NCBI GenBank assembly: GCA_002423325.1
Contig: DIVQ01000208.1
Location: 1,983-38,038, forward strand
DNA length: 36,056 nt
DNA from: Anaerolineales bacterium UBA6128
GTDB lineage: Bacteria > Chloroflexota > Anaerolineae > UBA1429
Reading direction: 5' to 3'
Part shown: positions 1 through 36,056 of the stretch, one piece after another
Layout of the letters: every line of letters starts with the position of its first letter
How positions within the stretch are numbered: the first letter of the stretch is position 1
The notes under the pieces: generated by a model
Seen by the model: the letters and a program-made list of their open reading frames with translations, nothing else
The model's database searches: none
What the model was told of the DNA's origin: nothing
Program-made: the position numbers and the translations under genes

Positions 1-210
1 GTGGGTGGCTGCCTGTTCCCCTCGTTCCTGCTTGGCGGCATGCTGGACGTCATCGGGCGCGTCGTGCCGCACCACTGGGCGGTCCAGGGCTTTCTGGACC
101 TGATTGCGCGCGGCCGCGGTCTGGCCGACATTGGCACCACGTTGCTGGTGCTGCTGGGGTTCACAGTGGCCTTTTTCGCCATCGGGCTATGGCGTTTCGA
201 CTTTGACTGA
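1..210 (+). CDS. ABC-2 type transporter permease, C-terminal fragment (5' end outside window)
   Basis: Frame is open from the window edge to TGA at 208-210. The tail (..VVPHHWAVQGFLDL..GLADI..hydrophobic helix..WRF) parallels the C-terminus of the next gene (..FTPHHYAIQGYLTL..GLADV..helix..WRL), so it is a paralogous permease tail. Confidence 0.6.
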   Translation: MGGCLFPSFLLGGMLDVIGRVVPHHWAVQGFLDLIARGRGLADIGTTLLVLLGFTVAFFAIGLWRFDFD

Positions 211-268
211 GTATTCCGCAGGCCCTGTGGATTGACTCGTCGCTGGGCCGACGGGTGAGGAGCTCAAG

Positions 269-1486
269 ATGCGCAACGCGTTTGCTGTGGCCTGGAAAGA
301 GCTGCAACTGCTCTGGCGAGACAAAGGCGAACTGACGGTCCTCTTTTTGATGCCGGTCATGTTCGCGTCGATCATCGGGTCGGCCTTTGGGGGTTCGGGC
401 ACGCCGGGGATCCACGTCTATGTGGTCAACCTGGATGAGGGCGCCTACGGCCGGCAGATCGTTGCCGCGCTGGATGATATCTCGGCGCTGCGCGTGGACA
501 AGCTGGACTCTGAATGGGAGGCCGACGGCCTGGTGGCCGACGGCCGGGCGTTGGCCGCGATCATCATTCCCGAGGGGCTGACCGACGCGGTGGACACGTT
601 CGGCCGCGCCCAGGTGCGCGTGATCGCGGATCCCACGCAGCAACAGTACGCCAGCATCGTGACGGGCGTGGTCAACGACGTGGTGTTGCCGGTCGCGCTG
701 CGCGGCGAAATCAAGTACGGCATCAACGTCGTGTTCAGCGAGTCGCTGTCCTATGCGAACCTGACCGCAGAGCAACGCGCGGGAATGGAGGCGCAGACGC
801 TGGGCGCGGTCATGACGCAGCTCCAGCGCATGTATGAGGCGCCGCTGATCGCGGTCCGTTCGGAGCAACCAGACGGCCTGTCCACGCGCAATTTGGAGAG
901 CGCCGTGGCTTACAGCGTGCCGTCGTACGCGGTGATGTTCACCTTTTTCGTGATGGGCACTGTGGGGTCGGCGCTGCTGCGCGAAAAGGAAGAGGGGACG
1001 TTGCGGCGGCTCCTGGCGTCGCCCATCAGCCGCGGCGCCATCATCGGCGGCAAAATGCTGGCCTTTGCGCTGGTGGTACTGCTGCAGGTGCTGGTCGTGT
1101 TCGGGGTGGGACGCGCCTTTTTCGGGGTACCGTTTGGCAACTCGCCCGCAGGCTTTGTGTTGCTGACGCTGGCGCTGGCGCTGTCGCCTACCTCGCTCGG
1201 TCTGCTGCTGGCGACGCTCTCCAAGACGTCCACGCAGGCGGGGACGACCAGCATGATCGCGGGGATCCTGCTGGGAATCCTGGGCGGCGCGGTCGTCTAC
1301 ACCGGCGGGGGTGGGCCGCTCGAGTCCATCGCCCGCTTTACGCCGCATCACTATGCTATTCAGGGCTACCTGACGCTCAGCAGTTGGGGCGGCGGGCTGG
1401 CCGACGTGCTGCCCAACATCGGTATGCTGGTGGCCTTTGGCGTCGTGCTGTTCGCTCTGGCGGTGTGGCGCTTGCGGTATTTGTAG
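269..1486 (+). CDS. ABC-2 family transporter permease (ABC2_membrane_3-like: N-terminal TM helix, large extracytoplasmic loop, C-terminal helix bundle)
   Basis: ATG at 269 is preceded by GAGGAG. The 405-aa protein has a hydrophobic N-terminal helix, a soluble loop of about 170 aa, then 5-6 hydrophobic helices. The layout and the 'EKEEGTLRRLLASPISR' motif are typical of ABC-2 permeases. Confidence 0.8.
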   Translation: MRNAFAVAWKELQLLWRDKGELTVLFLMPVMFASIIGSAFGGSGTPGIHVYVVNLDEGAYGRQIVAALDDISALRVDKLDSEWEADGLVADGRALAAIIIPEGLTDAVDTFGRAQVRVIADPTQQQYASIVTGVVNDVVLPVALRGEIKYGINVVFSESLSYANLTAEQRAGMEAQTLGAVMTQLQRMYEAPLIAVRSEQPDGLSTRNLESAVAYSVPSYAVMFTFFVMGTVGSALLREKEEGTLRRLLASPISRGAIIGGKMLAFALVVLLQVLVVFGVGRAFFGVPFGNSPAGFVLLTLALALSPTSLGLLLATLSKTSTQAGTTSMIAGILLGILGGAVVYTGGGGPLESIARFTPHHYAIQGYLTLSSWGGGLADVLPNIGMLVAFGVVLFALAVWRLRYL

Positions 1487-1527
1487 ACCAGGGCTAGACT
1501 GGGGGCACCAAACGTAAGGAGTAACAC

Positions 1528-2229
1528 ATGACGCAGCAAGCGCATCAATTGGCTGTACGCATCAGCAGGACGGTCAAGCTCGACTACTGGCTGCACCTGC
1601 CGGATGGCTATGGTGAGGACGCGTCCGTCTCGTGGCCGCTGATCATCTTTTTGCACGGCATGGGCGAGCGCGGCAGCGATCTGACGCTGGTCAAGAAGCA
1701 TGGCATCCCCAAGGTCGCAGAGCAGGGCCCCGATCTGCCCTTTGTGGCGGTCTCGCCGCAATGCCCGCTCGACTCGGTCTGGACCGATCAAATCGACGCC
1801 CTGGACGCGCTGTACCGCAATATCGCCCGGCACTATGCCATCGACCGCGACCGCGTCTACCTGACGGGGCTGAGCATGGGCGGCTATGGCACTTGGCACT
1901 GGGCGACCTTGCGTCCGCGCCGTTTCGCCGCGATCGTGCCCATCTGCGGGGGGGCCATGGCGCCCTACGGCTACCCTGAGCGCGTCGCGGTGCTCAATGA
2001 TGTGCCGGTGTGGGCCTTTCACGGGGCCAGAGACCAGGTTGTGCCGCTGGCCGAGTCGCAAAAGCTGGTCGACGTGCTGGAGCGTGCGGGTGGCAACGTC
2101 CGCCTGACCGTCTACCCCGAGGCGGGCCACGACGCCTGGACCGAGACCTACGCCAATCCAGAGCTCTACGCCTGGCTGCTGGCGCAGTCGCGTGCCGCGC
2201 GTAGCGGCGCTGGCAGGTCGCGCGGGTGA
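1528..2229 (+). CDS. alpha/beta hydrolase, phospholipase/carboxylesterase (PHB-depolymerase-like esterase) family
   Basis: ATG is preceded by TAAGGAG. Contains 'LIIFLHGMGERG' (oxyanion region), the nucleophile elbow 'GLSMGGYG', 'FHGARDQVVP' (Asp) and 'GHDAW' (His), which together make a catalytic-triad layout. Confidence 0.75.
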   Translation: MTQQAHQLAVRISRTVKLDYWLHLPDGYGEDASVSWPLIIFLHGMGERGSDLTLVKKHGIPKVAEQGPDLPFVAVSPQCPLDSVWTDQIDALDALYRNIARHYAIDRDRVYLTGLSMGGYGTWHWATLRPRRFAAIVPICGGAMAPYGYPERVAVLNDVPVWAFHGARDQVVPLAESQKLVDVLERAGGNVRLTVYPEAGHDAWTETYANPELYAWLLAQSRAARSGAGRSRG

Positions 2230-2972
2230 CGGAGGCCTCACTCGTCAACGGGATCGGGCAACTGCGTGAGCGCTCGCTGCACGCAGCACTCTGCGAGTGG
2301 TGCTGCGAACCCGGCGACGCGCGCGAGGTAGAGATCGACGGCTATCGTATCGACGTGCTGCGCGGCGATCTGCTGATCGAAGTACAGACGGGCAACTTTG
2401 GCGCGTTGCGCGCCAAGCTGTCGCGCCTGCTGCAAACCCATCCTGTCCTGCTCGTGCACCCCATTCCGCTGGCCAAGTGGATCGTGCGGCTGCCCGTGGA
2501 TCCTGATGGCGTCTCGGTGCGGCGCAAGTCTCCCCGCCATGGGCGCGTCACCGACCTGTACGACGAACTGGTGCACATTCCCACGCTGACCACCCACCCG
2601 CGTTTGCAGTTGATGGTGGTGTACATCCGCGAAGAAGAGTACTGGAAGGCGGACGGCAAGGGCAGCTGGCGGCGCAAGGGCGTCAGCATCGTGGACCGCC
2701 GGTTGCTCGAGATAGTGGATACACACACCTTTGGCAGCACCGCGGATCACGCCGCGCTGCTGCCCGAGGGGCTGGATGCGTTCACCGCCCGTGACCTCTC
2801 GCAGGCGCTCAAGATTCGGCTGCCGCAGGCGCGCCGCGTGGTCTATTGCCTGCACAAGATGGGGGAGCTGGAGCAAGACGGCAAACGGGGAAGAGAGCGG
2901 GTGTGGCGAAGGGCGGGCACGCACCGCGATGACAGCGGGAGGCCCGCGTCTACAGTTTCCGCACACCCATAG
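2226..2972 (+). CDS. hypothetical protein; putative PD-(D/E)xK-like (E..D..E-x-Q variant) nuclease-fold N-terminal domain plus C-terminal winged-helix-like domain
   Basis: GTG start overlaps the esterase stop (GTGA at 2226-2229). 'YRIDVLRGDLLIEVQTGNF' resembles the D..ExQ core of CoiA-type restriction-endonuclease-fold proteins. The C-terminal 'FTARDLSQALKIRLPQARRVVYCLHKMGELEQDGKRG' looks like a wHTH. The functional call is inference. Confidence 0.5.
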   Translation: MTEASLVNGIGQLRERSLHAALCEWCCEPGDAREVEIDGYRIDVLRGDLLIEVQTGNFGALRAKLSRLLQTHPVLLVHPIPLAKWIVRLPVDPDGVSVRRKSPRHGRVTDLYDELVHIPTLTTHPRLQLMVVYIREEEYWKADGKGSWRRKGVSIVDRRLLEIVDTHTFGSTADHAALLPEGLDAFTARDLSQALKIRLPQARRVVYCLHKMGELEQDGKRGRERVWRRAGTHRDDSGRPASTVSAHP

Positions 2973-3043
2973 TTGGTAGCACATTCTCATTGCCTTCAGT
3001 CGGGGCTGCACGGAATGCGAGCGCCTCAGCCTAGCGTTTCAGT

Positions 3044-3673
3044 TCACTCTTTTTGCCATTTAAATGGCTCGGTATCAGGATAATCTCTCATATACTCGGT
3101 CATCTCCTCTTTGTTGAGTGCATACCATTCGTCGTATGGGTAACGGCGAAAAAACTCGCCTATGCGCTCTCGAAAATGTTCCTCGGCGATAGTGTTCAAT
3201 CGCCCATGTCTGAAAGACCTAAGGCTTTCCAAGTCCTCACGCGGCACACGGAGTGTCGCTGGAAAATCGACTGCCATCTTGTCCGAGAAGCCGATTTGGG
3301 TACTAGGAGGCAGGTAGAACCACTTTTGGTTTATCCGTGCGTGTTGAGTGAGGATATCCTTCCAACTCTTTGCTTTTTTCGTTTCCTTGCTCTTTCCCTC
3401 CACATCACGAAACTCGCGGATCTCGCAGAGCGTGATATCGCGGCTGCGACGAGCATCACAGTCCTGAGTGGCCACGATTGCCGCTACCACACGTACTGGC
3501 ACAATGATGCTAAGTGGGTCGCGCTGCTCTGCCAGGTCCTGCCATTTCGTAACGCGGCTACCTGTTTCGTCTGCGAGGATGACCTCCTGAAGCGAGATGT
3601 CGATTCTGGGTATCCCAAAGAAGATATCCCCTTGGCGGATTGGGTCGTCCAGATCTGGGAAATCGTAGATCAT
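3044..3673 (-). CDS. hypothetical protein (209 aa), third gene of the low-GC operon; no family recognised
   Basis: I chose ATG at 3673 rather than the ORF-track start at 3712. It is preceded by GGGAGGAGGGTGG and overlaps the upstream stop as ATGA. The product has balanced, charged, globular-looking composition (MIYDFPDLDDPIRQGDIFF..ATQDCD..). GC is about 42-50%. Confidence 0.7.
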   Translation of the reverse strand: MIYDFPDLDDPIRQGDIFFGIPRIDISLQEVILADETGSRVTKWQDLAEQRDPLSIIVPVRVVAAIVATQDCDARRSRDITLCEIREFRDVEGKSKETKKAKSWKDILTQHARINQKWFYLPPSTQIGFSDKMAVDFPATLRVPREDLESLRSFRHGRLNTIAEEHFRERIGEFFRRYPYDEWYALNKEEMTEYMRDYPDTEPFKWQKE

Positions 3674-4050
3674 CCACCCTCCTCCCACTGCATGCCGCGT
3701 TTCGCCTCCCATTCGACGATTTCTGCGCGTTCACGTTCTGCGCGCTCTAGAATGGTCCGAGAGAGAAGTAATGCTGCCGCCCACGAGATCGGTCTTCCGG
3801 ACAATCTAGGGCTTACCCACGTAACTACCGATGCATCGCGTCGCCGTCGCTCCCATGACCACAAGTCGGGAATCGCGGTGGCAGGCGATGCGGCAATACC
3901 GAGGACCACTCCTGCAACCAGCACGAATCGAGGAAGTCGCCAGATGGTATCCGGTCTCGTGACATAGCTCTGGCTCCAGAGGCCTGACGCAGATACATCG
4001 GTCTCAGTCGATCCTATCTGGAGGTCCTTAGTTGCAGAACCGCTACTCAC
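3670..4050 (-). CDS. small hypothetical protein (126 aa) with a predicted transmembrane segment; middle gene of the low-GC operon
   Basis: GTG start at 4050 overlaps the upstream TAG stop (4043-4045) by 8 nt, and its stop overlaps the downstream ATG (ATGA). It has a hydrophobic stretch 'LPRFVLVAGVVLGIAASPATAI' and a charged C-terminus 'ERAERERAEIVEWEAKRG'. There is no internal ATG, and coding status is unverified. Confidence 0.45.
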   Translation of the reverse strand: MSSGSATKDLQIGSTETDVSASGLWSQSYVTRPDTIWRLPRFVLVAGVVLGIAASPATAIPDLWSWERRRRDASVVTWVSPRLSGRPISWAAALLLSRTILERAERERAEIVEWEAKRGMQWEEGG

Positions 4051-4822
4051 CAGAGAACCTCCTTTCCAGTTCGCCTTCTATTAGCTTGAAGAACCAGTCG
4101 TCTGTTAGTTCGTGGGCTTGGTCCAACCACTCCGAGAAGCCATCAGGAAGTGCTGGGATGCTACTATGTGTTGCTTGAACTAGTGTTTCCCATATTAGAG
4201 CTTGTTTTTCCTTGTGATTTCCGACGGCGAATCTCAGAGTCATTAGGCCTCCTGGGCTGTCATTCGGAAAGGAGGCTTGCCAGTTAAAAGCCGCAGGGGT
4301 CTGCCCAACTCGCTCGCCGTCGAACAAAGTATCGGGTAATGAGATGTGGGTATTCATTTTGTCCTTAAGGAATTCAAAAACACTCTCCTGACTGAAATCC
4401 ACGTTCACAGCGTCTATGTAGCGCAGTGTTAGCTCTTGGATCATGAGCTGTTCTTTGGCAGGGTGGGCACTGAATAACCAGTCTACAGCTCTCACGCAAC
4501 GTTCCTTGAAGTCGGTCCAGATATACGCATCGGTTTCATTCACAGTCATCAGGCCCGGACCAACCTGGATGAGTGGCCATCCACCGTCTGAAGTGCGGAA
4601 CCGATGCTGTACCATATGAGCTACCATGGCATCGGGGATTTGGGCGGTTGGCAGCGCCTCGTGGAAGGGATATTCGCCCTCCACCCTTTCTGAAAGACGC
4701 CCAAGCAAGAGCCTGTAGTGCGGATCTTCTTGGATGCCTGGCGTCTTTGAGACAGGCAGTTGCCATTTCACCTCCAGAAGGGCCTCAACCAACGGCTTGT
4801 TCTTCAGGTTTTTCTTTTTCAT
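4043..4822 (-). CDS. TIGR04255-family protein (conserved hypothetical, function unknown); first gene of the low-GC operon
   Basis: ATG at 4822 is preceded by AAGAGGT. The N-terminus 'KNKPLVEALLEVKWQLP' matches my recollection of the TIGR04255 N-terminal signature (x-PL-x-E-x-x-x-E-h-x-F/W), and the length of about 260 aa fits. GC is about 45-52%. Confidence 0.65.
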   Translation of the reverse strand: MKKKNLKNKPLVEALLEVKWQLPVSKTPGIQEDPHYRLLLGRLSERVEGEYPFHEALPTAQIPDAMVAHMVQHRFRTSDGGWPLIQVGPGLMTVNETDAYIWTDFKERCVRAVDWLFSAHPAKEQLMIQELTLRYIDAVNVDFSQESVFEFLKDKMNTHISLPDTLFDGERVGQTPAAFNWQASFPNDSPGGLMTLRFAVGNHKEKQALIWETLVQATHSSIPALPDGFSEWLDQAHELTDDWFFKLIEGELERRFSGE

Positions 4823-4967
4823 TTCAACCTCTTATCTTTGCCAAGTTGCCATCCCAACAGCTTGTGCGCACATAGGGAGGCTTCTCCTTTGCATCACCAC
4901 GCGATCCAGCTCGGGCACCGCCTTATTTCGCATATTCGGCCACCGACCGTAGGCGTTGTTGGCTGCT

Positions 4968-4995
4968 ATCATATATCTGTAGCGTACTTCGTCAA
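4968..4995 (-). promoter_or_regulatory. sigma70-type promoter of the low-GC three-gene operon
   Basis: Minus strand reads TTGACG - 16 nt - TATGAT. It lies about 145 nt upstream of the ATG at 4822. Confidence 0.5.
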
Positions 4996-5086
4996 GCCGA
5001 ATTGCCAAAACGTCAACATGGCACGCCGGCGGACAAAATGCCGTGCCGCCAAGCGGCGACTCGCTGGCCTGACTTGTCCACTCCTT

Positions 5087-6040
5087 CTAGTTCACCACGT
5101 TCTGCGGCTTGCCCGCGGCAAAGGCCTTGATGTTGTCGAGGGTCGTCTGCAGCAGGCGGGCGCGCGCCGAGCGCGTGGCCCACGAGATGTGCGGCGTGAT
5201 GTGGCAGTTGTCCAGCGTGTAGAGCGGGTTGTCCAGCGCGGGCGGCTCCACCTCCAGCACGTCCAGACCGGCGCCGGTGATCGTGCCCGCCTTGAGCGCC
5301 TCGTACAGGTCGTGCTCGTTGATCACGGGTCCGCGGCTGGTGTTGATCAGAAAGGCCGTGGGCTTCATCATGCCCAGCAGGCGCGCGCTGACGAGCCCCT
5401 GGGTCTCGGGCGTCAGCGGCGAGTGCAGCGTGACCACGTCGCTCTGGCTGAACAGCGTGTCGATGTCCACAAAGCAGACGTTGTCGTCGTCGCACTCGCG
5501 CACATAGGCGTCGTAGGCCAGGACCTTCATTCCGGAGGCTTTGGCCAGCACGGCCACCTGGCGTCCGATGCGGCCAAAGCCAAAGATGCCCATCGTCAGT
5601 CCCTCTAGCTCAATGAGCGGATAGTCCCAGTAGCAGAAGGACGTGCTGCGGCTCCAGCGGCCGTCGCGCACGGTCTGCGCGTGATGGGCCACATGCTGGG
5701 TGAACTCGAGCAGGTGCGCAAAGACCATCTGCGCCACCGACTGCGTGCCATAGGTGGGCACGTTGGAGACCGGAATGCCGCGCTCGCGGCACGCTGCCAC
5801 GTCCACGATGTTGTAGCCCGTGGCGAGCACGCTGACAAAGCGCAGCGCGGGCAGCTGCTCCAGCGCCTCGCGGGTGACCAGCACCTTGTTGGTGAGGACC
5901 ACGTCAGCCTCTGCGGCCACGCGGACGACATCCTCGTTCGGCGTGTTGTCATAGATGGCGCATTCCCCGAGCGCACGCAGATCATCCCAGCTCAGGTCGC
6001 CGGGATTCAAGGTGTAGCCATCGAGTACGACAATGTTCAT
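5087..6040 (-). CDS. D-isomer-specific 2-hydroxyacid dehydrogenase (glycerate dehydrogenase/hydroxypyruvate reductase-like)
   Basis: ATG is preceded by AAGGAG. Contains the NAD-binding 'GIFGFGRIGRQVA' and the catalytic region 'NTSRGPVINE..' and 'ITPHISWAT'. The N-terminus 'MNIVVLDGYTLNPGDLSW' is typical of HprA-like enzymes. Confidence 0.85.
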   Translation of the reverse strand: MNIVVLDGYTLNPGDLSWDDLRALGECAIYDNTPNEDVVRVAAEADVVLTNKVLVTREALEQLPALRFVSVLATGYNIVDVAACRERGIPVSNVPTYGTQSVAQMVFAHLLEFTQHVAHHAQTVRDGRWSRSTSFCYWDYPLIELEGLTMGIFGFGRIGRQVAVLAKASGMKVLAYDAYVRECDDDNVCFVDIDTLFSQSDVVTLHSPLTPETQGLVSARLLGMMKPTAFLINTSRGPVINEHDLYEALKAGTITGAGLDVLEVEPPALDNPLYTLDNCHITPHISWATRSARARLLQTTLDNIKAFAAGKPQNVVN

Positions 6041-6102
6041 TGGATTCTCCTTTGCGCCGTCGTGCGATAGATCAGCATCTGTGTCTCTCTCAACTGGCCA
6101 CC

Positions 6103-6131
6103 ATTGTAGAGAAGCGGCGCCCTCCTGACAA
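6103..6131 (-). promoter_or_regulatory. promoter of the 2-hydroxyacid dehydrogenase gene
   Basis: Minus strand reads TTGTCA - 17 nt - TACAAT. Confidence 0.5.
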
Positions 6132-6190
6132 CTGGGCGCGACCGGTAACCGACTGCGCTACAGTCGATCGCAGCGGCTGACGCAGCAGAG

Positions 6191-6219
6191 TTGGCCGCGA
6201 GGCACACGTGCGCTATAAT
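6191..6219 (+). promoter_or_regulatory. promoter of the DUF368 gene
   Basis: TTGGCC - 17 nt - TATAAT. Confidence 0.5.
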
Positions 6220-6278
6220 CGCGCTTTGCAGTCTGTGTCGCGCCGCAGCTCGGCGCTCAGTACGTACCGTGAGGGGAT

Positions 6279-7163
6279 ATGATAAAGCTGCTGGTGTTGG
6301 TCCTCAAGGGCATGGCTTACGGACTCACGCACATCGTGCCCGGCCTGGGCGGCGCGCTGGTGATGATTCTGCTCGGCATCTATGGCCAGTTTGTCGATGC
6401 GGTTGGCAACATCCTGATCAGACGCGACAAGTGGAAGGAATACTTGGCCTTTCTGATCCCTCTGGGCATCGGCATGGTCATCGGCATGGTGGGCTTGGCC
6501 AGATTGATCGATGTGCTGGTGGAACGCTGGCCCGCGCCGACCCAGTTCTTCTTCATGGGGCTGGTGCTGGGTACCGTGCCAACCGTGTTTGCGATGGTCA
6601 AGGGACACAAGCCTACCGTCTGGCGCGTGCTGGCGCTCATCGCGGCGCTGGGATTGGTACTGGCTGTGCGTCTGGTCAAGGTGCCGGCGGACGCGGTCGG
6701 CGCCGCGGCCGATTTCGACACGCCCGTTGGCATTGCCTACAACCTGTTGGCCTCTTTCCTGGGGGGCGCTGCCAGCGTGACGCCGGGGCTGGATGGCTCG
6801 TATGTGCTGCTGCTCATGCGCACGTATAACGCCGCTATCGAGGCGGTGGGTGACCTCGTGCACCTGCGCATCAACTGGGGTTTTCTCGTGTCGTTGGCGG
6901 TTGGGGCAGTGGGGGGCATCGTGCTGTTCAGCAAACTGGTGGACACGGCCCTGCGCCGTGCGCCCGGGGTGGCGAGCTATGCCATTCTTGGACTGGTGGT
7001 CGGGGCGTTGTACGGGCTCTGGCCCGATAGTCTGGGCGGGGTCAACGTCGCGGCCTGTGTGCTGGCGTTCGCCGCAGGGGCGGTGGCAGCCTGGCTGCTG
7101 GGTCGCGCCACTCCGCAGGAGCCATCTGCGACGTCGGATGAGGCCGGCGCGCCTACGGCGTAG
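6279..7163 (+). CDS. DUF368 family membrane protein (family linked to undecaprenyl-phosphate translocation)
   Basis: 'GLTHIVPGLGGALVMILLGIY' and a second 'SVTPGLDGSYVLLLM' repeat match the duplicated PG-x-SG/G motif of DUF368. The protein is polytopic and hydrophobic. Confidence 0.75.
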   Translation: MIKLLVLVLKGMAYGLTHIVPGLGGALVMILLGIYGQFVDAVGNILIRRDKWKEYLAFLIPLGIGMVIGMVGLARLIDVLVERWPAPTQFFFMGLVLGTVPTVFAMVKGHKPTVWRVLALIAALGLVLAVRLVKVPADAVGAAADFDTPVGIAYNLLASFLGGAASVTPGLDGSYVLLLMRTYNAAIEAVGDLVHLRINWGFLVSLAVGAVGGIVLFSKLVDTALRRAPGVASYAILGLVVGALYGLWPDSLGGVNVAACVLAFAAGAVAAWLLGRATPQEPSATSDEAGAPTA

Positions 7164-7671
7164 CCGTCGCGCTGGGTGAGGCGCTGGCTGTAGCCGTTGG
7201 GGTGAGCGTCGCGGTGCTGGTGTGTGTGGCGGTTGGCGTGCGCGTTGCGCTGGGCGTAGAGGTGTGGATCGGCACCTCTGGCGCTGGCGTGCCTGTCGGC
7301 GCGGCCAGCAGTGGGGCGCGCGTCTGGATGGTGCCCACCGGCGATCCGCTGACCGGCGTGGCTTCAATGACGGGCAGCAGCGGGGTATAGTAGCGCGTCT
7401 GCACGGCAATGATCGTGCCGGCCGGGCCCATCAGCATGGCCGGGGCTGGTGTAGACGAAGCTGTTGCCGTCGGCGTCCACGTGGGTAAGGGTGTGCGCGC
7501 CGTCGCCCACGGGGCCGTGGGCGATGGCGCAAGAGGAGTTGGCGTCGTCGCCAGGCGGGTGATCAGCCGGCATCCCTGCAGGACCAGCGCCGCCAGGCAC
7601 ACGGCGATCAACGCCCGGCGTGTGCGCGCCGCGCGGTAAGCGACCGGCGAGGCGCTTCTTCGCATCCGCAT
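7153..7671 (-). CDS. putative lipoprotein with a Thr/Pro-rich low-complexity region
   Basis: I chose ATG at 7671 (MRMRRSAS..), preceded by GAGAGGAA. It has a signal peptide with the lipobox 'LVLQGC', and the remainder is TPTAT-type low complexity. The 3' end overlaps the DUF368 3' end by 11 nt. A high-GC artefact cannot be excluded. Confidence 0.45.
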   Translation of the reverse strand: MRMRRSASPVAYRAARTRRALIAVCLAALVLQGCRLITRLATTPTPLAPSPTAPWATARTPLPTWTPTATASSTPAPAMLMGPAGTIIAVQTRYYTPLLPVIEATPVSGSPVGTIQTRAPLLAAPTGTPAPEVPIHTSTPSATRTPTATHTSTATLTPTATASASPSATATP

Positions 7672-7736
7672 TTGGCTGTTCCTCTCGTCCCGGATCGGAT
7701 CTCCTCGGATCCTGCGCCAAGCCATTCGCAGTGTGC

Positions 7737-8090
7737 CTAGGCCAGCACCCACACCTGGCCGTCCTGCAGCCGTGTGGGGTAGGTGGTCAGGTCGCGCGGC
7801 TTGGCCACGGCCAGAGCGGCCTGGCGCACGATGCCGGGCAGGCCCTCAACCCACGCCACACAGGCGCCGGTGGTGACATCGAACTGCGACCCATGCCCGG
7901 GACACGTGACCACCTGCCCGTTCAGTTTGCCGTTGGCCAAGTGCACGCGCAGGTGCGGGCAGTGCTCCTGGGTGGCATAGTAGACGCCTCTCACCTTACA
8001 CAGCAGGATGGCGGTGGCATCCAAGTCGATGCGCTGCATCGCGCCTTCTGACAGCATGTCCTCGGGTCCCAGCGCTTGCCATTGTGCCAT
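7737..8090 (-). CDS. Rieske (2Fe-2S) domain protein
   Basis: 'CPHLRVHL' and 'CPGHGSQF' form the Rieske C-x-H ... C-x-x-H ligand pairs. I prefer the start at 8090 because it is preceded by AAGGAGAG. The ORF-track start at 8114 has no SD. Confidence 0.8.
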   Translation of the reverse strand: MAQWQALGPEDMLSEGAMQRIDLDATAILLCKVRGVYYATQEHCPHLRVHLANGKLNGQVVTCPGHGSQFDVTTGACVAWVEGLPGIVRQAALAVAKPRDLTTYPTRLQDGQVWVLA

Positions 8091-8151
8091 AGCTCTCTCC
8101 TTGTCGATTGCCATTCAACGACGCGAGCGGCCCGCTACAGTCACCGCCGCG

Positions 8152-9249
8152 TCAGGCTGACCGGGTCCAGTCACTGGCGTGCGAGCCATCGGGCGGCTGG
8201 CTCCAGACGCGCAGCCCGAAGCGGCTCAGATAGGTTGGGATGCACTGGAAGAGCGGGTTGGTCTGCTCGATCTCGTGGATCATGGTGCGCTTGCGCGTCA
8301 TCTCGGGGCCGCTGAGCAAGGTCAGCGAGCCGCCCTCGCCGCCCGCGCCGTTGACCTTCCATCCCAGCGCCCCGTGGGCGCGCGCGATGCCGATGATCTG
8401 TTCCGCGTCCTTGCTGATCAGCGCGGGATGCAGGTTGCGCTGGGCCTCGGTATTGTCCTGCATGGCGTGGCCGAGCGCATCAAAGTCGCTGTCATACAGG
8501 GCGTCGCGCGACAGGGCGGCGGTGCGACGCAGGGCCTCGAGTTTGGGGTTCTCGGGCCCGGCATCCTCCAGGCCGCGGATCACCATCTCGTGCACCGAGG
8601 ACGAGCTGTGCGACTTGCCCAGAAAGATCAGCACCAGGCGCCGCTCAAGCTCCCACCAGGTTGCATTCGACACCAGGATGGGCGACACGGCCGCGTACGG
8701 GTAATCGAACATTTCGATATAGCTGATCCCGCCAAAGGCCGAGCACAACTGGTCCTGGATGCCGCTCTGCTGATTGAGCATTTCGGTCTCGATGCGGTGT
8801 GCGGTGTACGCGACCTCCAGCGGGGTGAGGTGTGTGGGCGTCAGTTGGTCCAGCGCGCCGATCAGCGCTACCGACACTGCCGCAGAGGTTCCCGTGGAGC
8901 AGCCCGCGGGCGCCTCGGAAAAGATAGAAATATGCACGGCCAACTCGGCGGGCACCCCCATATAGTCGATGGCGGCCTCGAGCAGCGGGTGGTGGATCCA
9001 CTCGTGGCGCTCCTGCCGTGGAAAGACGGCGTAACGGTCGCCAAAGTTCTCGGCGTGCAGGATGACGCGATTCTCTTGCTCTTGCCGTGGGTAGACCCTG
9101 ATCTGCACCTCCACGTACGGATAGACGCCGATGTTAAAGATGCGGCCATGTTTGGCGAACCAGGTGTCGGTCCAGCCCCCATTGTCGCAGACGCGAATCG
9201 GAGCCACGCTGTTGATAATGCGCACGGGCAGCGGCTTGTCGGCAGACAT
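8152..9249 (-). CDS. GHMP-family sugar kinase
   Basis: I chose ATG at 9249, preceded by GGAGGTGAAC. 'SEAPAGCSTGTSAAVSVALIGAL' is the GHMP motif II (P-x-G-S/G-G-L-G/S-S-S-A-like), and 'KVNGAGGEGGSL' is motif III. Confidence 0.8.
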   Translation of the reverse strand: MSADKPLPVRIINSVAPIRVCDNGGWTDTWFAKHGRIFNIGVYPYVEVQIRVYPRQEQENRVILHAENFGDRYAVFPRQERHEWIHHPLLEAAIDYMGVPAELAVHISIFSEAPAGCSTGTSAAVSVALIGALDQLTPTHLTPLEVAYTAHRIETEMLNQQSGIQDQLCSAFGGISYIEMFDYPYAAVSPILVSNATWWELERRLVLIFLGKSHSSSSVHEMVIRGLEDAGPENPKLEALRRTAALSRDALYDSDFDALGHAMQDNTEAQRNLHPALISKDAEQIIGIARAHGALGWKVNGAGGEGGSLTLLSGPEMTRKRTMIHEIEQTNPLFQCIPTYLSRFGLRVWSQPPDGSHASDWTRSA

Positions 9250-9281
9250 GTTCACCTCCGGAGGGCGAGTTGCCTGAAGGC

Positions 9282-9310
9282 ATTGTATCGCATGGCGCCA
9301 GAGATGTCCA
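9282..9310 (-). promoter_or_regulatory. promoter of the GHMP kinase gene
   Basis: Minus strand reads TGGACA - 17 nt - TACAAT. Confidence 0.45.
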
Positions 9311-9333
9311 CAACAAGAGCGTGGCGGGAACGC

Positions 9334-9361
9334 TTGCCAAGTGGGGGCTACAGAGTACAAT
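9334..9361 (+). promoter_or_regulatory. promoter of the GH38 mannosidase gene
   Basis: TTGCCA - 16 nt - TACAAT. It is divergent from the kinase promoter. Confidence 0.45.
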
Positions 9362-9411
9362 GCGCTGCGTGTGCCCGCGACGGGTCAGCTCAGTCGCCAG
9401 AGGAGGCAGAG

Positions 9412-12400
9412 ATGGATTCGCGCATCATCAGGAGCAAACTGGATGCCATTCGCACCAGCATTTTGACGCAGCGCTGGCCGATCGGCGGCTGGGAAGCGCG
9501 TACGGCGACCTTCCGTGCCGTGGGCGACTATAAGTACGATGGCGACTGGCACGCGGTGGATGCGGATTCGGTGTGGCCGGCGGGGCGCACGCTGTTTCTG
9601 CGAACGCAGGCCCCTACGCCAGAGGGCGCTTCTGCGAGCAACCTCTGCATCGAGTTCAGCATCGAGCAACTGGAGGGCTTGCTGAGCGTCAACGGCCGCC
9701 CGTATGCCGGCATCGACGGGCCGCATCCGCGCGTGCAGGTTCCGGACACGGGTATGCTGCGCCTCGAGGCCGAGTTCAACTGCGTGCCTGCGGCCAGCTG
9801 GGAGCCCGGGATGCGCAACGAACGAGCACGTCTGCGGGGCGTCGATTTCGTGCGCGTGGATCCCGAGGCACAGGCAGCCTACTATGATCTCTGGTTCGCG
9901 TGGGAAGTCAGCCGCTTCGCCAAGGATGAGCGCCGCCGCACGCTGCTGCACGCCGCACTTGAAGAGGCGCTGCTGGCGGTGGATCTGCAGGGCAGTCGCG
10001 CGGAGTTGGCGCAGGACCTGACGCGCGCCCGGGCCGTGCTGGCCCAGCGTGTGGGTGCCCTTGCGCCCGACCCAGAGGCGGGCAGCGTGTTCCTCACCGG
10101 GCACTCGCACATCGACGTCGCCTGGCTCTGGCCGCTGCGCGAGAAGGTGCGCAAGTGCGGCCGGACCTTTTCCACCGCCTGCCGCCTGCTGGAGCGTCAC
10201 CCCGACTATTACTTTTCGTGCAGTCAGCCGCAACTGTATGCCTATACCAAGGCGCATTACCCGGCGCTGTATGACGAGATCAAAAAGTGGGTACGCACGG
10301 GACGCTGGGCCTGTTCCGGCGGCATGTGGGTCGAGTCGGACTGCAACGTGCCCTCGGGCGAGTCGCTCGTGCGCCAAGTCCTGCATGGCGTCGGCTTTTT
10401 CGAGCGCGAGTTCGGCGTGCGCCCGCGCAGCCTCTGGCTGCCTGATGTGTTTGGCTATCCCGGGTCGTTGCCCGGTATCCTGGTGGGTTGTGGTCTGACC
10501 AACTTTTTCACCTGCAAGCTGCACTGGCAGGCGCGCAACGAATTCCCGGTCAACCTCTTTTGGTGGGAGGGCGTGGACGGGTCGCGACTGGTGGCGCACA
10601 TCCCGCGCCTGCGCGACATGTATAACGGCACGCCGAATCCGGAGCAGTTGCACATCGCCTGGGACAACTATCACCAGAAGGACGTCTATCCCGAGGTGCT
10701 GATGCCCTTTGGCTACGGTGACGGCGGTGGGGGCCCCACCGATGACATGCTCGAGTTCGCCGCGCGCGCCAAGCGCTATCCCGGCGTGCCCGACACGCGA
10801 CAGGGGCCTGAGGAGCGCTACTTTGACGGCGCGCGCAAGGTTGGCGCGGACCTGCCCAGTTGGGTGGGCGAGTTGTACCTGGAGACGCACCGCGGCACCT
10901 ACACCACCCACGCCGAGATCAAGCGCGCCAACCGCAAGAACGAGCTGGCCTTGCGCGATGCGGAACTGCTCGGCGCGCTGGCAAACGCACAGGGCGCGCA
11001 GGTCGACATGACGTCCCTGCAGGAGGCCTGGTCGAATCTGTTGCTGCTGCAGTTCCACGACATCCTCCCGGGCAGCTCGATTGGCCAAGTTTACCGCGAG
11101 GCGGCCGCCGATCACGCGCGCATCCATGCGACGGCGTTGGCGGTGCGCGATCGCGCCCTCGGAGCGCTTGCCGCACGGGTCAACACGTCGGCTCAGATGC
11201 TGCTGGTCAACAGCCTTTCGTGGGGCCGCCGGGACGTGGCGCACGTCCACGTGCCGTCTCTGGGGCTGGACTGGCGCGCGCCAATTGAGGTGCTGCACGA
11301 CACCGGCCAGGCCGTGCCTGCGCAGGTGGTGAGCGGGGGCGAGACGGGCGTGGAGGTCGTGTTTGCGCCCGGTGAGGTGCCGTCGCTCGGCTACCGCAGC
11401 ATCTCTGTGCAGCAGGCCCAGGAGGAGCCGCAGACGTCTCTGCAGGCCGACGGGCTGCGGCTCGAGAGCCGCTACTATGTTCTGCAGTTGGCGGAGGATG
11501 GCTCGATCGCCCAGCTGTTCGACAAGCGCGCGGCCCGAGAGGTGCTGCCCGAGGGCCAGGCTGCCAACCTGCTGCAGCTCTTCCAGGATGGGCCCGAGCG
11601 TGAGGCGGCTTGGAACGTGCACGCCACGCTGGACAAGCGCCAATACGCCTGGGACCCCGGTACGAGTGTTCGGGTGCTGGAGACCGGCCCCGTGCGTCTG
11701 GTGGTGCGCATCGCGCGACACTATCGGGGCAGCACGTTGGTGCAGGACCTGGTGCTGTACGATCAATCGCCGCGCATCGATTTCGTCACGCAGGCGAACT
11801 GGCAGGCGCGGCAGGTGCTGCTCAAGGTGGCCTTCCCCGTGGAGGTGCGCGCCACTGAGGCGACCTACGAGATCCAGTTCGGCGCAATCACACGGCCGAC
11901 GCATCGTAATACTTCCTGGGAGCAGGAAAAGTTCGAGGTCTGCGGCCATCGCTGGGTGGACTTGTCGGAGGCGGGCTATGGCGTGAGCCTGCTGAACGAC
12001 TGCAAGTACGGGCACGACGTCAGCGGCAATGTGCTGCGTCTGACGTTGTTGCGCGGCACTGAACGTCCCGATCCCGACGCCGATCGCGGCGAGCATCGTT
12101 TCACCTACGCGCTGCTGCCTCATGAGGGCGACTGGCGCTATGCTGAGACGGTGCGGCGCGCCGCCGAGCTGAACGTGCCATTGCTGTGCGTGCCGGCGTC
12201 CGGCTGCGCGGGCGACCTGCCCGCGGCGCATTCCTTCCTGAGCGTGGAGGGACCGGCCATCCTGGAGACGGTCAAGCCGGCAGAGGACGGGGACGGTCTG
12301 ATCCTGCGGCTGTATGAGCCCAACGGGGGACGCGGTCGCGTGCGGGTGCGCACCAGGGCGCGTCTGGGCGCTGTGACGGAGTGTAGCCATCTGGAGGAGG

Positions 12401-12489
12401 CGCGGTCTGAGGTCGTGGCCGAGGCTTCCTCGTTCGGTTTCCACATCAAGCCGTTCCAGGCGCGCACGTTCCGCGTGCGTTTGCGCTAG
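9412..12489 (+). CDS. glycoside hydrolase family 38 alpha-mannosidase
   Basis: I chose ATG at 9412, preceded by AGGAGGCAGAG. The upstream part of the 8179 ORF is antisense to the kinase. 'GHSHIDVAWLWP', 'FSCSQPQLY' and 'WLPDVFGY' are GH38 hallmarks. Length is 1025 aa. Confidence 0.9.
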   Translation: MDSRIIRSKLDAIRTSILTQRWPIGGWEARTATFRAVGDYKYDGDWHAVDADSVWPAGRTLFLRTQAPTPEGASASNLCIEFSIEQLEGLLSVNGRPYAGIDGPHPRVQVPDTGMLRLEAEFNCVPAASWEPGMRNERARLRGVDFVRVDPEAQAAYYDLWFAWEVSRFAKDERRRTLLHAALEEALLAVDLQGSRAELAQDLTRARAVLAQRVGALAPDPEAGSVFLTGHSHIDVAWLWPLREKVRKCGRTFSTACRLLERHPDYYFSCSQPQLYAYTKAHYPALYDEIKKWVRTGRWACSGGMWVESDCNVPSGESLVRQVLHGVGFFEREFGVRPRSLWLPDVFGYPGSLPGILVGCGLTNFFTCKLHWQARNEFPVNLFWWEGVDGSRLVAHIPRLRDMYNGTPNPEQLHIAWDNYHQKDVYPEVLMPFGYGDGGGGPTDDMLEFAARAKRYPGVPDTRQGPEERYFDGARKVGADLPSWVGELYLETHRGTYTTHAEIKRANRKNELALRDAELLGALANAQGAQVDMTSLQEAWSNLLLLQFHDILPGSSIGQVYREAAADHARIHATALAVRDRALGALAARVNTSAQMLLVNSLSWGRRDVAHVHVPSLGLDWRAPIEVLHDTGQAVPAQVVSGGETGVEVVFAPGEVPSLGYRSISVQQAQEEPQTSLQADGLRLESRYYVLQLAEDGSIAQLFDKRAAREVLPEGQAANLLQLFQDGPEREAAWNVHATLDKRQYAWDPGTSVRVLETGPVRLVVRIARHYRGSTLVQDLVLYDQSPRIDFVTQANWQARQVLLKVAFPVEVRATEATYEIQFGAITRPTHRNTSWEQEKFEVCGHRWVDLSEAGYGVSLLNDCKYGHDVSGNVLRLTLLRGTERPDPDADRGEHRFTYALLPHEGDWRYAETVRRAAELNVPLLCVPASGCAGDLPAAHSFLSVEGPAILETVKPAEDGDGLILRLYEPNGGRGRVRVRTRARLGAVTECSHLEEARSEVVAEASSFGFHIKPFQARTFRVRLR

Positions 12490-12551
12490 AGCGCGACCCG
12501 CTTGAGGCTGAGTTTGGCAGCGTTGCCGACTACGTTCAGAGGAGAGGATCG

Positions 12552-13733
12552 ATGACCGCAAATGTGCGGGTAGGGTTGATTGGATCCGGCTTCGCCGCGG
12601 CGTTTCACGCGCGGGCCTACCGGCTGATCAGGGACATTGACGTAGAGATCGTGGGCGTGGCCGCTTCGGCACTGGGCAGCGCGCAGCGCTTTGCCGCCGA
12701 GCACGGCATCGCGGACGCGTATGGCGAAGCCCAGGCGCTGATCGCGCGGGCCGATGTGAACGTCGTCGATCTGTGCGTGCCGAATCGGCTGCACGAGCCG
12801 CTGGCCCTGGCCGCGATGGCCGCGGGCAAGCACGTGATCTGCGAAAAGCCGCTGACGGGCTATTTCGGCGGCGCGCAGGCGGCCGATCCGGTCGGCAAGA
12901 CGGCGCGGGCTACGATGTATGCGGAGGCTGTGGCCAGCGCGCAGCGCATGCTGGCGGCCGAACGCGCGTATGGCGTGCGCCTGATGTACGCAGAGAACTG
13001 GTTGCACAGCCCGGCGGTCGTCAAGGCCGATCGGCTGGCGGCCGCCAGCGGCGGCACGATCCTGGAGATCCGCGGCCAGGAGTGCCACAGCGGGTCACAC
13101 GCCGAGTATGCGCGCGAGTGGGCTCAGGCGGGCGGCGGTTCGCTGTTGCGGCTGGGAAGCCATCCCCTGTGCGCCGCGCTGTGGCTGAAGCGGGAGGAAG
13201 GCCTGCGGCGCGACGGGCGGCCCATCGGTGTGCGGTCAGTGATGGCCGAGTGCACGGACCTGAGCCGCGTGCCCTCGTTCAGAGCCGAGTCGCCGCACTA
13301 TCTCGTCGACGCCTGGCACGATGTCGAGAACTGGAGCAGCGTTCTGCTGACGTTTGAGGATGACACTCGCGCCATCATCGAGGCCTCGGACATTGTGCTG
13401 GGCGGGATGGATGATTCGCTGACGCTGATGCTCTCGAACGCGCGGGTGGACTGCAAGTTGAGTCTCAATAACGCGCTCACGGCCTTTGCGCCCACCCACG
13501 AGACCTTTGGCGACGAGTACCTGTTGGAAAAGTCGAGCACCAAGGCGGGTTGGAGCCACGTCAGCGTCGACGAAGAGTTCCTGCTGGGTTACCCGCAAGA
13601 GATCCGCGACTGTGTGGAGAGCGTGGCCCACGACCGTCCGGCGCGCGGCACATCCCAACTGGGGTTGGATGTGGTGCGCGTGATCTATGCCGCCTACCGC
13701 TCGGCCGAAGAGGGGCGCCGCATCGCGCTCTAG
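12552..13733 (+). CDS. Gfo/Idh/MocA family oxidoreductase
   Basis: ATG is preceded by GAGGAGAGG. Contains the Rossmann motif 'VRVGLIGSGFAAAFHARAY' and the 'ICEKPL' motif. Confidence 0.85.
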   Translation: MTANVRVGLIGSGFAAAFHARAYRLIRDIDVEIVGVAASALGSAQRFAAEHGIADAYGEAQALIARADVNVVDLCVPNRLHEPLALAAMAAGKHVICEKPLTGYFGGAQAADPVGKTARATMYAEAVASAQRMLAAERAYGVRLMYAENWLHSPAVVKADRLAAASGGTILEIRGQECHSGSHAEYAREWAQAGGGSLLRLGSHPLCAALWLKREEGLRRDGRPIGVRSVMAECTDLSRVPSFRAESPHYLVDAWHDVENWSSVLLTFEDDTRAIIEASDIVLGGMDDSLTLMLSNARVDCKLSLNNALTAFAPTHETFGDEYLLEKSSTKAGWSHVSVDEEFLLGYPQEIRDCVESVAHDRPARGTSQLGLDVVRVIYAAYRSAEEGRRIAL

Positions 13734-14324
13734 TCAGACGCGCGGGCTGTTGCGCGCCTCGATCGTCTCGGCCAGCCAGCGTCCGATCGCCGGCAGTACC
13801 TCCAACTTGCTGGGCAGGTTCTGTATGCGCACCGGGATCATGTCCAGGATCTCAAAGCCGGTGGTCAGCAGGGCGCGCTCGAGGCTGACGGCCGCCGTCA
13901 CCGAACCGCCGCCGCTGCCCCCTGCCACGGTAATCCCCACCACTGGCTTGCCCTTGAGGCCAAGGTGGTCGGGGGCGTGGTTGGCCACGCGGCGCAAGCG
14001 ATCGAGCAGCGCCCGCATGCTCTCTGACAGGTCGCCATAGTAGACCGGTGTGCAAAAGACGGCCAGGTCGGCGGCACCCAGTTGCGCGCTCAGCCTGGGC
14101 AGATCATCCTCGATCACACAACGCCCCTCTGAGCGACAGCGTCCCCAACCGTCAGCCTCGCACTGTCGGCAACGCTCGATGCTCAACTCAGGCAGAAAGC
14201 AGCGTTCGGCTGCGCCTCCGGCCGCCACGATGCCCTGCAACACCGCCTCGGCCACGCTCTGGGTCTTGCCAAGCGCGTCGCGATCAACTGCGCGCCGGCT
14301 GCCGGAAATCATGATTGCTCGCAT
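13734..14324 (-). CDS. flavodoxin-fold NAD(P)H-dependent FMN reductase / iron-sulfur flavoprotein-like
   Basis: ATG is preceded by AAGGAGGAG. 'MISGSRR..' and 'FCTPVYYGDLSE' are typical of the FMN reductase fold. The compact Cys cluster C-x2-C-x7-C-x5-C (ERCRQCEADGWGRCRSEGRC) is as in Isf-type proteins. Confidence 0.7.
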   Translation of the reverse strand: MRAIMISGSRRAVDRDALGKTQSVAEAVLQGIVAAGGAAERCFLPELSIERCRQCEADGWGRCRSEGRCVIEDDLPRLSAQLGAADLAVFCTPVYYGDLSESMRALLDRLRRVANHAPDHLGLKGKPVVGITVAGGSGGGSVTAAVSLERALLTTGFEILDMIPVRIQNLPSKLEVLPAIGRWLAETIEARNSPRV

Positions 14325-14439
14325 GCGCTCCTCCTTGCCTCAAGCCTGTGCCACGTGTTCAGTGAGCAGTATAGGTGGTGTGCGCGTGTGCGTCGAGCGC
14401 GGTTTTGGGGGGCAAGCATAACAGGCCAGTCCGCTCTAG

Positions 14440-14468
14440 TAGACGGAGCATGGCGATTGGAGTATAAT
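14440..14468 (+). promoter_or_regulatory. promoter of the SNF2-SWIM pair
   Basis: TAGACG - 17 nt - TATAAT. It lies about 40 nt upstream of the TTG start. Confidence 0.45.
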
Positions 14469-14509
14469 ACCCGTTCACTTTTTTTGGCGTGTGACTTGAT
14501 TGGAGCGAC

Positions 14510-17500
14510 TTGCTGATTAACGCGATACTGCATGGCACCTGGATACCGGCTGATGGCTCGGAGGGCCAGCCCTTTTTTGTCTGGGCCGAGCGTTCGGCCG
14601 AACAGGTGCGCGCGCACCCCGGCAGCCCCCGCATCCAGCGACACCCCTACGCGGCCACGACTATCGAGATCGCGCACTTGCTCGACACCTACATGCCGGA
14701 CTCGGATTGGCGCAGCGCCGAACGCCTGACGCGGATCGTGTTGTTGCCTTCAACCGACAGAGCTCCGGTGATGCCCGGCTGGCTGGTGGAGGATGATATC
14801 CCCGAGCCGGGCGAGGTAGGTCTTGTGCCGTGGCGCGTCGAGGGCATTGGCGTGTCGGTGCTCGAGGTGCTCGATGTGCTAGCCGCGCTGCCGCTCGAAC
14901 AGACGCAGCCCAGGACGCAACGCGGCGTGGGCGCCGACCTGCGCTACTGGGGACTGGTCGCAAAGTTTGCGCTTGAGCTCCTGGCGCGGCAACGCTACCT
15001 TCCCGGACTGCGTGCGATGGACGAGGGCATTCATGCCGTCTGGCAGCCTGTGCTGGACGATCCTGACGACGCCGCGCGCGTGGCGACGCTGGCCAGAGGC
15101 ATGCCGCCAGCCTGTCGCGCGCTGTTGCGTGAGGGCGCCGACACCAGCGAGGCCAGCCTGCCCCCTGCTGAAGAGGTGTTGCTGAGCTTTCTCGAGCAAC
15201 TCGTTGATCACGCCGTGAGAGACTGGACCCGCCCGGCGAACGGCTCTGGCGTGCGCACTTGGGACCGACTCCTCAGTCGCACCGGGACCGGTCTGGCCGA
15301 AACCTGGTGGCGGGCGCTCTGGTCCGAAAAGCGACTGGTTGAGGCCCCCGGCAATCGCGCCGATGTGGGGCGCTTTTACCAGAGCTGGCAGAGCTGGACG
15401 CTGCGCGCGCGCCCTGCCGCCGACGTCGCCTTTCGGCTCTGCTTCCGGCTGGAGCCCCCCGACACCAATGATGTAGGCGAGACGACGCCCAACTGGACGC
15501 TGCACTATTTCTTGCAGGCCAGGGACGACCCCAGCCTGATGGTGCCGGCGCGGGACGTGTGGCACGAGCGGGGCAACGTGCTCAACTATCTGAACCGGCG
15601 CTTTGACCGGCCCCAGGAGACGTTGCTCGCTGGGCTGGGGATGGCCGCGCGCCTGTGCCCGGCCATCCAGCGCAGTCTGCGCTCCGAATGTCCAGAAGAG
15701 GCCACGATGTCTCCGCAAGAGGCCTACACCTTTTTGCGTGAGACGGCGCGCTTGCTCGAGGGTACCGGGTTTGGCGTGCTGGTGCCGCCCTGGTGGAACA
15801 AGCCTGATACACGCCTGCGCGTGCGCGCGCGGCTGCAGGCGGGCGGCGGCATCGAGGGCTCGGGCATCCTCAGCATGGATTCGCTGGTAGCCTACGACTG
15901 GGAACTGGCGCTGGGTGATGAGCCTCTCAGCCGCGAGGAATTCGAACGCCTCGCGGCGCTCAAGACGCCGCTGGTGCGCGTGCGTGGACGTTGGGTGCTG
16001 CTGCAGCCCGATCAGGTAGAGGCGGCCATCGCCTTCTGGGAGCGCCAGCGCGCCCAGAACCAGTTGCCCTTGCGCGATGCGTTGGGCTTGATGCTGGGTA
16101 CACAGACCGAGATCGACGGTCTGGACGTGACCGAGGTGAAACTCGATTCGGTGCTGCAGGACCTGATGGAGGCCCTGACGCGTGGCGAGCGCCTTGAGAC
16201 GCTGCCGCCGCCGCCCGGGTTCGTCGGCCAATTGCGGCCTTACCAGGTACGCGGCTACTCCTGGCTGGCGTTCCTGCAGCGCTGGGGCTTTGGCGCCTGT
16301 CTGGCTGATGACATGGGCCTGGGCAAGACAATCCAGGCCATTGCGCTGCTGTTGCACGATGCCGACCGGCAGCCCGACGGGCAGCCTTCGCTGGTCATCT
16401 GCCCCACTTCAGTGGTGGGGAACTGGCAGCGCGAGGTGGCGCGCTTTGGTCCCGACCTGCGCGTGATGGTGCATCATGGCGCTGGGCGGGCAGAGGGCGC
16501 CGGTTTTGTGGCGCAGACGCAGCAGAATGATCTCGTGATCAGCACCTATGGCTTGGTGCGGCGGGATATCAAAGATCTGACGCGGGTGCATTGGCGCAAC
16601 ATCATCCTGGATGAAGCGCAGAACATCAAAAATCCGCTGACCAAGCAGGCGCGCGCGGTGCGGCAATTGCTGGGAAGCAACCGCATCGCCCTGACGGGCA
16701 CGCCGATCGAAAACCACCTCACCGAACTATGGTCGATCCTCTCGTTTCTCAATCCGGGCTACCTGGGCAGTAACGACAGCTTTCGACGCAAATTCGCGCT
16801 GCCCATTGAGCGCTATCAGGATCAGACGGCCGCCGAACGTCTGCGAACATTGGTGCGACCCTTTGTGCTGCGACGACTCAAGACCGATCCGCTGGTCATC
16901 CAGGACCTGCCGGACAAGTTCGAGTCCAAGGTATACTGCAACCTGACGCGCGAGCAGGCGACTCTGTATGAGGCGGTGGTGCGCGACGCGATGGAAGCGC
17001 TGCGTGCCGTGGACCACGATGGGACCCCGATTCAACGTCGTGGCATCGTGCTGGCGATGCTGACGCGGCTCAAGCAAGTCTGCAACCACCCCACCCTCTA
17101 TCTGGGCGATGGCTCAGAGACGACGGGGCGCTCCGGCAAGCTGAATCGCCTGTGCGAGATGCTCGAGGAGGCGCTGGCCGTGGGCGACCGCGCGCTGATT
17201 TTCACACAGTTTGCGCAAATGGGCTTCCTGCTGCAGCGTCACTTGCGTGAGACGTTTGGCCAGGATGTGTTCCTGCTGCATGGCGGCACGCCGCAGAAAC
17301 AGCGCGATCGCATGCTGCAGGCGTTCCAAGAGCAGCCGGACTCACCGGCGTTGTTCGTGCTGTCACTCAAGGCGGGCGGCACGGGCCTGAACCTGATGCG
17401 CGCGAACCACGTCTTTCACTATGATCGCTGGTGGAACCCGGCGGTGGAGAATCAGGCCACGGACCGCGCCTACCGCATCGGGCAGACGCGCGATGTTCAG

Positions 17501-17677
17501 GTGCACAAGTTCATCTGCCTGGGCACGCTCGAGGAGCGCATCGACATGCTCATCGAGAGCAAGAGCGCCCTGGCCGAGAGCGTGGTGGGCGTGGGCGAAG
17601 AGAGCGTTACAGAGCTGAGTACAGACGAGCTGTACGACCTGCTGGCGCTGCGTAGGGAAGCGGTGGAGACGAGCTAG
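14510..17677 (+). CDS. SNF2-family DEAD/DEAH-box helicase with a long N-terminal SNF2-associated region
   Basis: TTG start is preceded by TGGAG. Helicase motifs present: 'LADDMGLGKT' (I), 'ILDEAQNIKN' (II), 'LTGTPIEN' (III) and 'QATDRAYRIGQ' (VI). About 600 aa lie N-terminal to the ATPase core. Confidence 0.9.
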   Translation: MLINAILHGTWIPADGSEGQPFFVWAERSAEQVRAHPGSPRIQRHPYAATTIEIAHLLDTYMPDSDWRSAERLTRIVLLPSTDRAPVMPGWLVEDDIPEPGEVGLVPWRVEGIGVSVLEVLDVLAALPLEQTQPRTQRGVGADLRYWGLVAKFALELLARQRYLPGLRAMDEGIHAVWQPVLDDPDDAARVATLARGMPPACRALLREGADTSEASLPPAEEVLLSFLEQLVDHAVRDWTRPANGSGVRTWDRLLSRTGTGLAETWWRALWSEKRLVEAPGNRADVGRFYQSWQSWTLRARPAADVAFRLCFRLEPPDTNDVGETTPNWTLHYFLQARDDPSLMVPARDVWHERGNVLNYLNRRFDRPQETLLAGLGMAARLCPAIQRSLRSECPEEATMSPQEAYTFLRETARLLEGTGFGVLVPPWWNKPDTRLRVRARLQAGGGIEGSGILSMDSLVAYDWELALGDEPLSREEFERLAALKTPLVRVRGRWVLLQPDQVEAAIAFWERQRAQNQLPLRDALGLMLGTQTEIDGLDVTEVKLDSVLQDLMEALTRGERLETLPPPPGFVGQLRPYQVRGYSWLAFLQRWGFGACLADDMGLGKTIQAIALLLHDADRQPDGQPSLVICPTSVVGNWQREVARFGPDLRVMVHHGAGRAEGAGFVAQTQQNDLVISTYGLVRRDIKDLTRVHWRNIILDEAQNIKNPLTKQARAVRQLLGSNRIALTGTPIENHLTELWSILSFLNPGYLGSNDSFRRKFALPIERYQDQTAAERLRTLVRPFVLRRLKTDPLVIQDLPDKFESKVYCNLTREQATLYEAVVRDAMEALRAVDHDGTPIQRRGIVLAMLTRLKQVCNHPTLYLGDGSETTGRSGKLNRLCEMLEEALAVGDRALIFTQFAQMGFLLQRHLRETFGQDVFLLHGGTPQKQRDRMLQAFQEQPDSPALFVLSLKAGGTGLNLMRANHVFHYDRWWNPAVENQATDRAYRIGQTRDVQVHKFICLGTLEERIDMLIESKSALAESVVGVGEESVTELSTDELYDLLALRREAVETS

Positions 17678-17678
17678 T

Positions 17679-18626
17679 ATGGTGCGCAAGGGCAAGCAGC
17701 AACAGAGTAACGAGCCGTTCTGGGTGCACGAACGCACCGACCCGATCCCGGTCATCGGAGGCCTGCGGGCGCGCAGCCAGCGCGGCGCCTTTACACAGAC
17801 CTGGTGGGCGACGGCGTGGGAGCAAGCGCTGCTGAGCTGGATCGACGCCGGCCGGCTGAGTCGTGGCAAGACGTATGCTCGGCGCGGCCAGGTGGTTGAA
17901 CTCGAGATCCATCCGGGCCAGGTGCTCGCGCGCGTGCAGGGCTCGCGCCCCACGCCTTACCGGCTGCGGATCGCGATCCAGCCGTTCAGCGATGCGGAGT
18001 GGGCGCGCGTGGTGGACAGCCTGTCGCAGCAGGCGGGCTACAGCGCAATGCTGCTCAACGGACAAATGCCCCGCGAGATCGAGCGGTTGTTTGACGATCT
18101 GGGGCTTTCGCTATTCCCCAGTGCCGAGTCCGACGTGCTGATGGCCTGCTCGTGCCCGGATGGCGACGCGGCCTGTAAGCACCTTGCGGCGGTGCTGTTG
18201 CTGGTGGGCGAACGCCTCGACCTCGACCCCTTTCTGCTCTTTGTGTTGCGAGGCCGCACGCGTGACCAAGTGGTCCAGGCCCTGCGCGAGCGACGGGCAG
18301 ACCGGCTCGAGTTGGCGAGCGACAGCGAACGGGTGGTTGAGCAGCCGTTGTACGAGGACGAGCCTGTGCACAGCAGCGGCATAGACCTCGAGCGGTTCTG
18401 GCAGCCCGGCCCGGAGCTGGCCGCTCTGCAGATCAGGGTGCGGCCGCCCGAAGTCTCGCACGAGGTACTGCAAGTGCTGGGCGAGCCCGGCTTTGCCCAG
18501 GACACCCCCATGCAGGATCGGCTGATGCGCGTCTATGACGCGGTGACGGAGCGAGCCCTGGAGGTAGCCTTTGAGGAGCCCCCCGAGTCCGCTCCCGAGA
18601 ACGGCGGCGCTGATAACGGCCAGTAG
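17679..18626 (+). CDS. SWIM zinc-finger domain protein
   Basis: ATG lies 1 nt after the SNF2 stop. 'CSCPDGDAACKHLAAVLL' matches the SWIM C-x-C-x(n)-C-x-H signature. Confidence 0.85.
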   Translation: MVRKGKQQQSNEPFWVHERTDPIPVIGGLRARSQRGAFTQTWWATAWEQALLSWIDAGRLSRGKTYARRGQVVELEIHPGQVLARVQGSRPTPYRLRIAIQPFSDAEWARVVDSLSQQAGYSAMLLNGQMPREIERLFDDLGLSLFPSAESDVLMACSCPDGDAACKHLAAVLLLVGERLDLDPFLLFVLRGRTRDQVVQALRERRADRLELASDSERVVEQPLYEDEPVHSSGIDLERFWQPGPELAALQIRVRPPEVSHEVLQVLGEPGFAQDTPMQDRLMRVYDAVTERALEVAFEEPPESAPENGGADNGQ

Positions 18627-18631
18627 GCGCG

Positions 18632-20626
18632 TCAGCACACTTCCAGGCGCAGCACGGTGAACGAATGCGCCGGAAAGGTGTGGTCGAGCGCCTCGCCCTG
18701 CCAGGCTTGTGACCATCTCTCGGGCGCGATCCATCGCGGTGCGTCAGGCGTGTTTTCGGCATCGAGCGGTCCGCGCAGACACGAGACGAGTGCGCGTCCG
18801 GACGCAACAGGATCGGTGCCCCACTGCACCCGCACCGGCAGATCGACCGCCTCCAGATTGACCACTTTGACGACCAGCGTGCGACCGTCCTCGCTGCGTG
18901 ATGCGCTCACGTCAAGGGCGTCGCCCGCGCCAATGACCTCGGCCTGTACACTTGATGGTTGATAGTTGTGTGCGATCATCTGTTGGGCATAGTAGGGCGG
19001 CATGCCCCAGACCTGATCGGGCGTGAAAAAGAGCTGCCCTTGATCCCAGCGGTTGTCGTTCTGCTGCCAGGGCTGCAGGCAGTTGGCCGGGCAATCGATG
19101 ACCACCTCTCCCGCCAGGCGTTCCATGGTGTTGACCATGTGGGCGTGGCCGAGCGCGCGTTGCACGTCGTGGCGTCCCCCGTTCTCTTCCAGCACGCAAA
19201 ATCGGACCGTGTTGCCCGGGTCCAGGGCGTCGATGCGGGCGCGCAGTGCCGCCAGAAAGCGCTCGGCTATGTCGGCATCGCGCAAGCCGTCGCCGCCCAC
19301 ATGGATGTCCCACAGCACCTTGCGACCACGGCTCGCCTCCAGCAACTGGCGCAGCGGCTCGACGTTCTCGGGATAGAACAACTCTGCCTCGCTGTAGAGC
19401 CAGTGTCCGGCAATTACCGTCATCTCGGGGTCGGCGGCAGCGATCGCCAGCACATGGTCCCTGAAAAGCGCGGGATAGTCGCGGCGGATCAAACTGCGTG
19501 CCCCGCCGGGCGCGGCGATGCGGGTCAGTTCCTCATTGCCGATCTCGATGTAGCGCACCCCGAAGGGTTCGGGGTAGCCGTCGTCGACGCGGCGCTGACC
19601 CCAGGGGGTATTCGCGTCGCCGTTCATGTATTGGATCAGGTCGACGACATCGGCGGGGTCCTCGGATGGGCAGAGCGCAGGCACGGCCAGCATTCCGGCG
19701 GCATGGCAAAAGGCCACGAACTCGGGGACGCCAAAGCCGTTGCTGGCATGGATATAGTAGTGTCCAAGGAAGGGAGCACGGTCGGAGCGCGGGCCTACCA
19801 TGTTCTTCCAACGGTAGCCGGGTCCGGTCGCGCGTTGCTCCGCGCCCCAGTCGGTATTGATCATCGTGCCGCCGCAGCGCAGCACCGTCAGCCCCTGCGC
19901 TATCAGCGCCTCGGCGATGTCGGCGCGAGCCGGCAGATCACGGAAGCGCCCCCAAGGACCGGGCTGCAGCGCGACATAATCGAGCCAGACGGCGCCCGGC
20001 GCGTGCAGGCTGATGGCCAGCCGGCCGGCCACATCACTGTCGGTAGGCGTGAGGGCAAAGGTACGGGTCTGCCAATTGCCGTCGCCTGCGACCGACAGCA
20101 CGGTTTCAGCGTACAGGCGCTGTCCGTCGCCGCTCTCGAGCGTAAGATGGACCTCGGTGGGCTCGTCGGCCAGCAGAACGATGGTCCCCTCGTAGGGGCG
20201 CCTGGACACCAGATTCATGCCCCAGCGGTTCAGTCCACAGTTCTCGATGCCGATGCGCCCGGCACCGCCGAGGTGGCGCAGCATCTGGCTGCGGCGACCG
20301 CGGCGGGCGCGCAGCACCGACGCCTCCAATTGGCCGCGGGCGTCGCCGTCACGCAGGGGCTGCCAGGAACGCACAGCGCTGCGGTCGTGCAGGTGGGTGC
20401 GTTCTGCGCGGCAGCTCAGCGTGCCCGAGAGGCCCTGCCAGCGCGGATCGAGGGCCGGCGAGATGTCCATCGGCTCCTCTTCAAAGCTCTCGCCAAAGAC
20501 CATCTGGCTGTAGAGCCCGCCATGGATCTCGTGGTTGACGTCCTCGATGCAGGCGCCAGTGAGATAGGGAGAGATGGGGCCGAGGATGCAATCGGGCGAG
20601 ATTTCGATGCGAGCGTGTTGTGACAT
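18632..20626 (-). CDS. glycoside hydrolase, alpha-L-arabinofuranosidase-like (GH51-like TIM barrel with inserted beta-sandwich/CBM-like domain)
   Basis: I chose ATG at 20626 (MSQHARIEI..), preceded by AAGGGG. 'GACIEDVNHEIHGGLYSQMVFGESFE' and 'RYIEIGNEE' resemble GH51-type N-terminal and acid/base regions. The family call is from recollection only. Confidence 0.55.
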   Translation of the reverse strand: MSQHARIEISPDCILGPISPYLTGACIEDVNHEIHGGLYSQMVFGESFEEEPMDISPALDPRWQGLSGTLSCRAERTHLHDRSAVRSWQPLRDGDARGQLEASVLRARRGRRSQMLRHLGGAGRIGIENCGLNRWGMNLVSRRPYEGTIVLLADEPTEVHLTLESGDGQRLYAETVLSVAGDGNWQTRTFALTPTDSDVAGRLAISLHAPGAVWLDYVALQPGPWGRFRDLPARADIAEALIAQGLTVLRCGGTMINTDWGAEQRATGPGYRWKNMVGPRSDRAPFLGHYYIHASNGFGVPEFVAFCHAAGMLAVPALCPSEDPADVVDLIQYMNGDANTPWGQRRVDDGYPEPFGVRYIEIGNEELTRIAAPGGARSLIRRDYPALFRDHVLAIAAADPEMTVIAGHWLYSEAELFYPENVEPLRQLLEASRGRKVLWDIHVGGDGLRDADIAERFLAALRARIDALDPGNTVRFCVLEENGGRHDVQRALGHAHMVNTMERLAGEVVIDCPANCLQPWQQNDNRWDQGQLFFTPDQVWGMPPYYAQQMIAHNYQPSSVQAEVIGAGDALDVSASRSEDGRTLVVKVVNLEAVDLPVRVQWGTDPVASGRALVSCLRGPLDAENTPDAPRWIAPERWSQAWQGEALDHTFPAHSFTVLRLEVC

Positions 20627-20733
20627 GCCGACCCCTTTGGCTGTGGGCGAATGCATTGGCGTGCGAATACGTATAGGCATTGTACCCGGCTCGGCAGAAA
20701 TCCGAAATGGCTGCTCAATGCGGGTCGGGCTCG

Positions 20734-20761
20734 TTGACAGCGTGACCGGCTTGACTATAAT
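20734..20761 (+). promoter_or_regulatory. promoter of the 143-aa hypothetical gene
   Basis: TTGACA - 16 nt - TATAAT, consensus hexamers. Confidence 0.6.
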
Positions 20762-20811
20762 GAGAGTGAGGCGCGGGCGCAGCAGCGCAAACACGCAAGG
20801 GGAGGTGTTTG

Positions 20812-21243
20812 ATGTTGGCAGAAGATATCGATCGCCAGGTCTTGTTTGAAGGCCTCGTGTACAATGAGCAAGGCGAGCGCGTGGCAATCGCCTTCATTGG
20901 GGGGGTGGCACACTATGCCATTCCCGATTGTGGCTTTATGCGGCACGTGGAGGCTCGCAAAATCGACGATGCCGTCCTGGCGAGGCTGAAGGAGCAGGTC
21001 ACCTCTCAGAAGGAGGACCTGGTGCGCGGGATGCTCGAGATGCTCGGCAAGGACGATCTGTTCACCAAAGCCGCTATCGATGCGTCGATCCGCAATATGG
21101 ACCAGCAAATCCGCCAGAGCGACCGCAGTCAGTGGGGCCCCTGGCTGCAACTGCTTGGGTTCCGCGTCGTCGTGGACGTGCACGGCGATGTCGTCGACCT
21201 GCTCTACCCGCAGCAGCCGGAGGTCGGGCCGGACGAGGAGTAA
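20812..21243 (+). CDS. hypothetical protein (143 aa)
   Basis: ATG is preceded by GGGGAGG. It has its own TTGACA/TATAAT promoter and a downstream terminator. The acidic, soluble-looking protein matches no family I recognise. Confidence 0.6.
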   Translation: MLAEDIDRQVLFEGLVYNEQGERVAIAFIGGVAHYAIPDCGFMRHVEARKIDDAVLARLKEQVTSQKEDLVRGMLEMLGKDDLFTKAAIDASIRNMDQQIRQSDRSQWGPWLQLLGFRVVVDVHGDVVDLLYPQQPEVGPDEE

Positions 21244-21289
21244 CGCGACGTGCCGGCAATCGCTTGTCGCCGGCACTCCCAGTAGCAGT

Positions 21290-21334
21290 GCGCCCCCACC
21301 ACGCAAACTGCGTGGCGCGGGGCGCGTATTTTCC
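21290..21334 (+). terminator. intrinsic terminator after the 143-aa gene
   Basis: GC-rich compound hairpin GCGCCCC..CCACGC-AAACT-GCGTGG..GGGGCGC followed by GTATTTTCC. It is preceded by a second 8-bp hairpin GTGCCGGC/GCCGGCAC at about 21250-21276. Confidence 0.7.
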
Positions 21335-21375
21335 TGGTTGCAAGCCCACCGCGCGCTCCCGCGCGGCCTTGTCTT

Positions 21376-21404
21376 TTGACAGCATCGCGCAAGCACCCTA
21401 TCAT
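21376..21404 (+). promoter_or_regulatory. promoter of hppA
   Basis: TTGACA - 17 nt - TATCAT. The leader of about 80 nt contains the hairpin GGCGGGC-GGA-GCCCGCC. Confidence 0.6.
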
Positions 21405-21488
21405 GTTGTCTTGGGTGTCTTTGGCGGGCGGAGCCCGCCATGCGGCGCGCAATGCATTCTATGCTGGCGTATGCAGCAAGGAGGGGTA

Positions 21489-23504
21489 ATGGGCTGGGAG
21501 ATTGTCTCGCTGGTGTTTGGAGCCATTTCGATCGGCGTCGCGGCCTATTTCTGGGTCTGGACGATGAAGCAGACCAACGACAATCCAGTGATGGAAGAGT
21601 TCTCCAAGGCGGTCCAGGAGGGCGCCCAGGCGTACCTCAAGCGCTTGTTCCAGGCCCTTGGGTTGCTCGCGGGGGTTATCGCTCTGGTGATGCTGGTTGC
21701 CCTCGGGTGGCAGAAAGCCATCGCTTATTTGTTTGGCGCTGCCTGCTCGGCGGCGGCCGGCTATGTGGGCATGACGGTTGCGACGCGCGCGAATGCACGC
21801 GTGGCTTGGGCTGCCCGCGAAGGCCTCAAGAAGGCCTTCCCGGTGGGGTTCAACGCCGGCGCCGTGATGGGCTTTGCCATGGTGGGCGTCGCGCTGATCG
21901 GGATGACGCTGATCTATATGATCTTTCAATCCCCAGACGTGGTGCTGGGCTTTAGCTTTGGCGCGAGCTCGCTGGCGCTGCTGGCCAAGGCGGGCGGCGG
22001 CATCTATACAAAGACGGCCGACATCGGCGCGGACCTGGTGGGCAAGGTCGAGTTCAACCTGGCCGAGGACGACCCGCGCAACCCCGCCGTCATCGCCGAC
22101 AACGTGGGCGACAACGTGGGCGATGTGGCCGGGATGGGGGCCGACATCTTTGACTCGTACGTGGCCAGCGTGGTTGCGGTGATGCTGCTGGGCTTTGAGC
22201 TGTACGGCAAGCGGGCCGACGGCGTCAGCTTTGTGGTGCTGCCGCTGGTTCTGGGAGCGGCGGGCGTCATCGCCTCGCTGGTGGGTATGCTGTTTGTGCG
22301 CACCGGTGAGAGCAACGATCCCGGGCGCGGGCTCAACATGGGCACCTATGCCACCACGGCCGTCTTTGCGCTATTGACGCTGGGCGTCGTATTCCTGATG
22401 GGCTTTGATCGTCCGCTCGGCATCTTTTGGCCGGCCTTTGCCGGACTGCTCGCGGGCGTCGTCATCGGCGTCACCTCTGACAAGTTCACCGACATCGACC
22501 AGCAGGCTGTGCAGCACACCGCCCACTCGGCCAATACGGGACCGGCGCTGCTGATCCTGGATGGCTTTTCATACGGGCTGCTGAGCATCGTGCCCTCGAT
22601 TCTGGGCATCTGCATCGCGATGCTGGCATCGTGGTTCCTGGCGCAGCACTATGGCCTGGCCGGCACGTATGGGGTCTCGCTGGCTGCGGTAGGCATGCTG
22701 TCAGTCACCGGCATGGTGGTGGCTTCGGACGCCTACGGGCCGATCGTGGACAACGCCAAGGGCTGTGCCGAGGCGGGTCACGAGAGCGAGGAGACCATCG
22801 CCGTCTGCGACCGCCTCGATGCGGCGGGCAACACCGCCAAGGCCATCACCAAAGGCTTTGCCATCGGCGCGGCCGCACTGACCGTGCTGGCGCTGTTTGC
22901 CGCGTACTCGGAGACGGTCAACGTCGACGTGCTCGACCTCAAGACCCCCGGTGTGGTGGTGGGGTTGTTCCTGGGGGCGATCATGCCGCCGCTGTTCTCG
23001 GCGCTCACCATTTTGTCGGTCAGTCGCAACGCCTTCAAGATGGTGGAAGAGATCCGTCGTCAGTTCCGCGAGATTCCCGGGCTGCTGGAGGGCAAGGCCA
23101 AGCCCGATAGCCGTCGCTGCGTCGACATTGCCGCGCGCGGCGCACTGAAAGAGCTGATTCTGCCCGGCAGCCTGTCGTTGATCACGCCCGTCGCTGTTGG
23201 GCTGGTTCTGGGTAAGTACGCGCTGGGCGGCTTTCTGGCGGGCTCGATCGTTACGGGCATCGTGTTTGCGCTGCTGATGGCCAACGCGGGCGGCCTGTGG
23301 GACAATGCCAAAAAGTTCATCGAGGATGGCGCGTACGGCGGCAAGGGCTCGGCTGCCCACAAAGCCGCGGTTGTGGGCGATACGGTGGGCGACCCCTTCA
23401 AGGACACCGCCGGCCCCTCGCTCAACACGCTCATCACGGTGATGTCGTTGGTGGCTACGGTCTTTGGCCCCGCCATCACCAGCATCACGCTGCTGGCGAT
23501 CTAG
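21489..23504 (+). CDS. hppA: K+/H+-type membrane-bound proton-translocating pyrophosphatase
   Basis: I chose ATG at 21489, preceded by AAGGAGGGG. Contains 'AVIADNVGDNVGDVAGMGADIFDSY' and 'AAVVGDTVGDPFKDTAGPSLN', the classic H+-PPase signatures. About 16 hydrophobic helices. Confidence 0.95.
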   Translation: MGWEIVSLVFGAISIGVAAYFWVWTMKQTNDNPVMEEFSKAVQEGAQAYLKRLFQALGLLAGVIALVMLVALGWQKAIAYLFGAACSAAAGYVGMTVATRANARVAWAAREGLKKAFPVGFNAGAVMGFAMVGVALIGMTLIYMIFQSPDVVLGFSFGASSLALLAKAGGGIYTKTADIGADLVGKVEFNLAEDDPRNPAVIADNVGDNVGDVAGMGADIFDSYVASVVAVMLLGFELYGKRADGVSFVVLPLVLGAAGVIASLVGMLFVRTGESNDPGRGLNMGTYATTAVFALLTLGVVFLMGFDRPLGIFWPAFAGLLAGVVIGVTSDKFTDIDQQAVQHTAHSANTGPALLILDGFSYGLLSIVPSILGICIAMLASWFLAQHYGLAGTYGVSLAAVGMLSVTGMVVASDAYGPIVDNAKGCAEAGHESEETIAVCDRLDAAGNTAKAITKGFAIGAAALTVLALFAAYSETVNVDVLDLKTPGVVVGLFLGAIMPPLFSALTILSVSRNAFKMVEEIRRQFREIPGLLEGKAKPDSRRCVDIAARGALKELILPGSLSLITPVAVGLVLGKYALGGFLAGSIVTGIVFALLMANAGGLWDNAKKFIEDGAYGGKGSAAHKAAVVGDTVGDPFKDTAGPSLNTLITVMSLVATVFGPAITSITLLAI

Positions 23505-23551
23505 TCGCGCTGAGAACGGCCCGCGCGCGGGCCCTGTCTCGGGTTAACATG

Positions 23552-23582
23552 AAAGGCCTCCCCCAGATGGGGGAGGCCTTTT
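23552..23582. terminator. bidirectional intrinsic terminator between convergent hppA and the isomerase-like gene
   Basis: Perfect 13-bp stem AAAGGCCTCCCCC / GGGGGAGGCCTTT with a 4-nt loop AGAT. It is flanked by T-runs when read on either strand. Confidence 0.85.
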
Positions 23583-23614
23583 CGCTTGTGTGCAAGGCGA
23601 ATGCGCTCGGGCGC

Positions 23615-25024
23615 TCAGCCCTGATGGTAGTAGACGTCCCAGCCCAGGTACTTGGTCATGGCCTCGTACAGGATATCAGCCACCGGCGCGGGGCAGATGG
23701 CCACGTGGTGCTCATAGCCCTCTTCGCAGATGAACTGCAGCAGGTCCTGGAAGGCGGGCACGCGGATGACGCCATAGCCGCCAAACGTGTTCAGCGGGTC
23801 GTCTGTGATCTCGGCCTCACCGATATAGGCGCGGATAGTGCCGTTATAGTCGTCCGTCGAGACGCGGCAGTAGGTAATCGTGGTGGGTTGAATCTGGCCG
23901 ACGATGGTGCCATAGGCGTTCTCCTTGCCCACGCTGCCGGCGATAATCGCCTGATAGTCCATCGAGGCCTTGTTGCCAAAGAGTTGCTGCGGCAGGTTGC
24001 TGCAGTGGAACACCACGGCCTTGTCGGGGTCGTCGCCATAGTTGTTGTTCCAATCCAGCAGTGCGGCGGGCTGCCCCGAGGCCAGCACCATGGCGTACAT
24101 CCCGACGAGGCCGGTGATGTCGGTCTCGCAGGCGCTGGGGATGAGCTTGTTGCTCAGCATGCTCATCATCGTGCAGGGCACCACGCCATAGTTCTCTTCC
24201 ATCGAGGTCCAGCACTGAACCGCGGTGCCGTTGAGCTCGTGTGTCGCGATAAAGTCGTCCATCGCCACCCCGAGCTTGGCTTGCTTGATCAGTGCCTGCT
24301 GAGGCGTGTCTTTGACGTTGAGGTAGGCCTTGATCTCGGCCAGCTTGGCGACGACCTTGGGGTCGTCATCCGCCATTTTGCCAATGGCTGCAAAGATCTC
24401 GGAGAGGTCGACCGACTCGACCGAGATGCCGGCCTCTTCAAGCAGCCTTTCGCTGTAGCGCACGGTGATGAACGCGGCCGGACGCGCGCCCACCTGGCCA
24501 AAGCGCGCCTTGCGCAGGCCCTTGACCACACGGCAGACGCCCGCAAAGTCGCGCAGGTCCTGACGGAAGGAGGCGTCTTCGGGGTCGATGGTGTGCAGCA
24601 TCGTCAGGCTGTAGGGGATGTTGTACTGCGACAGGTTGTTGCAGGCCGACATCTTGCCGCAAAAGCTGTCGCGGCGATTGGCCAGGTCCATCTTGCGCGG
24701 GTCGTCGGGGTAGGCGTGCATGAGCACGGGCACGTCCAGGCCGGCCAGGCGGATCGTGTCGGCGATGCCGCGCTCCTCGCCAAAGTTGGGGAGCGTCACG
24801 AGAATGCCGTCGATCTCTTCGCGGTGCTGCTTGAACAGTTCGGCGCACTTTTTGGACTCTTCATAGGTCACCACGGCGCCATAGTAGGGGGTGGCATCCG
24901 CGGGGAGTACGACGTACTGGATGCCCTCTTCCTCCAACACCTTGAGCATGCGGTTGCGGCCCTCCCGGCACAACTCGCCGGGGAAAAAGCCGCGGTTTGC
25001 GATCAAAACGCCAAGCGTGGTCAT
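23615..25024 (-). CDS. L-fucose/L-arabinose isomerase family protein
   Basis: ATG is preceded by TAGGAGGA. The 469-aa protein has the N-terminal 'GVLIANRGFFPGEL..', 'LPNFGEERG' and 'RDSFCGKMSACNNL' regions typical of the short FucI-like isomerase family. Confidence 0.6.
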   Translation of the reverse strand: MTTLGVLIANRGFFPGELCREGRNRMLKVLEEEGIQYVVLPADATPYYGAVVTYEESKKCAELFKQHREEIDGILVTLPNFGEERGIADTIRLAGLDVPVLMHAYPDDPRKMDLANRRDSFCGKMSACNNLSQYNIPYSLTMLHTIDPEDASFRQDLRDFAGVCRVVKGLRKARFGQVGARPAAFITVRYSERLLEEAGISVESVDLSEIFAAIGKMADDDPKVVAKLAEIKAYLNVKDTPQQALIKQAKLGVAMDDFIATHELNGTAVQCWTSMEENYGVVPCTMMSMLSNKLIPSACETDITGLVGMYAMVLASGQPAALLDWNNNYGDDPDKAVVFHCSNLPQQLFGNKASMDYQAIIAGSVGKENAYGTIVGQIQPTTITYCRVSTDDYNGTIRAYIGEAEITDDPLNTFGGYGVIRVPAFQDLLQFICEEGYEHHVAICPAPVADILYEAMTKYLGWDVYYHQG

Positions 25025-25071
25025 GGGATAATCCTCCTATGCGTATCGATCGGATATTTGTGAGTGAGTCC

Positions 25072-25100
25072 ATTATGGGGCAGCGAACGGCATTTGTCCA
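25072..25100 (-). promoter_or_regulatory. promoter of the fucose-isomerase-like gene
   Basis: Minus strand reads TGGACA - 17 nt - CATAAT. Confidence 0.45.
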
Positions 25101-25130
25101 GTCGCGAGCATCGGCTAACGTAAGCGACCG

Positions 25131-25499
25131 TCAGGGCTGCCTGGCGCGATAGTCGGCGATGGCCAAACGCAGGGCCTCGGGGGCCAGCACCGAGCACGCC
25201 AGCTTGCCCTCCGGCAGACCGCCGAGCGCCTCGGCCACCTGCTCGGGCGTGAGGGCCAGGGCTTCGTCCAGCGTCAGGCCGGTGGCCAGCACGGAGGTCA
25301 TCGAACTGGAGGCGATGGCGGCGACGCAGCCCAGCACGCGGTACTTGATCTCGGCGAGGCGCCCATCCTGCACGCGGATCATCAGGTCGACGCGGTCGTT
25401 GTGCACCGGCGAGTCGACGCGTGCCTGTCCGTCGGGCTGTTCGATGCTGCCGGTGTTGCGCGGATTGGCAAAGTGGTCTCGCACTGCAGCGCTGTACAT
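25131..25499 (-). CDS. IscU/NifU-N-like Fe-S cluster scaffold protein (variant ligand set)
   Basis: I chose ATG at 25499, preceded by GGAGGG. 'HFANPRN', 'LGCVAAIASSS' and 'KLACSVLAPEAL..AIADY' align with IscU. The first Cys of the C-G-D motif is replaced, reading H-N-D. Confidence 0.8.
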   Translation of the reverse strand: MYSAAVRDHFANPRNTGSIEQPDGQARVDSPVHNDRVDLMIRVQDGRLAEIKYRVLGCVAAIASSSMTSVLATGLTLDEALALTPEQVAEALGGLPEGKLACSVLAPEALRLAIADYRARQP

Positions 25500-25537
25500 G
25501 CATCCCTCCGATGGGGCGATCTGATTTGTCTGATATG

Positions 25538-26695
25538 TCAGGCGCCGGTCGCCAAAGCGCGCAGACGCGGGACGTCCTGCTGCAGAGCAGCGAGGACGTC
25601 GTCGATATCCTCGTTGGTCGTCGTGCGCCCCAGCGAGATGCGAATGGCGCCCTGCAGCCATTCGGGGGCCAGGCCCAGCGCCTCCAGCACGTGCGAGGGC
25701 TCGTTGGCGCCGGCTGCGCAGGCTGAGCCAGTTGACACCGAGATGCCGCGCATGTCCAGCGCCATCAGCAGCGCCTCGCCATCGACTTCGGCAAAGCTGA
25801 CGTTGAGGATGTTGGGCAGGCGCGGGGGCGCGGCGCAGTTCACCTTGACGTGTGGGATGCTGGTGAGGATGGTCGCCTGCAGGCGGTCGCGCAGCGCGGC
25901 CAGGCGCGTTGACTGCGCTGGCAGCTCATTGATGGCCAGCCGCAGGGCCGTCGCAAGCCCCACGATGCCGGGTATGTTCTGTGTGCCGGGCCGCAGGCTG
26001 CGCTCCTGGTGTCCGCCGTAGGTGATTGGCTCCAGCGGGGTGCCTTTTCGGACAAAGAGGGCGCCGCAGCCCTTGGGCCCGCAGAACTTGTGCGCGGTGA
26101 GGGTCAGCAGGTCTACGCCCAGGTGGTCGACGTTCACCGGCATCTTGCCCATGGCCTGCACGGCGTCGGTGTGCACCAACACGCCATGCTGGTGCGCGAG
26201 GTCGGCGATCTTTGCCATGGGCTGGACGGCGCCGACCTCGTTGTTGGCCAGCATGATGCTGACAAGCACGGTGTCGGGCCGCAGGCTGGCGCGCAGCGTG
26301 GCCAGGTCCACGATGCCGTCGGCATCCACCGGCAGGTAGGTGACCTCCAGCCCGCGCGTCTCCAGCCATTCGCAGGTGCGCAGCACGGCCGGGTGCTCGA
26401 TGGCGGAGGTGATGATGTGGTGGCCGCGCTGCTTGAGGGCCTCGGTGACCCCCAGAATAGCCAGGTTGTCGCCCTCGGTGCCGCCGCCGGTAAAGAGGAT
26501 CTCGCGCGGCGTGGCGCCCAGCGCCTCGGCCACGCTTTCACGGGCGGCGTCCAGCGCCTGTTTGGCGCGCTGCCCGTCCGCGTGCAGGCTGGAGGAGTTG
26601 CCGGCGATATCCGCAAAATAGGGCAACATGGCCTCGAGCGCCTCGGGGCGCAGCGGTGTGGTGGCGGAGTGGTCAAGATAGATCCTGTCGCACAT
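25538..26695 (-). CDS. nifS: cysteine desulfurase (NifS/IscS class I)
   Basis: 'IYLDHSATTP', 'TAHKFCGPKG' (PLP lysine) and 'SVSTGSACAAG' (active-site Cys loop). The start lies 2 nt after the cysK stop. Confidence 0.9.
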   Translation of the reverse strand: MCDRIYLDHSATTPLRPEALEAMLPYFADIAGNSSSLHADGQRAKQALDAARESVAEALGATPREILFTGGGTEGDNLAILGVTEALKQRGHHIITSAIEHPAVLRTCEWLETRGLEVTYLPVDADGIVDLATLRASLRPDTVLVSIMLANNEVGAVQPMAKIADLAHQHGVLVHTDAVQAMGKMPVNVDHLGVDLLTLTAHKFCGPKGCGALFVRKGTPLEPITYGGHQERSLRPGTQNIPGIVGLATALRLAINELPAQSTRLAALRDRLQATILTSIPHVKVNCAAPPRLPNILNVSFAEVDGEALLMALDMRGISVSTGSACAAGANEPSHVLEALGLAPEWLQGAIRISLGRTTTNEDIDDVLAALQQDVPRLRALATGA

Positions 26696-26697
26696 GT

Positions 26698-27648
26698 CTA
26701 TCGTTCCTTGGCTTCGATATTGCTGGCTTCGAACAACTCGCTGCTCAGGTAGCGTTCGCCGGTGTCTGGCAGAACCACGACCACGAGCAGGCCCTGGCTC
26801 TCCGGGCGACCGGCCACGCTGAGGGCCGCCCAGGCGGCGGCGCCGGCCGAAATGCCTACCAGTAGGCCTTCCTCGCGCGCGAGGCGGCGCGCCGTGCGCA
26901 TGGCCTGCTCGTAGCTGACCGTGATGATCTCGTCCAGTAGGTCGGTGCGCAGAACCCCCGGCACAAAGCCCGCGCCGATGCCTTGGATCTTGTGCGGGCC
27001 CTTCTGGCCGCCTGAGAGCACGGGAGAACCCGCCGGCTCGACAGCGATGGCTTTGAAGCCAGGCTTGAGCGGCTTAATCACCTCGGCGACGCCCGTGATC
27101 GTGCCGCCCGTACCTACGCCTGCAACCAGAATGTCCACTTGTCCGTCGGTGTCCTCCCAGATTTCCAGCGCTGTCGTCTCGCGGTGGGCCTGAGGATTGG
27201 CCGGGTTTTCGAACTGCTGAGGAACAAAGCTGTTCAGAGTCTTGCTCGCGAGCTCCTCGGCCACGCGGATGGCTCCCGTCATCCCTTCACTGCCCGGCGT
27301 CAGCACGATCTGCGCGCCATAGGCGGCCAGCAGCTTGCGCCGCTCGATGCTCATCGTGTCGGGCATGGTCAGCACCAGCTTGTAGCCGCGCGCCGCGCAC
27401 ACCAGCGCCAGGCCGACGCCGGTGTTGCCACTGGTCGGCTCGATGATCGTGGTTTCCCGCGTGATCTTGCCCTCACGCTCGGCTGCCTCGATCATGCTGA
27501 GGCCGATACGGTCCTTCACACTGCCTCCGGGGTTGCGCGACTCTAGCTTGACCACCACGGTGGCCTGCAAGCCCGCGGCGACCTGGTTCAACCTGACCAA
27601 GGGCGTGTGTCCTATGGTGGCGGTAATGTCGTCATAGATGCGGCTCAT
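26698..27648 (-). CDS. cysK: cysteine synthase A (O-acetylserine sulfhydrylase)
   Basis: ATG is preceded by GAGGGAG. Contains '[10 protein letters not shown]', '[16 protein letters not shown]' (PLP lysine), 'TSGNTG' and '[10 protein letters not shown]'. Confidence 0.9.
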
Positions 27649-27704
27649 GGCATGCTCCCTCTCTGTGGGCGTGTCGTGCGGCGCATGGGGCGGCCGACGT
27701 GCAC

Positions 27705-27733
27705 TTGAAGAGTTCTGAGGATTGCGTTAGTAT
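27705..27733 (+). promoter_or_regulatory. promoter of the telA-like gene
   Basis: TTGAAG - 17 nt - TAGTAT. The palindromic TAGTATA could also serve as a -10 (TATACT) for the divergent cysK operon. Confidence 0.4.
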
Positions 27734-27828
27734 ACGCGTGGGCCCCGTCAAGGCAAAGGGGCGCTCCGCTGCAGGCAGTCAGTTGCTGCGTCGGCAGGGT
27801 CAACGTGGCGTGAAGGAGGTAGGGCGCA

Positions 27829-28974
27829 ATGCCAGAGCAGGACGAATTCGCGGTGCAGGCTTCCGAGACCGAAGAACTGGACTTGATGCCGATTGGCACG
27901 GAGCAGGCCGTCGTGCCGTTTGAAAGTCTGCCCCCCGCTCGACAACAGCGCGTGCGCGATCTGGTTGGCAAGATCGATGTGGGCAGCAGCCAGAACATCA
28001 TCGGCTACGGGGTTGAGGCGCAAAAGGAGGTCACGGCGTCGGCCGACCTCATGCTGCAGCGCGTGCGCAGCAAGGACGTGGGCCCGGTGGGCGATACGCT
28101 CAACGAGCTGATGGTGCAGGTACGCGGACTGGGCATCGACGACCTCAAGACGCCCCGGCCCAGTGCCCTGAGGCGCGGCTTTTTGCGGGGGCTCAATCCG
28201 ATTGCGCGCTTTATCCAGCGCTACGAGAGCATTCAGAGCCAGATCGATTCGCTGGTGGTGGTGCTCGAGAGTCACAAGTCGGGTTTGATGCGCGATGTGG
28301 GCGCGCTCGACAAACTCTACTCGGCGTCCCTGACCTTTTTCCATGACCTTGAAGACTATATCATTGCCGGCGAGCACAAGCTCATGCTGGTGAACGAGAA
28401 CGTCATCCCGCGTCTCAAGGCCAAGGCCGAGGAGACGGGCGATATGCTGGACGCGCAGAACTTGCGCGACATGATCGCCCGTCGCGATGATCTCGAGCGT
28501 CGGGTTCACGACCTGAAGCTCACGCGCCAGGTAACGATGCAGAGCCTGCCGCAGATTCGGCTGATTCAGGATGTCGACAAGTCGTTGGTGTCCAAGATTC
28601 AGTCCAGCATCCTGACCACCATCCCGGTCTGGAAGAGCCAGATCGCCATCGCGATCACGCTGTTTAACCAGCGCAAGGCGCTCGAGACTCAGCGCCAGGT
28701 CACCGACACCACCAACGAGATGCTCGCCAAGAACGCCGAGCTGCTCAAGCAGGGGTCGGCGGATGCGCGTCGCGAGATCGAGCGCGGGATGTTCGACGTC
28801 GAGGTGGTCAAAAAGGTGAACGCGGACCTGATCGCCACGATCCAGGAGAGCATCGCCATCGCGCAGGAGGGGCACCGCAAGCGTCAGGAATCTGACGTCG
28901 AGATGCGGCGGATGGAGGAGGAGCTCAAGCAGACGCTGCTCAACGCTCAGGACGCTGAGACACGGATGCGCTGA
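27829..28974 (+). CDS. TelA-family toxic anion resistance protein
   Basis: ATG is preceded by GAAGGAGG. The 381-aa, largely helical/coiled protein has an N-terminal region '..IIGYGVEAQKEVTASADLML..VRSKDVGPVGDTLNELM' that matches my recollection of the TelA family. Confidence 0.75.
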   Translation: MPEQDEFAVQASETEELDLMPIGTEQAVVPFESLPPARQQRVRDLVGKIDVGSSQNIIGYGVEAQKEVTASADLMLQRVRSKDVGPVGDTLNELMVQVRGLGIDDLKTPRPSALRRGFLRGLNPIARFIQRYESIQSQIDSLVVVLESHKSGLMRDVGALDKLYSASLTFFHDLEDYIIAGEHKLMLVNENVIPRLKAKAEETGDMLDAQNLRDMIARRDDLERRVHDLKLTRQVTMQSLPQIRLIQDVDKSLVSKIQSSILTTIPVWKSQIAIAITLFNQRKALETQRQVTDTTNEMLAKNAELLKQGSADARREIERGMFDVEVVKKVNADLIATIQESIAIAQEGHRKRQESDVEMRRMEEELKQTLLNAQDAETRMR

Positions 28975-29003
28975 CGCGCACACGAGGGGACAAAGGAGGC
29001 CGT

Positions 29004-29795
29004 ATGGGATCCGTACGCGACAGACTGTGGCTGTGGGGACACGAGGCGGGCAGTCATAATGAGGGTTGGGGGCTCCCGAGCAGCTCGCGCATGACGCCAC
29101 TCGAGGGCGCCGTCTACATGGGCATCCCCAACCTGATCATGGTGCGCTACAACTCCAAGCCGGCGATGCCTTACGATCAGTACGCGCTGGCGCTGCGTCC
29201 TCTGAAGGGCGTCTATTGGTCCACAGTGGGCGCCGGCGGCGAATCATCGGTGGCGGAGCGCGCGCACGTGGTCGAGCTTGCCAGGCGCAATCCGAACATC
29301 GTAGGGTTGTTCATGGACGACTTTTTCCATCCACCCGAGCATGAGGGCGACCTGGGCGTGCTCTCGGTCGAACAGTTGCAGGGACTCAAGGACGAGATGT
29401 CGGCGGCGGGGCGCCCCCTGACGCTGGGCGTGACGCTCTATACGCACCAACTTGATATGCCGCTGGCGCCCTATCTGGCGCTGTGTGACGATGTGTCGCT
29501 CTGGACCTGGGAAGGCCCAGACCTGGTGGACATGGAGGCGAACCTGGCCAAGCTCGAGGAAATGGCCCCAAGCAGCAACAAGTTGCTGGGGCTGTACATG
29601 TGGGACTATGGGCTGCACAAACCAATGCCGCTCGACCTGATGCGGTTGCAGGCCGAGACCGGACTACGTTGGCTGCAGGAGGGGCGTATCGGCGGGATGA
29701 TCTTGTTGGCGAGCTGCATCTGCGACCTTGAACTGGAGGCCGTGGAGTGGTCGCGCGACTGGATTGCCCGCGTCGGCGATCTGCCACTCGACTGA
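29004..29795 (+). CDS. hypothetical protein (263 aa), possibly a glycosidase-like TIM-barrel fold
   Basis: ATG is preceded by AAAGGAGG. 'RLWLWGHEAGSHN..', 'GLFMDDFF' and 'LGLYMWDY' show an alternating beta/alpha-like pattern. The fold guess is inference only. Confidence 0.55.
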   Translation: MGSVRDRLWLWGHEAGSHNEGWGLPSSSRMTPLEGAVYMGIPNLIMVRYNSKPAMPYDQYALALRPLKGVYWSTVGAGGESSVAERAHVVELARRNPNIVGLFMDDFFHPPEHEGDLGVLSVEQLQGLKDEMSAAGRPLTLGVTLYTHQLDMPLAPYLALCDDVSLWTWEGPDLVDMEANLAKLEEMAPSSNKLLGLYMWDYGLHKPMPLDLMRLQAETGLRWLQEGRIGGMILLASCICDLELEAVEWSRDWIARVGDLPLD

Positions 29796-29859
29796 ACGGG
29801 GCAACAGGCAAGCTTGGACGCTTGCCATGCTATAAAAAAGCGATCGGAAAGGAACAGGA

Positions 29860-30624
29860 ATGGAAGAGCAGAAACCAAAGAAGGAAATCAGGCACCTCGA
29901 CATCACAGACCTGGAGCGCATCGCGCGCTTTCGGCACGCGGGTTACGGCGGCTCTGTCTCTGACGCACTGTACGGTTTGGGCGTGTGCGATACGGTGTTT
30001 TCGGACCGCTTCAAGCCGCTGCGCCAGGGCATGCAGATCGTGGGGCGCGCCATCACGGTCAAGCTGCACTCGCAGGTGGACACAGCCAATCTGCCCGGAT
30101 GGCAATCCGAGCTAGAGGCCAAGTGGGAGGCCGAAGGTGGCCATCCTCAGAAGCGGATGATGCGGACCGTTGCGGACTCGGAGCCGGGATCAGTGTTGTG
30201 CTTTGACTGTGGTGGTGACATGCAGCCGGCGCAGTTCGGCGAGATGAGCTGCCAGACGGCCTACGCGCATGGCTGCCGCGGGATGTTGCTGGCTGGGAAC
30301 TGCCGCGACACGCAGTACGTGCTCAAGATGCCCGATTTCCCCATGTTCACCTTTGGCACGCGCCCGAATGCGTTCGGCGGGTGGAACATCACCGAGGTCA
30401 ACCGCCCCATCTATCTGCCCGGTCACCTGACGCACTATGTCAAAGTCATGCCTGGCGACTTTATCTTTGGCGATAACGACGGCGTGCAACTGATCCCCGC
30501 AGACTTGGTGGACGAGGTGTTGCTGCAGGTCGAGGACACCTTTGCCAAAGAGAACGAAGAGCGCGAAGCGCTGGCGTCCGGTATCTCGATCGACGAAGTG
30601 TACAGCAGGTTCGGCGTGCTCTAG
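29860..30624 (+). CDS. RraA-family protein (RNase E regulator / HMG-type aldolase fold)
   Basis: ATG is preceded by GGAAAGGAACAGGA. 'DALYGLGV', 'GRAITVKL', 'GEMSCQTAYAHGCRGMLLAGNCRD' and 'IFGDNDGV' fit the RraA/DlpA fold. At 254 aa it is longer than canonical RraA. Confidence 0.65.
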   Translation: MEEQKPKKEIRHLDITDLERIARFRHAGYGGSVSDALYGLGVCDTVFSDRFKPLRQGMQIVGRAITVKLHSQVDTANLPGWQSELEAKWEAEGGHPQKRMMRTVADSEPGSVLCFDCGGDMQPAQFGEMSCQTAYAHGCRGMLLAGNCRDTQYVLKMPDFPMFTFGTRPNAFGGWNITEVNRPIYLPGHLTHYVKVMPGDFIFGDNDGVQLIPADLVDEVLLQVEDTFAKENEEREALASGISIDEVYSRFGVL

Positions 30625-30681
30625 TCGCGATACGCGGGCCCCAAGCGGCGCGTCTGCCCTTGCACATGGAGGTGTGGTGTA

Positions 30682-31113
30682 ATGACGAATCCCCTGTGGC
30701 TCATCCCAGTTCTGGCGCCGGTGCTGTTGGTGCTCGGCGTGGGTGTGTCGATCATCGTTCGCAATATGAGGAGTCGTGGCGGCTTTGCCATGCTCCTGCG
30801 GCGGTATTCGACCAAGATGCCGGCACCGGAGGGCGCCTTGGTGAACCAGACGGCGCAGATCGGCACGTCGAGTTGGAAGCAACGCGTCACGATCGGCATC
30901 AGTCAGCGCGGGCTGTACCTGCACCCCAAGCCACCGTTGCTGCGTTACAGTGCAATCGAAATCCCCTGGTCGCACATGCGCTTTGAGGGTGCGGGCACGC
31001 TGGAAGGGATCGAGACGGCGCGCGTAAGCGTGGTGCCTCCGGCAGTTACGCTGGCGGTGCCCAAGGAAGTGTGGGACAAGACCGAGGCATACCCCAAGCA
31101 CGGTGCGTCCTGA
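30682..31113 (+). CDS. hypothetical membrane-anchored protein (143 aa)
   Basis: ATG is preceded by GGAGGTG. It has an N-terminal TM helix 'LWLIPVLAPVLLVLGVGVSIIV' followed by a small soluble domain. Confidence 0.5.
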   Translation: MTNPLWLIPVLAPVLLVLGVGVSIIVRNMRSRGGFAMLLRRYSTKMPAPEGALVNQTAQIGTSSWKQRVTIGISQRGLYLHPKPPLLRYSAIEIPWSHMRFEGAGTLEGIETARVSVVPPAVTLAVPKEVWDKTEAYPKHGAS

Positions 31114-31245
31114 GCGATCGGGTCTCAGGAGCAGCGATGTGCCCTGAAGCAGTGAATCGCTGTCCGGATCCCTGCAGCTTGCTGCTATGCTGTTGCAGCT
31201 GCTGGCGGGCGTGCCGACGCCAGGGGAGAAAGTGAGGAACCAGCC

Positions 31246-31815
31246 ATGTTGCGGGATCTCGTGCTGAAGAATCGCAGTTACAGACGTTTTGACGAAAGTG
31301 TGGCCATCAGCCGCGACACGTTGCTGGAGCTGGTGGATCTGGCCAGGTTGTCGCCATCGGGCGGCAATATGCAGGCGCTCAAGTACATGCTCTCGTGTGA
31401 TGCTGAGACCAACGGGCGCATCTTTCCGTCGCTGGCCTGGGCCGGCTATCTGAAGGACTGGGATGGGCCAGTGCAGGGCGAGCGTCCCACCGCCTATGTC
31501 GTCATCCTGCATGACAAGGGCATCCGCGCCAAGGCCGGCGTGGAACCGGGGATCGTGGCGCAGACGATGGCACTGGCCGCGGTGGAAAAGGGCCTGGGCT
31601 GCTGTATGATTGGCGCGATCCAACGCGAGACGTTGCGTAGCGCGATGTGCATTCCCGAGCAGTATGAGATTGCGCTAGTGCTGGCGCTGGGCGTGCCGGC
31701 GGAGACGGTTGTGCTGGACCCGGTGGGGCCGGACGGCAATATCAAGTACTGGCGCGACGCGGTGGGTGTGCATCACGTGCCCAAACGCGCGCTGAAGGAC
31801 CTGATCATCGGCTGA
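31246..31815 (+). CDS. nitroreductase family protein
   Basis: ATG is preceded by GTGAGGAA. 'NRSYRRFDES', 'ARLSPSGGNMQ' and 'IVLALG' are typical nitroreductase-fold motifs. Confidence 0.85.
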   Translation: MLRDLVLKNRSYRRFDESVAISRDTLLELVDLARLSPSGGNMQALKYMLSCDAETNGRIFPSLAWAGYLKDWDGPVQGERPTAYVVILHDKGIRAKAGVEPGIVAQTMALAAVEKGLGCCMIGAIQRETLRSAMCIPEQYEIALVLALGVPAETVVLDPVGPDGNIKYWRDAVGVHHVPKRALKDLIIG

Positions 31816-31841
31816 AGTGTGTTTGGTCTGCGAGAACGAAC

Positions 31842-31872
31842 AACGTCCCGGGGGTTGGCCCTCCGGGACGTT
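31842..31872. terminator. terminator-like hairpin between the convergent nitroreductase gene and serA
   Basis: 10-bp stem AACGTCCCGG / CCGGGACGTT, with further G-C pairs possible inside an 11-nt loop. The T-tracts are weak. Confidence 0.6.
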
Positions 31873-31885
31873 GTCATCCGGCGGG

Positions 31886-33478
31886 TCAGTCTGAAGGCGT
31901 CTGGTAGGGGGGCAGCGTGATCCTGCGAGCGCGCTGAACGTTGCGGACCTCCAGCACGCGGGGCAGGGTGCTATCGGGCACCTCTTCGTCGAGGCCGAGG
32001 ATCATGATGGATGGGCCGCCGGGCGCTACACGACTCATCTGCACGAAAGAGATGTTCACCTGCGCTTCACCCAGGAGACAGGCGATCGGCCCCACGATGT
32101 TCGGGAGGTCCAGATGCAGATCCACAAGCATGCGGCCCTGCAGCTGGCACTCCAGGCGCTGACTGTCCAGGCACACCAGGTGCGGCGTGTCCTGCAGGAT
32201 GGCGCCGCTGATGTTCTGGTCGCGCGCGCCGGGAAAGCGTGCGGTGATCTGACTGGCGTAGCGCTCGCGCCGGGTGTGGCGCACCTCGGATACGACCAGT
32301 CCGCGGCGCTCCGCGACCCAGGCGGCGTTGACCACGTTGACCGGCTGTGCGCTGACCGAGGCCAGCAGACCGGCCAAAAAGGCGCTGGTCAGCACGCGGG
32401 TGTCGTACTCGCAGATCTCGCCATCGTAAGTCAGTTCTACACGGTTGGCCAGTTCGCCGCGCCACTGCAGGAAAAAGCTGCCCAGCCGTTGTGCGAGGTC
32501 GATGTACGGCCCCAGGAATGCGGCAGCCTGAGGGGGCAGGTAGGGCACGTTGACCGGGCTGTTGGGCAGCCGACCTTCGAGGGCATCGACCACGGCGTGG
32601 GCGACGTCGCGCGCCACATTCTCCTGGGCCTCTTTGGTGGAGGCGGCCACGTGTGGCGTGACGATCACGTTGGGCAGGCCGGTGAGCGCGTTGTCCACCG
32701 CAGGCTCGACTTCGAACACGTCCAGCGCCGCGCCGGCGATACGCTTCTCCTCCAGCGCGACCTTGAGAGCCTGTTCGTCGATGATACCGCCGCGCGCGCA
32801 GTTGATCAGGAACGCGGTGGGCTTGCACTTGGCAAGTTGGGCGGCGCCGATCAGCCCGCGCGTTTCGGGCGTCAGGGGCGTATGCACCGAGATGAAATCG
32901 GCCCAGCCGAGCAGTTCATCGAGCGACAGCAATTCGATGCCCAGTGACGCGGCGCGTTCGGGTGAAACGTAGGGGTCAAAGGCACCCACCTGCATCTCCA
33001 GGCCCTTGGCCTTGGCGGCCACCAGCGCACCGATGCGGCCAAAGCCGACCAGTCCCAGGCGGCGGCCCTTGACTTCGACGCCCTTGAGGGCGCTCTTCTC
33101 CCAGCGTCCGGCCTTGAGCAGCGACACGGCAGGGTAGAGCTGACGCGCCAGCGCCAGGATCAACGCGATCGTGTGTTCGGCGACAGCATTGCTGTTGCCC
33201 GTGGGCGCATTGACCACCATGATGCCCCGATGGGTGGCGGCTGCGGTGTCGATGTTGTCGACGCCAGTGCCGGCGCGCCCGATGACGCGCAAGCGCGCGC
33301 CGGCCTCGATGACGCCGTTGTTCACCTCGGTGCGGCTGCGGACGACCAGCGCGTCATAATCCCCGATGATGGCCTTAAGGCCCTCGTGGCTCAGGTCTTC
33401 GCGGCAGTCCACCTCCGTGGCCTGCCGAAGTATGGACATCCCCTCAGCGCCCAACGCTTCGGTCACCAGAACCTTCAT
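31886..33478 (-). CDS. serA: D-3-phosphoglycerate dehydrogenase (long form with ASB and ACT domains)
   Basis: ATG is preceded by AAGGAGG. 'MKVLVTE..', NAD motif 'GLVGFGRIGALVA', 'NCARGGIIDE' and 'VTPHVAAST'. A regulatory extension of about 200 aa follows at the C-terminus. Length is 530 aa. Confidence 0.9.
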   Translation of the reverse strand: MKVLVTEALGAEGMSILRQATEVDCREDLSHEGLKAIIGDYDALVVRSRTEVNNGVIEAGARLRVIGRAGTGVDNIDTAAATHRGIMVVNAPTGNSNAVAEHTIALILALARQLYPAVSLLKAGRWEKSALKGVEVKGRRLGLVGFGRIGALVAAKAKGLEMQVGAFDPYVSPERAASLGIELLSLDELLGWADFISVHTPLTPETRGLIGAAQLAKCKPTAFLINCARGGIIDEQALKVALEEKRIAGAALDVFEVEPAVDNALTGLPNVIVTPHVAASTKEAQENVARDVAHAVVDALEGRLPNSPVNVPYLPPQAAAFLGPYIDLAQRLGSFFLQWRGELANRVELTYDGEICEYDTRVLTSAFLAGLLASVSAQPVNVVNAAWVAERRGLVVSEVRHTRRERYASQITARFPGARDQNISGAILQDTPHLVCLDSQRLECQLQGRMLVDLHLDLPNIVGPIACLLGEAQVNISFVQMSRVAPGGPSIMILGLDEEVPDSTLPRVLEVRNVQRARRITLPPYQTPSD

Positions 33479-33493
33479 CTTGCCTCCTTGTGA

Positions 33494-34762
33494 TCAGTCC
33501 AACGGATTGAGCACCAGGCCCGTCAAAAGCTTGGGCCAAAAGTAGGTGCTTTTTTGCGGCATGGTTACCCCTTTGAGGGCCGCGTGCCAGACCTGGTCGA
33601 TGCGGGTGGGGTTCAGAATAAACGCCGCCTGCGCCCGACCCGCGTGCACGCTTTCACAGGCCTCCTCGGCATTTACGGTGTAGCTGACCGAGTCGTCATG
33701 GGCCAACGCTTGAGCCGAAATGCCGAGGTGCGGGGCCAAGATCATGTCTTGCAGCGCCACGACATCGAGTGTGGCGATCTCGGCGGGCAGGCCGCCAGCG
33801 TGCCGCTGCGCCGCGGCGCGGTCTCTGAGCTTGAGCAGCCACGCGCCAGCACGGCCCAAGCAGAGGCCAAAGGCGATCTCGCCCGGCGCAGTCTGCGTGA
33901 CCGCGGCGCTCAGGTGTGCGGCGCTCTCCAGCGCCAGCAGGTCGAAATCGGCGCGCAGGGCATTCAGCAGCGCTTGTGGATCGGCGATCGGGGCGTGCAC
34001 GACGCGGTGCGCGGCCAGTATGCGCAGGCCATCGCTTTCGGCGGACGTGAGGTACATGAGCACGGCGTCATAGGGACGTTGCTCGCCCGGGTTGCCCTCG
34101 GCGGCGCGCCGTTCGGCGCGGTACGCCAGCGCCGTCTCGTAGCGATGATGGCCATCGGCGATCACCACATCTCGCCGGGCCAGCGCCGCTGTCAGGGCGC
34201 CGAGCGCGGCCCCATCGGTGATCGGCCAGAAGAGATGGCGTACGCCCTCGGCGTCAGTGACGTCGACGTCGGGTTGCGCGGGAGGCGTCAGCCAGCGCCC
34301 GATCTCGTCAGACGGGTCGCGGTACATGCCGAACACGGGACTGGACTGGGCGCGGAGCGCACGCATCAGGTTGAGACGGTCCTGACGCGGCCCGACGCGC
34401 GTACGCTCGTGCGGATGAATGCCACGGCCCCACTCGGCCAGGCGTACTGTTCCCAGCAGACCGGTACGCACGTAAGGCTTGTCTCCCACGGCAAAGTGCT
34501 GCTGGTAGCCGTAGAGCGCGGGCTGCGGCTCGCGCAGCAGCACGCGCTCGGCCAGCCAGCGGTCGCGGATGCGCGCGGCCTCAGCATACCAGGCGGGATC
34601 CTGGTCCGGCCCGAGGTCGATGTGCACGATGTTGTTGGGATTGCCGGCCAGGTGGGCCAGGCGCTGGCGCGGATCGATGACGTCGTAAGGCGGTGCGAAG
34701 AGGCTGGCCGCGACGAGTTCCGGAGCGTAGCGCAGGCCGTGAAAAGGCAGAACGGTGACCAT
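33494..34762 (-). CDS. DUF1015 domain-containing protein
   Basis: I chose ATG at 34762 (MVTVLPFHGLRY..), preceded by AGGGGG. 'PFHGLRY' and 'FAPPYDVIDP' are DUF1015 N-terminal hallmarks. It is co-oriented with serA, 15 nt upstream of it. Confidence 0.8.
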   Translation of the reverse strand: MVTVLPFHGLRYAPELVAASLFAPPYDVIDPRQRLAHLAGNPNNIVHIDLGPDQDPAWYAEAARIRDRWLAERVLLREPQPALYGYQQHFAVGDKPYVRTGLLGTVRLAEWGRGIHPHERTRVGPRQDRLNLMRALRAQSSPVFGMYRDPSDEIGRWLTPPAQPDVDVTDAEGVRHLFWPITDGAALGALTAALARRDVVIADGHHRYETALAYRAERRAAEGNPGEQRPYDAVLMYLTSAESDGLRILAAHRVVHAPIADPQALLNALRADFDLLALESAAHLSAAVTQTAPGEIAFGLCLGRAGAWLLKLRDRAAAQRHAGGLPAEIATLDVVALQDMILAPHLGISAQALAHDDSVSYTVNAEEACESVHAGRAQAAFILNPTRIDQVWHAALKGVTMPQKSTYFWPKLLTGLVLNPLD

Positions 34763-34967
34763 TGAACCCCCTGTGTTGGAAACGGATCGGATCTCTGACG
34801 CGAGCCGTGCTGGCAGCGCGCATTCAGTGACGTCGGGTGTGCTCAGCGCACAAATGCAGCGTCTACTGCAAGAATGGCCTTTGCTGCATAATGGCTTACA
34901 TTGCCAGAAGAGGGGCCATCGTGGCCGGGGAGGAATGGGGCTGCATTGCCCTTTCGAGGACGGGGCG

Positions 34968-34996
34968 ATTGTAGCACGGGGCCTCGGGACTGTCAA
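34968..34996 (-). promoter_or_regulatory. promoter of the DUF1015-serA operon with an AT-rich upstream (UP-like) element
   Basis: Minus strand reads TTGACA - 17 nt - TACAAT. It is immediately preceded (35000-35070) by the most AT-rich stretch of the window (..TTTATATATACTTTCTTAGCCTTTT..). Confidence 0.6.
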
Positions 34997-35115
34997 AAAG
35001 GCTAAGAAAGTATATATAAACTGCAAGATGAGAAGAAGGTAGCATAGAATATTGCACAGAGTCTGATGCGCTCGGGGTGGCGCAGGCCGCGTCTCGGCAT
35101 ATGGTCTGGCAGCCC

Positions 35116-35147
35116 AAACAAGAAGGGCGGCCGAGAACGGCCGCCCC
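35116..35147 (-). terminator. intrinsic terminator of the URO-D-like gene
   Basis: On the minus strand there is a 9-bp stem GGGCGGCCG / CGGCCGCCC with a 4-nt loop, followed by TTCTTGTTT. It begins 21 nt after the stop. Confidence 0.75.
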
Positions 35148-35167
35148 GGGTTCGTCACGCGAGGGGA

Positions 35168-36056
35168 CTAAGCGTAGCTGCCCAGTTGCTTGGCCAGCGC
35201 AATGATCTGGCGAAAGTCCTCGAGGCTCACGCTGGAGGGCACCGAGTGGTCGGACGAAAAGACATAGCCACCGCCCTGCTTGAGCAACGGCACCACGCGC
35301 TCCATCTCTTCCTGGATGGCAGCCGGGTTGTCCCACAGCACTGCGTTGATGCCGCCGTGCAGCACCAGGTCACTGCCAAAGCGTTGCTTGAGCGCCACGG
35401 GGTCCATGCCGGCCTTGACCTCGAGCGGGTTGAGGCCGTCGAGTCCCAACTCTACCAGCTCGGGCACAAAGGGGCGGATATCGCCGCACGAGTGCAGTTC
35501 GGCGACGATGCCTTTGGCGTGCGCCCACTCGATGGCGCGCTTGTGGAAGGGTTTTTCAAGCTCGCGGTACATTTTGAGCGAAAAGAACTGGTTTTGCTTG
35601 TAGCCCATGTCATCACACCAGGTGATGGCGTCAAAGTGATAGCCCGCCTCCCACACCATGTCGAGCAGGGCGAGGGTGGTCTCGAGCTGATGGTTGAACA
35701 TGTCCATCAGCCACTCGGGATTCTCGACCAGCGCCATCAGCACCCGTTCGGTGCCGACCATCCAGGCGTGGGTGACGTCAAAGCCAAAGGTCAGCCCCGC
35801 CTCGATCCAGCGTCCGTCGCTGCGCCAGGTCTTCCAGTTGGCCGCCAGCCGCGCCCAATCGATGCGGTCACGGGTAGGCTGGATGCGCGTCTTGGCCTGC
35901 GCCCAGCTGTCGGGATCGACGATGGTAAAGGCGAGGAACTCGGGCGTGGAGGCGGCGTGTTTCCACTGGCGCATGGTTACGCCCCAATTGCTGGTGTACA
36001 CGATGTGCGCGTCCGTCTCGCTGAGCGTCCTGGCCTCATAGCGCGGTGAGTTGTCG
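35168..36056 (-). CDS. uroporphyrinogen decarboxylase (URO-D) family protein, methyltransferase/decarboxylase-like; 5' end outside window
   Basis: The frame stays open from the GTG at 36001 to the window edge (..PRYEARTLSETDAHIVYTSNW..), so the gene is probably truncated here. 'WCDDMGYKQN', 'ELHSCGDI' and 'GGYVFSSDHS' resemble URO-D/MtaA-type TIM barrels. Confidence 0.65.
   Translation of the reverse strand, partial: DNSPRYEARTLSETDAHIVYTSNWGVTMRQWKHAASTPEFLAFTIVDPDSWAQAKTRIQPTRDRIDWARLAANWKTWRSDGRWIEAGLTFGFDVTHAWMVGTERVLMALVENPEWLMDMFNHQLETTLALLDMVWEAGYHFDAITWCDDMGYKQNQFFSLKMYRELEKPFHKRAIEWAHAKGIVAELHSCGDIRPFVPELVELGLDGLNPLEVKAGMDPVALKQRFGSDLVLHGGINAVLWDNPAAIQEEMERVVPLLKQGGGYVFSSDHSVPSSVSLEDFRQIIALAKQLGSYA

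Follow-up and report, generated by a model that had tools for sequence, protein, structure and literature searches.

A low-GC insertion in an Anaerolineales genome carries a mobile three-gene cassette that is probably a new toxin-type defence module

Features of the locus

The window, that is, the whole stretch of 36,056 nucleotides analysed here from Anaerolineales bacterium UBA6128 (contig DIVQ01000208.1), contains a segment of foreign DNA inserted between two host genes, a DUF8091 gene and a D-2-hydroxyacid dehydrogenase gene (Table 1). In essence, the insert consists of a single operon on the minus strand, whose three genes, called A, B and C, are translationally coupled. The neighbours of this stand-alone copy are ordinary metabolic genes.

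Table 1 Features of the insert and its host flanks (positions in the window)
Feature	Position	Strand	Remarks
DUF8091 (PF26351) gene, host flank	2226..2972	+	Native, GC3 0.81; 248 aa
Inserted DNA, 2161 bp	2926..5086	.	1-nt 'C' ambiguity at the junctions; corresponds to the low-GC island
Orphan downstream flank of the insert	2926..3043	-	GC about 0.56; first 47 nt form the new 3' end of the DUF8091 gene
Gene C, 209 aa	3044..3673	-	ATG start overlaps the stop of B (ATGA); predicted MazF/PemK-like fold
Gene B, 126 aa	3670..4050	-	GTG start, 8-nt overlap with the stop of A
Gene A, TIGR04255 family, 259 aa	4043..4822	-	Predicted TBP-like/helix-grip pseudo-two-fold fold (pseudo-dimer)
Orphan upstream flank of the insert	4823..5086	-	GC 0.553; without counterpart beside other cassette copies
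Sigma-70-like promoter candidate, TTGACG-16-TATGAT	4968..4995	-	Inside the insert, 146 nt upstream of A; 10/12 match
D-2-hydroxyacid dehydrogenase gene, host flank	5087..6040	-	GC3 0.89; stop codon abuts the right junction

Composition and borders of the low-GC island

A sequence-only reading of the window had described a low-GC island at 2975-5010. This island is real and far beyond chance: its GC content is 52.7%, compared with 65.0% in the remaining window, and it is the lowest-GC 2-kb stretch anywhere in the 36 kb. The drop in GC, which had been put at about 20 points, averages about 12 points and amounts to about 25-30 points at third codon positions. The right border was placed correctly and lies at 5086/5087, at the stop of the dehydrogenase gene, whereas the left border is found not after the stop of the upstream gene (2972) but at 2925/2926, 47 nt before the stop of that DUF8091 gene.

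The refined insert (2926-5086) was compared with 148 same-size windows from non-overlapping regions. Its GC content was 0.533 (0.651 ± 0.016 in the comparison set; z = -7.4), its tetranucleotide distance was 0.480 (0.193 ± 0.018; z = +15.6) and its Karlin delta* was 121 (46 ± 15; z = 5.0). Moreover, the three island genes fell outside the GC3 distribution of the genes in the window, with values of 0.57, 0.55 and 0.58 against 0.75-0.89 in all 25 other called genes.

Chance alone would give 1.5 promoter-like sites of this kind, and two were found; the candidate at 4968..4995 is therefore weak and at chance level. With no terminator predicted, the operon could equally be transcribed by read-through from the dehydrogenase gene.

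Empty insertion sites in relatives

Two metagenomic contigs with 16-27% DNA divergence from the window, L123 and L124, were reached via DUF8091 protein homologues and were the only relatives found with an empty site. In blastn, L123 matched the window at 1-2924 and at 5087-6040, with no match between, and its gene order (ABC2-ABC2-esterase-DUF8091 / dehydrogenase-VCA0040-...-GH38) lacks the cassette. At its junction, the two convergent stops overlap (..ACGCAC TAG TTGACC..; CTAG), and the same empty DUF8091/dehydrogenase junction with overlapping CTAG stops occurs in L124. Because both relatives keep the flanks with nothing between them, the segment in the window is an insertion. Thus, the flanking genes are contiguous without the insert in two independent relatives, and the three genes are not syntenic in all relatives. 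The horizontal acquisition of a single operon, proposed in the sequence-only reading from GC content, is supported by both the compositional outlier and the empty sites.

Additionally, the DUF8091 open reading frame of the window extends 15-16 codons into the insert, giving 248 aa compared with 231-232 aa in relatives (16-17 aa longer). The insert is present, at about 100% identity, in every contig of the window's own organism, and exact-protein look-ups of the flanking genes returned only island-bearing contigs. A metagenome scan with the dehydrogenase yielded only relatives of at most 66% identity without synteny.

Domain, tRNA and repeat searches confirmed the earlier observation that integrase, transposase, tRNA and flanking direct repeats are lacking. 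Neither integrase or transposase domains nor tRNA genes, Rfam RNAs, flanking direct or inverted repeats or a target duplication were detected, and junction repeats did not exceed 1 nt. No terminal sequence is common to the cassette copies, nothing above chance was obtained for junction repeats, terminal inverted repeats, terminators or structured flank RNA, and neither orphan flank (4823..5086 and 2926..3043) contains a significant RNA fold. An integron cassette, an IS element and an integrative element were rejected, given the lack of repeats, terminators or structured RNA beyond chance, and no mobility signature that would explain the movement of the cassette was found. The best explanation is a recent horizontal insertion that occurred by illegitimate recombination at the site where the convergent stops of the DUF8091 and dehydrogenase genes overlapped.

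The three genes of the cassette

Gene A belongs to the NCBIfam family TIGR04255 (TIGR04255.1; 119.2 bits against a cut-off of 30, E = 2.5e-34), with residues 6-256 covering positions 2-251 of the 252 in the profile. Its homologues share 54-78% identity. In Foldseek, the AF2 model (pLDDT 90) gave weak matches to TBP, AdoMetDC and di-domain ARO/CYC proteins as well as to viral VETF-like factors, and it matched an unnamed viral protein of 202 aa (E = 4e-7). No paper on TIGR04255 turned up in a full-text search of the literature. The genes beside distant TIGR04255 members in Thermus and Pantoea have no relationship to B or C.

Gene B is a genuine conserved gene that is skipped by gene callers and had escaped the sequence-only reading. 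It was identified by tBLASTn between A and C in about 23 loci, with 28-61% identity; it is annotated in two of the loci (L128 and L130) and uncalled in the contigs of the window's own organism. The protein varies at its N-terminus, contains a hydrophobic segment ('SP.TA..DPW') and has a conserved C-terminal helix rich in Glu. This helix, which contains conserved aromatic residues, is in our view reminiscent of the C-terminal tail of MazE. No match was found in Pfam, NCBIfam, PHROGs or PADLOC, and no DNA-binding domain (AbrB, RHH or HTH) was recognisable in Pfam or NCBIfam. The hydrophobic segment is not uniformly membrane-like among homologues: the best 19-residue Kyte-Doolittle average ranged from 0.56 to 2.17, and a transmembrane assignment of B was rejected as inconsistent. 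In the cases in which A has been lost, namely an in-frame A'::B' fusion (L019 and L020) and a 63-aa B' in Pyrinomonadaceae, the C-terminal helix of B is retained directly upstream of an intact C. We propose that B neutralises C.

Gene C represents a family with 994 homologues found, of which the 120 listed are 66-83% identical, and with 284 clusters at 50% identity among 1.84 billion representatives. Alignment of 48 diverse members revealed four invariant residues (G15, D16, Q70 and C72), and D73 and H166 were conserved in 90% or more of them. No match to C was found in Pfam, NCBIfam, PADLOC or PHROG, and neither C nor the 48 relatives matched PF02452 (PemK_toxin) or any other Pfam family. Searches of PDB sequences with single proteins and two profiles returned nothing useful and no MazF, and a profile-profile comparison of C with Bacillus subtilis MazF (hhalign) was not significant (probability below 1%).

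At the level of predicted structure, nearly all of the top 50 Foldseek PDB matches of C were MazF-type toxins, in addition to CptN (E = 3e-3 to 0.13). The probability was mostly above 0.9, with TM-scores of mostly 0.5-0.66 for the target and 0.3-0.38 for the query. The E-values are marginal, with none at or below 1e-3, and the AF2 model has a pLDDT of 80; the CcdB/MazF SH3-like barrel is a candidate fold for C. The invariant Q-x-C-D motif, together with His166, differs from the catalytic set of MazF and could mean a different chemistry. The residue directly before the invariant Gln is a Thr or Ser and lies at the end of the strand where MazF and Kid presumably bear their catalytic Thr. On the basis of the predicted fold, we propose C as the putative effector (toxin) of the cassette.

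Distribution and mobility of the cassette

A-B-C is a mobile three-gene module of many bacterial phyla. The gene order and the overlaps are kept in about 27 of 34 species-level genome loci, and the ATGA overlap of the B stop and the C start is present in the window and in nearly all loci. The hosts represent more than 10 phyla, including Latescibacteria, Desulfobacterota, Nitrospirota, Planctomycetota, Gammaproteobacteria, Synergistota, Myxococcota and others. Across phyla, C is 53-83% identical (53-75% in the 34 species from more than 10 phyla), and conservation decreases in the order C > A > B.

The GC content of the cassette is below that of its flanks in 33 of 34 hosts, also within BREX and DISARM loci. 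DNA similarity between copies ends at the operon ends; with the nearest cassettes, similarity in blastn and tblastx begins only about 9 nt before the start of A. No C was detected by tblastn in 72,556 plasmids and 50,697 phages or by an IMG/VR scan, and a phage- or plasmid-borne origin is unsupported, given the lack of any C match in these three collections.

Association with defence systems

Several copies of the cassette are embedded in known defence loci. It lies between PglX and PglZ of BREX (pglX-pglZ) in five loci (L004-L007 and L128) and between DrmD and DUF1156-DrmMI of DISARM in others (L008, L013 and L130-L137). One DISARM-embedded variant occurs in 74 collection blocks, and 8 of the 8 places shown are in DISARM. 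In several unrelated lineages, the embedded cassettes share the strand of the surrounding genes and are separated from them by only 10-60 nt; they have no upstream region of their own. Additionally, the cassette adjoins HmaA, the Hma helicase, in one locus (L022; E = 3e-210), and a variant with a fused C adjoins HerA. Most of the 34 loci do not adjoin recognised defence genes.

Such 'guilt by embedding' has been experimentally validated as a predictor of defence genes (bioRxiv 10.1101/2024.01.29.577857). Domains of the TBP type are known to partner RNases in defence (PMC3710099). PADLOC-DB 2.0.0 contained no match for A, B or C, and the cassette was not described in the literature retrieved on TIGR04255, DUF8091, MazF-like embedded systems or the drmD/drmMI context.

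Comparison with known systems

The B-C pair resembles MazEF and PemIK (Kid-Kis) in that the stop of a small upstream gene overlaps the start of the effector, in that the predicted fold of C is best matched by MazF toxins and in that the toxin is better conserved than its partner. Unlike MazF, however, C has no sequence match to PF02452 or to any MazF in the PDB, is twice the size, with an insertion and a C-terminal helical extension, and carries an invariant motif of QxCD plus His. B lacks an AbrB, RHH or HTH DNA-binding domain of the kind with which a type II antitoxin autoregulates its operon, and a third conserved gene (TIGR04255) stands ahead of the pair.

That an RNase-like or other effector module lies, in the same orientation, between the core genes of a methylation-based defence system recalls PrrC in the type Ic restriction-modification system EcoprrI and BrxU in BREX, and the logic by which embedded defence genes act as a back-up layer has been described (bioRxiv 10.1101/2024.01.29.577857). 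The proteins themselves are unrelated, PrrC being an ABC-ATPase plus HEPN and BrxU being GmrSD-like. Moreover, the A-B-C cassette also stands alone, as in the window, and its functional link to the host system is putative.

The Hma-embedded candidate HEC-07 and the RNase LS/TBP fusions combine a TBP-/AdoMetDC-like double-wing domain with a toxin-antitoxin-type RNase effector in a defence context, an arrangement that the predicted folds of A and C recall. In those systems, a single polypeptide carries a RelE or HEPN RNase domain, whereas A and C are separate proteins with B between them. As a piece of DNA, the insert resembles atypical horizontally acquired islets in its low GC and GC3, odd oligonucleotide usage, empty site and patchy spread across phyla. 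In contrast to a classical integrative island, it is tiny (2.2 kb, one operon) and lacks an integrase, a tRNA target, direct repeats and IS elements.

Proposed function and alternative explanations

We consider the cassette to be probably a new toxin-type defence module. At a rough probability of 0.6, the locus is a recent insertion that carries A-B-C as a candidate defence module of the toxin-antitoxin-like, abortive-infection type. The toxin-antitoxin reading is based on the Foldseek matches of C to MazF-type proteins, the ATGA coupling, the conservation order of the three genes, the persistence of the C-terminal helix of B before an intact C when A is lost and the known partnership of TBP-like domains with defence RNases. 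The insertion, the layout of the operon, its conservation and spread and its embedding are observed, whereas the roles of the proteins, an RNase activity of C and a defence function are inferred. In the proposed mechanism, C would be the effector, with a MazF/CcdB-fold core and extra elements, and would most likely act as an endoribonuclease. The translationally coupled B would hold C inactive through its Glu-rich C-terminal helix, as the MazE tail does on MazF, and A would serve as a TBP-like platform, a sensor or adaptor linking recognition of a phage cue, be it a nucleic acid or a ligand, with the release of C. When co-transcribed within BREX or DISARM or located beside Hma, the cassette would provide a second line when the methylation-based system is evaded.

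A further-reaching version of this proposal, to which we give somewhat less than even odds, is that A-B-C is a tripartite immune module not described before. Its effectors would form a new, exceptionally conserved family with the MazF fold and a QxCD/His motif, controlled jointly by a TBP-like sensor (TIGR04255) and by a small inhibitor that has an acidic helix at its C-terminus and may be associated with the membrane. The module may serve as a portable back-up layer for BREX, DISARM or Hma, or act alone.

The most serious alternative, which we regard as unlikely, is that A-B-C acts purely selfishly, as a toxin-antitoxin addiction module that spreads horizontally and gathers in defence loci only because these are permissive and of high turnover, without any anti-phage benefit to the host. 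The toxin-antitoxin-like anatomy and the MazF-like predicted fold suit such an element equally, as does an AT shift in virtually every host, which is typical for selfish DNA; moreover, most loci, the window included, lie outside recognisable defence contexts, and no PADLOC model exists. However, a selfish module would hardly be expected to show strict same-strand placement between BREX or DISARM core genes in unrelated lineages, an embedding that has been experimentally shown to predict defence genes. Its absence from plasmids, phages and IMG/VR would be unusual for an addiction module, for which the third conserved gene A would also be superfluous. A little less likely again is that C is a cysteine-dependent enzyme (a protease, deamidase or other modifier) acting via Q70-x-C72-D73 and His166, its MazF likeness reflecting a shared beta-barrel scaffold; the operon would still be an imported conflict module. 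The conservation pattern of the 48 members, in which G15, D16, Q70 and C72 are the sole invariants and D73 and H166 reach at least 90%, fits an enzyme of this kind, the equivalents of the MazF catalytic Arg and Thr are not establishable by sequence, and the Foldseek scores are marginal. Nevertheless, the top 50 structural matches were nearly all MazF, PemK and CptN toxins and included no Cys hydrolase, and the [ST]-Q pair sits at the end of the central strand, presumably the place of the catalytic Thr in MazF and Kid.

That the cassette is ancestral at this site, with later deletion in the L123 and L124 lineages, and owes its low GC to amino-acid and functional constraint appears highly improbable. 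There are just two empty-site relatives, both already divergent in DNA, and the AT shift seen across hosts may partly be an intrinsic constraint. On the other hand, a deletion would have to have recreated the exact overlapping CTAG stops in both relatives, and the DUF8091 reading frame of the window runs into foreign sequence. The low values also extend to GC3, which is a largely unconstrained measure, and the closest homologues of A, B and C are found in other phyla and inside BREX loci.

Implications

As DNA, the island is a textbook case of a small horizontal insertion, now backed by an empty site. Of greater use is its cargo: the cassette provides the curated NCBI family TIGR04255 with its first functional context, and C constitutes a compact protein family without an existing model, about 70% identical across phyla and repeatedly nested in BREX and DISARM. 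Automated surveys may have overlooked the triad because gene callers skip B. With a length of 1.8 kb, the cassette is a clonable candidate for a new defence system, and it could be used to probe how embedded modules back up methylation-based immunity.

Composition and origin of the low-GC island

The GC content of the window fell from about 0.65-0.68 to 0.49-0.58 between ~2900 and ~5100 in a sliding-window profile. The region 2975-5010 contained 52.7% GC, compared with 65.0% in the remaining window, and was the lowest 2-kb stretch within the 36 kb. The GC3 values of the three island genes (0.57, 0.55 and 0.58) were below the 0.75-0.89 of all 25 other ORFs, which were picked by codon-position GC. 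Additionally, the insert was an outlier in GC (z = -7.4), tetranucleotide distance (z = +15.6) and Karlin delta* (121 vs 46 ± 15). Therefore, the low-GC island is real and lies far beyond chance. The sequence-only reading had described such an island with a drop of about 20 GC points; sliding-window GC, GC3 and tetranucleotide deviation all confirmed the island, and the mean drop was about 12 points.

Two related metagenomic contigs carrying both flanks (L123 and L124) were found via homologues of the flanking DUF8091 protein. L123 (GC 0.655) showed 73-84% DNA identity to the window, with gene order conserved along both flanks (ABC2, ABC2, esterase and DUF8091 on one; dehydrogenase, VCA0040-like, ..., GHMP kinase, GH38 and GFO_IDH on the other), and its convergent DUF8091 and dehydrogenase genes abut. 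In blastn, it covered window positions 1-2924 and 5087-6040, with zero match between them. The junction of L123 reads ACGCAC-TAG-TTGACC, with CTAG common to both stops, compared with ACGCAC-[2161 bp]-TAGTTCACC in the window; the junction of L124 is empty in the same way. At the insertion point, the original DUF8091 stop was lost and the ORF enters foreign DNA, and the protein has 248 aa in the window vs 231-232 aa in relatives. The insert was present at ~100% identity in every contig of the window's organism (four to five samples).

The adjacency of the flanking genes in both relatives supports the horizontal acquisition proposed earlier, and the insert is almost certainly a horizontal insertion. 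It is very improbable that the cassette was ancestral at this site and was deleted in the relatives: this is contradicted by the precise overlap of the stops at CTAG in each of them, by the prolongation of the DUF8091 ORF into foreign DNA and by the GC3 of the island. Junction alignment and a repeat search detected neither terminal inverted repeats nor a target duplication longer than one ambiguous C. No tRNA genes, Rfam elements or integrase were found, so the junction-repeat, tRNA and domain searches agree with the sequence-only reading, which had seen no integrase, tRNA or flanking direct repeats. The island is in itself ordinary; its cargo is a cross-phylum mobile module that appears undescribed.

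Features of the insert, its surroundings and related loci (window coordinates unless a locus is named)
Feature	Position	Strand	Description
Insert	2926-5086		2161 bp
DUF8091 ORF extension	2926-2972	+	15-16 codons in foreign DNA
A	4822→4043	-	259 aa; full-length TIGR04255 family match
B	4050→3670	-	126 aa; GTG start after GGAGG, 8-nt overlap with A stop
C	3673→3044	-	209 aa; ATG within ATGA overlapping B stop
σ70-like candidate promoter	4995→4968	-	weak; match at chance level
Thr/Pro/Ala/Ser-rich ORF	7153-7752	-	199 aa
SNF2-family helicase and next ORF	14510-18626	+	1055 aa; 315 aa
Small ORF after C, in DISARM	L130:5746-6054; equivalents in L131-L137		102 aa; conserved
Small ORF after C, in BREX	L128:9890-10111		73 aa
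Pyrinomonadaceae/Acidobacteriota variant	L028:3940-7154; L031:7813-10956; L033:7813-11012		B' + fused C + HerA-like ATPase
A::B fusion	L019:5508-6421; L020:7630-8624		in-frame A(1-50)::B(84-124)
Frameshifted B helix	L012:7930-8004		1-nt frameshift
Distant TIGR04255 gene, Thermus	L125:3881-6297		Thermus brockianus pTB1
Distant TIGR04255 gene, Pantoea	L126:4983-6831		Pantoea sp. Lij88 plasmid prophage

Structure and distribution of the cassette

Neither B nor C had any match in Pfam, NCBIfam, PADLOC or PHROGs, and no existing family models cover them. A longer, 222-aa ORF for C was rejected because every homologue begins at MIY. B was left uncalled by gene finders in every contig of the window's organism (including L001-L003); it was called as a gene in L128 and L130 and was conserved across ~23 other loci. 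Because this conservation is at the protein level (28-61% identity between loci), B is a real gene. Automated surveys may nevertheless overlook it and register A and C alone, separated by 370 nt.

For C, 994 homologues were retrieved; the top 120 are 66-83% identical and all annotated as hypothetical. When 1.84 billion representative proteins were searched in full with HMMER, only 284 clusters emerged, nearly all of ~210 aa. A scan of species-dereplicated genomes placed C at 34 loci, in Latescibacteria, Desulfobacterota, Entotheonella, Nitrospirota, Planctomycetota, Gamma- and Alphaproteobacteria, Synergistota, Acidobacteriota, Myxococcota and others. The order A-B-C, with abutting or overlapping genes, was found at ~27 of these 34 loci by tblastn and ORF inspection. 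C was not found in 72,556 plasmids, 50,697 phage genomes or IMG/VR.

Cassette GC was lower than that of the flanks in 33 of 34 hosts, and the cassette was AT-shifted also relative to enclosing BREX and DISARM genes. It followed host GC only in part (0.33-0.62 vs ~0.37 to 0.72 for the hosts). The nearest copies are 70-77% similar in DNA, over a stretch that begins ~9 nt upstream of the start of A and ends ~0-20 nt past the C stop. Since this similarity is confined to the operon, the 255-bp upstream and ~100-bp downstream stretches are orphan, and the nearest copies compared at the DNA level have no terminal element in common.

Predicted properties of the three proteins

The close alignment of C had a mean column identity of 76%. 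Among 48 diverse members, G15, D16 (QGDIF motif), Q70 and C72 were invariant, and residues conserved in at least 90% included D73, Y120-L121-P122, H166, R168, R177 and W183-Y184. The AF2 model (pLDDT 80, pTM 0.71) matched nearly exclusively MazF/PemK-type toxins and the type III toxin CptN among its best 50 PDB matches, including M. tuberculosis MazF-mt3, B. subtilis and S. aureus MazF, and MoxT. E-values ranged from 3e-3 to 0.13, most probabilities exceeded 0.9 and TM-scores on the target were mostly 0.5-0.66. No sequence method applied supported the link to MazF/PemK. A MazF/CcdB-like fold is therefore regarded as probable, and membership of the PemK family as not established. Three motifs of C would correspond in order to hallmarks of MazF and Kid: an N-terminal GD[IV][FYW] strand, [ST]-Q ending the central strand, and an R..L...G.L strand with a C-terminal helix after it.

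The AF2 model of A (pLDDT 90) comprises two beta-alpha-beta4-alpha halves and weakly matched TBP, AdoMetDC and di-domain ARO/CYC. In a viral library, it matched VETF-like factors as well as an unnamed protein of 202 aa (E = 4e-7). TBP-like domains fused to defence RNases have been recorded (PMC3710099). Distant TIGR04255 genes (24-25% identity) adjoin VapBC and a DNA methylase on the Thermus plasmid and occupy an accessory slot between lysis genes and terminase in the Pantoea prophage, followed there by two small unknown genes; the partner genes in both are unrelated to B and C.

B has a variable N-terminus and a hydrophobic segment (SP.TA..DPW..RRRD); its C-terminal helix is rich in Glu and strongly conserved (GR.ISR.EAL.IA.QILE.AE.ERL..AE.EA.RGIQWE). 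Its best 19-residue Kyte-Doolittle average was 2.17 in the window and varied from 0.56 to 2.0 in homologues, so a role as membrane anchor is uncertain. Two gammaproteobacterial MAGs (L019 and L020) have a degenerate cassette, in which A is lost and the last 41 residues of B, fused to the A remnant, are kept directly 5' of C, itself intact. In the Pyrinomonadaceae variant, B' (63 aa) consists of the C-terminal helix motif only and precedes a protein of 393-433 aa, in which the C domain, reading TQECD where others have TQDCD, is joined to a ~200-aa helical extension. In the long-read MAG L012, the helix is encoded in another frame, reflecting either a sequencing error or a pseudogene. Judged from these natural variants, A is dispensable and the B tail accompanies every intact C, the pattern expected of a neutraliser and its toxin.

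Defence context and proposed function

In five BREX loci (L004-L007 and L128), the cassette is flanked by the genes for the PglX methyltransferase and PglZ and shares their strand; these loci also encode BrxC/DUF6079, and L005 a BrxH-type helicase. In L008, L013 and L130-L137, its neighbours are two DISARM genes, for the SNF2 helicase DrmD on one side and for DrmMI, a DUF1156 methylase, on the other. One variant of C occurred in 74 collection blocks, and all eight places shown had this DISARM context (24 contigs read). A small conserved ORF follows C, before the next system gene, in the DISARM-embedded copies and in L128; it is not present in the window's copy. Additionally, an HmaA helicase gene lies upstream of the cassette in L022 (E = 3e-210), and a HerA-like ATPase of 566 aa comes next in the Pyrinomonadaceae variant (PADLOC HerA, E = 1e-47). 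The other loci, like the window's copy, have mixed, chiefly housekeeping neighbours.

Elsewhere in the window, an SNF2-family helicase carries DUF3670 at its N-terminus, according to Pfam annotation, and is directly followed by a second ORF. Another ORF, rich in Thr/Pro/Ala/Ser repeats (…TPTATHTSTATLTPTATASASPSATATP), was called as 94-199 aa long in different contigs of the same organism; it represents a low-complexity protein of linker type or, alternatively, an artefact.

We consider the cassette a TA-like or defence module, with a probability of about 0.6. C would be the effector, most likely a MazF-type RNase, although RNase activity as such is a tentative assignment; a cysteine-dependent enzyme instead is improbable. 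The C-terminal helix of B would neutralise C, with B produced in step through translational coupling, and A would provide a platform for sensing or as an adaptor. That the genes form a purely selfish addiction module is less likely. The window's copy is stand-alone and may be expressed from the weak σ70-like site, whose match is at chance level, or by read-through from the dehydrogenase gene, which is possible because no terminator was predicted.

A literature search found no papers on TIGR04255, and neither it nor a MazF-like candidate is mentioned in the embedded-defence paper or its supplements (bioRxiv 10.1101/2024.01.29.577857). The A-B-C cassette is likewise not mentioned in the embedded-defence literature that could be searched, and may be among the unnamed candidates from large screens of recent date. 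It fits best among TA-like modules that are linked to defence loci. Copies inside BREX and DISARM lack a separate upstream region; they are therefore presumably transcribed together with these systems and could be a back-up layer.

Follow-up and report, generated by a model that had tools for sequence, protein, structure and literature searches.

A recurrent three-gene cassette built on a TIGR04255-family protein resembles a toxin-antitoxin module with exchangeable toxins

The window, meaning the whole 36,056-nt stretch of DNA from Anaerolineales bacterium UBA6128 that was analysed, carries three tightly packed genes on its minus strand, here called A, B and C. They lie with their expression signals in an island of low GC content, with the following features:

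4043-4822, minus strand: gene A, TIGR04255 family, 259 aa, ATG start
3670-4050, minus strand: gene B, 126 aa, GTG start, two-module protein, proposed antitoxin
3044-3673, minus strand: gene C, 209 aa, predicted MazF/PemK/CcdB-like core, proposed toxin
4043-4050, minus strand: A/B overlap, 8 nt, GTGAGTAG
3670-3673, minus strand: B/C stop-start overlap, ATGA, 4 nt
3678-3685, minus strand: Shine-Dalgarno sequence of C, GGAGGAGG, inside the last codons of B (W-E-E)
4968-4995, minus strand: candidate sigma-70-like promoter, TTGACG-16-TATGAT, 10 of 12 matches
4823-4967, minus strand: leader of about 145 nt, from the promoter candidate to the start of A
3000-5090: low-GC island, acquired DNA, from the 100-nt GC profile and GC3 values
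Within 10 kb: genes for an ABC transporter, a hydrolase, a DUF8091 protein, a 2-hydroxyacid dehydrogenase, a Rieske protein, a GHMP kinase and a GH38 enzyme

An earlier note on this DNA had described three overlapping minus-strand genes, and its reading of both junctions holds. Within GTGAGTAG the GTG of B (4050-4048) overlaps the TAG of A (4045-4043), giving the claimed 8-nt overlap at positions 4050-4043. The TGA of B and the ATG of C share bases as ATGA, and the strong Shine-Dalgarno sequence GGAGGAGG (3685-3678) stands in the last codons of B, 5 nt upstream of the ATG of C. A TGGGAGGA-like sequence is found at the same place in the majority of the loci aligned, so that the ribosome-binding site of C and the conserved QWEE with which B ends occupy the same bases. 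A longer, 222-aa open reading frame for C from 3712 was dropped, as every homologue begins at M-I-Y. The near-consensus promoter that had been claimed is present as a site, within the 264-nt gap that precedes A and in the right orientation. It is a plausible promoter of A-B-C, although chance alone would supply about 1.1 such sites over the stretch scanned, which leaves the promoter role unproven. The leader of A has no Rfam match, and its length is not a conserved feature, since in BREX-embedded relatives A starts about 57 nt after the upstream gene.

The cassette was clearly acquired horizontally, and the foreign composition claimed for it was confirmed: GC content is 52.6% versus 65.0%, and GC3 is 0.55-0.58 versus 0.81-0.89 in neighbour genes. 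No convincing terminal repeats flank the island, no tRNA was found at it and no Rfam RNA around it, and no integrase lies within 10 kb. C was absent from the plasmid collection and, by pattern scan, from IMG/VR, and A was absent from the phage collection; only distant relatives of A were found, on two plasmids and two viral contigs. The neighbours in the window are housekeeping genes, and no BREX type 3 or Hma component lies within 10 kb of the cassette. The 248-aa neighbour at 2226-2972, a DUF8091 protein by precomputed Pfam annotation, had been cited as a nuclease-like gene in support of a defence role, but it is native in composition and GC3 and absent from all 120+ related loci, and was rejected as part of the system.

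With the same overlaps, the A-B-C trio recurs in more than ten phyla, among them Latescibacteria, Desulfobacterota, Nitrospirota, Planctomycetota, Pseudomonadota, Synergistota and Myxococcota. Among 30 loci at which the junctions were read, 27 retain the 8-nt overlap between A and B and 21 the 4-nt overlap between B and C, a conservation that is far beyond chance in both cases. An independent set of metagenome sequences contained 64 A genes with sufficient sequence on their downstream side, 47 of which are followed by a C-family gene at 300-500 nt. Co-localisation of the three genes in other genomes was thereby borne out, with the trio present in nearly all loci examined.

For gene C, sequence searches gave no Pfam match at E≤0.1 for the protein itself and none at E≤1 among 82 family members (PemK, PF02452, included), no NCBIfam match and no PDB match by sequence or profile. 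Comparison by hhalign with approximate MazF sequences gave a probability below 1%. The signal for the function of C came from fold comparison only. C had been called an orphan, wrongly: at E≤1e-3 its homologues form 994 clusters, which come from different phyla and show identities of 55-83%.

The AlphaFold2 model of C (pLDDT 83, pTM 0.75) has a core, a helical insertion and a C-terminal extension. All 50 of its top 50 Foldseek matches in the PDB are MazF, MoxT, CcdB or CptN (E from 1.5e-3, probability 0.98-1.0, best 1.0, TM-score about 0.6 on the target), and the query TM-score of 0.37 is low because C is twice as long as the matched toxins. Among the eight best BFVD matches, those that are named are all PemK-like proteins or an endoribonuclease. 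The model points to an SH3-like barrel core of the MazF/Kid/CcdB type, and the structure search that had been suggested as a check on a toxin-antitoxin or defence reading came out in its favour. From this predicted MazF/PemK/CcdB-superfamily fold, C is probably a toxin and probably an endoribonuclease, the link to MazF being a structural one (Foldseek E ~1e-3) with negative sequence comparisons.

Residues conserved across the C family are QGDI (14-17), Q70-x-C72-D73, YLP (120-122), R155, H166-x-R168 and R177. Those of the Q-x-C-D and H-x-R motifs have no counterparts among the known catalytic residues of MazF, and R61-P62 was dropped as the site of a MazF-type catalytic arginine, as R61 is not conserved across the wider family. 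C could instead be another kind of enzyme, a Cys-His hydrolase or a CcdB-like gyrase poison, in a TA-like module with a different target. The invariance or near-invariance of C72, D73, H166 and D16 throughout the family would fit this, as would the acidic character of C (pI 5.3), which is unusual for an RNase and is shared with CcdB, itself among the fold matches. We consider it unlikely, since the majority of the fold matches are MazF-type RNases and the toxins found in place of C are mostly RNases as well (PemK, PIN, HEPN).

The layout, with the small gene B directly upstream of C and coupled to it through ATGA, is that of type II toxin-antitoxin genes (21 of 30 loci). The likeness to MazEF/PemIK (Kid-Kis) extends from the core fold of C and this overlapped small upstream gene to the canonical PemK that stands for C in sister cassettes. 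Unlike those toxins, C has twice the size, with its helical insertion and C-terminal extension, fails PF02452 and all sequence comparisons and has other conserved residues; moreover, B is unrelated to MazE or PemI, and a third gene is present. In its predicted structure C is also comparable to GajC of type II Gabija (PMC13069673), in that helices are inserted into a core resembling MazF, but the partner of GajC is a UvrD helicase (PMC13069673), whereas those of C are a putative antitoxin and a TIGR04255 protein.

Gene A had been assigned to TIGR04255, rightly so: it matches the NCBIfam model at 119.2 bits, against a curated cut-off of 30 bits, with an E-value of 2.5e-34 over profile positions 2-251 of 252. 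Sequence and profile searches found no PDB match and there was no Pfam match; in the papers searched, no mention of TIGR04255 was found. The AlphaFold2 model (pLDDT 90.8) comprises two beta-alpha-beta4-alpha repeats. In Foldseek it is matched best by TBP and by further folds of the TBP-like or helix-grip type, with low TM-scores (0.2-0.36). By predicted fold A would be a TBP-like double repeat, with weak matches that point to no function. Assignments to the TBP, START, AdoMetDC or Eag families were dropped because all fold matches have low TM-scores, and SecB (PF02556) was rejected with an hhalign probability of 0.2% for the A profile against a SecB sequence and no SecB among the top 50 fold matches. 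We propose that A is an accessory component, acting as chaperone, adaptor or sensor.

B has two parts. Its N-terminal ~80 aa contain a hydrophobic segment at about residues 42-60 followed by RRRR, and its C-terminal ~45 aa (~85-126) form a helix with QWEE at its end, which is the best conserved part of B in the alignment across loci. A search with B returned 10 proteins only, a scarcity that is explained by fast divergence and missed gene calls, not by absence. The middle protein of PemK-type cassettes has an N-terminus 44% identical to that of B (E 3e-21) and an unrelated C-terminus, and the same pattern of a kept N-terminus and a changed C-terminus is seen in a second clade of A (E 3e-8). 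As far as these sequence comparisons go, the N-terminal module of B travels with the A clade and the C-terminal module with the toxin.

B had been described as a small membrane protein, and it could be a holin-like, depolarising membrane effector with A and C as its sensor or regulator. The B of the window is strongly hydrophobic, with a Kyte-Doolittle 19-residue maximum of 2.17, and this 19-mer with the RRRR that follows fits the positive-inside rule. By this hydropathy measure the property is not conserved, however: the maximum is 1.2-1.9 in most homologues and below 1.1 or absent in four (L010, L029, L039 and L040), and the middle proteins of PemK-type cassettes are polar in the corresponding segment. 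Conservation within B is highest in the soluble C-terminal helix, and classical cytoplasmic toxins fill the third-gene position, all of which makes a membrane effector very improbable.

The exchange of toxins is seen at loci that lack C. Of 17 such loci, 15 have in third position a toxin recognised by Pfam match or by close similarity, with PemK (46.6 bits), PIN (52.8 bits) and DUF5615 paired with DUF433 in the place of C; in the remaining two the third gene has no toxin match. Thermus plasmid pTB1 has a HEPN gene in third position. A is 95% identical between a PemK locus (L075) and a C locus (L102), and 92% identical between a PIN locus (L122) and a locus with a C subtype (L117), and the DNA breakpoints of the swaps fall either at the junction of A and B or within the final third of A. 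The flanks of L075 and L102 are 92-100% identical, and 100% identical over most of the upstream side, which identifies them as the same locus with a swapped warhead. A is modular and toxin-agnostic, and the warheads C, PemK and PIN are interchangeable. In two further loci (L022 and L023) the first 50 residues of A are joined in frame to residues 84-124 of B, and C follows intact. Read from the sequence, this deletion is the outcome expected if the C-terminus of B alone neutralises C once the A-dependent element is gone.

In tripartite modules such as paaR-paaA-parE and omega-epsilon-zeta, the antitoxin does not bind DNA itself and the product of the first gene does so in its place, and A might be a transcriptional autoregulator of this kind, like PaaR or omega. 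It is encoded first, B has no DNA-binding domain recognised by Pfam search, and the top fold match of A is the DNA-binding TBP (Foldseek probability 0.96). The TM-score to TBP is only 0.27-0.36, however, A is acidic (pI 5.2), and it also precedes DUF433-type antitoxins that are themselves HTH-like. Autoregulation would further leave unexplained why the N-terminus of the middle protein tracks the A clade, and we regard it as distinctly unlikely.

None of the three proteins matched PADLOC-DB v2.0.0 at E≤0.1, and the earlier statement that the cassette fits no named defence system is upheld by PADLOC and Pfam. Its relatives are nevertheless often found among defence genes. In four loci (L007-L010) the cassette lies inside BREX type 3, in the order BrxC-x-PglXI-[ABC]-(BrxHI)-PglZ-BrxA, and in two (L011 and L016) inside Hma, as HmaA-[ABC]-HmaB-HmaC; cassettes of the C type and of the PemK type are both found in the HmaA-HmaB slot. 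Of 80 metagenome loci, 21 have Hma, BREX type 3 or IetA genes as neighbours, and on proviral contigs divergent A-B-C trios adjoin terminase genes. In L001 the cassette stands alone among housekeeping genes, and in many other loci no known defence gene was found nearby. The association with defence is frequent, not universal, given that 9 of 10 large neighbouring ORFs searched with PADLOC are not defence genes.

BREX and BREX-related (Hma-like) loci are known to carry embedded auxiliary effectors of the HEPN, PIN and Schlafen types (PMC12839542), and Hma has been validated in Halomonas (PMC11232893). The cassette resembles these effectors in being lodged between the genes of BREX type 3 and Hma operons and differs from them in also occurring alone; neither MazF/PemK nor TIGR04255 is mentioned in the main text of PMC12839542. 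A possible but rather doubtful alternative is that the cassette is a selfish addiction or stabilisation element that keeps defence islands and prophages from being lost, with no direct anti-phage activity. Its place inside large, costly defence operons, its horizontal acquisition and foreign GC content and its solitary position among housekeeping genes in the window and in L001 would all agree with this. Against it, alternative warheads reuse the exact HmaA-HmaB and post-PglXI slots, like the BREX-related auxiliary effectors (PMC12839542). The selfish reading concerns the biological role, not the molecular mechanism, and is compatible with a tripartite toxin-antitoxin module.

We think it probable, with some reserve, that A-B-C is a horizontally mobile, tripartite module of the toxin-antitoxin type, with C as toxin, B as modular antitoxin and A as toxin-agnostic accessory protein. 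The earlier view of three coupled genes with a toxin-antitoxin, abortive-infection or defence function is supported by the co-occurrence of the trio, the fold of C, the swaps for canonical toxins and the embedding in BREX type 3 and Hma. Two of the four features first offered in its favour stand, namely the compact coupled operon and the foreign composition, whereas the membrane component and the nuclease-like neighbour do not. No report of the A-B-C arrangement was found in the literature searched.

From the comparative evidence we infer the following course of events. C would be a toxin with the MazF/PemK/CcdB-superfamily fold, and the C-terminal helix of B (~85-126, with the QWEE end) would bind and neutralise it. 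The N-terminal ~80 residues of B would form a separate element working with A, which may bind this partly hydrophobic element and control the stability or folding of B; it is the co-variation of the modules that suggests contact between A and B. Should A be titrated away, as might happen on phage infection, or the operon be shut off, B would be lost, C released and growth stopped. The biological role is likely that of an abortive-infection back-up and/or of an addiction of defence islands, as suggested by the frequent location of the cassette within Hma and BREX type 3 operons.

This logic would be that of SecB-dependent toxin-antitoxin-chaperone (TAC) systems, with unrelated parts and a different gene order. 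Examples are M. tuberculosis HigBA-SecB, E. coli HigBAC and CmdTAC (PMC5105189, PMC6377645, bioRxiv 10.1101/2024.02.24.581848, PMC11618068), and in such systems the third protein, which guards an element of the antitoxin, can serve as a phage sensor (bioRxiv 10.1101/2024.02.24.581848; PMC11618068). The cassette shares with TAC the three genes, with a toxin-agnostic third protein and swappable toxin-antitoxin warheads, an antitoxin with a separable extra element beside the toxin-neutralising part, and the association with defence. The L022/L023 deletion likewise appears to leave a two-gene toxin-antitoxin pair, comparable to deletions of the chaperone-addiction element. In contrast to TAC, A is not SecB, the putative addiction element of B is N-terminal (~residues 1-80) instead of C-terminal, and the cassette order is accessory-antitoxin-toxin.

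A further parallel is offered by the Eag/SciW (DUF1795) T6SS chaperones, which bind hydrophobic N-terminal segments of their effector clients. They are among the fold matches of A, and their binding of a hydrophobic N-terminal client resembles what we propose for A and B, but the TM-scores are only 0.12-0.24 and there is neither a sequence relationship nor a T6SS context. More tentatively, TIGR04255 as a whole may be a widespread and so far unrecognised class of toxin-antitoxin guardians. Its members would be non-SecB adaptors or chaperones that hold the N-terminal addiction element of a modular antitoxin and sense infection on behalf of swappable toxins (the C family, PemK, PIN, HEPN and DUF5615). 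Within Hma and BREX type 3 systems and in prophages they would thereby back up defence through abortive infection.

TIGR04255 is a curated and widely distributed family without an assigned function, and the comparative evidence points to a concrete and testable role for it: it would be the first gene, kept constant, of three-gene toxin-antitoxin cassettes that exchange their toxins by recombination. To our knowledge the toxin-antitoxin-chaperone design is known only with SecB. If the interpretation is right, A-B-C would be a second, independently evolved version of this design, in the known form of which the third protein is a phage sensor, and C would found a new family of MazF-fold toxins with about 1000 clusters and no Pfam model. 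It would also account for a recurrent unannotated insert of Hma and BREX type 3 loci and would draw attention to the antitoxin gene B, often overlooked by gene callers. The chimeras and the deletion variant that occur in nature are a direct guide to test constructs.

The three overlapping minus-strand genes claimed in the earlier note are all present in the window. We refer to them and their products as A, B and C, and to the unit as the cassette:

4043-4822, minus strand: gene A, 259 aa, full-length TIGR04255 (119 bits)
3670-4050, minus strand: gene B, 126 aa, GTG start
3044-3673, minus strand: gene C, 209 aa
3685-3678, minus strand: Shine-Dalgarno sequence of C, GGAGGAGG, in the window sequence
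4995-4968, minus strand: promoter-like candidate site, 10/12 positions matching
~3000 and ~5090: edges of the low-GC island in the GC profile

In the window sequence the stop of A overlaps the GTG of B within GTGAGTAG, and ATGA is common to the stop of B and the start of C. The stretch TGGGAGGAG (3678-3690, and equivalent positions in related loci L001-L040) codes for the C-terminal QWEE of B and is also the Shine-Dalgarno sequence of C, so that a conserved protein motif and a conserved ribosome-binding site are indistinguishable there. A near-consensus promoter had also been proposed; the site exists, but chance alone would produce about one like it. By composition the cassette forms an island, as previously suggested, with a GC content of 52.6% versus 65.0% in the remainder of the window and GC3 of 0.55-0.58 versus 0.81-0.89 in the flanking genes. 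Its flanks are without repeats, tRNA, integrase or known RNA, and the surrounding genes are housekeeping genes. Searches with all three proteins gave zero Pfam and zero PADLOC matches.

C had been described as an orphan, which is ruled out by 994 matching clusters at 55-83% identity from very different phyla; A matches 1,140 clusters. A C profile search of 1.84 billion representative proteins returned only 286 clusters and no more distant relatives, hence the family is compact and strongly constrained. The co-localisation check suggested in the earlier note came out in favor of a unit: the same A, B, C order was found in three contexts by exact protein look-up and in 34 species-level genome loci. 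Where junctions were read (30 loci), A and B overlap by 8 nt in 27, and B and C by 4 nt in 21. The genes flanking the trio vary between loci, which indicates horizontal transfer of A, B and C as one unit. In an independent metagenome scan seeded with A, a C-family gene lies 300-500 nt 3' of A in 47 of the 64 loci with enough downstream sequence. B is often missed by the gene-calling pipelines behind public assemblies, and protein searches recover just 10 homologues, versus approximately 1,000 each for A and C. With its GTG start and overlaps at both ends, it is uncalled in assemblies of the L002, L004, L005 and L125-L127 regions, including those holding the window locus.

The predicted model of C is good (pLDDT 83, pTM 0.75), and its top 50 PDB fold matches are all MazF, MoxT, CcdB or CptN toxins (E from 1.5e-3, probability 0.98-1.0 with the best at 1.0, TM ~0.6 on target), so for C the structure search proposed earlier came out in favor of a toxin-antitoxin reading. 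PemK-like proteins were also returned independently by a viral structure library. At the sequence level, Pfam, PDB profile searches and hhalign were all negative for a link to MazF, and the predicted resemblance is thus structural only. C is roughly double the length of MazF, the surplus being a helical insertion at approximately residues 88-118 and a C-terminal extension. It is acidic (pI 5.3) and has conserved residues of its own (QGDI 14-17, Q70-x-C72-D73, YLP 120-122, R155, H166-x-R168 and R177); hence it is described here as a candidate toxin with a MazF fold. One 218-aa homologue, P0110, carries the JGI name 'antitoxin (DNA-binding transcriptional repressor) of toxin-antitoxin stability system', which is opposite to the proposed role but probably an annotation artefact; all other named homologues are 'hypothetical protein'. 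In Pyrinomonadaceae and other Acidobacteriota (L031, L032, L034-L037; for example L034:10001-11182 and 11256-12956) the C domain is found in the absence of both A and B and carries a fused C-terminal extension of ~100-220 aa; at four or more of these loci a HerA/DUF87 ATPase (142 bits) lies 3' of it. The arrangement resembles a HerA-effector system of two genes, separate from the cassette and reusing the C domain.

More direct information on the roles of the three proteins comes from the 17 metagenome loci with A in which C is not next, together with a Thermus plasmid outside that set and two genomes with a deletion:

9/17 loci: A, a B-like protein and a canonical PemK/MazF toxin (Pfam 46.6 and 42.8 bits, two tested)
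5/17 loci: A, a 182-aa protein and a PIN/VapC toxin (52.8 bits)
1/17 loci: A, DUF433 and DUF5615, the latter two known as a toxin-antitoxin pair
2/17 loci: A with downstream genes of no identified family
L041:5995-7689, Thermus brockianus plasmid pTB1: distant A (TIGR04255), a 192-aa ORF and a HEPN protein (27 bits)
L022:5508-6433 and L023:9630-10636, two gammaproteobacterial genomes: in-frame fusion of A residues 1-50 to B residues 84-124, C intact downstream

PemK, PIN, DUF5615 and HEPN proteins in the place of C mark the third position as a toxin slot. The L041 region additionally encodes VapBC, a DNA methylase, an Argonaute PAZ-domain protein and Cas6, and the HEPN ORF (7297-7689) is missing from the listed pTB1 annotation. 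A is 95% identical between L075 (PemK-type) and L102 (C-type), and 92% between L122 (PIN-type) and L117 (divergent C subtype). The DNA of L075 and L102 is 100% identical over the greater part of the upstream flank, apart from 92-97% at its outermost part, and on through the first two thirds of A; it diverges in the last third of A, shows only random identity over B and the toxin, and reaches 93-98% again downstream. To judge from this alignment, the two are one chromosomal locus in which the warhead, the exchangeable toxin with its antitoxin part, was replaced. L122 and L117 are 88-100% identical across A only, with the break at the A/B junction. The middle proteins follow the same pattern: B shares its first ~75 residues with the PemK-type protein (44% identity, E 3e-21) and nothing beyond, and the PIN-type and C-subtype proteins share their first ~86 (38%, E 3e-8) and nothing beyond, so that the middle protein is chimeric in both A clades. 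Taken with the deletion in L022 and L023, the swaps and chimeras argue for C as a toxin, the C-terminal module of B as its specific neutraliser and the N-terminal module as the part that goes with A. A HigB/HigA-like pair lies immediately upstream of the L023 fusion, and IetA/IetS lie near that of L022.

Across loci, B starts with a variable N-terminal part, continues with a hydrophobic stretch and RRRR, and ends in a conserved helix (consensus ISRxEALRIARQILExAERERL...GIQWEE). The hydrophobic stretch is strong in the window and weak or absent in many homologues, making a conserved transmembrane role doubtful. The small membrane component was one of four arguments offered in the earlier note for a defence or toxin-antitoxin reading, and it fails together with a second, the 248-aa neighbour (2226-2972, plus strand), which has native GC3 and a 4-nt overlap with the upstream hydrolase gene and hence belongs to the host. 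A precomputed Pfam table assigns this neighbour to PF26351 (DUF8091); direct hmmscan against Pfam gave no match at E<=0.1.

In four different lineages (L007-L010) the cassette sits inside BREX type 3 operons, directly 3' of PglXI and 5' of (BrxHI)-PglZ-BrxA, and in L011 and L016 it lies between HmaA and HmaB-HmaC. The HmaA-HmaB slot is taken by both C-type and PemK-type cassettes in the metagenome set. Of the 80 loci in that set, many of which lie on short contigs, 21 have Hma, BREX type 3 or IetA neighbours. The defence function of Hma has been validated experimentally (PMC11232893), and auxiliary effectors are known in BREX and BREX-related loci in a study whose main text does not mention the cassette (PMC12839542). 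Also among the neighbours are IetA/IetS, MADS components, PD-T4-6, PDC-S13 and a type I specificity subunit. A Planctomycetia lineage present in numerous samples has an AAA ATPase directly 3' of the cassette (L003:8707-11631 and L050:5856-6971), and then a 586-aa protein. The ATPase probably accounts for one of two IetA matches in the bulk PADLOC scan, and the block of cassette and ATPase recurs in the metagenome set. A SecB-family gene two genes 3' of the cassette in Candidatus Electronema (L006:9919-10380) may be a separate TAC-type (SecB-dependent toxin-antitoxin-chaperone) module or a coincidence. Divergent trios adjoin terminase genes on two viral contigs, and their C proteins match the C profile (hhalign probability 94.7%, E 6e-8). 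A plasmid prophage of Pantoea sp. Lij88 carries, flanked by its lysis cassette and small terminase gene, a distant A (24% identity) with 189-aa and 149-aa genes (L042:5983-7831); this is a typical site for prophage accessory or defence genes. Neither partner matches B, C or Pfam, and a similar pair may be present in L088. The cassette is often, though not always, associated with defence; neighbours are ordinary at the window locus, L001 and many other loci. The main rival for the biological role is plain addiction or stabilisation of genomic islands.

On the architecture, co-occurrence, predicted folds, module swapping and defence embedding analysed directly here, the toxin-antitoxin and defence-like interpretation of the earlier note is supported, and the likely reading is a module of toxin-antitoxin type whose toxin is C and whose antitoxin is B. 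We infer that C, with its predicted MazF fold, would be toxic and that the C-terminal helix of B would neutralise it, while A would contact the N-terminal element of B and keep B functional. If host expression were shut off, or if a phage product competed for A, this protection would be lost and C released. A tripartite module working in this way throughout seems somewhat more probable than otherwise, whereas a guardian or chaperone role specifically for A is put forward tentatively. The model of A is very confident (pLDDT 91) and predicts two beta-alpha-beta4-alpha repeats, but its best matches (TBP and other TBP-like/helix-grip proteins, including Eag/SciW chaperones) all have low TM-scores, and the predicted fold by itself yields no function; A is acidic (pI 5.2). 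The main competing role for A is transcriptional autoregulation. SecB was ruled out by fold matches and hhalign.

The proposed logic is that established for SecB-type TAC systems, in which the chaperone doubles as a phage sensor and warheads are exchangeable (bioRxiv 10.1101/2024.02.24.581848; PMC11618068; PMC5105189). A is not SecB, the element on B lies at the N-terminus instead of the C-terminus, and the genes come in a different order; hence the cassette would work like TAC without being a member of that family. Toxin-antitoxin modules, including three-part versions, are known; the literature searched contained no mention of TIGR04255 or CHP04255, and PADLOC has no model for A, B or C. New here are the accessory family (A) and the candidate toxin family (C), for which the clear set of natural chimeras is a guide for experiments.

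Follow-up and report, generated by a model that had tools for sequence, protein, structure and literature searches.

The toxins of the MazEF, Kis-Kid (PemIK) and CcdAB modules share one fold, an SH3-like barrel with a C-terminal helix. The catalytic residues of MazF are an arginine at the start of strand 2 (R29) and a threonine or serine at the end of strand 3 (T52). The type III toxins ToxN, AbiQ and CptN have the same fold and are inhibited by repeat RNA antitoxins. TAC systems, to which the concept of chaperone addiction belongs, consist of three genes with SecB encoded last. PMC13069673 refers to tripartite systems in which a chaperone stabilises the antitoxin, and a MazF-like protein, GajC, has recently been reported there from type II Gabija. 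The recruitment of extra nuclease effectors inside BREX loci is described in PMC12839542, a large survey of BREX.

The gene described here, C, was found on a stretch of 36,056 nt from Anaerolineales bacterium UBA6128, the whole of which is called the window, together with two further genes, A and B. As in MazEF, Kis-Kid and CcdAB, a product with the MazF/Kid/CcdB toxin fold is predicted by modelling, but C has no sequence similarity to these toxins, is twice as large as they are, carries two insertions and a conserved tail, and keeps different invariant residues, including a cysteine. Its partner B differs from theirs in having no AbrB- or RHH-type DNA-binding domain, and a third gene, of the TIGR04255 family, leads the operon in 78 of 88 testable loci. 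Unlike the type III systems, the element upstream of C is a protein-coding gene under purifying selection (omega of about 0.2) and no repeat array. With TAC the cassette has in common that there are three genes, one pair of which is TA-like, and that B has an extra hydrophobic region which is present together with the third protein and missing where that protein is lost, a parallel to chaperone addiction. It differs from TAC in that the third protein belongs to TIGR04255 instead of SecB (no SecB match in Pfam) and is encoded first.

GajC, as reported in PMC13069673, is a precedent for a variant in which C is fused to a coiled coil and accompanied by HerA. The likeness is one of description, and GajC is partnered by GajB, a UvrD-type helicase, whereas the partner of C is HerA or TIGR04255. 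Like the auxiliary effectors in PMC12839542, A-B-C lies inside BREX operons at four loci (L001-L004), between PglX and PglZ or PglX and BrxHI. MazF, PemK and CcdB have 0 occurrences each in the main text of PMC12839542, the supplements of which may name the family otherwise. A description of the TIGR04255-B-C cassette was not found in the literature searched.

The A-B-C cassette in the window

C is the last of three overlapping, co-directional genes in a low-GC cassette of about 2 kb, and its position as terminal gene of a cassette had been correctly seen in the original prediction. The features of the region are as follows.

4968..4995, minus strand: sigma-70-like promoter match TTGACG-16-TATGAT, 10/12, about 146 nt upstream of A
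4043..4822, minus strand: gene A, 259 aa, TIGR04255 family, leads the cassette; third component, putatively sensor- or chaperone-like
4058..4063, minus strand: Shine-Dalgarno sequence of B, AGGAGG, 7 nt ahead of the GTG at 4050
3670..4050, minus strand: gene B, 126 aa, GTG start; putative antitoxin
3677..3686, minus strand: Shine-Dalgarno sequence of C, GGGAGGAGGG, with its GGAGG core 7 nt ahead of the ATG at 3673
3044..3673, minus strand: gene C, 209 aa plus stop, predicted MazF/Kid/CcdB-type fold; putative toxin/effector
2980..5050, no strand: low-GC island (dip about 2800-5200), 49-58% GC against 62-69% in the flanks, with only A-B-C inside

The open reading frame proposed at exactly 3044-3673 is real. 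Its strand, which had not been given, is the minus strand, and the four peptides quoted from it (IRQGDIFFGIP, AAIVATQDCDARRSRD, HARINQKWFYLPP and EEHFRERIGEFFRRYPYDEWY) are all found in the translation of gene C. The longest reading of the frame in the ORF list starts at ATG 3712 and has 222 aa. The product of 209 aa was considered the right one because of the strong GGGAGGAGGG ribosome-binding site, the overlap of its ATG with the TGA of B (ATGA, 3673-3670) and the MIY... N-terminus of the C homologues. The frame is coding far beyond chance, with E-values of 1e-116 for the closest homologues and a dN of 0.14-0.20 against five relatives, synonymous sites being saturated. Antisense to C and B, a 304-aa ORF without Pfam match is present at 3053-3967 on the plus strand, probably as an antisense artefact of GC-rich DNA. 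That this frame, which does exist opposite C, should be the real gene and the minus-strand ORF spurious is hardly conceivable: it has no Pfam match, other long antisense ORFs occur elsewhere in the same GC-rich window, and it is the minus frame that has about 1000 homologues, a confident fold, a Shine-Dalgarno sequence and a low dN with saturated dS.

Gene A matched the TIGR04255 profile of NCBIfam with an E-value of 2.5e-34 and 119.2 bits (cut-off 30) over profile positions 2-251 of 252. It has a duplicated alpha/beta fold without a clear solved relative, and a PDB sequence search with A yielded chance-level rows only. A and B overlap by 8 nt. Neither the PADLOC models nor PHROGs gave a match to A, B or C. 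The promoter match upstream of A is weak evidence, with 2 sites found against 1.3 expected, and a scan for intrinsic terminators between 2850 and 5150 found none.

The low-GC island is flanked by a convergent 248-aa ORF and by a 2-hydroxyacid dehydrogenase gene. The 248-aa ORF (2226-2972, plus strand), which converges on C, has a host-like GC content and no match in Pfam, NCBIfam or PADLOC. The search for direct repeats flanking the island gave only short, chance-like pairs, and in 2700-5400 the repeats were limited to short imperfect two-copy elements (12-22 nt), with no array adjoining C. The rest of the window consists of housekeeping genes for an ABC-2 transporter, a hydrolase, dehydrogenases, a GH38 mannosidase and an H+-pyrophosphatase. 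A SNF2 helicase with DUF3670 (1055 aa) is encoded at 14510-18623 on the plus strand, followed 4 nt later by a 315-aa ORF without family.

C was found in none of the 40 related genomes searched, of which 24 are from the same family and 16 from the same class. This result and the GC dip suggest that the cassette was acquired recently by horizontal transfer, and the placing of C in an accessory region agrees with both observations.

Family and predicted fold of C

C had been presented as an orphan protein, a label that does not stand. In a word-seeded search, 994 of 1080 candidate proteins matched C at E≤1e-3, and exhaustive HMMER searching of 1.84 billion representatives gave 255 C-family clusters (50% identity) at E≤1e-3, 85 of them at E≤1e-30. 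Among the 120 matches listed, identity to C was 66-83% over the full length; sources, where named, were Thermoleophilia, Armatimonadetes, Planctomycetes, Chitinivibrionales and Candidatus Electronema. By homology, C belongs to a large, cross-phylum, unnamed family. The accompanying remark that no family could be named holds for the curated sets, with no match to C in Pfam, NCBIfam, PADLOC or PHROGs. The homologues from the word-seeded search carried no Pfam domain, the ESM Atlas search with C gave unnamed clusters only, and the PDB sequence search with the C profile chance-level rows only. Four sequencing runs had a match, all of them DNA runs from one study; among the runs listed there was no RNA run.

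In an alignment of 88 family members, G15, D16 and C72 are invariant, and at least 90% conservation was observed for Q14, I17, P22, I66, Q70, D73, Y120, L121, P122, F137, R155, L159, H166, R168, R177, W183, Y184, E190, Y194 and Q207. The QGD and QxCD motifs, already singled out in the original prediction, are the most conserved features of the family and, because they are conserved across this alignment, were considered the core of a real family.

Structure prediction and structure searching, both of which had been suggested for this protein, gave a confident model with MazF-type toxins as the top matches. The AF2 model, computed from the 88-member alignment, had a pLDDT of 96.2 and a pTM of 0.85, in agreement with the earlier impression of a genuine globular protein. 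All listed top Foldseek matches in the PDB were MazF or MazF-family toxins (MoxT, YdcE, 'mRNA interferase'), with a best E-value of 8e-4 and TM-scores by target of 0.6-0.74; in the viral library BFVD the matches were PemK-like proteins, none of them at E≤0.001. The model shows the barrel and C-terminal helix of the MazF/Kid/CcdB superfamily, superposable over the whole toxin chain, and C is predicted to have the SH3-like barrel of these toxins. Its kind is recognisable after all, although a curated family name is lacking. Compared with the MazF chain, C has about 60 additional residues (about 25-59 and 88-117 by the secondary structure of the model) and a conserved C-terminal stretch of 30 residues; these are regarded as insertions and a tail because the structural match spans the entire toxin chain.

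The profile of PemK/MazF (Pfam PF02452) gave no match to C at E≤1, and hhalign of the 88 C-family sequences with 35 MazF-family sequences (an alignment centred on E. coli MazF) gave a probability of 1.1%. As judged from these profile comparisons, C falls outside the PemK/MazF family. A canonical PemK was not found in the window's own genome, which is 81% complete. By eye only, C has in common with the MazF consensus GD[IV][FW] on strand 1 and, after the hydrophobic strand 2, a polar turn. The original layout of GDI, a hydrophobic strand and QxCD, associated at the time with uncharacterised proteins, bears to that extent a by-eye resemblance to the GD[IV]W strand and the strand 2 and polar turn of the MazF family.

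R29 and T52 are invariant in the alignment of the E. coli MazF family. In C (n=88), position 61, the by-eye equivalent of the arginine at the start of strand 2, is variable, and position 81 is mostly serine or threonine without being invariant, its correspondence to MazF also being by eye. Because R29 and T52 have no clear counterpart and the invariant residues of C include a cysteine, two other modes of action were kept under consideration. According to the first, C would be a toxin on the MazF/CcdB scaffold but act as a thiol hydrolase or transferase (C72 with H166 and D16 or D73) on a protein or nucleotide target. The invariance of C72, the conservation of D73, Q70, H166 and R168 at 90% or more (n=88), the absence of a recognisable MazF Arg/Thr pair, and QxCD in distant relatives (ISQDCD in L118, L122 and L144, SQSCD in L130) are consistent with such an enzyme. 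On the other hand, C72 could be structural, and thiol enzymes do not occur in the descriptions of the matched chains, whether of MazF/Kid/CcdB or of type III toxins; we consider this activity unlikely. According to the second, considered improbable, C would be a non-enzymatic poison like CcdB that binds and blocks DNA gyrase or another cellular machine.

Coupling of B and C and variants of the cassette

The cassette was compared across 114 loci, 34 from species-representative genomes and 80 from metagenomes, the latter being the best 80 of 340 relatives and therefore close ones only (57-83% identity). A, B and C were scored with HMMs built from their own alignments; some of the loci are duplicates of each other, so that the counts below are not independent.

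The N-terminal part of B is variable and is followed by a hydrophobic segment (residues 42-60); the conserved part is a helix at the C-terminus, the B-core. The B-core is one long helix of about residues 84-124, the last 45 or so, with the consensus GRxISRxEALRIARxILExAERERxxxAExEAxRGIQWE. For B no match was obtained in Pfam, NCBIfam, PADLOC or by PDB sequence search, and no antitoxin domain was recognisable, nor a DNA-binding domain such as type II antitoxins use to autoregulate. The B-core HMM matched directly upstream of C in 110 of the 112 loci with at least 150 nt of upstream sequence, and the same small ORF is visible by eye in the two loci that were missed (L025 and L030), giving 112/112. 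The stop of B and the start of C overlap by 4 nt in 88 of 110 loci. C has in this way a small, co-directional, overlapping partner gene adjoining it and conserved across relatives, as is found in type II TA modules.

Gene A, scored in the 88 loci with at least 1150 nt upstream, is full-length in 78, a remnant in two and absent in eight. At L016 (5508-6433) and L017 (5711-6636), a deletion comprises A residues 51-259 and B residues 1-83; A residues 1-50 are joined in frame to B residues 84-124, and the B-core stands directly ahead of an intact C. L095, L091 and L107 are two-gene forms in which the B-core has a different N-terminus. That of the L095 partner matched nothing in Pfam or NCBIfam, and an apparent likeness to a small swapped-hairpin antitoxin domain was dropped on this account. 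In six Acidobacteriota loci (L025, L026, L028, L029, L030 and L031), only a B-core of 63-74 aa is present, followed by a fusion of C to a coiled coil (393-433 aa with a tail of about 220 aa, frameshifted in L029). Directly after this fusion, an ORF of 565-567 aa was found in four of the six (L025, L026, L028 and L029; the L025 variant spans 4128-7154). The ORFs of L025 and L028 encode HerA (Pfam DUF87, E-values of 9e-40 and 3e-41; PADLOC HerA, 1.9e-47 for L025), and those of L026 and L029 were called HerA by N-terminal likeness to these two. L030 and L031 have the fusion without HerA. No HerA-like ORF occurs within the A-B-C island of the window, the pairing with HerA being seen only in variant loci. 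From the deletion, the two-gene forms and the HerA-linked exceptions, it follows that the constant unit is B-core plus C, and that A and the N-terminal half of B are gained or lost as a pair.

Two loci depart from this arrangement in single details. L009 speaks against the coupling: its B-core is interrupted by a frameshift of one base (5930-6004), although C is intact. As the remaining helix is readable in another frame, this may well be an assembly indel. At L012 (183-1280), on a contig of 2.2 kb, A and B form one ORF of 365 aa with a duplicated IAGIRRIGQV stretch, either a real fusion or a misassembly.

Residues 42-60 of B (window 3871-3927, minus strand) form the hydrophobic stretch FVLVAGVVLGIAASPATAI, with a Kyte-Doolittle value of 2.17 and a conserved DPW-type motif after it. 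The hydropathy of this middle segment is 1.6 or higher, as in a membrane helix, in 14 of 32 homologues. It might insert in the membrane as a helix, be buried in an interface with A, or act as an 'addiction' segment prone to aggregation, and B may be something other than a classic soluble antitoxin. Complex prediction for C and B, run without controls, gave a score of 0.01 (mark 0.32) and bears on binding in neither direction.

Against the five relatives, dN was 0.14-0.20 for C, 0.18-0.41 for A and 0.32-0.56 for B. Omega was about 0.12 for A and 0.20-0.23 for B at L001 and L004, where dS could be estimated; dS of C was saturated. All three genes are coding and under purifying selection, C being the most constrained and B the least. 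A slowly evolving toxin with a fast antitoxin is the usual asymmetry, and the rates of C and B fit it.

The neighbourhood of the cassette was inspected at the 34 loci from species-representative genomes. At L001, L003 and L004 it is inserted in a BREX operon, with PglX on one side and PglZ on the other, and at L002 between PglX and BrxHI, with PglZ next (PADLOC, E=0 for PglX and PglZ). At L005 and L010 it is placed between HmaA and HmaB; at L019 an HmaA-like fragment precedes it and a dynamin-like GTPase follows. An IetA/IetS defence pair is located a few kb from the cassette at L016 and L017. Genes for integrases, recombinases or transposases flank it at L011, L020 and L021, and a Bro-N gene at L034. 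The remaining genome loci have ordinary neighbours, as in the window. No relatives of C were found on plasmid records, phage records or IMG/VR viral contigs at the sensitivity used, which is unusual for classical addiction modules. The cassette is sporadic, low in GC and horizontally moving, and in some genomes it lies inside or beside defence systems.

These neighbourhoods also bear on whether C is a toxin at all. The cassette might instead be a regulatory or metabolic module, in which C would be an adaptor binding nucleic acid or protein that merely shares the SH3-like barrel. Such a role would suit the ordinary housekeeping neighbours at most of the 34 genome loci, A having no assignable function and no defence or TA profile matching A, B or C. 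We rate an adaptor role as unlikely.

TIGR04255 cassettes and a proposed mode of action

TIGR04255 is curated as 'sporadically distributed', without a function, and is mentioned in none of about 8.4 million full texts. In the phylum of the window it was present in 27 of 301 sampled genomes (26 of 300 with one genome left out). Twenty-eight TIGR04255 loci (of L118-L146) were examined, the window and one other locus being left out. In at least 23 of the 28, the TIGR04255 gene is followed on the same strand by a gene of 110-340 aa at a distance of -80 to +40 nt, usually with a third gene directly after it. The window's own genome contains a second copy of TIGR04255 on another contig (L145, G000:C113:22227-22949), inside a 403-aa open frame and followed by a 128-aa ORF without family.

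The third genes are of several kinds. That of L130 encodes a distant relative of C (hhalign 93.8%, E-value of 1.8e-7) with an SQSCD motif, and that of L121 was matched by the C HMM (E-value of 5e-4). Those of L118, L119, L122 and L144 have a motif of the ISQDCD type, and their alignment to C has a probability of 67% (E-value of 5e-5), so that QxCD is retained in distant relatives, as ISQDCD in L118, L122 and L144. The third gene of L124 encodes a HEPN protein above the Pfam cut-off, and L123 one below it. Others encode proteins of about 140-160 aa that begin ...ILYRR... and form an unnamed family, or are of further types; an ESM Atlas search with the third gene of another TIGR04255 cassette gave unnamed clusters only. 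Some of the middle genes in the distant C-like cassettes are HTH or Xre/ParS-like, those of L118, L119 and L144 matching the NCBI Xre/ParS antitoxin model with E-values of 1e-5 to 1e-10, well below its cut-off. TIGR04255 thus seems to be a frequent first gene of cassettes in which antitoxin-like and toxin-like genes are interchangeable.

For the cassette of the window, the favoured reading, to which we lean with some reserve, is that C is a divergent toxin of the MazF fold, probably an RNase, neutralised by the helix of B, with A as a third component resembling a sensor or a chaperone. We are more confident of the fold and the cassette than of this TA or defence reading as a whole, and less confident of the RNase chemistry. 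The original prediction had offered effector or sensor as the role of C; effector is the better guess, and the role of sensor would fit A (TIGR04255) better.

According to the favoured reading, the B-core helix would bind and neutralise C in the manner of the C-terminal parts of MazE, Kis and CcdA. A would act through the N-terminal hydrophobic half of B, a proposal made because the two co-occur and are lost together, and might either set the stability of B or sense a trigger, for instance phage infection or loss of the element. Upon titration or degradation of B, free C would arrest the cell, most likely by RNA cleavage. RNA cleavage is proposed because most known proteins of this fold act in this way; the step is an assumption and the weakest part of the scheme. 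The active site would differ from the Arg/Thr pair of MazF, with D16, Q70, C72, D73, R155, H166 and R168 as candidate residues.

More tentatively, and on balance doubtful, the TIGR04255 sensor or chaperone would be the shared first part of a widespread, undescribed three-gene class of toxin or defence systems, with a swappable antitoxin-like middle gene and a toxin drawn from the C family, its distant QxCD relatives, HEPN proteins or at least one unnamed family. C would then represent a separate, new branch of the MazF/CcdB fold, having an active site of its own of the Cys/His/Asp type, and HerA ATPases as well as BREX and Hma loci would have captured it too.

Should C prove toxic and be neutralised by B, a large, cross-phylum family would be added to the MazF/CcdB toxin superfamily. 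The C family is missed entirely by sequence methods, and current annotation pipelines for TA and defence systems are blind to it. The full A-B-C cassette, the deletion form with B-core and C, the two-gene forms and the HerA-linked fusion make up a natural series that offers a ready dissection of the parts. Its position inside BREX and Hma operons makes the cassette a candidate second-line (abortive) effector there and, if true, the proposed scheme would provide the first functional handle on TIGR04255.
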